From: Torpedo marmorata
Taxonomy: Eukaryota
Direction of reading: 5' to 3'
Assembly (NCBI GenBank): GCA_977017645.1
Contig: OZ360236.1
Location: 26,908,001 to 26,972,000 of the forward strand
Length of the DNA stretch: 64,000 nucleotides
Part shown: positions 1 through 64,000 of the stretch, in pieces
Position numbering within the stretch: the first letter of the stretch is position 1
Layout of the letters: each line of letters begins with the position of its first letter
Made by a program: the position numbers and the translations under genes
Notes under the pieces: generated by a model
What the model saw: only the letters and a program-made list of their open reading frames with translations
What the model was told of the DNA's origin: nothing
The model's database searches: none

Positions 1-365
1 GGAGAACAGCAGCAATCATCAAGGATCCAGCACAAGCTCTCTTCTCGCTGCTACCATCAGGAAAGAGGTATAGGTGCCACAAGACTCTCACCATCAGGTT
101 CAGGAACAGCTTCTACCCCTCCACCACCAGACACCTCGACAACAAACTCAATCAGGGACTTATTTAAGGACTCTTACTTTTCCACTTTATTGATTTTATT
201 TTCTCTCTGTATTGCACAGTTTGTTTACATTTCTTTATTTGTTTACATGTGTATTTTTTTTTAACTACCAATAATTGGTAATTTTGCCTCGCCCACAGGA
301 ATAAGAATTTCAGGGTTGTATATGATTTCATGTATGTACTCTGACAATAAATCTGAAATAGGAAA
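1..365 (+). mobile_element. Rex1/Babar-like LINE, 3' fragment
   Basis: Degenerate LFSLLPSGKRYR...RFRNSFYP coding remnant followed by GACAATAAA and a TCTGAA-type tail, as in the other Rex1-like copies in the window. Confidence 0.7.
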
Positions 366-469
366 TCTGAATCCCTTGGTGCCCAAAATAACTGGAGGAA
401 AGGGGAAGTCTGGTTTAGCAGCTGATGCTCAGAGACAGTAAAATTCGAGGAACTGCACATACTTCCCTG

Positions 470-810
470 CAGCACAGAAGAGGTCCATTCAGCCCACTGA
501 TTATGAAGCTCTCAGATCAGCATCTAACCCATTTCCTCCATGTATCTCCATGTAACCCATCCTTTTGCCAATACCCACTCACTCACCCCCCACCCACACC
601 CCCGCCGATTCTCCTGCCTTCTATCCACAGTAGTGACCAACAGCCAATTAATCTATCAGCACATCATTGTAATGTGGAATGCAACTGGGGAAATCCACTA
701 AGTAACAGGGAAAATGCACAAAATCCACACAGCCGGCAGACAAGGTCAGGATAAATCCCAATTTTTTGAAGTTGTGAATCAGCAGGAATCTATTGCACCA
801 ATCCACAGCA
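470..810 (-). mobile_element. Highly degraded V-SINE (HE1-like)
   Basis: Loose match (gggaaaatgcacaaaatccacacag...ggtcaggat) to the reverse complement of the V-SINE core seen in younger copies at 45.5-46.9 kb. Confidence 0.4.
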
Positions 811-959
811 ACGTGTGAGGCAAAATATAGCACCCAGGCCAAAATAGAAGCAGAAACCTTGGAGCTAAAGGCTTTCCAATACAAACTAGAAGCCAGAATG
901 GTGGGACAACAGTCTGGTGCATGCTTACTGGAGAGTGCTTCTGGCAGTGACTGCCACCC

Positions 960-1337
960 AACATCACAGTCACCAGACTTCACTCCATCGAGGACATCTT
1001 CATGAGGCGGTGTCTTCAAAAAGCAGCCTCTGTCCTCAAAGACCCCCACCACCCAGGCCATGCCCTCTTCACTCTGCTACCATCGGGAAAAAGGTACAGG
1101 AGCCTAAAGACGAGCACTCAATGGCACAAGGACAGCTTCTTCCCCGCTGCCATCAGATTCCTGAATAATCAATGAACCAAAGACACTGCCTTACTTTTCG
1201 TGCACTATTATTTATATATATTTTTTAATAGTAATGTCGTAAGATGGTTATAATATGAATGTTTGCACTATGATGCTGCCGCAAAACACCGAATTTCATG
1301 ACTTGTTCATGACAATAAATTCTGATTCTGATTCTGA
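960..1337 (+). mobile_element. Rex1/Babar-like LINE, 3' fragment
   Basis: Close match to the 3' ends of copies at 21.5-21.85 kb and 44.5-44.9 kb (HSIEDI...KDPHHPGHALFTLLPSGKRYRS); ends GACAATAAAT(TCTGAT)n. Confidence 0.85.
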
Positions 1338-2688
1338 AGATGAGCCACAATCCTACTGAGCGCTAAGTAGACTTGGGGAGCTCTGTAGCTGCTTCCTGCT
1401 CCTGGTGTGTATTAACTTCCCAGTTGTGTATTACGGTGAATGATTTCAACCTATGCTGTGCCTGTATTTCTTGGCTTGGATTTGTGCATTTGAACTCTCA
1501 GAGCTTTTTGATTTTCTTTACAGTTTTGCCAGAATCATGGCTAAGTTATCAGTTGTCTTTATATAATTCTTTTGTTGAAATTGTCAAACTCTGCACAGTC
1601 ATGTTTTAAAATCATTGATTATCTGTCCATATGGCATGATCCCTTCATTATCTTCTGTGATCTTTCTGACCTTGTAAAAAGTGCAATGCAAAGTAATGAA
1701 AGATTCATGCAGGGAATGTATTAAAGTGGTTCTTAGCCAGTAATAAAGAACTTTCATGAACAAAACCTTGCTTTAAAACAACGAATGGCATAAAATTTAT
1801 GGTCATGCAAGTTCATAAATGCAGTACAAAGGAAGCAAGACAATATATTAGCAGTTAATACACAAAAGTGCTGGAGAAACTCAGCAGGTCCCGCAGCATC
1901 GATTGGAGGCAAAGTTACATAACCAGCGCTTCGGGGCTGAACCCTTCGCCAAGATATGAGCAAAAAGCAGGCAGGCACCTGAATAAAAAGGTGGATGGAG
2001 GAGGGAAGGGGGGGCCGTGGGATGAGCACAGGCCAACAGCCAAGGGGCTGGATATGGATAGGAGGGCAGGAGAGAAAAGCTGAGGATTGATTGGGGAGGG
2101 GGTAACTCTCTTAATACAGAGCTGGAGGAAAGGGAAAGAGAGAGAGAGTGAGAGGAAAGGAAACAAAGGGATAGAAAAAGGGAGAGACAGGGGAGGAGGC
2201 TAACGGCAAGCGGAGAAGTCTGTGTTAATGCCATCTCAGTGGAGGGTGCCCAGATGTAATATGAGGTGTTGATCCTCCAATTTGCAGGAGGTCTTAGTTT
2301 GGCATTGCAAGAGACCATGGACAGACATGTTGGCATGGGAATGGGGTGGGGACTTGAAATGGTTTGCCACTGGGAGATCCACGCTATTGCAGCGGACAGA
2401 ACAAAGGTGCTGAACACAGCAATCTCCAAGTCTGCGTCCAGCCTCTCTGATGTAGAGGAGACCACAACGGGAGCACCGGATGCAGTAGATGACCCCTGCA
2501 GATTCACAAGTGAAGTGTTGCTTCACTTGGAAGGACTGCTTGGGCCCCCGAATGGTGGTAAAGGAGGAGTTGTGGGCACAAGTGTAGCATTTCCTGTGGT
2601 CACATGCGGTAGGTCTCAAGGGGATGAATGATGGGAAGATTTACCATTAGTTTTAACTTTAGACGCCGAAAAGGCTTTTGATAGATTA

Positions 2689-2721
<33 letters not shown>

Positions 2722-5700
2722 ATTTAATTTTTAAAATCACAAAATACATATATCAAAAAAAATAGTATATTATTGAAAATACATGTGATATATTTACCAC
2801 CCCCCCTTCCCACCCTCCCCTCCCCAACCCTCCCACGCTATCTAATAAAAAGAGAAAATAGAGTATAAAAATGTTAATTAAAAGGAAAGAAAAAGATTGA
2901 ATAATAAAGTTAAGAAAGTTAGTGTTAGTATGAGGAGAAAAACTATTTCAAGCTAACTCTACTTGTATATTGGAGGTTACTTTGTCAGCGGTACTAACTT
3001 CTAGAGAATTAATTCATACCCATAATTCTCATGTATGGGCTCCAAATTTTCAGAAAGAAATGATATTTATCTCGTAAATTATACGTAATTTTTTCCAATG
3101 GTATACACGAGCGTAACTCTGCATGTAGTCTATCCAAATTTAAATCTAAATCTGATTTCCAAGTAATAGCAATACATTTTTTTGAAATTGCTAACACAAT
3201 TCTTAAAAATTCTATTTGGTACATATTCAATCTATTTCTAATACTAATTTTTTTAATATCTCCAAACAGAAATATCATAGGGTCCATTGGAATCGTAATA
3301 TTAAGAATTCTATCTAGAAATTCCTTAACTTTAGACCAAAAATTTTTAATTTTCAAACACAACCATGTACAATGTACAAAAGAACCTATTTCATCTTTAC
3401 ATCTAAAACACGTATCTGACAATGCCGAATTGAATTTTTTTAATTTTTTAGGTGTTATATATAATTGATGAAAAAAATTATATTGTACTAATCTATATCT
3501 AACATTAATAATCTTAGTCATACTCAGTTTACATAGTTCTTTCCAGTGTTGTTCATCTATACTAGTGTTTAGATCTAATTCCCAATTTAATCTAGATTTA
3601 TGTAGTCCTACTTTAAACATTTTTTTCTGAAGTAATTTATACATTTGCGATATAAATTTGTTAACATTTCCATTAGTAATTAATAACTCTAACCCATCTT
3701 GTCTAGGGGATATTAATTGATTCCCTAATTTCTCAACTAAAAATCCTTTAACTTGATAATAAGCCAAAACTGTATTATCCATTATTCCAAATTTTTCTTT
3801 CAATCTAGAAAAAGTAACAAATCTTCCTGCCTCAAAACAATCTTTAATCTTCTTAATTCCTTTTTGATACCATAATTTTAAAAATTGATTATCAATAGAA
3901 AATGGTAATAATAAATTCTGATATAATGGCATATTTAAAGAAATTGATCCTTTTCGTCCTATTTCATTATCTAATTGATTCCAAATTTCCAATAGATGTT
4001 TAATAATCGGTGACTTTTTCTTTTTAATCAATAATAATTTAGAATTCCATTTATAAATAATATCTTCCTTATTTCTTTCTCCTATATTACTCAATTCTAT
4101 ATTAATCCAAGCCGTATTTTTAGTTAAATCAAATAGTTCATTTATAAATTTTAATTGTGCTGCCTTATAATAATATTGAAAATTAGGGAGTTGTAATCCA
4201 CCCATTTCGTATTCCCAAGTTAATTTATCCATACTTACTCTTGCCAATTTTCCTTTCCATAAAAACTTTCTAATAATAACTTTTAAATCTTTAAAAAATT
4301 TTTGAGGAATACCAAAAGGTATAGATTGAAAAAGATATTGAACTTTTGGAAAAATATTCATTTTAATACAATTCACTCTTCCCATTAAAGTTATGGGTAA
4401 ATCTTTCCAATTATCCAAATCCTTCTTTATTTTCTGAAATAAAGGTATGTAATTTAATTTATATAAATTTTCTAACTTTGTATCCACTTTAACTCCCAAA
4501 TATTTAATAGCTTCTTTAGTCCATTTAAATTTTGTAACTTCTTTACATTTAGTATAGTCTCCTTGAGATAAAGCCATTATCTCACTTTTATCCGAATTAA
4601 TTTTATATCCAGATATTTCACCATAATCCCTCAATATTTTATCTAATTGTTGAAGTGATTTAATAGACTTTGTCATATATATTAATACATCATCTGCAAA
4701 CAAACTAATTTTATGCTCTTCTACACCTACTTTTATCCCATTTATATTAATATCTTTCCTAATCATTTCCGCCAACGGTTCTATTGCCAATACAAATAAA
4801 GCAGGTGACAATGGACATCCTTGTCTTGTTGACCGCGTCAAAGAGAATTTAGATGATATTTGACCATTTGTAATTACTCTGGCTGTAGGTTCCTTATATA
4901 TAGTCTTAATCCAGTTTATAAACGTATTTCCAAATCCATATTTCTCTAAAACCTTAAATAAAAACTTCCATTCTACTCTATCAAATGCTTTTTCTGCATC
5001 TAATGCTATCACTAACGGCAAATCCTGTTTCTTTTTTTGTAAATTAATCAAACTTATTAATCTTGCTATATTATCCGTTGAATATCTATTTTTAATAAAT
5101 CCTGCTTGATCTGGATGTATTAAAAATGGTAAAAACTTAGCTAGTCTATTTGTCAAGATTTTTGCCATTAATTTATAATCTACATTTAACAATGATATAG
5201 GCCTATACGATTCTGTTTTTAATACATCTCTATCTTTCTTTGGTATAACTGTAATAATAGCATTTAAAAATGTTTTCGGTAATGAATGAGTTTCCTTTAT
5301 TTGAGTTAATACTTCCATATATATAGGTATCAATACATCTTTAAACTTCTTATAAAACTCTGCCGGAAATCCATCATCACCGGGAGATTTACCACTATTC
5401 AATGATGATAAAGCCTCACCTACTTCTCTCATTGTAATTGGTAAATCTAACAAATCTCTATTAAAACTATTTAATTTGGGCAATGTAATTTTAGCTAAAA
5501 AATCATCAATTTTTACAACATCTTGATTCATTTGCGAAGTATATAAATTTTGATAATACTCTTTAAATGAATTATTTATTTCTTGAGGTTTATAAGTTAT
5601 TTCTCCAGAACTTTTCTTTATAGCATTTATAGTTTTAGAAACTTGTTCTTTCTTTAATTGCCATGCTAAAACTTTATGTGCTCTTTCTCCCAATTCATAA

Positions 5701-6234
5701 TATCTTTGCTTTGTTCTACCAATTAATTTTTCTATTTTTCGAGTTTGTAATATATTATAATGTAATTTTTTCCCAATTAAACGTTGTCTCTTAGAAATTG
5801 TTTTATTTCTTTGAAAATCCTTTTCCATAACTTCAATTTCTCCCTCCAGTTTTTCTTCTTCTTTCACATAATCTTTTCTAATTTTTGCCGAGAAGCTTAT
5901 TATCAATCCTCTTAAATATGCTTTTAAAGATTCCCAAATTATAAACTTATCTTCAACTGAATTATTATTAATTCTTAAAAATTCCTGAATTTCTTTTCTT
6001 ATATATTCACAAAAATCTTTTCTATTTAATAAAGAAGAGTCTAATCTCCAGTTATATACAGTTTTTTCTTTCTCTGGAATTATACATGTCATTAATAAAG
6101 GTGAATGGTCCGAAATTATTCTTGCTTTATAAGAAATTTGAGTTATTCTATCTTGAATTTGTGAAGATATTAAGAATAAATCAATCCTTGAGAATGAATT
6201 ATGTCGAAATGAATAAAATGAATAATCTTTTTCT
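2689..6234 (-). mobile_element. Young 5'-truncated L1-clade LINE
   Basis: Poly(A) tail seen as T-run at 2689-2713; perfect 14-bp TSD CTTTTGATAGATTA at 2675-2688 and 6235-6248; uninterrupted ORF2. Confidence 0.95.
3009..6234 (-). CDS. L1 ORF2 (C-terminal end of APE endonuclease, RT, Cys-rich C-terminus), 5'-truncated
   Basis: The 1027-aa ORF extends upstream without stops through endonuclease motifs YSF...SRIDLFL...SDHSP; RT motifs SYRPISLLN, LDAEKAFDR, QGCPLSP, FADD; C-terminal CxxC...H...C. Confidence 0.9.
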
Positions 6235-8836
6235 CTTTTGATAGATTAGAGTGGAATTTTTTATTTAAGGTATTGGAGAAATTTGGTTTTGGAAGTACAT
6301 TTATTAATTGGATTAAAATTATATATAAAGAATCATCTGCTAAAGTAGTTACAAATGGACAAATTTCTTCAACATTTCCTTTGACTCGATCTACTAGACA
6401 AGGATGTCCTTTGTCACCAGCATTATTTATTTTGGCAATAGAACCTTTGGCAGAATTAGTTAGAAAAGATCCTAAAATAGTTGGTATTAAAGTTGGAATG
6501 GAAGAACATAAAATTAGTTTATTTGCAGATGATGTATTGATATATATGACAAAATCTACTACATCTTTAGTACAATTGTCTGTGTTATTGAGAGAATATG
6601 GGGAAATATCTGGATATAAAATTAATTCTGATAAAAGTGAAATTATGGCATTATCACAAGGGGATTATAGTAGATGTAAAGAAATTACACAATTTAAATG
6701 GGCAAAGGAAGGAATTAAATATTTGGGAATAAGGGTTGACACAAAATTGGCTAATTTATATAAATTAAATTATTTACCATTATTTGTGAAAATAAAGAAA
6801 GATTTAGAAAATTGGAAAGATTTACCTATAACTTTAATGGGAAGAGTAAATTGTATTAAAATGAATGTTTTTCCAAGAATTTAATATCTTTTTCAATCAA
6901 TTCCTCAAAAATATTTTAAAGATTTAAATTCAATTATTAGAATTTTTTTATGGAAAGGAAAGTTAGCAAGAGTAGGTATGGAAAAACTAACTTGGAATTA
7001 TGAAATGGGTGGTTTACAACTTCCTAATTTCCAAAATTATTATAAAGCAGCTCAATTAAAATTTGTTAATGAATTTTTTGATTCAACTAAATCTTCTGCT
7101 TGGATTAAAATAGAATTAAATAATATAGGAGAAGATTCCAAAGAAGAAGTTATTTATAAATGGGATTCTAAATTAATATTAACAAGAAAGAAAAATTCTC
7201 CTATTCTTAAACATTTGTTAGAAATATGGAATAAGACGGATAAGGAAATAGGAGGAAAAGGATTGATTTCTTCAAGGATGCCTTTATATCAAAATGGACT
7301 TATTCCATTTACTATTAATAATAAATTATTTAAAATTTGGTTTCAAAAAGGAATTAAGAAAATAAATGATTGTTTTGAAGCTGGGAAATTTATTACTTTT
7401 CAAAAATGAAAGATAAATTTAATATATTAGATAATACACTTTTTGCTTATTATCAAATTAGAGCTTTTCTGATTGAGAAATTAGGTTATGCTTTGATTTT
7501 ACCAAGACAGAATGAATTAGAATTATTAGTTACTAAAGGAGATGTCAATAAATTTATTTCTCAAATGTATAAATTGTTTCAGAGGAAAATTCCTAAAGTA
7601 GGAATTCATAAATCAAGATTAAAATGGGAATTAGATTTGAATGTAATAATAGATGAAAATCATTGGAAAGAATTATGTAAATTAAGTATGACGAAGATTA
7701 TTAATGTTAGATATAGATTAGTACAATACAATTTTTTTCATCAATTATATTTAACACCTAAAAAACTAAAGAAATTTAATCCAACATTATCAGGTTTATG
7801 TTTTAGATGAAATAAAGAGGAAGGTTCTTTTGTACATTCTACATGGTTTTGTCCAAAAGTTTATGATTTTTTGGTTCATAGTTAAAAATTTTTTAGATAA
7901 AGTATTTAAGATTACATTTCCAATGGATCCTATGATATTTTTGTTCGGAGATATTAGAAAATTTAGTATTAAGATGAAATTAAACATATATCAAATAGAA
8001 TTTTTGCGAATTGCTTTAGCTGTTTCAAAGAAATGTATTGCTATTACTTGGAAATCTGATTTAGATTTAGGATTAGAAAGATGGCATGCAGAACTTCGTT
8101 CGTGTATACCACTTGAAAAAATTACTTCTAATTTACGTAACAAATATCATTTTTTCTTAAAAATTTGGAGCCCATATATGAAAGTTGTTGGTTTAAGGAT
8201 TTGAAGATCTCTGGGTATCGGATCTACTGGCATACCTGACCTCCATAATAGAATTAGTTTATAGATGTATGTTTTTTTTTTAGATTGGCATTCTCCTTAC
8301 TCTATCTTTTTCTTTTTTTTTCTTCTTTTTCTATTTTTATTTTATATTTTTATTTTTATTAGATTAGTGGGGTTGGGAGGGTTCGGGAGGGGAGGGAGGG
8401 AGGGGGGGTGAAAATGTATCACAAATATTTTGATAATTTCATATTTTATTTTATGTATTTTGTGATATAAAAATTTTAAATAAAATATTTTTTTTTAAAA
8501 AGGGGGTGAATGATGGAAAGAGAGGAGTGGATGAGGGAGTCAAGGAGGGAACAGGCCCTGCAGAAGGCTAGAAGGGAGAAGAGGGCAAAATATATTGATG
8601 ATGGGATCATGTTGCAGGTGGCGGAAATTACGGAGGATAATATGTTGGATGCGGAGGCAGGTGGGGTGGTAGGTAAGGACAAGGAGAATCCTGTCCTTGT
8701 TGCATCTGGGGCAGAGGGGGCCAGTGCAGGTGTGTGGGAAATGGAGGAGATGCGGGTGAGGATCGAGTTGATGGTAGTAGAGGGGAAGCCACTTTTTTTG
8801 AAGAAGGAGGACATCTCGGATGATCTCGCATGGAAG

Positions 8837-9157
8837 CAGGGTCGGCACCAAGGAGGGGGGGGGGCATGCGCTGGCATTGACCCCCCCCAAAAGAGGTATT
8901 GTGACCCCCCCACATGTAGCACCAGCGTCACTAGCATCTAGCATCACTAGTCTCCACGTAATAGAAGCAGCGCGTTTGTCTGTTGCGTCGGAGGGAGGGG
9001 GAAGGGGGGTGGCGGCGCACAGAGGAGGTCCATGGTAGGCAGGTAGGCAGCACCCACCCCCCCCCACCCGCTGAGTGAGTTTTCAAACGTCAGATTGTGC
9101 CCCCCCCCGCGATTACCCTAATTCCCCCCGCTAAGACTTGTACTGACGTCGACCCTA
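8837..9157. mobile_element. Non-autonomous hAT-type MITE (321 bp)
   Basis: 8-bp TSD CATGGAAG at 8829-8836 and 9158-9165; imperfect TIRs CAGGGTCGGCACCA / TGACGTCGACCCTA; GC-rich interior; interrupts otherwise contiguous Penelope sequence. Confidence 0.8.
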
Positions 9158-9925
9158 CATGGAAGACCTTGTCCTGGGAGCAGATGTGATGGAGACAGAG
9201 GAATTGAGAGAAAGGAATAGAATTTTTACAGGGGACAGAGTGTGAAGAGGTGTAGTCGAGGTAAATGTGGGGGTTGGTGGGTTTGTAGAAGATGTCTGTG
9301 GAGAGTTTGTCTCCCGAGATGGAGACAGAGAGATCGCGAAAAGGGACAGCGTTGCTAGAGATGGGGACCAAGTGAATTTGAGGTCGGGGTGGAAGTTGGC
9401 AGCAAAGTGGATAAAGTTTACGAGTTCATCCTGGGTGCATGAGGCAGCACAAATATAGTCGTCAATGAAGCGGAGGAAGATTTGAGGAGCTTTGCCCATG
9501 TAGGCTTGTAGCATAGATCGCTCCACATATATTTATAAATATATTTATTTATGATATTTATCTATAGATTAGCAGATATGTAATTTAAGAAAATGACTGC
9601 TAATTGACATAGATGATCATTGATTAGTGCAACCAATCATAAAAAGACTACACCAAAATATAAACATGTGTTAATGCCCATATTACCATCGTCTGCAACT
9701 TTGACAGTGTGAGTACAATCAAATTACAATGAGAAATTTCTCATTACCTGAAAATAATAATTTTTGAAACCAAAAATTGTAATTTACACAGAATAATTAT
9801 GGAAGCAGGGAACAAGGTAATTACATTCTCAAATCCAATTAACAGTACAGTAACACCACTTTATATCATTTGATATTTATGCGAGCCAGCATGATGGAAT
9901 TCTCGGGTAAATGTCCATTCAGGAT

Positions 9926-12140
9926 AAATATGGATTTGGAAATACGTTTATAAATTGGATTAAAACTATATATAAGGAACCTACAGCTAAAGTAATTACA
10001 AATGGTCAAATATCATCTAAATTTTCTTTGACACGGTCAACAAGACAAGGATGTCCATTGTCACCTGCCTTATTTGTATTGGCAATAGAACCGTTGGCGG
10101 AAATGATCAGGAAAGATATGAATATAAAAGGGATAAAAGTAGGTGCAGAAGAGCATAAAATTAGTTTGTTTGCAGATGATGTATTAATATATATGACAAA
10201 GTCTATTGAATCACTTCAACAATTAGATAAAATATTGAGGGATTATGGTGAAATATCTGGATATAAAATAAATTCGGATAAAAGTGAGATAATGGCTTTA
10301 TCCCAAGGAGATTATACTAAATGTAAAGAAGTTACAAAATTTAAATGGGCTAAAGAAGCTATTAAATATTTAGGAGTTAAAGTGGATACAAAGTTAGAAA
10401 ATTTATATAAATTAAATTACATACCTTTATTTCAGAAAATAAAGAAGGATTTGGATAATTGGAAAGATTTACCTATAACTTTAATAGGAAGAGTGAACTG
10501 TATTAAAATGAATATTTTTCCAAGAGTTCAATATCTTTTTCAATCTATACCTTTTGGTATTCCCCAAAAATTTTTTAAAGATTTAAAAAGTATTATTAGA
10601 AAGTTTTTATGGAAAGGAAAACTGGCAAGAGTAAGTATGGATAAATTAACTTGGGAATATGAAATGGGTGGATTACAACTTCCTAATTTTCAATATTATT
10701 ATAAGGCAGCACAATTAAAATTTATAAATGAATTATTTGATTTAACTAAAAACACGGCATGGATTAATATAGAATTAAGTAATATAGGAGAAAGAAATAA
10801 GGAAGATATTATTTATAAATGGAATTCTAAATTATTATTGATTAATAAGAAAAAGTCACCGATTATTAGACATTTATTAGAGATTTGGAATCAATTAGAT
10901 AATGAAATAGGGCGAAAAGGATCAATTTCTTTAAATATGCCATTATATCAGAATTTATTATTACCATTTTCTATGGATAATCAATTTTTAAAATTATGGT
11001 ATCAAAAAGGAATTAAGAAGATTAAAGATTGTTTTGAGGCAGGAAGATTTGTAACTTTTTCCAGATTGAAAGAAAAATTTGGAATAATGGATAATACAAT
11101 TTTGGCTTATTATCAAGTTAAAGGATTTTTAGTTGAGAAATTAGGGAATCAATTAATATCTCCTAGACAGGATGGGTTAGAGTTACTAATTACTAATGGA
11201 AATGTTAATAAATTTATATCGCAAATGTATAAATTATTTCAGAAAAAGATACCTAAAGTAGGATTGCATAAATCTAGATTAAATTGGGAATCAGATCTAA
11301 ATACTAATATAGATGAACAACACTGGAAAGAATTGTGTAAATTGAGTATGACTAAGATTATTAATGTTAGATATAGATTAGTACAGTATAATTTTTTTCA
11401 TCAATTATATATAACACCCAATAAATTAAAGAAATTCAATCCGGCATTGTCAGATATGTGTTTTAGATGTAAAGATGAAATAGGTTCCTTTGTACATTGT
11501 ACATGGTCATGTTCGAAAATTAAAAATTTTTGGTCTAAAGTCAAAGATTTTTTAGATAGAATTTTTAATATTATGATTCCAATGGATCCTATGATATTTT
11601 TATTTGGAGATATAAAAAAAATGAGTATTAGAAATAGATTAAATATGTACCAAATAGAATTTTTACGAATCGTATTAGCTATTTCAAAAAAATGTATTGC
11701 TATTACTTGGAAATCAGATTTAGATTTGAATTTAGATAGATTACATGCAGAGTTACGTTCTTGTATACCACTGGAAAAAATTACGTATAATTTGCGAGAC
11801 AAATATCATTTCTTTTTGAAAATTTGGAGCCCATATATGAGAATTATGGGTATGAATTAATTCTCTAAAAGTTAGTACCGCTGACAAAAGTATCCTCCAT
11901 ATATAAATAGAGTTAGTCTGAAATAGTTTTCTCCTCATACTAACTCTCTTAACTTTATTTCTCATTCTATTTCTTTCCTTTTAACTAACATTTCTATATA
12001 TTCTTTTTTTTTTTCTCTTTATTAGAATAGTGTGGGAGGGCTGGGGAGGGGAGGGAGGGAAGGGGGGTTGGTAAAAATATCACATGTATTTTGATAATAT
12101 ATTATTTTGAATATGTATTTTGTGATTTTAAAAATTAAAT

Positions 12141-12169
<29 letters not shown>
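9926..12169 (+). mobile_element. Young 5'-truncated L1-clade LINE, same family as 2689-6234
   Basis: Open ORF2 3' part to 11860, nearly identical in protein to the 3009-6092 ORF; G-rich 3'UTR; poly(A) tail; 17-bp TSD AAATGTCCATTCAGGAT at 9909-9925 and 12170-12186. Confidence 0.95.
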
Positions 12170-12175
<6 letters not shown>

Positions 12176-12514
12176 CCATTCAGGATGTAGTTGTGGCTTG
12201 CAAAGGTAACGTTTATTGATTATCCTTACTGCCTTGAGGAGAGGCTGCTGGGGATGGTTTGTTTCAACTGAGTAGATAGAGAGGTGGGTTTAGAGTCATT
12301 GTCATCAAATATGTCCCAATTGTGTAAAAAAGTCAGGCTTTCTTTCCTGGAAGTTATCAGTGAACCACTTTTACAGGAATCTGGCAGACATTTTTTAAAA
12401 TTGAAGACCAATATTTAAAGTGCTAAATTTGGCATTCATTTTCTGCTCTACTGCATTATTATTCTTGGTGTATTGGATCATCAGTGCAGGAATATAATCA
12501 TTGGAATAATGTAG

Positions 12515-12900
12515 AGAATCAAGAGTCAAGATTCCTTTATTGTCATGTAATCGTACAGAACAAGTAATATTACACAAAACTGCCTTCTGCCTGCCGGAAG
12601 GTGGACAAAGAGTCGCCATTAGTGTTGACCAGCGCCCCTTACTGTGGATTTGCCTCCAGCGCTCCCGCAGCCTCTGCAACTGCACAGACTCCTGTCCGAT
12701 CCATCAGTAACCCAGGCTTCAGATCCAAACCTCTGACACGATCAGGAAGCCTTCAGCGCCCTCTAGAATCCTGGTTCCAGTACTTGGTTCCCATGAGCCA
12801 GTTTCCAGCAGCCCGTGCGGGTCCCCTGACCGCAAGTTACCCGCAGCCTATGTGGGTCCCTCAGCTGTTGAGCCCCTTGCTGGTCAGGCTCACAATGTTA
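12515..12900 (-). mobile_element. SINE-like element with GC-rich body and hairpin-rich LINE-type 3' tail
   Basis: Minus strand ends CATGACAATAAAGGAATCTTGACTCTTGATTC; 12515-12642 resembles the 3' part of the 5S-headed SINE at 35861-35993. The 5' boundary is uncertain. Confidence 0.55.
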
Positions 12901-15049
12901 TTGATTCAGTTATATGATGAGAATCGTCTGCAATTAAAATATTAATTAAATTGGAAGCCAAGTTGGCAAATTTATTAAAAAAAACTTTCAAAATATATAT
13001 TGGGTTCATCATTCATTAGTGTCTAACTGTTAACATGTGCAATTCAGCAAAACTTGGCAACCATCCAAATTTCTGGAATCGGTGCCTTGTCGCATATATT
13101 CACTTACAAACCAGCAGCGTGTTCATTGTGCTATTCCACATGAACAGAAAACCAATTAAGGTGCTGGGGAAATGAGTTTCTGGGGAAATATGTTCTCTCT
13201 GAATCTCCAGCGGTTCATCAGATCAAAAAGGTTTGCATATAGGCTTCAGTGAGACACCTGCTCCTTATCAGATTAATACATGCCCACGACCCTTCTCATG
13301 TGCAGAACTCCTGGAGACGTTATCTATTCCTCATGGGATCAAGTGGAACTTCTGCTGCCACATGACACCATCTTTGCTCTGATAGGCTCTAACATCTACG
13401 AAAAGTGATGCTAAAAATATGGTAAGGTACAGCAACCCAGATGAATAAGTTAATGATATTCCAACACTTTCACATTACTTCCGAAGTGCAAACACAAAAA
13501 CATTGGCACGTTGGACATCATCATCTTGGAAGGTTACACTTTTTTGTGACTTTGAATATTAGTTGGATTACTGAGCTACCAGGATCTTGGTTATCTTCTG
13601 AAGATATGGTCAATCAGTGGTTAAAAACGTAAGAATCAATGCAAACAGAGAAAATGCAATTCCCATTAAGAAGCTTATCAGGACCTGTCTTCAAAAGCAG
13701 ATTATAAGTCAATATATTGGTATAAAGAACACGGCTCTTATCATTGCAGAAGAACTTCATTTATTGAGGGTTGCAATCAAACTGTTAATTTTGCCAAATA
13801 ATTTCTGCTTCCCAATGATGTAAAATAGCAGTAAGAACAAAGTCTGGAAAATAATTTGCAGACAGCATCAATGGAAAGAGAAGCTTCAGGTTGAGGAGAA
13901 TCTCCACAGATGTTGCCTACTCAAATTTCTAGCATCTCCGTGGCTTTACTAAATATGCCAGTTCAGTTCTAGATTCATATAATCTGTAACCGCAGGTGTG
14001 TGAGCCCACACAAAGGAAGCTGACTAATCACTTGAACTCAACACCATCTGGAATATCTTTCCAGCATGGTATCCACTGAATACACAAGTGCTCCATGAAA
14101 AATCCCAAACACTTTATAAATGTCACCAACTTGTTTCTGTTTGTGAATATTATAACCTAGCCTAAACTAAGAAATAGAGCAATAGACATTGATCTTTGTG
14201 CCTCACTGACACGTGTGCAATGTGCTAAAGGAGTTGACAGCACTCCCGCACTTTGCATCTTGATGTTGGGCAGATACCAGACTAGAAGTCTACATTTGTT
14301 TCAACCTGGCCTTTTTGGATAGAGAACTTTGGTCTGTGCAAAACAAAGTCACCCGCACAACAGGGGAATGGCCAATGAATGAATCTGTCCAGTGGTAGAT
14401 TATGATACGAATCTGGAACTGAACTGGCCAATGAATACTCATCGAAGATGATGGTTTCCCCCAACACTGATTGGCATTGTGGTTGTAACTGTTTTCCTTT
14501 TAGGTACAAAAGGATTCCAATAAGGTTTGAAATCTTCAGGCTGGGCTCTCTCAGGAAAGGTTCAGTTAAATCTCCACACTCCACTGGGATACAAGATGGC
14601 TCTATATTTTGAAGGGTGCAGGGATACCACCTTCCCTGCCCTGCCATCCATTATCCCCTCAGTGCAGACCCACCTCACAGTGACCAAGCTCAGCAGCACT
14701 CTGTGGCCTCTGCGACTTGGCAAGCAGCAGATTGATCAAAGAATAAAATGTGGCGAATTGGAATCTGAATAAATGGCTAGGGCGTGGGATTTCAGTCCAA
14801 TCCATGGAGAGAGTCTTGCTTAGAAATTCACTTTGTGTGTTCTATTCCATTGTAGGCAAACAGTATTAACATGATGTAAACATGGACATGGTATAGATTG
14901 AGTTAAGGAGAGAATAGATAAACAAATGAGAGGAAAGGTTTTGCTGAAAGATTTAGATGCTCCAATTGAACAGAGTTGACATGGACTGGTCGGGCAGAGT
15001 GGTATTTTTATGTGCATATATCCTAGATAATGATTTAGTCAAATATTTA

Positions 15050-16320
15050 TAAACGAATGTAGCCCAGAAACAGGAACTTCAGCCCAACTCATCCAAGCCA
15101 GCTGTTGCCTCCCTAAGTTTGTCCCATTTGCCTACGTTTGGCCCATATACTGTACCTCTCGACCTTTCCTATCCATGCACCTGTCCAAATGTCTGATAAA
15201 CATTGCAATTGTAAGTGCTTGTACACTTTCTTCTAGGAACTCATTACACACACCCAACAGCCTCTTTGTGGAAAAAAGATGCCCCATGGGACCCTGATAA
15301 ATCTTTCCCCTCTCCCCTTAAATCTATACCTTCTGGTTTTAGACTCCCCTTCCCTGGGAATAAGATTGTGACCATTCACCTTATGTATACCCCTCACAGT
15401 TTTATATACCTAAGGCCTCATTCTCCTACGCTCCAGAGAAAATGTCATAGTCTCCCTTTATTACTCAAGCTGTCCAGTTAGTAACATCCTTGTGAATATT
15501 TTCTGCATCCTTTCCAGCTTAATGATATCCTTCCTGTAGCTAAATGACTAGAACTGCACGCAATATTTCAAGTGCACTCTCACCAAAGACTTGTTCACAT
15601 GTAACATGATATCCAACTCTTGTACTTAATGCCCTGAACTGATGAAGGCAAGCATGCCAAATACCATCTGCATTGCCATTTTCAGGGAACTATGCACTTG
15701 CATCCCGAGGTTTCTCTTTTTTACAACATGCTCTCCAAAGCCCTGTCCTGTTTAACTTCCCAAATGTGACATCTTGCACTAGTTCAAGTTAAATTCTGTC
15801 TGCCATTCCTTGACCCACTTTTACAGTTGATTGATATCCTTTTCTAATCTTGGGTAACCTTCTTCACTGTTCATTGTATCACCAATTTTGGGGTCATTTT
15901 CAAACTTGTTACCCAAGCCAACTATGTTCTTATCCAAACTGTTGATATCAATGATAAACAACAGTGGACCCAGCCCTGATCCCTGCAGCACACCACCGGT
16001 CACAGATATCCAATCTGAAAATTAAGCCCCCACTACCATCTTCTGTGTCCCACCACCAAGCCAATATTGTATTAAATTGGCCCCCTCACCCTGGACCCCC
16101 TGCAATCTGACCAGCCTACCAACAGGAACTTTGTCAAAGGCCTTGCTAAAGTCCAGATAGATAACATCTATCATCTTTTCTTGTAAATCCTTTTGTCACC
16201 TCTTCCAAAAACTCAGTAAAATTCCTGAGCACACTTTCCCATGCACCAAGCCATGGTGAATATCTCTAGTCTATCCTTCCTTTTCCAAAAGCAGGCAGTT
16301 CCAATCTCAGTATTCCCTCT
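15050..16320 (-). mobile_element. CR1-clade LINE, degraded 3' part; target of the hAT element
   Basis: RT remnant TGGVLQGSGLGPLLFII (ORF 15821-16003), ALARPLTKF/KAFDKV region near 16130-16150, and CR1-like 3'UTR near 15050-15200. Confidence 0.75.
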
Positions 16321-16996
16321 CAGTGGCATATCTAGGTCAAATAGCGCCTGTGGCAAGCACTGAAATTGCGCCCCCCCTGTTAAAAAAGCGCAAGTAAAGT
16401 TGCCAGTTGGGCGATTTCCACACACAATTGGGCATAGTTTCTTTTTATGTCAGCCAAAACTGCTAAAAGGAATAAAATGCCCTTTTATGAGAAGCGTACA
16501 CTTCCCTGAACAACGCTGCCATTCCGTTTATCTGCTTGCCACTATAGTGCAGGCAATTGCCATGGAGTTTTTTTTTTACAGCTTGTAGTCTATATTACTT
16601 GTCCATCGCTTCAATTAGGAGCAAAAAAGAAAGGGCTTTGTAATGCAATTGTCTTGCTAAGGAGAGTGACTTAAATTGGGAGATTATGTGAGCTGGACCA
16701 CCTGTAGGGCATTCATGGGGATTTCTATATGTCCGAGCCTCTGCCTTACTGCTTGCAGTCTGATGAACAATACAGAAAAAGCTGTTTAAAAGACTGTTCT
16801 ATGTTTCCTTCATGCTCACTAACTGTTACAATTCGTATCCCCGTTTAAACGAGTTAAGTCTCAAAACGGCCCTTTTAATTAATTTTCAGGCAGCATGTTG
16901 GCCAGTGGTCTTGCAAACCAAGGGAGGGAGGGAGGGAGGGAGGGAGCGGGGTGGGGGGAGAGAGGGAGAGAGGGAGAGGGAGGGGGAGAGAGAATG

Positions 16997-17132
16997 NNNN
17001 NNNNNNNNNNNNNNNNNNNNNNNNNNNNNNNNNNNNNNNNNNNNNNNNNNNNNNNNNNNNNNNNNNNNNNNNNNNNNNNNNNNNNNNNNNNNNNNNNNNN
17101 NNNNNNNNNNNNNNNNNNNNNNNNNNNNNNNN
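16997..17132. other. Assembly gap (N run) next to a GA-rich microsatellite
   Basis: 136 consecutive N. Confidence 1.
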
Positions 17133-17481
17133 ATTCGATTCAAAAGGCTCAATCCCACAGATTAACCCCATTGAATTGGCCCTCGCTTAAGAAATTACGT
17201 ACTCAGCTATTGGGCAGCCAGGTAAAAAGTTTAACAATTACCAAAACAGTTTTTCTCCTAAACCAACATCCCTCGACATGCTGCCCGCAAGTAAAACGTA
17301 TAGGATTCCCGCAGAAATGAGAGCCCCGAGAGTGTTCGCAAATGTGATCAAATCAAAAGTTGTTTTATTGTCAAAATAGAATAATTGCTTCAAATATTTG
17401 TTGCTCTGGCTGAGGCAACCACTAAACTTTTTTAATACAAAAATTTACATACCCTGTATATACTTCAAAAACACATTTGTT

Positions 17482-18770
17482 GTTAAGAAGATAGAAGATT
17501 GTTATGAAGGGGGTCAATTGATGTCGTTTGTACAGCTAAGAAACAAATATGGAATACCGAATAATACTATTTTTTGTTATTTTCAATTAAGAGGATATTT
17601 AAGGGAAAAATTAGGTTCGGATATGCTGTTACAAAATTGTAGCGAAGTGGAAACTCTTATTAGGAAAGGAAATACTAGAAAATTTACTTCTATAATATAC
17701 TCCTTGTTACAAAGGGGAGCCTTAAAACAAGGACTTCACAAATCTAGACAGAGATGGAAACAAGATCTTAATGTAACAATTGATGATAAAAGATGGTCGG
17801 ATTTATGTCAAGATAGCATGACCAATACTGTTAATGTAAGATATAGATTAATATAAGATATAAGATACAGTATAACGTTTTACACCAATTATACCTTACA
17901 CCACAAAAATGGAATAAAATAAAATCGGCATTATCAAACAAGTGTTTTAGATGTGGTGAAGTAGAGAGAACTTTTTTACATTCAACCTGGTTATGCTCCA
18001 AGGTAAAATTCTTTTGGATGGAATTAGGGAATTTGTTAAAACAAATTACAGGTGTTACATTTCCACAAAACCCTGATTTATTCTTATTAGGGAATGTGGA
18101 AGGAACTAGACCAAAATTGAAGTTATCAGCATATCAATTGAAATTTGTAAAAATCTCTTTAGCGGTAGCAAGGAAGTGTATAGCTGTAACTTGGAAATCA
18201 GATACAAGTTTAGGCATGGATAGATGGAATACAGAGATGCAGAGTTATATTTCATTGGAAAAAATAACATATAATATGAGAAATAAATATGGGGTATTTT
18301 TGCAAATTTGGCGTCCATATATCCAATCATTAGGTATGAATATGTAAATGTGTTACTCCACATCCTAGACCCTGCTGACTCTCTCAAATTTAAATAATAA
18401 AAATACTGATGAAAACCCTGCGTCGAGCTGTGGACACCCGGGCGATCCGTACAGATGTTTCTAATAAGCAATATTATATTACTTTCTTTTTTTCCTTCTT
18501 TCTTTTTAGCTTTTAGGAAGGGGAGGGAATTTAAGGGGAGGGAAAGGGTGGAGGGTGGGATTAGAAATATTAAATATTAAGTAATAATATTAATTTGAAA
18601 TGTTTGAAAATGTTATAAGGGTTTGGGGGGTTAAGGGAAGGGGTAGATACACTATATAATACAAATATAATTTAAAAAGATTTTTCTGAAATTAACAATG
18701 TATATTATTCATGTTTGTATTACTGTGTGAAAATTTAAAATTTAAAATAAAATATTAAAAAAAACCCCAA
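17482..18770 (+). mobile_element. 5'-truncated L1-clade LINE, divergent subfamily, inserted in the captured fzd8 3'UTR
   Basis: ORF2 C-terminal remnants (NVRYRLI; KCIAVTWKSD...LEKITYN), G-rich 3'UTR, A-rich tail, 15-bp TSD AAAAACACATTTGTT at 17467-17481 and 18771-18785. Confidence 0.9.
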
Positions 18771-19248
18771 AAAAACACATTTGTTATGTACACAATTTAC
18801 AAGTTGTGTTCATAGTACAAATAATTAGATAAATATAATTTTTGCAAGAACCCCGTATAACATGGGATATTTAAAAAATCACGATTTTAAGACCGGTTGA
18901 TGAACCCATGCCATTTTTGTCCCTCTGTTTTAAGTTACTTTAAGTTTAGCAGATGCCAGCAATTAAGAGGAGAAAACACACTCCCGATAGGTTTAAAAAG
19001 TTCCTGTTCTTGTGAACAACGCAATCTCTCTTCCTCCCACATTCAACATCTGGTGACTGTCCTGAGCATTTAAAAATTGTTTTAAGATTTAGAAGTATTA
19101 GTGCCAGGTACATTGCTCTGGTCAGTCCTTCACTTCTGACTAATGGATACCATTAGAAGTTCATTAACATGTTAATAAAGATGCTGGTCGCGTATCTTCG
19201 GTTTGGTTGCGGGGGGGGGGGGTGGGTGTTGAAAGTCTGGTCGATATG

Positions 19249-19551
19249 TCAGACTTGGGATAACGGCACTTGCCTCGGGTAAGACATGGAGCTGGCCGTG
19301 CCTGATCTCCAGGACAAGCTGTACATGGAGCCGCCTGTCCCCTTGCTGCTCCAGCAACAGCGCGTGCAGAAGGCCCTCCACAACTCCAGCATTTTGCCTG
19401 ACTCGATCCAGACTCCGGAGGTGATGCCCACCAGTAGACACATAAAGTACTTGAGCATGAAGATGGCGTAGTCCGACTTCCTGAGCACCGCCTCTCCGCC
19501 TGGCTTCTCCCTGGGAGAGTGGCAGTTGTGACTCAGCTCCCAGCTTGGACG
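19249..19551 (-). pseudogene. fzd8: Frizzled-8-like C-terminal fragment (extracellular loop 3, TM7, cytoplasmic tail) inside the hAT element
   Basis: Translates as RPSWELSHNC...DYAIFMLKYFMCLLVGITSGVWIESGKMLELWRAFCTRCCWSSKGTGGSMYS-LSWRSGTASSMSYPRQVPLSQV*, matching the FZD8 C-terminus (WRSGTASSVSYPKQMPLSQV). No CRD or TM1-6; KTxxxW is mutated; a short in-frame deletion lies after SMYS. Confidence 0.9.
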
Positions 19552-20685
19552 GCCGAAGTCATTCGAAGGGCCCCTGCAGTACGTGCGGCTGGAGGTGGCC
19601 AGGACTGGGAGAACTGCTCAGTGGCGCCCCCCTTCAAGTGGCGCCCAGGGCACACGCCATAGCTGCCATACCCTAGATATGCCTATGTTCCCTCTATCTC
19701 CATCTATAGCCCCCCAAGTTCCAGCTCTTCTATGCTCAACCAAGTTGGTTCTAAATATAGTGCGGGTTTCTTCCTCCATTTCTTTTTCACACTCTGTTTC
19801 AGGCCTCTAAATGCTACCGGAGTGAAACAACTCCTCCCTCAACTAATTCTAGCATTTAATTCAGATCTATGCTCCCTGGTTACTGCCCTCTCTGTTGAAG
19901 GATATCAATTATTTCTGTTTAAGCAGCTCATAATTTTACACATCGATTTACTCTTCCTTTTCAATTCAAAATAAGGAATTTCATCTTATCCAGTTTCTCT
20001 TTATAACCAATACACAGACATGCTGGAGGAACTCAGCCAGTCTTGCAGCGTCCATAGGAGGTAAAGATATATTACCAACGTTTCGGGCCTGAACCATTCC
20101 TCAAGGTATGAGCAAAAAAAGAGATAGGTATCTGAGTTAAAGGCTGGGGAAAAAAAGGGGAAGAATGGGAGGGGGAGGAGTACAGACAAAAGGTGTTAAC
20201 TGGATATGATAAGAGGACAGGAGAGAGGATAGGTGAGTTGATTTTGGTTCTGTGAAAGGAGAGAGGGAAAAGGGGAGAGAGAGAGAGAGAGAGAGAGACA
20301 GAGCTGGAGGAAAGGAGACATGGGAAAAGATGGTGGGGGTAGATTTCTAATGGAAACCAGAGAAGACAATGTTAATGCCATCCAGTTGGAGGGTGCCCAG
20401 ATGGAATATGAGGTGTTGTTCCTCCAATTTGCAGGTGGTCTCAGTCTGGCAATGCATGAGACCATGAACAGACATGTTAGCAAGGGTATGGGACAGGGAA
20501 TTGAAATGGATGGCCAGTGGGAGATCCACACTATTGTGGCGGACAAAGCTGAGGTGCTGAACGAAGCGATATCCCAGTCTGTGTCCAATCTCTCCGATAT
20601 AGAGGAGACCACACTAGGAGCACTGGATGCAGTGGATGACCTTTGCAGATTCACATGTGAACTGTTGCCAACGGGGCCAAGGTAA

Positions 20686-21860
20686 AATTCCAATGCTATC
20701 TACAAGTTTGCCGATTGATGCGCCATCAATTACTTCAAAAGTTTAATGGGGTGTAAATTGGGTGGCACGAACTCGTAGGGCCGAAATGGCCTGTTACAGT
20801 GCTGTATGTCTAAAAAAAAAAAGACTAGAAGTTATATATAAACTGATAGGCTTTTATTAACAACAGAATGGAGGCACGTCCATGCTGGTTGTCTGTCCTG
20901 GACTGAGGAGGGAGCTGTGGCATAGTCGCCTTTATTCAGGGGTCTCTGGGAGGAGCCACAGGCACAGTCAGCAAGGGGCGTGTCCAGACTAACTATAACA
21001 AGTACTAACACAGCCACAACATATATACAGTGGTTTTCCACACCGATGACACCACAGTCATCGCCAGAATCACAAACGGTAATGAGGAAGCGTACAGGAG
21101 GGAGATAGATGAGTTCTTTGAGTAGTGTCACACCAACAACCTTGCGCTCAACGTTAGCAAAACCAAGGAGATGATTGTGGACTTCAGGAGGGAGTCAGGG
21201 GAACACGGCCCACTTCTCATCGAGGGCTCAGTAGTGGAAAGGGTCAAGAACTTCAAATTCCTGGGTGTCAACATCTCCGAGGATCTGTCCTGGAGCCTCC
21301 ATGTTGATGCAATCACAAAGAAGGCCCGCCAGCGGCTATACTTTGTGAGGTGCTTGAGGAGATTCAGTATGTCACCGAAGACTCTTGAAATCTTCTACAG
21401 GTGTACTGTGGAGAGCATTCTGGCTGGTTTCATCACTGTCTGGTATGGAGGCGCCAAATGTCAGGACAAGAAAAAACTCCAGAGGGTTGTTAACTTGGCC
21501 TGCGACATCACAGGCACCAGACCTCACTCCATCGAGGACATCTACATGAGGCGGTGTCTTAAAAAAGCAACCTCTATCCTCAAAGACCCTCACCACCCAG
21601 GACATGCCCTCTTCACTCTGCTACCATCAGGAAAAAGGTACAGGAGCCAAAAGACGAGCACTCAGCGGCACAAGGACAGCTTCTTCCCTGCTGCCATCAG
21701 ATTCCTACCTTACTTTTCATGCACTACTATGTTTATTTTTATTTTTTTATATTATTGTTGTAAGATGGTTCATAATATGAATGTTTGCACTATGATGCTG
21801 CTGCAAAACACCGAATTTTGTGACTTGTTCATGACAATAAATTCTGATTCTGGTTCTGAT
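20686..21860 (+). mobile_element. Rex1/Babar-like LINE, 5'-truncated, interrupted by a solo LTR
   Basis: NAIYKFAD|DTT is split by the LTR; continues KTKEMIVDFRR...FKFLGVNISEDLSW...KARQRLYF; tail GACAATAAATTCTGATTCTGGTTCTGA. Confidence 0.9.
20716..21042 (-). mobile_element. Solo LTR related to the Mag-like Gypsy LTR, containing a V-SINE 3' fragment (20741-20822)
   Basis: TGATG...TGGTTTTCCACA termini resemble the LTRs at 51576 and 55954; shared ATAGGCTTTTA and GCCTTTATT motifs; 5-bp TSD CCGAT at 20711-20715 and 21043-21047. Confidence 0.85.
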
Positions 21861-23674
21861 TGGTGGGGAGGGAGGAGTGGACGAGGGAGTAATGGTGGGA
21901 GCCGTCCCTGTGGAAGGTGGAGAGGGGAGGAGAGGGGAATATGTGTCTGGTGGTGGGATCATGTAGTAGGTGGTGGAAATGGTGATAATATTTTGGATGT
22001 GGAGGCTGGTGGATTGGTAGGTGAGGACAAGGGGAATCCTGTCCTTATTGCACGTGGGGGCGGAGGGGGCCAGGGCAGATGTGCGGTAATGGAGGATATG
22101 CGGTTGAGGGCCGAGTTGATAGTGGTAGAAGGAAAGCCACGTTTTTTGAAGAAGGAGGACATCTTTAGTGATCTGACATGGAATACCTCGTCCTGGGAGC
22201 AGATGCGATGGAAGCAGAGGAATTGAGAGAAAGGAATGGAATCCTTACAGGGTGCAAAGAGGTGTAGTCGAGGTAACTATGGGAGTTGGTGGGTTTGTAG
22301 AAGATGTCTGTCGAGAGTTTGTCTCCCAAGATGGAGACAGAGATCGAGAAAAGGGAGAGTATTACTAGAGATGGACTAAGTGAGTCGGAGGTCAGGGTAG
22401 AAGTTGGCAGCAAATTCTGGAGGTGGAATCACATGGTAGGTGGCTTCTGGTGGTGGGATCTATTTAACTAATCTTCTCCAATCCTAGCAACATCCCTACG
22501 AACCTCTCAGCCTCTCTCCTGCAAATGTATTCTGTCTATCTTGTGGGATTCAGATGTATGCAGTATTCTAGCTGTGGTCTCATGATTCTGGCATGATTTG
22601 TATTCTATTATTTAGCCAATTAAGGCAAGTAATTTTCTGATCTGCTTTGCCCATTCCACTACCTCTCAATGATCAATGAATCTATTCCAAATTCTCTCTC
22701 TTCCTCAGCCTTATTATTTATTGAATATTCCCTTGTCGTGTCTGCCTTCCCCAAATTTATTGACAGACATACCTGTATGTTTTTAAAACTACCTTTCACC
22801 TTGTACACACAAGAAGCAATTTGTCAGTAAGAAAATACAATATTTCAAAAAAGTAAATAATATAAGCAAGCCGGAATATTTATGGCTGAAAAAAAAATCA
22901 AGACAAATTTCATATTCAACAATGAAAATGTCAATCGGGAGTACAATTATTCATTGGTACTTTATACTTAAACACTGGAGGGTAATAGAATTACTTTGGT
23001 AATATTTCTCCATCTGCATTATTGCTTGATGTGAGAAACAGATTTGAGATGAAACTGAACTTCGAGAGAAGAAAATTTGGAGAAGCTGCAAGAAGAATAT
23101 TTATACTGGCTATACCTTTGAGGGTTGTCCTGATTTACCACTGCAGCTTCAGCAGAAAACCTAATTCTTTACCTACTAACTATATTGGAGATTAGAAGGT
23201 TTCTCAAGTGCCACTTCAACACATGCAAATCTCTCTTTCATCAGCATTACTCACTCTCCCCATGAGAACCCCAACCTCTTTTGGGGAGCCACGTGCCTGG
23301 ATTTTCACCCAAGCTTCTGTCAAATTGCAAGTGATTTAGCGAACCTCAGGAGAAAATCCCTGGCAGAAGAATCATAGCCTTTCATTTTGTGTATTTGCAG
23401 TCATGGTTTTGCTACTGAATTAATTTAACAGACAGAATGTTGCAGGCTATAATGACATGCCATGAGCACGTCGAATGCACTAAAATGTGACAGAACAATG
23501 TTTTCACATCATATTTTGAATTAACATATATAATTTGAAGATATTGGATCAGATATCAGTGGCTAATGCCCATTGTTCCAAATAGACCTCCAGGTGCTGA
23601 GCATTTAGAGCAGTAACATGTCCAGATTTCTGCCTGTGCTCTATATAAGTCCCAAATTTCTACGCACAATTAGT

Positions 23675-23870
23675 GTAGCTATTAGCTCAATGCTATTACA
23701 GCATCAGCGACCCGGGTTTAAATCCGGCGCTGTCTGTAAGGAGTTTGTACACTCTCCCCGTGTCGGCGTGAGTTTCCTCTGGATGCTCTGATTTCCTTCA
23801 ACCTTCCAAAAGCGTAGGGTTTGTCGATAAATTGGTGTATTTGGGCAGCACTGGCTTGTGGGCTGGAATG
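23675..23870 (+). mobile_element. tRNA-derived V-SINE (HE1-like)
   Basis: tRNA-like head (gacccgggtttaaatcc), V-domain core aaggagtttgtacactctccccgtgtc...tttcc, partial CR1-like tail. Confidence 0.75.
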
Positions 23871-25695
23871 GGAGACCTTGGGTGTATAAAATTATGAGGG
23901 GTGTACTTAAGGTGAAAGATAAATGTCAGAATCAGAATTTATTGTCATGAACAAGTCATGAAATTTTCAGAATCTAACAGTTCTTTCTACAATAAGGTTC
24001 CTGTAAAGTATTGAAGAAATGGAGAAACAGTAATATTTTTATTCACTTGACTTTCATCTGGGTACATAGATATACACAGACTTTCAGAAATTTCCAGAAT
24101 TAAGCTGGGGTACTGTTACTCAACTCATGTGCCAGGAAGATCTGAAATCCCATCGATTGAGATAGGAGTTAAAGGGATATGGATTTGGATGCTGAGAAGG
24201 ACAAGTTGCTTCTTGTCACTTATTTCACTTTAATTTCACGCTATTTAATTAATTAATAATCATCCTTAAATGGTGTAAGGTTACTTTATTTAAAAGTATT
24301 TAAAATATTTTACATTTTTATATTTTCACATAGTTATTTCACTCTTAAAAGTGGTTTAAAATGACATCCAACTTTCATAGCCAGCAAACTGGAGTGTGAA
24401 ACCCTTCAAGGTAGTTTGTGCTACAGGACTTCCACCACTTGTCATGTTTTCTTATGACAGAGCAGAAGAACATTTGGCCATCAAGTCTATGTTGGCTCTC
24501 AGGGGAATCCCATTCCCTCATCAGCCATTCAATGACACACCCATCAACTATCCCCTACTTCTCCTACCACCCCACTTCACTGCGTAAGTTTACAAAACCA
24601 ATTACATTTTTCATCTGTGGGTTGAGGTCTTTTTGCAACTGAGATTATGTAGCTAGAATCCATGATGCATCAGTCTATCAAGATTGGCTCTTCACTGCCA
24701 TACAGTATGGTGGGGCGATGCTGGATTTAGAGTTTCTATCAATATTGTCTGGTTCAAAGTCTCAGGAGAAGTTTATCGCACAATATTACAGGAGGGTGGG
24801 ACATGAAGGTGTAACTTTTGGATAGCAAAATCGAACATTTGGCTAAGTCTTAAAAAATAACGGACTCCAAACTAATTAATCTTCTGATACATAACTCCAT
24901 GCTATCACATTCTAATTGCTAGATTTGAACAATCTTTGAAAGCCATGAAATTTAGAGATTTATGTTTAGCTTAGGGCAAAGTACTTACAAGGGGATTGAC
25001 GTTTTGTCATACATGGAGTTATTTTATGTGACATTTATTGACGTTAAAATGTTACCATTGGCTATGATCCAGCATTCCTCATGATTAGTACTAATTTGTA
25101 TTCTCAACACTGTTTTAAATGAGCTTTCAAGGATCATAAGATTGTGAAATTTCACTGCACAATGATGGCTATTCTCTTCACCGTTAAAGTGGCAGCTCTC
25201 TTAAAAAGAAACATGTTTAGATTTATTTCCCTTTTGATTTTCTTTTTCTTTTTTTCATTTTATATAGAATGTTTAGAATGTTGCATCTGTGCCCGTGGAT
25301 CTTTCTGGAAGGATTTTCTCTTGTTGGTGCCATTACCCATTTGCTTACACAAATCATATTTGTTAAATATCGAAATGAACATATCTACATCCTTCACCAG
25401 AATATGGACAGGTGATATACAGGAATTCAAACCCAATTCTTAAATGTCAAATCTGTCCTTACAAAGTCAAGACCATAATTTCAGCAAATACAATTGAATC
25501 TGTCATATGGAAGCAGCAAATAAGTTTTGCCTTTTATATATCAGATAATATGTTGAAATATATACCGTATATTTCGACGTATAAGTCGAGTCTTGAAACC
25601 CTCAAAAATCTCTCAAAAAACAGGGGTCGACTTATACGCCGGATGTACTTTTGAGACCTTAAAATCAGCTCAAAAACCACTCCACGCCAATTCAG

Positions 25696-25812
25696 CGTAT
25701 AAGTCGACCCTTGAAAACCCGATTTGGCATATGTCGACCCTTGAAAACCTGATTCGGCGTATAAGTCGACCCTTGAAAACCCGATTCGGCGTATAAGTCG
25801 ACCCTTGAAAAA
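25696..25812. repeat. Subterminal tandem repeats of the pogo element, about 30-32 bp x4
   Basis: GCGTATAAGTCGACCCTTGAAAACCCGATT(C/T)G repeated head to tail; the core matches the inner TIR. Confidence 0.9.
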
Positions 25813-25874
25813 CCAAAAAAAAACCTGACTGCAACAAATTTTCATTGACATTTTTATTGAAAACAACAAGACAT

Positions 25875-27200
25875 TTAGAACCCTTCAAAATCACTTTCGC
25901 TATCATCGTCTGAGGCAAAGATCTCAGCAAGCACATCCGGGGTCTCACTGTTTAAACAGTCATCGTACGGGTCCCAGTCTGTATCTGATGAGGCGGCTTC
26001 AGCTTCGTCGTCAGTGTCCCACAATAAATCATCTTCCGTACCATCAATTGCACAAGAGATACCGCACTTTTTAAACGATTTTATTACAGTCTCTACTTTC
26101 ACTTTGTCCCATGCCTTGAGCACTAAGTCACACAGCATATCAAGTGATGCAGCACGCATTGCCCCGCCTTTTATAAATGATTTTTCTGCACTCGTCATCC
26201 ATGTATTCCACTCTTCACGCACATGGTCTTTGAATTCCTTGTTCAAGCAGACATCGAGAGGTTGCAATATAGACGTCAAACCACCCGGGATAACCGCCAT
26301 GTAATTATTATGTTGCGCTAATCTACTTTTAGTGTTCTCAGTTAAGTGGCTACGAAACATATCCCAGACCAGCAAACTCCATTCCTTGCGTAAACCGCCT
26401 GGCCGCCTGTTCCACACATTGTCTCTCCATAGTTTTACACCGTTTCCATCCATCCATCCTTTTTCATGAAAATGTACAAAAGTACCCGCAGGGAATTTTA
26501 TTTTAGGTTTAAATTTATGTTTGAAGATTACCATGTGTCTTAACTTTGTCCCGTCGGCCATGCACGATAACACCACGGTAAACCTGGTCTTTTCATGGCC
26601 TGTACTCCTGGTTTGCACGGTTTTCACACCTTTCCATTCCACTGTTCTATTGCCTATCATGTCAAAATTCATAGAGGTTTCGTCCATGTTTCGAATATTT
26701 GCCAATGCAAACTTGTGTTTCTGCCGATTACATAAAATAAACTGGTGAAAACTTATAACTTTATGATCAAGATCTTTTGGTAGTTTCTGAGCAATTTTTG
26801 TTTTTTGTCGTAATACCAGATTTTTCCTGTTCATGAAACGGTTGCACCAGCCGACTGTCGCTTCAAAATCATTACTGAGTTCTGGGTGCGAATTTGCCCA
26901 CTTCAGTGCAAATGTTCTTATTTTATTTCGGGTGACAATGTAGCAATCTTGCCTCTGTTCACGTACCCATGCTGCGACATGATTTTCCAACTCTGGCCAA
27001 CGAGTGATTCCTCTTCTCATCGAACATTGCCTTTTTGGTATTTTTCATAAAGTATCTTCTTTCTTCCTCCAATCTCTTACCAACTTCTCATATATATCAA
27101 ATTTTCTTGCAGCAGCACAGTTGTTGGTTTTCTTGGCCATTTCTATTACTTACAATTTTAAACTCACCTCATACTTTCGTCGTTTCAATTAAGCCTCCAT
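25875..27200 (-). pseudogene. pogo transposase (Brinker-like HTH, CENP-B HTH, DDE_1), three nonsense codons in the N-terminus
   Basis: 381-aa open part (25875-27020) has GWCNRFMNR, NMDET, WDMFRSH and QPLD with 35 residues between the last two Asp; the in-frame upstream part reads MEA*LKRRKYEVSFKL*VIEMAKKTNNCAAARKF...VRDWRK...TL*. Confidence 0.88.
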
Positions 27201-27469
27201 GATAATAATCACCTCCAGCTAACGCCCAGCAGCTCAATCTGCGCGATCGTTGTGGGTCGACCTATACGCCGGTCAATGCCCAGCATCTCAGGCATCGCGA
27301 TTTTTGAGGGTCGACTTATATGCCGGATATACAATAAAACCATTAAAATGAGGCTGAAAAAGGGGGGTTGGCTTATCCGCGAGTCGACTTATACTCCGAA
27401 ATATACGGTATATCAGTAATATCAGTATATCAGTAATCCACTGCAATTTTAAACAAAGATTCAGGGAAC

Positions 27470-27845
27470 ACTGCCAAACAAGGCAAAGCTGAATAGGCTG
27501 GGACTTTTCTCTCTGGAGTGTAGGAAGTGAATGAGGACTTCCAGGTAAAATCATGAAAGCCATAGATAAGGCCTTTTCCAGGGTAGGGATATCCAAAACT
27601 AGTTGATATAGATTGAGATAAGAGGGGAAAGATTTAAAAGGGACCTGAGGGGCATTTGTTTCACACAGAGGGTGGTGGGTCTATGGAACGAGATGCTGGA
27701 GGAAGTGGTGAATTTTGACAGGTACATGGATAGCAAAGGTTTAGAGTAATATGGGCCCAATGCAGACATATGGGATGAGGTTGGTTGGCATGACTAAGTT
27801 GGGCCGAAAGTCCTGTTTCTGTATTGTAAACCTCCATGATTCCAA
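27470..27845 (+). mobile_element. CR1-clade LINE, 3' fragment
   Basis: Typical CR1 3' end (ctgggacttttctctctggag...acacagagggtggtgg...gggccgaaagtcctgtttctgtattgta). Confidence 0.75.
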
Positions 27846-27858
27846 TAACTATTAGCTT

Positions 27859-28546
27859 TGCTATGGACCATGGACTGACCTTTTGGACTGTGGACTGTCA
27901 TTATAAAGAATGGAATTCTGCTGAGAACTCTGTGTGACTTGTGGTACAGCTGAGTGCTGACTCGCCAAGGTCGAGCTGTGCAGACAGGGAGACAATGGAA
28001 CGGCAGTTGGAACGGAACTTGGAGCAGAAGAACGGCAGTTGGAGCGGAAGAGGGAAGCTGGAGAGCTGTGTGAAATGCACATGCCTCATGTGAGGAAGGG
28101 TTAAAAACTACACTTTGTGAACCAAGGGAAGTCACCTGAGGAAGCCTGAAAAAGGCTTTGTAAGCTTACTGCAACGCAACATCAGTCATTTCTCTCTCCA
28201 ACATTCAATATGACGTTCTTTGTTATCAGTTAAACAACTGAACTTGGACATTGAACTTTGAGATTGAATTTTGTGGACTGTGTTTTTTTGGACTGACTTA
28301 TGTGACTGACTGACCTGGTGTTTTGGGGATTATTCCTTTTTGAATATTGGGCACAGACTGTGATGGTCTGGGTTTTTCACATACACGCTGTTTATAAATA
28401 TATGATATCTGTATATTTGCTATAGATACTTATAGTGGGGTTAATTTTGTTTAGACATTATATTGTTAATAGTCATTAATAAATATAGAGTTAAAATTTA
28501 ACCCTTTGAATTGCGTCTTCTCTTGTTGCTAGTTTAAGTTGTAACA
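27859..28546 (+). repeat. 5' LTR of the Gmr1-like element
   Basis: TGCTATGG...GTAACA; direct repeat of 34296-34996. Confidence 0.9.
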
Positions 28547-28549
28547 AAG

Positions 28550-28561
28550 TGGGGGCTCGTC
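28550..28561 (+). promoter_or_regulatory. Primer-binding site, tRNA-Pro type
   Basis: TGGGGGCTCGTC lies 3 nt after the 5' LTR and matches the start of the canonical tRNA-Pro PBS TGGGGGCTCGTCCGGGAT. Confidence 0.8.
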
Positions 28562-30690
28562 ACCCAGGATACAGACAAATTTGGGAGCTTAGAGGTCGAT
28601 TTATTAGTGATCAATCGACTGAGTCTGAATCAAGCTGGAGCTTGGTGATTGATGGAATTCCAGTCTGGTCTTGGAAATTCCTTTGGTAAAGATAATTAAA
28701 AGCTAGTGTGTGTGTGAAATCAACAGCAACAAACCAGCAGCCATGGATATAGAGGGATTTTTGGCATTACCCTTTCTTGAGAATTTGAAAAAGCCTAAAA
28801 AGCACGAGCTGGTGACTATTGCCAACAAGTTGGCAATTGCTTCAGTAGAACCACAAATGGAAAAAGGTGGAGATAGGGAGTAAAATTGCAAAATACTACA
28901 TAGAAGAAGGAAAGTTTGACAAAGAAGTGTTAGAGCAGTTTCCCAAGGGTAAAACTTCTAAGAAAATACAGTTGGAATTAAAAAGATTAGAATTGGAGTC
29001 AGCCAAAAGACAAAAGAGATTGGAAATGAAACTGAGGCAGAGGAGAAAATTAGGCTACATGAGCTGGAAATTATTAGAGTGAAAAATGACAGGAAAAAGA
29101 AGAGACCCGAGATCAAATTCTTGGTCATGGTGAGGGGTTTATGGCAAGTAGAGAAGTTAGGTTGGTTCCTCCATTTGAGGAAGCTGAGATGGATAAATAT
29201 TTTCAGCATTTTGAAAAAGTGGCTGTGAATTTAAATTGGCCACAAAACCAATGGTCTCTTAAGTTACAAAGTGTAATTAAAGGGAAAGCTCAACAAGCTT
29301 ATTCTGCCCTTACCACAGAGCAAGCTGATAATTATGAAATTGTGAAACAAAACTATACTCCAGGCTTATGAGTTAGTTCCAGAGGCTTACAGACAGAAGT
29401 TCAGGAATTTTAAAAAATCAACAACTCAATCTTATACAGATTTTGCTTATGAAAAGGTTGTGTGTTTTGTCCAGTGGTGCACATTGAAGACTGTAAACAA
29501 TGATTATAATCGACTGAGAGAATTGATAATAATTGATGAGATTAAAAGATGTGTTTCTGATGATATTAAAGCATATTTGGATGAGAAGGAGTTGAAAATT
29601 TGGCAGGAGTCAGCTAAGTTAGCAGATGAATATGCTTTAACACATAAGCCTAAGTGGACATGAGGCAAAATTTTTCAAAAGTGCACTGTGGATAATCCAA
29701 GTAAGGTGGAGAGTAAATTTGGAAGTAGTATTACGAGTAAAGATGAATGGAAGTTGGTAAAGGAAAAACCTTCGGGTCCACTGTGCCACTACTGTAAGAA
29801 GGTTGGTCACATGATAGCAAGTCGTCCTGTGCTGAAAAAGAAGAGAGAAAAATAGGTAGCACCGAATGCTTGTATTCAAATTGAAAAGAGGTATAAAAAC
29901 AAAGAAGGATTCAAATTTACTGATAAAATTAGGGATGTATTCAAACCTTTTGTGACTGAGAGTTTGGTTTCAGTTAAAGAAGGGTTAAAACAAGTGCCAG
30001 TGAAAATCTTGTGAGATACTGGGGCTGCTCAGTCACTTGTGTTAGACAATGTTTGGGAATTTGGTGAAGAAACTAATACCGGCAAAATAAATTTGAATAG
30101 AGGTATCGGAAGTGATACTGAGCCCATTCCTTTGCACAGAATAGTGTTAAAATCAGCCTTGGTTAATGGACGTATTACAATAGGAGTGAGGTCGAATTTG
30201 CCAGTGGAAGGAGTCTCACTGCAGCTAGGCAATGACTTGGCGGAGGGTAAGGTTGTTCCTGCAGTGCGATTGACAGCTAAGCCAGTCATTGATGAGTCAG
30301 AGAGGGACTCTGATATTTACCCAGCTTGTGCTATAACAAGGGAAATGTCTAAAAAAAATGTCAATGCAGATAAGGCTGTGAAAAATGATTTAATGGAAAA
30401 TAAAGTCTGTGATAATCAAAAACAGCATTCAGGTGGAAATGACTTGGTAAAGGTTGAGCAATCTTCTTTATTAGAGCCAAGCACTGATAGTAAACCTAAA
30501 TGTACAGATTTGTCACTATCCAGACAGGAGTTAATAACAAGGCAAAATGAGGATCCTGATCTTGCTGAGGTGAGGGATAAGGCTCTCTCTGACGAGGAGA
30601 TTAAGAAAGTGCCAGTGGGTTATTATGTCAAAGATGGAGTATTGATAGGGAAGTGGAGACCACATGATGTTCCTGCCAGTGAAGATTAGG

Positions 30691-31555
30691 CAAGTCAAGT
30701 CAAGTCAAGTCACCTTTATTTGTCATTCACTACCATATACACAGTAAAGATGAGATAGTGTTTCTCCAGGACCATGAGCAAATTTACATAAATAGCATAA
30801 TACAATAAAAAAAACTATAACATGTTAATACACATATATATGTAAAAATTGAGGAACGTGTTGGCTTGGGGAAAAAAAAACTGTTGCACAATCTGGACGT
30901 GTGAGCACGAATGCTTTGGTACCTCCTTCCAGATGGCAAAAGGGAGAAAAGTTTACAAGAGGGGTGTGAGAAGTCCTTTACAATGTTATTTGCCTTTCGC
31001 ATGCATCCTGTGTTGTAGATGTCCGTCATGGTTGGAAGAGAGACACCAATAATTTTCTCCGCTGACCCCACTATCCTCTGCAGGGTCTTATGGTCTGAGA
31101 TGGTACAGTTTCCAAACCAAGCGGTGATGCAATTGCTCAGAATACTCTCAATACATCCCCTGTAGAATGCAGTAAGGATGGAGGGAGGAAGATGAACTTT
31201 CCTCAGCCTTCGCAGGATGTAGAGGCGCTGCTGGGCTTTCTTGGCTATGGAACTGGTGTTGAGGGACCAGGTGAGATTCTCCGCCAAGTGCACTCCAAGA
31301 AACTTGGTACTCTTGACGACCTCAACGGTAGAGCCGTCCATGGTCAATGGAGAGTGATCCCCCCGGGCCCTCTTGAAGTCGACAACTAGCTCTTTTGTTT
31401 TATTTACATTCAGATGAAGGTTGTTGGCTCCACACCAGTCCATTAGCGACTGCACCTCATCTCTATACACTGACTCATCGTTCTTTCTGATAAGGCCCGT
31501 AATGGTCGTATCATCAGCGAACTTGATGATGTGATTCGGGCTGTGTTTTGCTGCA
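30691..31555 (-). mobile_element. Rex1/Babar-like LINE, second subfamily, inserted in the Gmr1-like pol
   Basis: IIKFADDTT near 31.5 kb and 228-aa ORF 30784-31470 (NKTKELVVDF...[13 protein letters not shown]...LLPSGRRY); (ACTTG)n tail at 30691-30711. Confidence 0.9.
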
Positions 31556-34295
31556 CAGGTTGTGATCCCTAAAGGTTGTGCAGCAGGTTGTGATCCCTAA
31601 AGCCTATAGGGATGAAATTATAACTTTGGATCATAGCACACCCTTCAGTGGTCACCATGGGGTGAAGAAAAGTATGGATAAGACAATGAAACAATTTTAT
31701 TGGCCTTGTTTAAGAGAGGATGTTGTAAGCTTTTTCCGGGCCTGTCACACTTGTCAGGTGGTGGGTAAACCTAATCAGGGTCCCCGGTGGCACCCTTACA
31801 ACCTATCCCTGCTTTCAGTGAGCCTTTCTCGAAAGATATTGTGGACTGTGTTGGCCCATTGCCCAAAGCCAAAGCTGGGAATCAGTATTTGTTGACAATT
31901 ATCTGTGTAGCCACAAGGTGTCCGGAGGCCATTCCTCTGAGAAACATTAAAGCAAAGGCAAATGTGAAGGCTTTGTTAAAGTTTTTCACCTCTGTTCGCC
32001 TGCCTAGAGAAATTCAGTCAGATCAAGGGAGTAATTTTATGTCAGGCTGATTCCAACAAGTGGTTTATGAATTGAGAGTTAAGCAGATTGTATCTTCTGC
32101 ATACCATCCAGAGAGTCAAGGGGCCTTGGAGAAGTTCCATTTGACACTGAAAAACATGATGAGAACATTGTTTTGAGAATGAAAAGGATTGGGATGAAGT
32201 GGTTCATTTGCTTTTATTTGCAGTAAGGGAGTCTGTCCAAGAATCACTTGGTTTTAGTCCATTCGAGTTGGTTTTTGGACATGAGGTGAGAGGTCCTTTA
32301 ATGTTATTAAAGAAATAGTGGGTTAATAATAATGTGCATTTAAATTTGTTGGATTTTGTCTTTAAATTTAAGGATCAGTTGCATAAAGCTTGTGAAATGG
32401 CAAAGGAGAATTTAAAGGCTACTCAACAGAAGATGAAGGTTTGGTATGATCGCAAGGCAAAGATGAGAAATTTTAAACCTGGTGACAAAGTTTTGGTTCT
32501 GTTTCCTACACATTCAAATCCTCTTAGGGCTAGGTTTTCCTGATCATATGAAGTTAAGTCTAAAATTAATAAAGTCACTGATGTTATTGAAACGCCTAAT
32601 CGCAGACGAGATACTCAGGTCTATCATGTAAATATGATTAAGTCATATTTTGAGCAGAAGCCTCACAGTGAGACTGCACGTTCGTCAGAGGTGATGGTTA
32701 TCGACCAGGATTATGAGGAGACAAATAAAACAAGTTTCAGGGAAGGTCATGGGACACAAAAATTGATCAGCCTGAGGTTGGAAAATTCCATGGTTTTGCA
32801 GGACCTGGAAACAAAGTTGGCTCATCTCCAAACTTCAGAAAGGAAGAAAAATGAGACAGTTACTTTTAAAAGTTGAGAATTTATTTCCAGATGTACCTCA
32901 GAGAATTTCCATAGCTTATCATGATGTTGATGTAGGTGATGCTAGACCTATTAAACAGCATCCCTATCAGATGAATATGAAAATGTGCAGACTAGTAGAT
33001 CAAGAAATTGACTACATGTTGAAGAATGGGATAATTAGAAAGTCTACTTAAAATTGGAGTTCACCTTGTGTTTTAGTGCCTAAGCCAGATGGAACTGTTA
33101 GGTTTTGCACTGACTATAGGAAGGTAAATGCTGTGACAAAGACAGATGCTTATCCTATTCCTAGAATAGACGATTGTATAAACAAGGTGGGGAAGGCCAA
33201 ATTTCTTACTAAAATTGACTTGTTGAAAGGTTACTGGTGTGTTCCTTTAATAGATAGGGGTAAAGAGATTTTTGCATTTGTAACACCTTCTGGGCTGTAT
33301 GAGTACAATGTCATGCCCTTTGGAATGAAGAATGCTCCAGGGACATTTCAAAGAATGATTAATTCTGTAATTCAGGGGTTGAAGCACACAGGTGCTTACA
33401 TTGATGATTTAGTTATAAGTAGTGACACGTGGGAAGAGCATGTCCTTGAGTTAGAAGAATTGTTTAATCGACTTTCAAAAGAAAATCTCACAGTTAATTT
33501 AAGTAAAAGTGAGTTTGGTCATGCGACTGTTATTTATCTGGGTTATGTCGTAGGACGGTGGCAGTTGGCGCCAGTTGAGGCAATGGTTTTGACTATCTCT
33601 GAGTTCCCTGTTCCAATTAGTAAGAAAACTCTTCTTGGGAATGATTGGCTTCTATCGCAAGTTTTGTAAAAACTTTGCAGATATTACACTCCCTCTAACA
33701 AATCTGCTTAAGAAGGGAGAAAAATTTGTCTGGTCAAAATGTTGCCAAGAAGCATTTGTAAAATTGAAGGCCATTTTATGCCACCAACCTGTGCTTAAGT
33801 CACCTGACTTAGAGAAACCTTTTTCTTTAGCCGTGGATGCCAGTGATGAAGCTGTGGGTACGGTGCTGTTACAGAAGAAGAATGATGATGATATTGACCA
33901 TCCTGTATCCTACTTCTCGAAGAAGTTTAATGATCATCAGAAGAACTATTCCACCATAGAGAAAGAGTTGTTAGCTCTTGTGTTGGCTCTACAACATTTT
34001 GATGTTTACATTTGTACAGCTCAAAAACCGCTTATGGTGTATTCTGATCATAATCCATTGTTTTTTTTTGTGTAAAATGAAGAATAAGAATAGACGCATG
34101 TTAAATTGGAGTTTGATTTTACAAGTATGATTTGATGATAAAGCACATTAAGGGAAAGGATAATATGATTGCTGATTGTCTTTCTAGATGCTAAACTTTG
34201 TAAATGAAATTATTTACTGTGTGTGCTTGTAGATGAACATAGTGTTTTGCTTTATATTGTTCTTACAGACCAAAATTTTCTTTGTGGGTGAGAGG

Positions 34296-34996
34296 TGTTA
34301 TGGACCATGGACTGACCTTATGGACTGTGGACTGTCATTATAAAGGATGGAATTCTGCTGAGAACTCTGTGTGACTTGTGGTACAGCTGAGTGCTGACTC
34401 GCCAAGGTCGAGCTGTGCAGACAGAGAGACAATGGAACGGCAGTTTGAACGGAAGTTGGAGCGGTATTTGGAGCAGCAGAATTGCAGTTGGAGTGGCAGA
34501 GGTCAGCTGGAGAGCTCTGTGAAATGCACATGCCTCATAAGTGAGGAAGGGTTAAAAACCACACTTGAGAACCAAGGAAAGTCATCTGAGGAAGCCTGAA
34601 AAAGGATTCGTAAGCTTACTGCAATGCAACATCAGTCATTTCTCTCTCCAATGTTCAATATGACATCCTTTGTTATCAGTTAAAGAACTGAACTTGGACA
34701 TTGAACTTTGAGATTGAATTTTGTGGACTGTTTTTTTGGACTGACTTTCTTGACTGACTGACCTGGGGTTTTGGGGATTTTTCCTTTTTGAATATTGGGC
34801 ACAGACTGTAATGGTATGGGTTTTTCCACATACACACTGTTTATAAATATATGATATCGGTATATTTGCTATAGATACTTATAGTGGGGTTAATTGTGTT
34901 AAGACATTATATTGCTAATAGTCATTAATAAATATAGAGTTAAAATTTAACCCTTTTGAATTGCGTCTTCTGTTGTTGCTGGTTTGAGTTGCAACA
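34296..34996 (+). repeat. 3' LTR of the Gmr1-like element
   Basis: TGTTATGG...GCAACA, preceded by a purine-rich PPT GTGGGTGAGAGG. Confidence 0.9.
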
Positions 34997-35211
34997 AATG
35001 TTTGATTATCAACTATAATCAAAGAACATTGGTTGTATCTATCAGATTCACAATGTTACCCTTCCCTCTCTGCTCCTCTATGCTATGAGCTAAGTGCTGT
35101 TCTCACTTAAAAATGTCAATAATTGACAATCTGAAGAGGTACAACTTCTGGTGAATAATCAGGTTACCCTACCGGAGCAGACCTTTCATAGTTGTAACAT
35201 ATTACTTTTGA

Positions 35212-35470
35212 AGCGGTTAGCGCAACGCCTTTACAGCGCCAGCGATCGGGACCGGACCTGGGTTCGAATCCCGTGCTGTCTGTAAGGAGTTTGTGCATTC
35301 TACCCCATGTCCGCATGGGTTTTCCCCGGGGGCTCCGGTTTCCTCCCACCCTTCAAAAATGTACCGGGGTGTAGGTTAATGGGGTGTAAAATGGGCGGCA
35401 CGGACTCGTCGGGCCGAATTGGCCTGTTACAGTGCTGTATGTCTAAATTTTTAAAAATTTAAATTTCAAA
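35212..35470 (+). mobile_element. tRNA-derived V-SINE (HE1-like)
   Basis: Box B GGTTCGAATCCC, V-core, CR1-like tail gggccgaattggcctgttacagtgctgtatgtct, then an A/T-rich end. Confidence 0.88.
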
Positions 35471-35739
35471 AAAGGACAATCCCATTTGCCATTACCAGCC
35501 GAAGTGCAGCTTTGCCTTTGATCTAACAAGTTTCACTCTTCTTTCCTCCTCGCCTGAACAAACAGAACTCCTTTCCCCTCTCCAGACTGTTGCATGCATA
35601 AATTCTTCCTTACAATTTTAATATGTTACCAATGAACAATTTTGAATGATATTTCAGGTGGTCCAACACATGTTTAACAATTACAATGGGGTTTCAGGTA
35701 GGAAGGCAGTTTCAGTGGTGTTATGTATTCACAATAGGG

Positions 35740-35993
35740 TTATACAGCACCAATAGCCTGAATACGACTGGGATTGTCTGATCTCAGAAGCTAAGCAGGC
35801 ACAGGACTGGTCAGTACTTGGAGGGGAGACCGCCAAGGAACACCAGGTGCTGTAGGTTTCTGTGAGGGGCGCTGGACAAAATAGCGACCCTTTGTCTGCC
35901 TTACGGTAGACAAAAATTAAAGAATTTCATGTATGTTACATTCTAAATGTAGTATTACGTGACAATAATGGAACCTTTACCTTTACCTTTTAC
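35740..35993 (+). mobile_element. 5S rRNA-derived SINE (SINE3-type)
   Basis: 35740-35859 aligns with 5S rRNA (GTCTGATCTCAGAAGCTAAGCAGG...TGGTCAGTACTTGGAGGGGAGACCGCC...GGTGCTGTAGGTTT), followed by a body of about 130 bp with hairpins and a GTGACAATAATGGAA(CCTTTA)n tail. Confidence 0.8.
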
Positions 35994-37435
35994 TTCTGGT
36001 AGGAAAAAACAAGCTTCAAAACTTTGAACCTCCCATCTCTGCTGTTGTAATATACAAACTGCATATTGACATCAAATGTCAGGTGGATGAGAACAGTTTC
36101 TTCACAACAGGGTTTCCAATTGCAGCCTCTTTGTTGACTTTGCTGAAGTGCTTTTAAAATTTTTTTCCCACTGAATATAGACCCTATATCTATCACTGTT
36201 TTGTGAATATTGCAGCCCCGTGGATAATCAAAATACACAAGGGGTTGGAGAAGAAATGACATGATTAAACATTTAGAAAAATACATGACTCTCTCACTCT
36301 GTTCTCACAGCATGTACATTCACTGAGTCCTTGCTTCTCTTGTGGCATGCTGGATATTAAACATTTAGTCAATTTGTGGGTCATAAACTGCCTCTAATAT
36401 TCAATTTTCCGGGTCTGTTAATGTCAGTAGAGTTGACAATTTTTCTTGCAGATAAAATTACAGTCCACTCTTAGTTGAATGTTCAGATCACCGTAAAATC
36501 AATAATTTCAAATTACCACTGCACTAGATTTCCTGACATACATGTATGGGAGTAATTCTAACCTACCCAACCAGCAGGAAATTGTCATTTTACCCTCCCA
36601 GAAATGTTTTGCTGTCGACGTAGCTCATTGGAAAGTAACTACAAACAGGCAGGAGAATGATAGGTGAAAACCTGGGGAATGCAACGAACTGATGGGCTGA
36701 GTAACTGTTCTATAATGAGCCCATAATTCTTGGATGGTAAATTATTGAATACCTTATTACATACAGATGCCATAGATTTTACAGCACGAAAGGAGTTCTG
36801 TTTGCTCAGGCTCGGGGGAAAGAAGAAAAGTGAAACTTGATGTTGGATCAAAGGCAAGGCTGCAACCTCAGCTGGTAATGACAAATAGGAGTGCCCCTTA
36901 AAAGTAACATGTCTCAGCCACGAGAGTTCTGCAATCCTCATTATTCACCAGAAGTTGCCCCTCTTCAGATTGTCAGTAGATTGTGAATTGTGTGTGAGCA
37001 CAGCACTCAGCTCATAGCATAGAGGAGAAGAGAGAGAGAAGGGTATCATTGTGTATCTGATACACAAAAATACTAACTGGTTCTTGCCAGCCTTTCTGAA
37101 CTGAAAAACTTGCCAGCCTTTCTGCTCAGCACATTCTTCCTGCCACCACTCTCATCAAATCCTGTTTACAAATTCCCTTCATCTGCGTAGTTAACTCTCT
37201 CAGTATTTTTTCAAAACACTTCTGATACAACACTTTTGAAATGCAGCTTTTGTTGTTGAGTAGAAGAAACACCACAGAGTTTGGAAACTGTGGAAATGAA
37301 TGATGACAATGGAATTGAAGTGCCAAATACCGTCTGGGTGCCAAGGAACTCACATTATAACCAGAATTAGAATAGCAGTATACAACTCAACCAAAGCTAT
37401 TAGAATGAACCTTGCATTTGATGTTTAATTTTCAG

Positions 37436-37530
37436 ATTGATGATATTCTGACAGTCTTCCAACACAAAACTGGTTACACTTCAGACTCCCTGCAACAAAT
37501 ATTATTCACAGAACCAGAAGCTTTCCAACA
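37436..37530 (+). other. Candidate isolated host exon (95 nt), unverified
   Basis: Acceptor TTTAATTTTCAG, donor CA|GTAAGT and open frame IDDILTVFQHKTGYTSDSLQQILFTEPEAFQ in non-repetitive sequence; the protein is not recognised. Confidence 0.2.
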
Positions 37531-38835
37531 GTAAGTCCCGCAGGCAACAGATTACTGACAAATTCCATGATAGACAGGCACTCCTCAAATGACTTTGAGT
37601 TTAACCAAGTACACACACCAAACCGTGCAGAAGTAACAAATGTTTTTCATGCAATCTTCAATGCTGATGCAAAATTCAATGCATTCGTGATTAGTTCAAA
37701 GAAGACCACTTGGATGACAAGACCATGATTGGAAGTCTAGTTGTAACAGCAACCCAGATTAAAACATGAAATTGATGATGTAATAAGCCTGCTAGTATGT
37801 GGAGGCTCTGCCTGCCAGATGAGACAATAAAGCTTTAATTCTCCATCTGTGATTGGGTTTGAAGCAATTGCGAATGAAGACTATTTCCTCCTCAAACTCT
37901 AATCAACCATCTTGGCATCTGTGGGCCAGGAAACAACCCTTTACTGCCTCTAGAGGGGCAGTAAGCATAACTTTTTAAAGTGTCTTTTGAAAGGCTGCTG
38001 CCAGTTGAGAAGGAATATGATTTTTATCTTGAGGCACAACAAGAGGCCTGAGAAGCTATCAGTTTCAGTGTGGCAGCCATCAAAAGGGACACCAGAAGCT
38101 TTTATGCTGACAGAAAAATGGAAATATTGGTGTACAGTTGAATCTTAGTGTGTTGGTTCAGAAGATGCAATGATTTAACGTGTTGGTATGTTGAGCAACT
38201 CGGAGGATAAATGACATTTGATGGAGAAGTATGCTGCAGACAGGTCTGCTACGTTTGTACAAAGTTTCAGCATGACCACCTAGAAGTATGATGTGTATCT
38301 TTCATCTCCACATCTGAATACATTTGCTTTGGCAATTTGTGACAAAGATTCATAGATTAACCCTTGGAATTAACAAATGAGGGATTGAGTGAGATTGGCT
38401 TTAACTCACTAGAGTTTAGAAGAATAAGAGATAAAACCCTGGAATCATGCAATATTCTGGAAAGGATAGTTAGGGTAAATAGTGAGAGTGTGTTCCTTTT
38501 GAGGATTCATGAATAACAAACTAATTTAGAATAATTCATTAAGAAATTAGATTTGAAAGATACTTTGTAAATCTTGGAATGTCTCCATCCCAGAGGGCTG
38601 TAGATGCTTAGTGTAAAACAGAGATCAGACTGGTATCAAGATGAGGACAATGTGACTCCTGGATTTTTGCAAAGATCCACTGGATTCACCACTGACTATC
38701 AGGGAAGGAGACCTGTTGTCCTCCTGACCCAGTCTGGCCAACACATGATTCGAGATTCATTAATGTGTTTGCCAGATGAGCCAATCACTTCAGGGGGCAG
38801 TTATGGATGACATATTAAATATGGGCTGGAAAATT

Positions 38836-39050
38836 CAAGTCAAGTCAAGTTACCTTTATTTGTCGTTCATTACCATATACACAGTAAGACGAGATAGCGT
38901 TTCTCCAGGACCATGGGCAGACGTACATAAATATCATAATACAATAGAAAAACTATAACATGCTAATACACATATATATCTAGGAATTGAGGAGCCTGAT
39001 GGCTTGGGGGAAAAAAACTGTTGCACAGTCTGGAAGTACGAGCCCAGAAT
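38836..39050 (-). mobile_element. Rex1/Babar-like 3' end, same subfamily as 30691-31555
   Basis: Close match to 30691-30910, including the (CAAGT)n tail on the + strand. Confidence 0.85.
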
Positions 39051-39521
39051 TGACAAGATAAAGAACTAGCTATGATCATATTGATGGCAAAATAGGCTTG
39101 CAAAGCTGTACAACCTCCTCCTCCTTCTATGTCTTTACCCAACAATGGCTGGCAGTTCCCATTCCTTCATTTTCTCTTAATGCTTCAGGCAATTTCTAGG
39201 ACATTGTTGTATGTTATTTAAATATAACAATTTGTATTAAATGTATGCTAAAATTATTTAGGCCTGTTTCAACTGCTTTTGAATGTTTCTTGAAGTGATA
39301 TGAAAAAGTAGTTCAAAGGTGATAGGCAGCTGTGAGCTCTCGAGGCTATTAAAGTACTCTGGGGTATGATAAAATTAGGCAGTAACTGAGGCCTTAGCAT
39401 TGCCCCTGTTCTACTCCACTTCACAGGAGGACTCTAAAGTAGCTCAGTTGGCCCTCTAAATCTGGAGTTAATGGAGACAGGTGGACACCATGGATGATGC
39501 ACATGAGCAGCAGGTTGGACA

Positions 39522-40403
39522 GTAAAAACACACTGAAATGCTGGAGGAACTCAGCCGGTCTTTTCAACGTCTTTAGGAGACAAAGACATATTGCCGACGT
39601 TTCGGGCCTGAGCCCTTTTTCAAGGAATAAGCCACAAGCAGGAAGTCTCAGAAAGTCTCAGAATTCAAACAATGGAGGAGGAATCCAGACCAACAAAAGG
39701 TGTTAATTGGATATGATAAGGGGCAAGGTAAGAATTTATCATGTCTGTGCGAAAGGAGAGAGGCAATGGAGAGACAACAGGGGAAGAAGGGAGGGGGGGT
39801 GGGTTTAACGAAAGCCAGAGAAGTCGATATTAATGCTATCTGATTGGAGGGTTCCCAGTTAGAAGATGAGGCGTTGTTCCTCCAATTTACGGGTGGTCTC
39901 AGTCTGGCAGTGCATGAGACTATGGACAGACATGTCGGCAAGGGAATGGGATGGGGAATTGAAATGGGTGGCCACTGGGAGATCCACGGTATTGCAGCGG
40001 ACAGAGCCGAGGTGCTCAACAAAGCGATCTCCTAGTCTACGCCCAGTCTCTCCAATGTAGAGGAGACCACAACGGGAGCACCGGATGCAGTAGATGACCC
40101 CTGCAGATTCACAAGTGAAATGTTGCTTCACTTGGAAGGATTGTTTAAGGCCCCGAATGGTGGTGAGGGAGGAGGTGTGGGCTCAAGTGGAGCATCTCCT
40201 GTGGTCACAGGGGTAGGTCCCAAGTGGACAATTGGTGGGGAGGGAGGAGTGGACAAGGGAGTCACAGAGGGAGCGGTCCCTGCGGAAGGTGGAAAGGGGA
40301 GGAGAGGGGAATGTGTGTCTAGTGGTGGGATTATGTAGTAGGTGGCAGAAATGGCGAAGGAGGATGTGTTGGATGCGGAGGCTGGTGGGGTGGTAGGTGA
40401 GGA
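39522..40403 (-). mobile_element. Penelope-like element, 3' part (GIY-YIG endonuclease and terminal segment)
   Basis: ORF 39859-40131 KQHFTCESAGVIYCIRCSRCGLLYIGETGRRLGDRFVEH; hammerhead-like motif at 39588-39630; possible 12-bp TSD CAGGTT(G/T)GAC(A/T)G at 39511-39522 and 40404-40415. Confidence 0.9.
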
Positions 40404-40525
40404 CAGGTTTGACTGCCTCATCTGCACCAATAATTCAAGGCAAGGTTTTAAAAATACATCCACTCATGCATGTGCTGGGTAAAGCCTGCAACTACAATAT
40501 AATTCCCACAGGCAGTGAGAATGCT

Positions 40526-41859
40526 TTTTTTTTAATTTAAATTTTTAAATCACAAAATACATAGAATAAAATGCATATATTTGAAAATACATGTGATATA
40601 CATTTTCTCCCCCCCTTCCCACCCTCCCCTCCCTAACCCCTACATCCCCACTACTCTAAAAAAAAAATAAAAAAAAATATATATATTAAAAAAAATATAG
40701 TAAAAGAGAAAAAGAAAAAAGAAAGATAGAAAAATAGAGTGAGGAGAAAACAAGCTACAAACTAATTCTACCATAGAGGTTATTTTCGCCAGTGGATCCG
40801 ATATCCAGAGAATTTAAATTGTTAAACCCATAATTCTCATATATGGGCCCCAGATTTTCAAGAAAAAATTATATTTATTACGCAAATTATAGGTAATTTT
40901 TTCTAATGGTATACATGAACGTAATTCTGCATGCCATCTTTCTAAATTTAAATCTACATCTGACTTCCAAGTAATAGCTATACACTTTTTCGAAACTGCT
41001 AAAACTATACGTAAAAATTCTACCTGATACATATTTAATCCATTTCTAATACTAAATTTTCTAATATCTCCAAATAAAAATAACATAGGATCCATCGTAA
41101 ACACAACATTAAAAATTCTCTCTAAAAAATTCTTAACTTTCAACCAAAAGTCTTGAATTTTTGAACATAACCATGCAGAGTGAACAAAAGAGCCTATTTC
41201 ACTCTTACATCTAAAACACATATCTGATAATGCTGGATTAAATTTCTTTAATTTTTTAGGTGTTAAATATAATTGATGAAAGAAATTATATTGTACTAGT
41301 CTATATCTAACATTCAAGACTTTAGTCATACTTAATTTACATAAGTCTCTCCAATGATTTTCATCTATATTAACATTTAAGTCTAGTTCCCATTTTAATC
41401 TAGATTTATGTAACCCTACTTTAGACATCTTTCTTTGAAATAATTTATACATTTGTGATATAAACTTATTAATATTAACTTTAGTAATTAACAATTCCAA
41501 TTCATTTTGTCTTGGTGCTATTAATTCATTTCCTAATATCTCAGTCAAAAAGGCTTTAACTTGAAAATAAACTAACATTGTATTGTCTAGTATATTAAAT
41601 TTTTCTTTTAACCTTTGAAAAGTAACAAATCTACCAGCTTCAAAACAATCTTTCAAGGTCTTAATTCCCTTTTGAAACCATAATTTAAGTAACTGATTAT
41701 CAATAGAGAATGGTATAAGCAAATTTTGGTATATTGGTGTATTTAAAGAAATTGATCCTTTCCGACCTATTTCTTTATCTACTTGTGACCAAATTTCCAA
41801 CAAATGTTTAATAATTGGTGAATTTTTCTTTTTAGCTAATAATAGTTTAGAGTTCCACT
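40526..41859 (-). mobile_element. 5'-truncated L1-clade LINE
   Basis: Open ORF2 C-terminus 40814-41803, G-rich 3'UTR, A-tail, 12-bp TSD AGTGAGAATGCT at 40514-40525 and 41860-41871. Confidence 0.92.
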
Positions 41860-42669
41860 AGTGAGAATGCTGAACAACCAAAGGATCTGCTCACACTAAC
41901 CATCTGAGACTCTCATATTCATGAAATAATATTTATTTATTTATTTGTACAGATGAATACTTGTCCTGCATATGTTTTGTTTGTCTGTATGTGTGTTCTG
42001 TCTGGTTGTAAATCTGCGTGTTTTGCACCGAGGACTGGAGAACGCTGTTTCGTCGGGTTGTACTTGTGCAATCAGATGACAATAAACTTGACTTGACCTG
42101 ATAAGAGTTGATTGGAAGAATGAATGAGAAATTTTGCATTGATTTTTATAAATCATGACACAAAATAATAACAAATTACTTAAACAATAATAACTAATGT
42201 TCTTTGACAGGAAGTGTTTCTCTATCCCATGTTCTACTCTGGCATTTTGTAAGTATTTAAATGCAATTGCAGCTTCGAAGTGAAATTAGAGATGGGGTTA
42301 TTCAGATCAATTTTCATTTATGATTTCACTGATTCAGGCTGTACACTCCATTCTCACTGGCTACGATTATCCTTCACCCAAACTTACCCAGACTGGATAT
42401 GGAGGACTTCTTGTACTGCCCTGAGTCCAGCAATGAGACCTTAATTCTAAAATGACCTCAAATGATGCAATGGAAAAACCCTCTCCTGAAACTATTCAGA
42501 GAGCTTTAAGAACTGTTGAGGTTTTGAAGTGGTTCCAAGTGAAACTGACATGACAATGAAATAAGGAATGAAATTATATTTGGAAAAAGATTAAAAGAAT
42601 AGATATTAAGTAAAACACTTTAAATAATTGAAACAATAAATCTCCCACAGGTAAGCAAAAATAAATGTA

Positions 42670-43225
42670 GACAGGGTGAAGAAGACATTTGGCATGCTTG
42701 TGTTCATCAATCAGAGCATTGAGTACAATTGTTGGGATGTCATGTTACAACTGTATGAGACGTTGGTAGGATTACACTTGGAGTATTGTGTGTATTTCAG
42801 GTTTCCTAGCTATAGGGAGGATATCATTGAGCTGGAAAGGGAGCAGGAAAGATTCATGATAATGTTACTAGGACTGGAGGGCTTGAGTTATAAAGAGAGA
42901 CCGAATAGACTGGGGGTATTTCTCCAGAACACTGGAGGCTGAGGGGTGACTTATTGAGGTGCATAAAATCATGAGGGGCACAGAGAAGGTGAATGGTCAC
43001 AGTCTTTCTTCCTCGAGTAGGTGAGCATTCTTTGCAGAGGAAGATCTGAGTGTAATTACAATGTTTAAAAGCTATTCAGACATGTACATGGATAGGAAAG
43101 GTTTAGAGGGATATGGCTAAGCACAGATAAGTGGGACTGGCTCCTGTAGGCAACTTGGTCAGCATGGATAAGTTGGGCCGAAGGGCCTGATTTCATGCTG
43201 TATAACTTTACGACGCTATAACTCT
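42670..43225 (+). mobile_element. CR1-clade LINE, 3' fragment
   Basis: ORF 42676-42942 (MLQLYETLVGLHLEYCV...LEGLSYKER) plus CR1 tail gggccgaagggcctgatttcatgctgta. Confidence 0.85.
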
Positions 43226-44488
43226 AAAGGAACTTATCTTTTTACTTTACCCAAAAACCCACAATTTACAGGTTTGCTGATCATGTTCCAGGTCTAATCT
43301 GACACACAAACTGAAAGGCAATTCCCCAGTTGAAATGCTGAGCAATTCAGGAAGATCCAGTTCCTTGACTAGATTCAATGGAGAATCCAGCAACGGAATG
43401 CATTGAAATCTATGGGCCCAATGACAGAAGAACAAGCCCAGGACTTGCATGTTTGGCGTAGTAAGCAATGACATTCTGGATTTGTTGCCATGGAAGAGCA
43501 GGCAACACAAACATTTGGCAGCAAAATACAACCCTTTATTTTCATCTGAAGTTTTGAATGGATACTATTAACAGTTATATTACAAAATCAAGATCAACTT
43601 GAACACCAGAGAAATGAGATTTAGTGGGTGATTGAGATCCCAGAAGCTGCATGATGCAACCTCGAGAGGTGGGAGGGTGGAATGATAGAGCTGCAAAGAT
43701 TAATAATGCACCAATTAGTGATGTACACCTAAAGCTGCAGACAGGAAATGCACATTCAGGTATTCGTAATTTCCGATTTTTCAATTTTTACAATGCCACA
43801 CATTTCCAAGACCTCATGTGGATAATTGGCACAATATGACATCTACTTCCAGGCTGGATTTCTGTGATTAAATTAGAATAGGGTATGGCAGAGCTGAATA
43901 TTACTGTCTTTCTGCACGGTGCTTCTTTTCATCATTTGTTGTCAAGATTCAGACAACACTTCAGTTCATGTTCGTTATTCATCTCTTGTGTCCTTCAGAA
44001 ATTAATGATGGATTTTTCCTTGAAGTGCAACAGCCTCTGTCAATGGTGATGATGCTTCATGGATGCCTATTCTCAGGCGACTACGTTTGTCCTTTATCCA
44101 TCCCATTTATTTCACCAAAATACCAAAGGGAAGATGTACTTGAAGTGAAGATAAACATTTATTTATTTATTTTTTTTACAAGGACTGAGAATATTTGTGA
44201 CAGGTTAACTGATCAAGAAGGTAACTATCTCACAATAAGTTCTCCAAATGGTTTCCTTGTCTGAGGTTTTGGGAAGCTCCATCTCTGACGATTCTACCTG
44301 GCTACTTTTAATGGCAGATATTAATGCCCCCTCTCCAGTCCCCCATCCAAGAAGATAGTGGTTTTGCTTTTCTCCAAATTCCCTCCAATATGTTCAAAAT
44401 CAAAGAGTGTTCATTTGTCTTTCAGGGCCACAGGTAGTGATGAGTACAGACTTGCTTGTCTTCAGACCATGGGATTTGGAGTCAATAT

Positions 44489-45425
44489 TAGAATCAGAAT
44501 CAGAATCAGAATTTATTGTCATGAACAAGTCATGAAATTCGGTGTTTTGCGGTAGCATCATAGTGCAATTAACATTCATATTAACCATTCTAACGACATT
44601 ACTATAAAAAAAATTATAAACAATAGCGCACGAAAAGTAAGGCAGTGTCTTTGGTTCATTGATTGTTCAGGAATCTGATGGCAGCGGGGAAGAAGCTGTC
44701 CTTGTGCCGTTGAGTGCTCGTCTTTAGACTCCTGTACCTTTTCCCCGATGGAAGCAGAGTGAAGAGGGCATGGCCTGGGTGGTGGGGGTCCTTGAGGATA
44801 GAGGCTGCTTTTTTAAGACACCGCCTCATGTAGATGTCCTCGATGGAGTGAAGTTTGGTACCTGTGATGTCACAGGCCGAGTTAACAACCTTCTGGAGTT
44901 TACTCTTGTCCTGGGAGTTGGCGCCACCATACCAGGCAGTGATGCAACCAGCCAGAATGCTCTCCACGGTACACCTGTAGAAGTTTACGAGAGTCTTTGG
45001 TGACATACCGAATCTCCGCAATCGCCTCACAAAGTATAGCCGCTGACGGGCTTTCTTTGTGATTGCATACATGTGGATGCTCCAGGACAGATCCTCGGAG
45101 ATGTTGACACCCAGGAATTTGAAGTTCTTGACCCTCTCCACGACTGAGCCCTCGATGAGGACTGGGTCATGTTCCCCTGACTTCCTCCTGAAGTCCACAA
45201 TCATCTCCTTGGTTTTGCTGACGTTGAGCTCAAGGTTGTTGTCATTACACCATTCAATGAGCTGATCTATCTCCCTCCTGTACGCTTCCTCATTGCCGTT
45301 TGTGATTCTGCTGACAACTGTGGTGTCATCGGCAAACTTGTATATGGCGTTGGAATTGTGCCTGGCCACACAGTCATGAGTGTATAACGAGTAGAGCAGT
45401 GGATTAAGCACGCATCCTTGGGGTG
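44489..45425 (-). mobile_element. Rex1/Babar-like LINE, young 5'-truncated copy
   Basis: Uninterrupted 251-aa RT C-half (PLLYSLYTHDC...YKFADDTT...AIRFLN) and (TCTGAT)n tail. Confidence 0.92.
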
Positions 45426-45549
45426 CGAATCAGGACGAATCTGAATATGTTTGATTTCTGCAGTAAATCTATCCACAGGAGACAATTCCCAGATGTTAAC
45501 GAGTACTACCATGCAGATTTTGGCCAGAGTTTACCATGGAATTTTAATT

Positions 45550-45822
45550 TTTTTATTTAAAAAAAAAATGTAGACATACAGTACAGTAACAGGCCATTTC
45601 GGCCCACGAGTCCGTGCCGCCCAATTTACATCCCATTAACCTACACCCCTGGTACATTTTTTTTTTTGAAGGGTGGGAGGAAATCGGAGCCCCCGGAGAA
45701 AACCCACGCAGACACGGGGAGAACGTACAAACTCCTTACAGACAGCGCGGGATTCAAACCCGGTCTGGTCCCGATCGCTGGCGCTATAAAGGCGTTGCGT
45801 TAACCGCTACGCCAACCGTGCC
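45550..45822 (-). mobile_element. tRNA-derived V-SINE (HE1-like)
   Basis: Full head, V-core and CR1-like tail in reverse orientation; matches 35212-35470. Confidence 0.88.
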
Positions 45823-46109
45823 ACAATTTTGTTGATAGGAATACCTCAAATATATTCCTGAACTTTGGCAAGCATGCCAAATGTCTTCTGAACTTTGAAG
45901 CAATTGTTTACAATAAAATGGCTTGCCAGACAAGTTTCAAGAACATTAAGGACAAGTATTTACTCTGGGGCCAGCATTGTTTAGGGGCAGATGAGATAAT
46001 GGAGTCAGTGTTTTCAAAGATAATGGAAGCAGAAGGAGGTCATCAGCCCCTCAATACAATAAGATCAATTGATTGTATGCCTTGACCATTTTCCCATCTG
46101 ATAAACCTT

Positions 46110-46362
46110 TTATTTTTAAAAAATTTAGACATACAGCACGGTAACAGGCTATTTCGACCCATGAGCCCATGCTGCCCAATTGACCTACAACCCCGGTACA
46201 TTTTTTTGAACGGTGGGAGGAAACCAGAGCACCTGGAGGAAACCCACGCAGACACGGGGAGAACGTATAAACTCCTTGCAGACAGCGCGGGATTCGAGCC
46301 CCGGTCCCGATCGCTGGTGCTGTAACAGCATTGCGCTAACCACTATGCTAACCGTGCCGCCC
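46110..46362 (-). mobile_element. tRNA-derived V-SINE (HE1-like)
   Basis: Reverse complement starts GGGCGGCACGGTTAGCATAGTGGTTAGC (box A); V-core and tail are present. Confidence 0.88.
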
Positions 46363-46600
46363 TAACCTTTAACCCCGATTCTCTGTATATAAAAAATGTA
46401 TCAATCTCAACCTTGAATCTTCTCAATAACAGAAACCTATTGGCCTCCATGATCCAAAAATTTTAAAATTGAAAGAAATTTCTGCTCCACCTTGTCCTGA
46501 AGGCTAGCTCCTTCTAACATTCTGAGATCTTCTATCATTCATTGAAACTCCAGTGGGTGTTGGACAAATTTACATAAGTCACTTGACCAGTTGTCTTCAG

Positions 46601-46880
46601 GGGGTGGCACGGTTAGTGCAGAGGTCAACACAATGCTGTTACAGCGCCAGAGATCGGGACTGGGGTTTGAAACCCGCGCTGTTGTAAGGAGTTTGTACGT
46701 TCTCCCCATGTCTGCATGGGTTTCCTCCGGGGGCTCCAGTTTCTTCCCACCGTTTGAAACGTACCGGGGGGTTGTAGGTCAATTGGGAGTAATTGGGCAG
46801 CATGGGCTCATGGGCCGAAACGGCTTGTTGCCGTGCTGTATGTCTAAATTTAAATTTTAAAAAAATTTAAAATTTAAAAA
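46601..46880 (+). mobile_element. tRNA-derived V-SINE (HE1-like)
   Basis: GGGGTGGCACGGTTAG head, V-core gtttgtacgttctccccatgtctgcatgggtttcctccgg, CR1-like tail. Confidence 0.88.
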
Positions 46881-46959
46881 GGAGGACACAGGAGTTTAAC
46901 TCCCCAAATTATATGATGGTAAAATCAACATATCCTGCATTTTTAAAAACAGACAGCAA

Positions 46960-47082
46960 AAGAAAAACAAGAAAATCTGCAGACGCAGGTAAAAATATGC
47001 TGGAGAAACTCAACAGGTTGTGCAGCATCCATAGGAAGTAAAAGGTAACCAACGTTTTGGGCCCGAGCCCTTTGTCAGGATT
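46960..47082 (-). mobile_element. Isolated Penelope terminal-repeat fragment with degenerate hammerhead motif
   Basis: tgctggagaaactcaacagg...aaccaacgttttgggcccgagccctttgtcagg matches the Penelope ends at 1.9, 20.0, 39.5 and 56.3 kb. Confidence 0.75.
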
Positions 47083-47719
47083 CCAACACTTTTGCGTATT
47101 GCAGCAAAAAAAGAAGTTGTGAAAGTCTCCAAGCCACTAACTGTATATTTACTGATATACAAGATTAAGATCATATTGAGCAGAGCCCCAATGCTCACTT
47201 GCATCGGGCAGGTGACTGAATATTTTGGTTTCACAGGGGCAATCTCATCTGATGTGGGAAGATATCTTGCAGAAAATGGGTTAAAACGCAAAGCAGTGTG
47301 TAAAATATTCAAATAACCATCAGGGTGCAAATAAGAAAATTGAAGTTTTGCAATCACAATTTAAATATTTTGAAATTCTGCCATATGTTTGTCAGCTGGC
47401 AACTGAGAAATTTAGTAAAAGCTGAACAGAAAGGTCAAAAAAGCTCATAGCTTTACAGCAACTGCTGAGTCAAAAACAGTCTGAACATATGCTTGGGTTC
47501 CGTAATTATTACTGAAACTGCAACAGGACACAGGTTCGTGATGATGCAAGCTGCAAGTATACTCACACTGCCAAAGTTGCTGTGAATGGGATTGATTATC
47601 GCTCCAATGGAATCCAAGGAGTACCAGGTCACTCGCTGCAGAACTTTAAACTGCAGTTATCAATTTTAATTGAGCTTTAAGCAAAAGGCCAATATTTCTG
47701 TGACATGAGGAATATTTTC

Positions 47720-48631
47720 CTTTTTTTTATAATATTTTATTTTCATTTTTAACAAACAATGAAACAAAATACTTCAAAAACAGATATCACATTATATAGT
47801 AATACAACAAAACATATATAATAAAGATTTTTAAAAAAATTACCCCAAACCTCCCCCCCAAAAGAAAAAAAAACTAACTAAACAAAACAAACGGTCGACA
47901 ATGTTTATATAATTACTAATCAAGAACCTAAATTGGGATATAATAAGTCCAGGTAAGATAGCAATAAGACTTAGGTATAGTAATTGATGAAGAATTATGG
48001 TCAGAATTGTGTCAGAATAGTATGTTAATTACTATAAATGTACGTTAAAGATTGGTCTCCTATAATTTTCTTCATCAATTATATTTGACTCCACAGAAAT
48101 TACATAAATTTAAAGCAGAATTATCAGAGATGTGTTTTAGATGTGGAACGGAGGTTGGTTCTTTTTTACATTCAACATGGATGTGCTGCTGTAAGCTGAG
48201 ACAATTTTGGCATAATCTCTGTGACATCTTATCTAAAGTTATTGGAGTTACTCTAATTTTAGATCCAGAGATATGCCTTTTGGGAAATTTTAGTACTATT
48301 AAGGACACCTTAACCAGATATCAAATTATATTTTTGGGAATAGCTTTTTGTGTGGCTTGAAAGTATTTAATGACTACTTGGAAGTCAGATTCCCCATTGT
48401 CTATTGATAGATGGACTTCAGAAATAAATAGTTGTATTCCATTGGACAAAATTACGTATAACATTAAAAACAAACAAGTTATTTTTTATAAAATTTGGCA
48501 ACCTTATTTAAATTATTTGGGGTCAGGATAAATTAAATTAAAGAAGATTTGCTCTTAATTTGTTTTGGGTTCCTTCACGCGATAAGCCCTGTTGCCGGGA
48601 AGCCTTGGAGTTTTTCTTTTATATATTTGAA
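47720..48631 (-). mobile_element. L1-clade LINE with 5' inversion; 3'UTR and poly(A) on the - strand (47720 to about 47893), ORF2 C-terminus on the + strand (about 47893-48631)
   Basis: 15-bp TSD ATGAGGAATATTTTC at 47705-47719 and 48632-48646; + strand remnant YNFLHQLYLTPQKL...CFRCG...FLHSTW. Confidence 0.8.
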
Positions 48632-51575
48632 ATGAGGAATATTTTCAACTGCCAGCCATCTTTCATCAAATGAATTTCAAAACAGCACCTCTGCAATTCC
48701 ACTGATATGTGAGAACACACTCGAAAAAATAGAAGCAGGTGTAGTACAAGCCCCTGAGCATGCATTTTTATTCAAAAAAATTCACATTTGATTTTGTGCT
48801 CAAGATTTACTTTCTCACCTTATCACATCTGAACACAAGTTGCAGAAAAGCAGATGTGGGTCATTCATCTTCCTTTTAATTAGATCTGGGCTGATCTTGG
48901 ACCTCAGTACCAGCTTTCGTACTAACCCCATAACCAAATGTGCCTTGATCACTGTTTCCTCTGTTGTTCATATTGTCCAAAACTCTATCAGTCTCAATAT
49001 GCTCAATGACTGAGCATCCACAGTGCTCTGGGCCGAGAATTCCAGAGACTTAAATATACATCTCCTCACCTCAGTTCAAAATGTTTAGCCCCTTATCTTG
49101 AGGCAATTCCTCTTGACTCTGGATTCTCCCCCGAAAACATCTTGACATCTACTCTGTCAATCTTTTGCCTTAATGTAATTTCCATATGTGGTGCACATTC
49201 CACCTATTGATGCCCAGCACTGAGTGATCTAACAATCAACCTTCAAAGGGAAAAATTATTTAATTATTATCCTTGTATGCCTGAGCATTGCCCCATCAGA
49301 ATTTCCATCTTCTCTACACATTTTCACAATGTCTAACTCATGACTAAATGGGCCACATCGACTACCCAAAGGAAAATAATGGATAACAGGTGCTCAATTA
49401 TAATTTGCAAACTACTTCTGAATTAGTGTAATCAAGTTGGACTTTTTAACAAAGCTCACATATTGGTGAGAGTTATGGTTGTATTTATGCATGGGAGGCT
49501 TAATGAATTAGGTATTGGCCTAAGTAAATTTGAATACCATTTTCCAAGTGTGTTGTAACATTGTACAGCCACTCTTCACGACGGGGGATATTGTGCTCAT
49601 TCTTTTGGTATTGGCTGCCCAATAGGAACAGAAATATTGAGGAGCAGATAGGGAAACAGATCCTGGAAAGGTGTAATAATAACAGAGTTGTCGTGATGGG
49701 AGATTTTAATTTCCCAAATATCGATTGGCATCTCCCTAGAGCAAGGGGTTTAGATGGGGTGGAGTTTGTTAGGTGTGTTCAGGAAGGTTTCTTGACACAA
49801 TATGTAGATAAGCCTACAAGAGGAGAGACTGTACTTGATTTGGTATTGGGAAATGAACCTGGTCAGGTGTCAGATCTCTCAGTGGGAGAGCATTTTGGAG
49901 TTAGAAAAGCATTTAATTGGAGTAAGGGGAATTATGAGGCAATCAGGCAGGAAATTGGAAGCTTAAATTGGGAATAGATGTTCTCAGGGAAAAGTACGGA
50001 AGAAATGTGGCAAATGTTCAGGGGATATTTGTGTGGAGTTCTGCATAGGTACGTTCCAATGAGATAGGGAAGTTATGGTAGGGTACAGGAACCGTGGTGT
50101 ACAAAGGCTGTAATAAATCTAGTCAAGAAGAAAAGAAAAGCTGACAAAAGGTTCAGAGAGCTAGGTAATGTTAGTGATCCAGAAGATTATAAGGCTAACA
50201 GGAAGGAGATTAAAAAGGAAATTAGGAGAGCCAGAAGTGGCCATGAGAAGGCCTTTGTGGACAGGATTAAAGAAAACCACAAGGCATTCAACAAGTATGT
50301 GAAAAGCAAGAGGATAAGACGTGAAAGAATAGGACCTATCAAGTGTGGCAGTGGGAAAGTGTGTATGGAACCGGAGGAAATAGCAGAGGTACTTAATGAA
50401 TACTTTACTTCAGTATTCACTATGGAAAAGGATCTTGGTGATTGTAGTGATGACTTGCAGCAGACTGAAAACCTTGAGCATGTAGATATTAAGAGAGAGG
50501 ATGTGCTGGAGCCGTTGGAAAGCAGCAAGTTGGATAAGTCGCCGGGACCAGATGAGATGTACCCCAGGCTACTGTGGGAGGTGAGGGAGGAGATTGCTGG
50601 GCCTCTGGTGATGATCTTTGAATCATCAATGGGGACGGGAGAGGTTCCAGAGGATTGGAGGGTTGCAGATGTTGTTCCTTTATTCAAGAAAGGGAGCAGA
50701 GATAGCCCAGGAAATTATAGACCAGTGAGTCTTACTTCAGTGGTTTGTAAGTTGATGGAGAAGATCCTGAGAGGCAGGATTTATGAACATTTGGAGAGGT
50801 ATAATATGATTAGGAATAGTCAGCATGGCTTTGTCAAGGGCAGGTTGTGCCTTACGAGCCTGATTGAATTTTTTGAGGTTGTGACTAAACACATTGATGA
50901 AGGAAGAACAGTAGATGTAATGTATATGGATTTCAGCAAGGCATTTGATAAGGTACCCCATGCAAGGCTTATTGGGAAAGTAAGGAGGCATGGGATCCAA
51001 GGGGACGTTGCTTTGTGGATCCAGAACTGGCTTGCCCACAGAAGGCAAAGAGTGGTTGTAGACGGGTCATATTCTGAATAGAGGTCGGTGACCAGTGGTG
51101 TGCCTCAGGGATCTGTTCTGGGACCCTTACTCTTTGTGATTTTTATAAATGACCTGGATGAGGAAGTGGAGGGATGGGTTAGTAAGTTTTCTGATGACAC
51201 AAAGGTTGGGGGTGTTGTGGATAGTGTGGAGGGCTGTCAGAGGTTACAGTGGGACATTGATAGGATGCAAAACTGGGCTGAGAAGTAGCAGATGGAGTTC
51301 AACCCAGATAAATGTGAAGTGGTTCATTTTGGTAGGTCAAATATGATGGCAGAATATAGTATTAATGGTAAGACTCTTGGCAGTGTGGAGGATCAGAGGG
51401 ATCTTGGGGTCCGAGTCCATAGGACACTCAAAGCAGCTGTAAAAAACACAAATGCTGGAGAAACTCAGCAGGTCAAACTGTGTATTTTATGTAGCAAAGG
51501 TAGAAATACATAACCGACATTTCGGGCTGCCTTTGCCACCCCCCCTTCCCCCCCCTCACTCTTTTGTTCGGACGC

Positions 51576-51836
51576 TGATGTACCTATCAATGACTAGCGC
51601 GAGTCAGGAAGTGCAGGAAATCAATAGGCTTTTAATACCAGAAATCAGGCCAGGGCTAAGCTACACTTTGACCTGGTGATCCCTGCTGGACTGTCCCGGA
51701 ACTGTGGGTGGAGTCAATGGCTCAAGGCCTTTATTCCAGGGGAAAGGGGGAGGAGTCACCGGGACAGACAGACAGGTCATGGTCAGACTTGCCCCAGCCC
51801 ACAATACATATATACATACTATAGTGGTTTACCACA
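51576..51836 (-). repeat. 3' LTR (261 bp) of the Mag-like Gypsy
   Basis: Sense strand TGTGG...CATCA; direct repeat of 55954-56212. Confidence 0.95.
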
Positions 51837-51939
51837 TTCACCCCTTCTTTTAGAACAAGTCCGACGGGGGGCTGAAGTGGATACCGTAATTAAAGACCAC
51901 ACAAATATACACAGATTATTTACATAGTCACCATCACAT

Positions 51940-54900
51940 CTACAGATTGAGTCTATCCAGCGGCCGGGTTCGCCGCTGTGACCTGCGTAATACCTGCGGT
52001 GATGGTTGTGGTTGTGGAACGAGGGTACGTAATACCTGCGGTGATGGTTGTGGTTGTGGAACGAGGGTAGGGTGGGTCTGGGTCTGGTTTGCCTCCTGCC
52101 TGGCTTGTGGCTCTTCCAGCTCCGGCTGGGGCGTTGTACCCGCCGTGCTGGGAGGCGAATGGGGCGGAGGGGGCAGCTGTGACCCGGCGTTCCCGCTGTC
52201 GGGGACCTCTTCTGACGCTCCTGCAGGCGCCAGGTCCCGTATTGACACCGTGTCTTCCCGCCCGTCGGGGAAAACCACGAATGCGTACTGCGGGTTCGCG
52301 TGGATCAGCTGCACCCTCTCGACCAAGGGCTCGTACTTGCTACTCCGAAGATGTTTGCGGAGTAGCACCGGTCCCGAGGACGTCAGCCAGGCAGGGAGGG
52401 TAGTTCCGGTGGTCGATTTTCTGGGGAAGGAAAAGAGACGTTCGTGAGGGGTAGCGTTAGTGGCGGTACATAAGAGGGATCGTATAGAGTGGAGGGCGTC
52501 CGGGAGAACCTCCTGCCAGCGGGCCACTGGCCACCCTTTTGATTTCAGGGCCAGTAGTGTAGCTGTCCATACAGTGGCGTTCTCCCTCTCCACCTGTCCG
52601 TTCCCCCGCGGGTTGTACCCCGTGGTCCTACTGGTGGCGATGCCTCGGGTCTGCAGGTACTGCCGCAGCTCCTCGCTCATGAACGCGGATCCCCGATCGC
52701 TATGGACGTAGCTGGGGAACCCGAACAAGGTGAATACCTGGCGGAGGGCTTTGATAGCCGAAGCCGCCGAGGTATCAGGGCAGGGGATGGCAAAGGGGAA
52801 CCGCGAGTACTCATCGATGATATTAAGGAAGTACACGTTGCGGTTCGTGGAGGGAAGGGGGCCCTTGAAGTCTATACTGAGACGTTCGAACGGGCGGGTG
52901 GCCTTGACCAGCTGTACTCTGTCGGGGCGGTAGTACTGCGGTTTGCACTCCGCACAGACTCGGCAGCTGCTGGTCATGGTTCTGACCTCTTCCAGGGAGT
53001 AAGGCAGGTTCCGTGCTTTGATGAAGTGGAACAGCCTGGTGACTCCTGGGTGGCAGAGGTCGTTGTGTAGGGAGTATACTCGGTCGATCTGCGCGCTGGC
53101 GCACGATCCCCGGGATAGAGCGTCGGAGGGCTCGTTGAGCTTCCCGGGCCGGTAAAGGATGTCGTAATTGTAGGTGGAGAGTTCTATTCTCCACCTCATG
53201 ATTTTATCATTCTTGATTTTACCCCGCTGCTGGCTGTTAAACATGAATGCGACGGAGCGCTGGTCCGTCAGCAGGGTAAAATGTTTTCCGGCGAGATAGT
53301 GCCTCCTGTGCCGAACAGCCTCAACTATGGCCTGGGCCTCTTTCTCTACCGCGGAGTGCCGAATTTCGGGGCCTTGAAGGGTGCGGGAGAAAAACGCTAC
53401 CGGTCTTCCCGCCTGGTTGAGGGTAGCAGCCAGTGCGAAGTCCGATGCGTCGCTCTCTACCTGAAAAGGTTCCGACTCGTCCACCGCGTGCATCGCTGCT
53501 CGGGCGATGTCCCCTTTTATGAGGTCGAAGGCCTCACGTGCCTCCGCTGCTAGGGGAAACTTGGTGGATTTGACGAGGGGTCGGGCTTTGTCCGCGTAGT
53601 TTGGGACCCACTGCGCATAATACGAGAAGAACCCGAGGCATCGTTTAAGGGCTTTGGGGGTAAGGGGAATCGGAAGTTCCAACAGGGGGCGCATGCGGTC
53701 GGGGTCGGGTCCAATCACCCCGTTCTCCATGACGCACCCCAGGATAGCGAGTCGGGTAGTCCCGAACACGCATTTCTCCTCGTTATAAGTGAGGTTCAGC
53801 GTCTTAGCCGCCTGTAGGAACTTCCGAAGGTTCCTATCGTGATCCTGGCGATCATGACCACAAATGGTGATGTCGTCCAGGTACGGGAAGGTGGCAGTGA
53901 GTTTGAACTGGTCAATGATCCTGTCCATCTCCCGTTGAAACACAGATACCCCATTTGTTACCCCGAAGGGGACGCTCAGAAAATGGAATAATCTACCGTC
54001 CGCCTCGAAAGCGGTGTACGCTCAGTCTTCCCGGCGAATCGGAAGCTGGTGGTAAGCCGATTTTAGGTCAATGGTGGAAAATATTTTGTACTGCGCAATC
54101 TGGTTGACCATATCCGCGATTCTTGGCAGCGGATAGGCATCCAGTTGCGTGAACCGGTTAATGGTCTGGCTATAGTCCACCACCATCCGGCTCTTAGCCC
54201 CGTTCTTCACTACGACTACCTGTGCTCTCCAGGGGCTGTTACTGTGTGCTATGATCCCTTCCCCCAGTAGACGATGCACTTCCGCCTTAATGAATGCCCT
54301 GTCCCCTGCACTGTATCGCCTACTTTTAGTTGCTACAGGCTTACAGTCAGGGGTCAGGTTGGCGAAAAGTGACGGGGGTTGGGTCTTCAGCGTGGAGAGA
54401 CCACAGGTAGTCTGGGGCGTATTATTCAAGTACTGGGGGTTGGTCACTACGATCGGAGGGTGGGGCCCATCATATTGCATGGTGACGCTTCGCAGGTGGC
54501 TTTGGAAGTCCAGTCCCAGCAATACAGGAGCACACAAACGGGGCATGACCATCAATGAAAACCCGCGATATTCCGTGCCCTGCACTACTATGTTCGCCAC
54601 ACAACCCCCCCGGATGTCTGTTGTGTGAGTTCCAGACGCCATGGCCACCTTCTGGCTTACCGGTACAATTGTGAGGCCACAGCGCTGGACGGTGTCTGGA
54701 TGAACAAAACTTTCAGTACTGCCTGTGTCGAACAGGCAGGTAGTCTTATGCCCCTCAACTAATATGTCCATCATCGATCTGGACAGCTGATGGGGCGCGC
54801 TTTGATCCAGCGTCACGGATGCCAGGGTCGGGACGAAGTCTTGATCCGACGAGCCGTCTTGATCCGACGCTGATGGCAGCTCCCGTAGCTCGCACGTGTC

Positions 54901-55929
54901 GCTACAAGATGGCGGCGCCGGAAGTGCAGGAAGTGCCGCGGTGAGGCTATAAAATGGCCGTGCCGGAAGTGTCGATACCGGAAATGCCGAAGGCCAAGAT
55001 GGCCGCCTCCATTCCTCGCACGAGGTCACCGCCGGAAGTGACGACAGGTAAGATGGCCGCTCCCTTACTTCGCACGCGGCGCTGCTCGGACCCGTACGCG
55101 ACTTGGAGCGGCAGGCCTTAGCGTAGTGGCCTTTCTTGCCGCAGCTAGAACAAGTCGCGTCTCGGGCCGGGCAGCGCTTGCGTGGGTGTTTGTCGAGCCC
55201 GCAGAAGTAACACTTCTCGGGCTCCCGGGTAACAGCGGCAGCGGTTAACTCACGGATGGCGGCGGGCTCCCGGGTAGCGGCGGCAGCGGCCAACTCACGG
55301 ATAGCGTCGGCGGCGGCGATCGGGTCCCGGTAGACGGCAGCGGCCGTCGCGTTGCTTGCAGGGCTGGCGGTTGGGGCGATCCATGGGGCAGGCTGCGCCT
55401 GCATAGCGTCAGCGTTCCTGTGCGCCGACTCCAGCGTGAGGGCCGTCTGGACGGTAGATCTCAGGGTCAGGTCGGCGTGTTCCAGCAATCGCTGGCGAAT
55501 GTAAACCGACCTGAGCCCCATAATGATAGTGTCCCTTGCCAATATTTCAGCGTGTTGCTCAGCCGTCAGGGCTTGGCAATCGCACGCCCGCACCAGGAGC
55601 TGCACGTCCTGGATATACTCAGAGATCGACTCTCCGGGTCGCTGGTGCCGTTGCGATAACTTGTGCCTCGCGTAAACCTCGTTCACCGGCGTCAGGTACA
55701 GTCTTCGGAGGGCTTCCAAGGCATCCTCATAGGTATCACAGTCTCTGACAGTGCTATACACCCGTTTGCTTACCCTGGACATGAGGATGTCGAGTTTATC
55801 CTCGTTGGTAACCGCTCTGGTCGACCTCAGGAAGGCTACGAAGCAGCGTAGCCAGAGTTCAAAGTCACTTGTGGCATCTTGGGCCAGGGGGTCGATGTCC
55901 AGCTTGTCCGGCCTCAGAAAATTCTCCAT
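51940..55929 (-). CDS. Single gag-pol polyprotein (Gag with two Zn knuckles, protease, RT, RNase H, integrase) with one in-frame TGA at 54022-54024
   Basis: ATG at 55929 (MENFLRP); CYFCG...H...CPARDATCSSCGKKGHYAKAC; LFDTGS; RMVVDY; YLDD; ESDAS; HNDLCHPG/CRVC; IDFKGP, HSDRG, NGQVER. The two listed ORFs are in the same frame and joined by ED*AYTAFEADGRLFHFLSVPFG. Confidence 0.93.
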
Positions 55930-55953
55930 CAGATTTAGATCTGGTATTAAAAT

Positions 55954-56212
55954 TGATGTACCTATCAATGACTAGCGCGAGTCAGGAAGTGCAGGAAATC
56001 AATAGGCTTTTAATACCAGAAATCAGGCCAGGGCTAAGCTACACTTTGACCTGGTGATCCCTGCTGGACTGTCCCGGAACTGTGGGTGGAGTCAATGGCT
56101 CAAGGCCTTTATTCCAGGGGAAAGGGGGAGGTCACCGGGACAGACAGACAGGTCATGGTCAGACTTGCCCCAGCCCACAATACATATATACATACTATAG
56201 TGGTTTACCACA
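55954..56212 (-). repeat. 5' LTR (259 bp) of the Mag-like Gypsy
   Basis: Direct repeat of 51576-51836; followed on the sense strand by ATTTTAATACCAGA rather than a TGG-type PBS. Confidence 0.95.
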
Positions 56213-56232
56213 GACGCCTGCCGGCATTTTAT

Positions 56233-56273
56233 CATACTTTGATGAAGGGCTCAAGCCCAAAACGTCGGTTATA
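56233..56273 (+). ncRNA. Minimal hammerhead-ribozyme-like motif in the Penelope terminal repeat (variant core)
   Basis: TTGATGA-A-GGGC-TCAA-GCCC-AAAAC-GTC. Sister copies at 39588-39630 and 20070-20110 keep GAAAC-GT(C/T). Stem III is the loopless palindrome ACGT, as in Penelope minimal hammerheads. Confidence 0.6.
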
Positions 56274-57439
56274 TATTTCTACCTTTGCTATATAAAAGAC
56301 ACTGTTTGACCTGCTGAGTTTCTCCAGCATTTGTGTTTTTTACTTCAACCACGGTGTCGACAGATTTTCGTGTTTTACTACTCAAAGCAGCTGCGCAGGT
56401 TGATTCTGTGGTTAAGAAGGCATACGGTGTATTGGCCTTCATTAATCATGGAATTGAATTTAGGAGCCGAGAGGTAATGTTGCAGCTATATAGAACCCTG
56501 GTCAGACCCCACTTGGAGTACTGTGTGCAGTTCTGGTCACTTCACTACCGGAAGGACGTGGAAGCCATAGAAAGGGTGCAGAGGAGATTTATAAGGATGT
56601 TGCCTGGTTTAGGGAGTATGCCTTATGAAAACAGGTTGAGTGAACTTGGCCTTTTATCCTTGGAGCGACGGAGGATGAGAGGTGACCTGATAGAGGTGTA
56701 TAAGATGATGAGAGGCTTTGATCGTGTAGATAGTCAGAGGCTTTTTCCCAGGGCTGAAATGGTTGCCACAAGAGGACACAGGTTTAAGGTGCTGGGGAGT
56801 AGGTAGAGAGGAGATGTCAGGGGTAAGTTTTTTATGCAGAGAGTGCATGGAATGGGCTGCTGGCAATGGTGGTGGAGGCGTATACGATAGGGTCTTTTAA
56901 GAGACTTTTGGATAGGTACATGGAGCTTAGAAAAATAGAGGGCTATGGGTAAGCCTAGTAAGGTAGGGACATGTTTTGGCACAACTTTGTGGGCCGAAGG
57001 GCCTGTATTGTGCTGTAGGTTTTCTATGTTTTCAGTGAAATTGTTCAATCACCAAATTCAGGGCATTTTAACATTAACTTCAAAAAATCAAGAGACTGTC
57101 ACTTGGCTGTACAGACAAGTCAATGCTGAACACATACTGTAACTAACTTTGACATTTATCCAGCAGGACAAATTAAAATTGAGAATCGTACTTGTTGGTG
57201 TCTTTTCCAGTGGTGCAGTTATTTCCTGATATCTTGCATTCAGATGTACTTTGTTACCTGTTTGGTTTTCTCTTTGATTTTGCTACAATGAGAATGACTG
57301 CAGTGGTTACACATAAAAAAAAAATCTAACTCCAGCGAAATCCATTCAAATATAGCTACTGCAAGGTTTGTGCTTGGATGCATATCTTGGGCTTCACTTC
57401 AACACTTTCTACCAGTTGTAAATGCTTTAATGCTGAACA

Positions 57440-60400
57440 TAGAACAGATCCTGTACTGTGCTGTAATGTTCTTCAACCCACGATGTTGTGCCAACCTATA
57501 TACACCTACCCAAAAAATCTAAACCATCCCTACCTCCTAACCCTCTATTTTTCTTTCATCCATGTGCCTGTCTAAGAGTCTCTTAAATGCCCCTATTGTT
57601 CCAGCCTCTGCGACCACTCCTGGCAATGCACTCCAGGCACCCACATTGCTCTGTGTAAAAAAAAACCAACTTACCCCTAACGACTCCATAAACCTTCCTC
57701 CCTTCACTTTGTACAGATGTCCTCTGGTGTTTGCCACTCCTGCCCTGGGAAAAAAGGTGCTGGCTGTCTACCTTTTCTATGCCTCTCATAATCTAGTAGA
57801 CCTCTATTAAGTCACCTCTCATCCTTCTTCACTCCAAAGAGAAAAGCCCTAGCTCTGCTGACCTTGCTTCTAATAGATATTTTTCAATCCAGGCAACATC
57901 CTGGTAAATCTCTTCTGCACTCTCTTCATAGCTTCCACATCCTTCCTGTAATGAACTGAACACAATATTCTAAGTGCAGTCTCAGCATATATTTATAGAG
58001 CTGCAACGTTATGTCAAACTCCTGAACTCAATCCCCTGACTAATGAAGCCCAGCATACCATAGGCCTTCTTAACTATTCTATCAACTTGCGCGGAAACCT
58101 TGAGAGATCTATGGTTTGGACCCAAAGGTCCCTCTGTTCTTCCACACCATTAAGTATCCTATCATTAATCATGTACTCTGCCTTCAAGTTTGACCTTCCA
58201 AAATGCATCACCTCACACTTATCCAGATTGAACTCCATCTGCAACTTTTCCACCCATATCTGCATCCGGTCTATATTGTAACCTACGACAACCTTCAACA
58301 CTATCCACAACACCTCCAAGCTTCATATCATCAAACTTACTGCCCCATCCCTCTACCTCTTCGTCCAGGTCATTTATAAAAAATAGGAGTCCCAGAACAG
58401 ATCCATGCGGAAATCCATCGGTCACTGACCTCCAGACAGAATCTTTCCATTCCACTATTATCCTCTGCTTTCTGCAGGCAAGCCATTTCTGAATCCACAC
58501 AACCAAGGTTCCATGGATCCCATGTCTCATGACATTATGAACGAGTCTCCCATGGGGAACCTTGTCAAATGCCATACTAAAATTCAAATACACCACATCT
58601 TCCACCCTACCTTCATCAATTTCTTTTGTTACCTCCTCAAAAAACAATTAGGCTCGTGAGGCTCGACCTTCCCCTATTTGGGGGCCTATAGACTACTCCC
58701 AATACAGTGATTGCTCCCTCCCTATTTCTGATTTCAACCCACACCGACTCCCTCCACAGCATCCTCCCTTTCTGCAGCTGTGATGCTATCCCTGACCAGT
58801 AATGTTACTGCCCCCCCCCCTCTTTTACCTCCCATCCTCTCCCTTTTATAACATCTAAATCCCAGTACCTGCATCAGCCTTATCCTGTCCTTGCATCAGT
58901 CAAGTTTCTGTAACGGCTATAACATCATAATTCCACATACTGTCCATGCACGGTTCCATCTCCTTTATTCCTGATACCACATGCATTGAAATATGCACAT
59001 TTCAAACCCTCCAACTGACTACATTTATGCTTCCTCCCCTGCCTGTCTTTCATCACAAACCTAAAACGCACCACATCATCCTTTCCAATTTCTGCTCTAT
59101 TCTCTGCCCTCACATTCTGGGTCCCATCCCCCTACCAAACTAGTTTAAACTCTCCCCAAAAGCTCCAGCAAACCTGCCCGCCAGGATATTGGTCCCTTTC
59201 CAGTTCAGGTGCAGCCCATCCTTTTTGTACAGGTCATACCTTCCCCAGAAGAGATCCCAATGTTCCACAAATCTGAACTGCTGCCCCCTGCACCAACTCT
59301 TCAGCCACGCATTCATCTATTACAACTTTTTATTCCTACCCTCACTGGCATGTGGCACAGGCTGCAATCCCGAGATGACCACCTTTGAGGTCCTACTTTT
59401 CAGCTTCCTTCCTAATTTCCTATATTTCTTCTTCAGGACCTCATCCCTACTCCTATCTATGTCATTGGTACCAATGCGGACCACAAAATCTAGCTTCTAA
59501 CCCTCCCACTTCAGAATGCTGTGGACTTGATCTGAGATGTCCCTGACCCTGGCATCTGGGAGGCAACATACCATCTGGGAGTCTCAATCTTATTCACAGA
59601 ACCTCCTATCTATTTGCCTAACTATCGAATCCCCAATCACTACAGCTCTCTTCTTCTCCCCTTCTGATCCAAAGGGCCAGAATCTGTGCCAGAGACCTGA
59701 CCACTACGACTTGTCCCCAGTAGATTATCCCCCCCGAACAGTATCCAAAGCGGTATACTTATTGTTGAGGGGAACGGCCACAGGGGTGCTCTACACTGAC
59801 TGACTGCTTATTCTCCTTCCCTCTCCTAACAGACACCCAGCCTCTTGCCTTTTGGGTGTGACTGTCTCCCTATATCACCCCCTCTGCCTCCGAAATAAAC
59901 CAGAGTTCATCCAGCTCCAGTTCCCTAACGGTCTAAAGGAGCTGCAGCTGGATGCACCTCTTGCAGGAGTAGTCATCAGGGACAATTGTGCTCTCCCAGA
60001 TTTCCCACATCCTGCAATTGGAGCATTCCACTTCCCTTGCTGCCATATCCACTACCTACTCTTTGTTACTCTGCAAAGATCTTACCTGACCTTACCTGTT
60101 GTGCGTCCTCAGCCTCTGCTCGCCGAAGTCTCTCGAGCCAACGCCTTTACATCTCCACCAACACTGAGCCACTCTCACACTGTCCACTCTGCTTCAACTT
60201 CCCTTCTTTTTATTGGCTACAGCTAATTGGCCAATGGGAAAATTTATAAGAGCACCTATCTCTCCCATTGCTTTTTAAATGCTCCTACTCTCAGTCACAG
60301 TCCCACTCTCGCAGTCCCCGACATGATTTAAATGAGCACCTACCTCTCCCGTTGCTTTTTTAACTACTCCTCCTCTCGTTCACAGTCCCGCTGTTGCAGT

Positions 60401-60584
60401 CCCCGACGAAATTTAAATGAGCACCTACCTCTCCCGCTGCTTTTTTAACTACTCCTCCTCTCGTTCACAGTCCCGCTCTTGCAGTCCCCGACAAAATTTA
60501 AATGAACACCTACCTCTACCATTGCTTTTTAACCGATCCTCTCATTCACGGACCCTCTCTCGCAGTCCCTGACAAGATTTAAAC
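57440..60584 (-). mobile_element. CR1-clade LINE retaining 5'UTR and ORF1, internally deleted and degraded
   Basis: ORF1 Zn-finger remnant MAAREVECSNCRMWEI...DDYSCKRCIQLQLL near 59.93-60.05 kb; SGNH esterase remnants (VIGDSIVR near 59.63 kb; KDGLHLN near 59.21 kb); ORF2 start LKCAYFNA; RT remnants at 58.0-58.65 kb; CR1 tail near 57.45 kb. Confidence 0.85.
60242..60584. repeat. Tandem repeat of about 85 bp x4 at the CR1 5' end
   Basis: ATTTAAATGA recurs at 60326, 60411 and 60496 (period 85), with degenerate outer units. Confidence 0.9.
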
Positions 60585-61349
60585 AAGCTTTATCTGTGGT
60601 TGTTTTCCATTTCCTTGGTTGATCACACTTCTGAGGACCTGGAGGATAACAGATGTCTCACAATAAATAAGATCGAGATTCAGCAAAAAATAAATGTCTA
60701 ATGTATTAATCTCACATGCTGGGCAATCCAAATGTTAAACTGCAATCTGTCAACGCTTAATGTGGACAAGTTATAAAACAGGTTTATATTTAATAAAATT
60801 TCAGCAACTTGCATAAATTTGCCCTTTCCTCCAGGCATGGGAAAAGATAAGAAATAAAGTTGTAAACTCACCCTCTCCTTTTCCTCCAGCAACAGCAAGG
60901 TGTCTAGCATTGCTATGCTTGGCAGAAGTCAAAACTTAATTCAAAGAGAATATGTTTGCTGAATGGTTGGTTGAGGATAAAGATCAATGAGCACTTGCAA
61001 GGCATAATCTCTCAGAATATTCCTGAAAGATAATTGCCTTGAAATACAACCCCAGTTTCCTTTTGTACTCTGCCTCCAAATTTCAATCCATTCACTTCAA
61101 TTGAGCAAATGTTAGATGCAGGGCTCAATATGCTTGCATTACAATGTATCACATTTAGTCTAAACAACTGGGATGAACTTTTGGACACGTGTATTTGTAC
61201 CTGCTCCCAACAACCTCAGTTCAACTGCATCGCTGAGCACACATGAAATGTTCTCTGTGAATTTGATGTTGTGGTGAATTTGGTCAACAGATCTCAGTAA
61301 AGTCAAACAAGCTCATTGGTATTGAATTTTCACCATAACGAGGGTGCTG

Positions 61350-62296
61350 TGTTATGGACCATGACTGACAATTTGGACTGCGGATGCTCAGCAGGAAGGA
61401 TGAAGTCTTTTGGAGTACACACTGGGACCTGGTACTGAAAGAGTGAACTTGCCAAGGACTTCTTGTATTTACCAGAGAGAGACACCAGGGGGAGACAAAA
61501 TGTGGAAAATATACTTGGTTGTTGAACTTTTAAGAAGGGAGCTGGAGACTCTCTGCAGGAAGAATTAAAAGTTCAGTCGTGGAAAATTGAATCAGTGGCA
61601 GTTTTGGAGTTGCAAAGGCGGGAGAACTCAGCAGGATCCAGGCTTGTGCATCCCAGAGAAGAGGTTGGGAGAAGAACACAGAGCCTTTTGAATCAGAAAA
61701 TCCAGGCTTGTGCATCCCAGAGGAAAAGGTTGGGACCAGAGGCAAGGCCTTGGTGATTCAGCAAAATCCTGAGTTGAGAGCAGCTTTTGTGAAGAACAGG
61801 CTGTGAGATCCAAGTATACACCTCAATCCAAAACGGATCTGGATTCGCAATCATTGTGAAAACACCAGAAGGGAAAGTCATCAGAGAAGAAAAGCAAGCC
61901 AAGCATTCATAAGCATAAACAGTCATTGTCTCTTTCTCCAACGTTCATTAAGAAGTCCTGCTTGCCAGTACACAGAGCTGAATTTGGACCCTGAACATAG
62001 AGAGTGAATTTTTGTGGACTGTATTTTTGGGACTGACTTGTTTTTATGACTGACCTGGGGTTTTTGGGGAAAGTTTTTCCATTTTTACATGAGGGTTGGG
62101 CACAGACTGTAATGGTCTGGGCTGTACACACACACACACACACACACCCCTTTTGGATAAGAATAGTGTTTATAGATGTTTATTATGGCGTTAATTGTTG
62201 TGAAATTATATGTTTAATTGTCTTTAATAAATATAAATTTCAATTTTGTCCCTTTTGCATTGCGTCTTTTGTCGTTGCTGGTTTGAATTTGTAACA
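61350..62296 (+). mobile_element. Solo LTR related to the Gmr1-like LTRs, longer subfamily
   Basis: TGTTATGGACCATG...TTGCGTCTT...GTAACA termini and U5-like part resemble 34296-34996; flanks GCTG/GCTA fit a 4-bp TSD with one mismatch. Confidence 0.8.
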
Positions 62297-62499
62297 GCTA
62301 TCTCATGACATCAGGATTTAATTGTTGTTGACAATTTAAAAATTCAACTTTAGTTTATTTTCCTTTATTGCTCTCTGAACCTGATTTTAAATTGTATTTA
62401 TGTATTTTAATTCATACTTCGTTTTCAGACTTGAACTATTAATATCAAAGTGTTCCATTCTGATGAAGGATATATACATTTTACACATCATCATCAAAT

Positions 62500-62970
62500 C
62501 ATCGAGTAGAGAAAGAGGCCATTTGGCCAATCATGTCCATGTTGATCATCAAGTATCCATCGATACCAATCCCATTTGCTACTACTTGATTCAAAGCCTT
62601 CTATCCCATGGTATTTTAAGTACTCATTTGGATACATCATAAATATTGTGATATTATCAACATCCAGCATTCCTTTAAGTAGCCTGTTTCAGATGCCAAC
62701 GACTATCTGGAAGAAAAAAAATCTTCTTCAAATCTCCTTAAAATCTCCTAACCCTTATCTTAAATCTGTGTGTTCTAGATTTTGATGTCTCGGCTTTGGG
62801 GAAATGTTTCTTGCTCTACGCCCTATCTATGTCCTTAATATTTTTGTATATCTCCATCAGGAACCCCCCTCCCCCGCCAGCTTTCTCTGCTCCAAAGGAA
62901 GCAAAACCCATCCTATCCAGTTTCTCCTCACAACAGAAATGCTCTATTCAAAGAAACAATCTTGAGAATC
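62500..62970 (-). mobile_element. Degraded CR1 3' fragment
   Basis: Loose reverse-complement match to the CR1 3' end (agaggccatttggccaatc...cttaaatctgtgtgttctag...ctatctatgtccttaata). Confidence 0.55.
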
Positions 62971-64000
62971 TCAGCTTGCACTTTGTTCACAAGTCTCAGA
63001 TTCATAGTTTTCCGTGCAATCATGTTATCAGTTTGCATACCCAGTTGCTTAAATGTAAAAAAGTGTAAACATCCAAATTTGCAAGGGCAAGTCCATCCAC
63101 TATCAGGTACTAATCAAGGTTCTGCTGTGGCAAATTATGGTGTCTGAAATCAAACAAATCTACAGTCAAATCAATATTGATAACATGTTCTGAAAAATCA
63201 ATTGTTCTGTTTGGCTAAGAAACTAAATTTATTATGATCCAGTATGGCACTGAATTCACAACTAAGGAATGGTTTGATTCAATCCTCATTGATGTTGTTG
63301 ACCTCCATGAAGGGTGGGTCTTGATAAATTGGCCTCAGTCTTCCTGGGCTTATGAAAGGAAAGTTCACTTAGGTTTCACTCTCCTGATTGCCAATCACGG
63401 ATGATTGCAGGAAAGTATGGATGTGAGAAAGCAAGCAATGAATTAATTTGTCTGAAATATCTCCAGATGTTAATTAACTCATCAACATTGGTCACCTTCA
63501 CTTGTATGATGCCTGTGTGGGTGGGATTGCTTTCAGCTATGGAACAGATTCACAGCATGGAAAAAAAAAATAACCTTCTCTGTTCTGGAGAGATTAAATG
63601 AAACAGGAGCAAAAAAAAAGAGAATAAATTAAATAAGGGTAAAGGAAGCAATGTAACTTTTAGGAGACAGCTTATTTACAAAAGACTTGACCATCATCAC
63701 CCCATTGCACGTGCCTAATATATTTAATGCCACATTTATCTCCTTTCTATCACAGATGTAAAAACAACCAGCTTATAAAAAGCAAACTGTAAAACCTAGC
63801 ACCAGCTACACTGCTCTCAGCTGCAATCCACACATTTCAAGAAGTATTTTGAATGCAAAAAGATTTCAGTCCGCCACCCACACATCACACTTACCTAACT
63901 GAAATGAACAAAAATAGGCCTGCCTAATCAATTATGCTATCGATGAAGGAAAAAATTGCAAGAATAAAATTGTTTACAATTCTTCCATGGTTCATTTGAA

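Follow-up and report, generated by a model that had tools for sequence, protein, structure and literature searches.

Capture of host gene fragments by Pack-type transposons is common in plants and rarely reported in vertebrates. Target site duplications (TSDs) of 8 bp mark elements of the hAT superfamily, and rolling-circle elements carry neither terminal inverted repeats (TIRs) nor 8-bp TSDs.

For animals, the survey of 100 genomes by Tan et al. 2021 (PMC8277862) counts 370 Pack-TIRs, with a median cargo of 224 bp and none in the elephant shark; it gives only four multicopy cases for vertebrates, in frog and alligator, with examples of 3 and 5 copies, and these multicopy cases lean to high GC. 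On the evidence of this survey, Pack-TIRs in animals almost always occur as small single copies that arose without transposition. For plants, Gisby and Catoni 2022 (PMC8903248) describe Pack-TYPE families as multi-locus and growing by fusion of neighbours.

The element examined here lies in a 64-kb window of the Torpedo marmorata genome (the window is the whole stretch of 64,000 nucleotides that was analysed) and carries a piece of the Wnt-receptor gene frizzled-8 (fzd8). It is like Pack-hAT-N8_XT of Xenopus tropicalis in its non-autonomous hAT-type ends, unlinked parent, distinct TSDs, short microhomology and GC-rich donors. Unlike the multicopy cases of the survey, it occupies at least 34 loci, has a 1.7-kb cargo with a coding exon, and belongs to a set with at least five donors and three end types. 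Plant Pack-MULE, Pack-CACTA and Pack-hAT elements likewise carry a variety of gene fragments between common ends, draw cargo from several loci and grow by fusing with neighbours; the ray elements differ in their vertebrate host and in developmental or neural donors lying in CpG-rich blocks. In Drosophila, Ssk-FB4 (PMC8277862) is likewise a case of host gene DNA that a non-autonomous TIR element multiplied through repeated transposition; it is, however, almost a whole gene, expressed, selected and present in four copies, whereas the captured fzd8 piece lacks a promoter, comes from the 3' end and evolves near neutrally. The gene-capturing Helitrons of vespertilionid bats (PMC4224331) are reported as another lineage-specific amplification of host gene pieces that a vertebrate DNA transposon brought about; the fzd8 element differs from them in being a TIR element.

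Pack-TIRs are delimited by Tan (2021) by features that are all found here: non-TE host sequence lies between TIR-transposon sequence on both sides, the parental copy is identifiable and unlinked to the transposon (C5:59.25 Mb), and, for the multicopy class, several copies have the same junctions with distinct TSDs. The fzd8 element falls under the Pack-TIR definition, and in scale and modularity it is close to the plant case. No published report of it was found in the literature searched, to which Repbase, Dfam and most subscription papers, possible places for an entry on such a family, did not belong; passages of PMC5753468 and bioRxiv 10.1101/2025.06.08.657570 held nothing relevant. The reading that we favour, with a probability of about 0.8, is that of a dispersed transposase-less DNA transposon, likely a hAT, whose 1.7-kb fzd8 cargo was acquired in one template-switch capture, multiplied in a trans-mobilised burst and then left to neutral decay.

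Features of the copy in the window are collected in the table. An earlier note, made from the letters of this DNA, had described a perfect 8-bp TSD, about 100 C-terminal FZD8 codons and a stop on the minus strand, a UTR-like stretch split by a later LINE with its own TSD, and a cargo without poly(A) tail, and all of this was borne out: the coding end corresponds to positions 254-322 of the Pfam Frizzled profile (E=1.7e-11, profile scan), and the insertion is absent from the other aligned fzd8 copies. Some details had to be revised. The termini are indeed inverted repeats beginning at 16321 and 19687, with 14 of 16 positions matching, and the cargo does continue past the AATAAA at 17364-17369, for 815 nt in parent coordinates rather than about 1 kb.

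Table. Features of the fzd8 element copy in the window (positions of the 64-kb stretch)
Feature	Position	Strand	Remark
Left 8-bp TSD, TTCCCTCT	16313..16320	.	matches the repeat at 19688-19695
Transposon 3' end, ~54 bp including TIR	16321..16374	-	common to sister families A, B, C, G, H and Z
Remnant of ~80-bp filler	16375..16426	-	filler confined to the fzd8-carrying families F and G
Captured fzd8 DNA 3' of AATAAA	16427..17348	-	includes the microsatellite and the N stretch
GA/CT microsatellite within captured fzd8 DNA	16921-16996		
N stretch	16997-17132		sole N stretch of the 64-kb window
Distal fzd8 3'UTR	17349..17466	-	AATAAA at 17364-17369
Later 5'-truncated L1-like insertion including TSDs	17467..18785	+	LINE body 17482-18770
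15-bp TSD of the LINE fragment	17467-17481 and 18771-18785		
Proximal fzd8 3'UTR	18786..19248	-	
Captured fzd8 coding end	19249..19552	-	100 codons and stop; TGA at 19249-19251
Backbone module	19553..19618	-	common to families A, B, C, Z and E (E with a different TIR)
Transposon 5' end, ~69 bp including TIR	19619..19687	-	
Right 8-bp TSD, TTCCCTCT	19688..19695	.	direct repeat of 16313-16320

Other copies have exactly the boundaries seen here at 19687 and 16321, which are therefore not due to chance; the ends common to all sister families comprise only ~69 bp (19619-19687) and ~54 bp (16321-16374). A 15-bp in-frame deletion explains why this copy has 100 codons against 105 in the parent, and a short stretch is deleted at the filler, the true 3' junction of the cargo having gone with it. 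The LINE fragment is probably an L1, judged by its ORF2 C-terminal motif; LINEs are abundant within the window.

The window cargo matches T. marmorata's own fzd8, a single locus with a single-exon ORF of 587 aa at G000:C5:59.245 Mb, whose product is 95% identical to frizzled-8a of Hemitrygon akajei and 91% identical to frizzled-8 of Amblyraja. A genome search with the Pfam Frizzled profile, in which all 53 candidates were scored, gave nine matches of full or nearly full length together with more than 30 fragments restricted to profile positions ~252-322. The cargo consists of 1,735 contiguous bp of fzd8, beginning inside the coding sequence 105 codons upstream of the stop and taking in these last codons, the 3'UTR and flanking DNA; full copies are colinear with the parent at 91-94% BLAST identity, and uninterrupted ones measure ~1.95-2.03 kb. 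In the parent, AATAAA stands 601 nt after the stop, and two more such sites occur 303 and 574 nt past the 3' breakpoint of the cargo.

At the 5' junction of the cargo there is a 2-bp microhomology (a length often expected by chance), and the backbone is interrupted internally at base ~135; the 3' junction adjoins the ~80-bp filler, for which no parent was found among the loci examined. From the microhomology and the internal cut we infer that, during DNA repair, a template switch could have led from the backbone onto fzd8 DNA.

The fzd8-cargo element occupies at least 34 loci on 19 contigs of the 6.2-Gb genome. A cargo-only query (40 of 41 candidates scored) gave 32 copy loci and the parent, and two partial loci from other queries bring the number to 34; a figure of 925 candidates was rejected as a copy number, the query concerned having contained 68 bp of backbone. 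TSDs were found in 18 of the 19 two-ended copies (8/8 matching in 14, 7/8 in 4) and are all different, the exception being copy C42, and only 1 of 342 mismatched end pairings reaches 7/8. In the remaining 15 of the 34 loci, one or both ends are missing or out of view. Segmental duplication or an assembly artefact does account for three near-identical copies with common flanks (C25c-e), segmental duplicates of one insertion; as a general explanation it is almost certainly wrong, being refuted for all other copies by their unrelated flanks, distinct TSDs and private divergence of 2-4.5%.

The expectations that the earlier note had attached to its reading were largely confirmed at the genome scale. 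The parental locus was located, and the cargo follows it colinearly; the fzd8 3'UTR and flank have spread around the genome in at least 33 further copies with distinct TSDs; and the two sides of the N gap prove contiguous in the family: 10 of 12 full copies tested join them through 74-137 nt of unique and CT-microsatellite sequence (the same anchors are 217 nt apart in the window), and colinearity with the parent holds on either side. Two contigs of other organisms were also considered. In one (A) the right flank runs 25 nt into the TIR, with 31 nt as the threshold for bridging; in the other (C, 1,367 nt) the flank is followed to 19689 and then gives way to ~1,000 diverging letters, which would fit an empty insertion site.

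Comparison of the copies with the parent allowed us to reconstruct their history. At 31 columns the majority letter of the copies is not that of the parent, and 24 clear substitution columns are common across copies and different from the parent, so that the capture of fzd8 is read as having occurred once. Among 32 copies with more than 500 aligned bases, mean divergence is 3.2% from the column majority (2.5% outside CpG, 11.7% at CpG) and 4.6% from the parent. A tree of 30 copies and the parent, four short copies being left out, is star-like, with terminal branches averaging 0.026 against 0.0026 for internal ones, a ten-fold difference, and singles out no founder copy. Under the FoSTeST origin model of Tan (2021), outgroups would have no element free of cargo at the site orthologous to such a founder. 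The common diagnostic changes and the star tree together point to a single capture followed by a burst of transposition, for which a hAT transposase was probably supplied in trans.

Within the captured codons, the changes observed are 132 synonymous, 221 nonsynonymous and 13 to a stop, against 117, 223 and 15 expected from the non-coding cargo; with two duplicates left out, no selection was detected at this level (ratio 0.87, p=0.22). Of the 31 copies with coding cover, 16 have acquired a stop or a deletion that shifts the frame, frame damage being scored from these two classes and insertions left out. The copies are thus likely to be decaying neutrally now. A minor possibility is that the origin was the same and some copies are functional, as portable poly(A) signals, decoys for fzd8 miRNAs or sources of a short TM7-plus-tail peptide. 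Of 30 copies, 28 still have the AATAAA, a 127-codon stop-free frame is retained in many, and the codon ratio is slightly below 1; this ratio is, however, indistinguishable from neutral, most hexamers are expected to be intact anyway at 3% divergence, the fzd8 family is devoid of the promoter-like part of the backbone, and the window copy sits among repeats, with no host gene evident around it from the ORFs of at least 120 aa in the window. In one sequencing run that may be of RNA, coverage was confined to transposon-end sequence, which is uninformative on expression.

A query with the 5' 135 bp gave 2,715 candidates, of which 40 were scored; following these revealed the backbone and several sister families. 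Locus L298 is a cargo-free backbone of 771 bp with a perfect TSD. By comparison with it, the fzd8 cargo replaces most of the backbone and is not inserted into an intact one; the promoter-like part is kept in sister families. Different gene fragments are carried by these families. Family A, with 18 loci (all 24 candidates scored), has a 1.2-kb cargo whose source lies ~4 kb upstream of a coding exon in a plexin-A4-like locus, and family B (16 loci among the 40 scored of 47 candidates) a 1.45-kb cargo that begins ~375 nt beyond the stop codon in a gjd2/connexin-36-like gene. Family C comprises 4 copies and a parent without transposon ends (5 of 5 candidates), and none of the 47 ORFs scanned at the parent locus rose above the Pfam cut-off. 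Families Z and E hold two pieces of znf608, the second of which spans an exon end and the start of an intron; an exon-like piece at L077, once considered a transposase exon, was rejected as such and identified as znf608. The znf608-cargo query returned 1,072 candidates, some of which may arise through modules common to several families, and the 40 that were scored were all near full length. One of the 20 znf608 loci read has fzd8-family ends, and 19 have a different TIR with their own 8-bp TSDs. A derived family, G (157 candidates), has kept no more than the final ~380 bp of fzd8 flanking DNA and has the letter of the fzd8 family F at four diagnostic columns in 18 of 18 loci read. For the middle modules of G and most of the tail of family B, no parent was found among the loci examined.

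The sister cargoes bear on whether RNA was involved. A 5'-truncated fzd8 retrocopy might have entered, or recombined with, an existing MITE that then transposed. Such an origin would suit the 5' truncation within the coding sequence and the LINEs of the window; loss of introns is not applicable as a guide with a single-exon parent, and the AATAAA sites beyond the breakpoint make a long-UTR RNA template conceivable. We nevertheless consider it very unlikely: the inspected junction sequences show neither a poly(A) tail nor a separate TSD at the ends of the cargo, which substitutes for most of the backbone instead of interrupting it, and the sister cargoes include the znf608 exon-intron junction and DNA upstream of the plexin coding exon. 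The earlier claim of capture at the DNA level is supported, less strictly so for this cargo, fzd8 being intronless and having AATAAA beyond the breakpoint.

Cargo has moved between three end types, more than one of which is found around both fzd8 and znf608 cargoes. A third end type, with new TSDs of its own, encloses two fzd8 copies that lie on different contigs (C2a, C5b); of 26 backbone loci read, 23 run on beyond an internal 3' end into an identical or almost identical 8-base sequence, and about half have E-type sequence at their start. Since nesting is common in these elements, the main rival for the origin of the cargo is a composite capture, in which the fzd8 end, on an allele since lost, came to lie between two adjacent insertions that were mobilised together, the tandem-insertion route described for plant Pack-TYPE elements by Gisby and Catoni (PMC8903248). 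Clear as fusion and nesting are in this network, we hold that route to be unlikely here: none of the five terminal motifs of the transposons was found within 30 kb of the parent fzd8, the backbone at the 5' junction is cut internally with no TIR there, and the route presupposes that an element had inserted within the coding part of fzd8. The single template-switch capture remains the likelier origin of the cargo, and modules would have been swapped between carriers later through nested insertion or recombination.

The 8-bp TSDs, found also in families A, B, C, G and E, and the short TIRs matching at 14 of 16 positions make it likely, on anatomical grounds, that the element belongs to the hAT superfamily. 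No autonomous partner with these ends was found among PF05699 matches (2,133 candidates, 150 scored, 30 flanks read); two of these loci, L152 and L159, have ends that are related, not identical, to those of the fzd8 element. The 2,133 candidates also indicate that the genome holds many hAT remnants.

Around the five donors, the CpG observed/expected ratio over 4 kb is 0.81, 0.94, 0.82, 0.90 and 0.71, against a background median of 0.44, with 5 of 51 tiles from 17 arbitrary places at or above 0.71. With five donors and a small background, a bias toward CpG-rich donors is suggestive, and open unmethylated DNA may have been the preferred donor. More broadly, we find it rather probable that several hAT-type non-autonomous families of the ray form a plant-style Pack network, which repeatedly sampled CpG-rich developmental and neural DNA (fzd8, znf608, plexin-A4-like, gjd2), passed cargo from one kind of terminal repeat to another and copied it tens, perhaps hundreds, of times; a present role of some copies as UTR, poly(A) or enhancer modules is conceivable.

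The fzd8 element is a multicopy Pack-TIR, a known class, and an entry point to a network that shuffles gene fragments. In this vertebrate another regime is seen, in which kilobase pieces of developmental genes are multiplied by transposition, come from several donors and are passed between carriers. With donor, empty backbone, derived families and copies all present in one assembly, these elements offer a natural test bed for models of capture, and the same assembly could show whether unmethylated DNA is the preferred donor. In practice, dozens of ~95%-identical fragments of fzd8, gjd2 and znf608 may mislead gene annotation and read mapping in these rays, as well as work with qPCR or in situ probes.

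The cargo taken from fzd8 is also found re-wrapped in a third type of terminal repeat, in two copies which lie on two contigs and each carry a separate 8-bp TSD. The E family carries a znf608 exon end with intron, and its element contains a long palindrome. Its copy number is possibly in the hundreds (1,072 candidates, 40 of which were scored, from a query that may also draw loci through shared modules).

End-free parents, i.e. host donor loci of the cargo, are listed for the sister families A, B and C; that of family C is located on the same contig as fzd8, 6.4 Mb away.

Features in the window and at other loci of the same genome (L-numbers, loci read; G000:C-numbers, contigs)
Feature	Location	Strand	Size	Remarks
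fzd8 cargo, third end type	L186:625-2649; L201:581-9441			
E-family element	L126:938-2615; also L111-L129		1.7 kb	different 15-bp TIRs, 8-bp TSDs
Family A parent	L213:1492-2701			end-free; upstream of plexin-A4-like exon
Family B parent	L240:1067-2515			end-free; 3' region, gjd2-like
Family C parent	L133:1501 onward			end-free; CpG-rich locus, no gene name, minisatellite
Further families	L274:1533-2794; L277:583-3817; L268-L269 (G000:C40 ~52.735-52.737 Mb)			same ends, other internal modules
Long open frames	window 51940-55971	-	649, 693 aa	CpG-rich
Long frames	window 3009-6245, 9911-11860		1,078, 649 aa	
Frame	window 25875-27044		389 aa	

Elsewhere in the genome, at least 13 hAT-domain matches with similar scores cluster within ~4 Mb (G000:C47:95.4-99.7 Mb, L137-L162), an arrangement which suggests a large tandem or segmental array. 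Two frizzled matches (G000:C25:227.48 Mb and C30:50.14 Mb; L038, L039) stop at profile position 281, with an additional piece 3.5-7 kb off, and the break may reflect an intron or an interrupting insertion.

In the window, we take the minus-strand frames to be gag-pol-like, in what looks like a young gypsy-type LTR retrotransposon, the 1,078- and 649-aa frames to be L1-like ORF2 and the 389-aa frame to be a pogo/Tigger-like transposase.

The gjd2 donor has a copy from one of the further families at a distance of ~6 kb, but this copy contains no gjd2 DNA. The GC-rich part of the backbone (L097 element, bases ~140-560) is missing from the fzd8 family, where it was lost. This part holds what we presume to be CCAAT-, YY1- and ETS-like motifs, and it could in its turn be a promoter that was captured at an earlier time.
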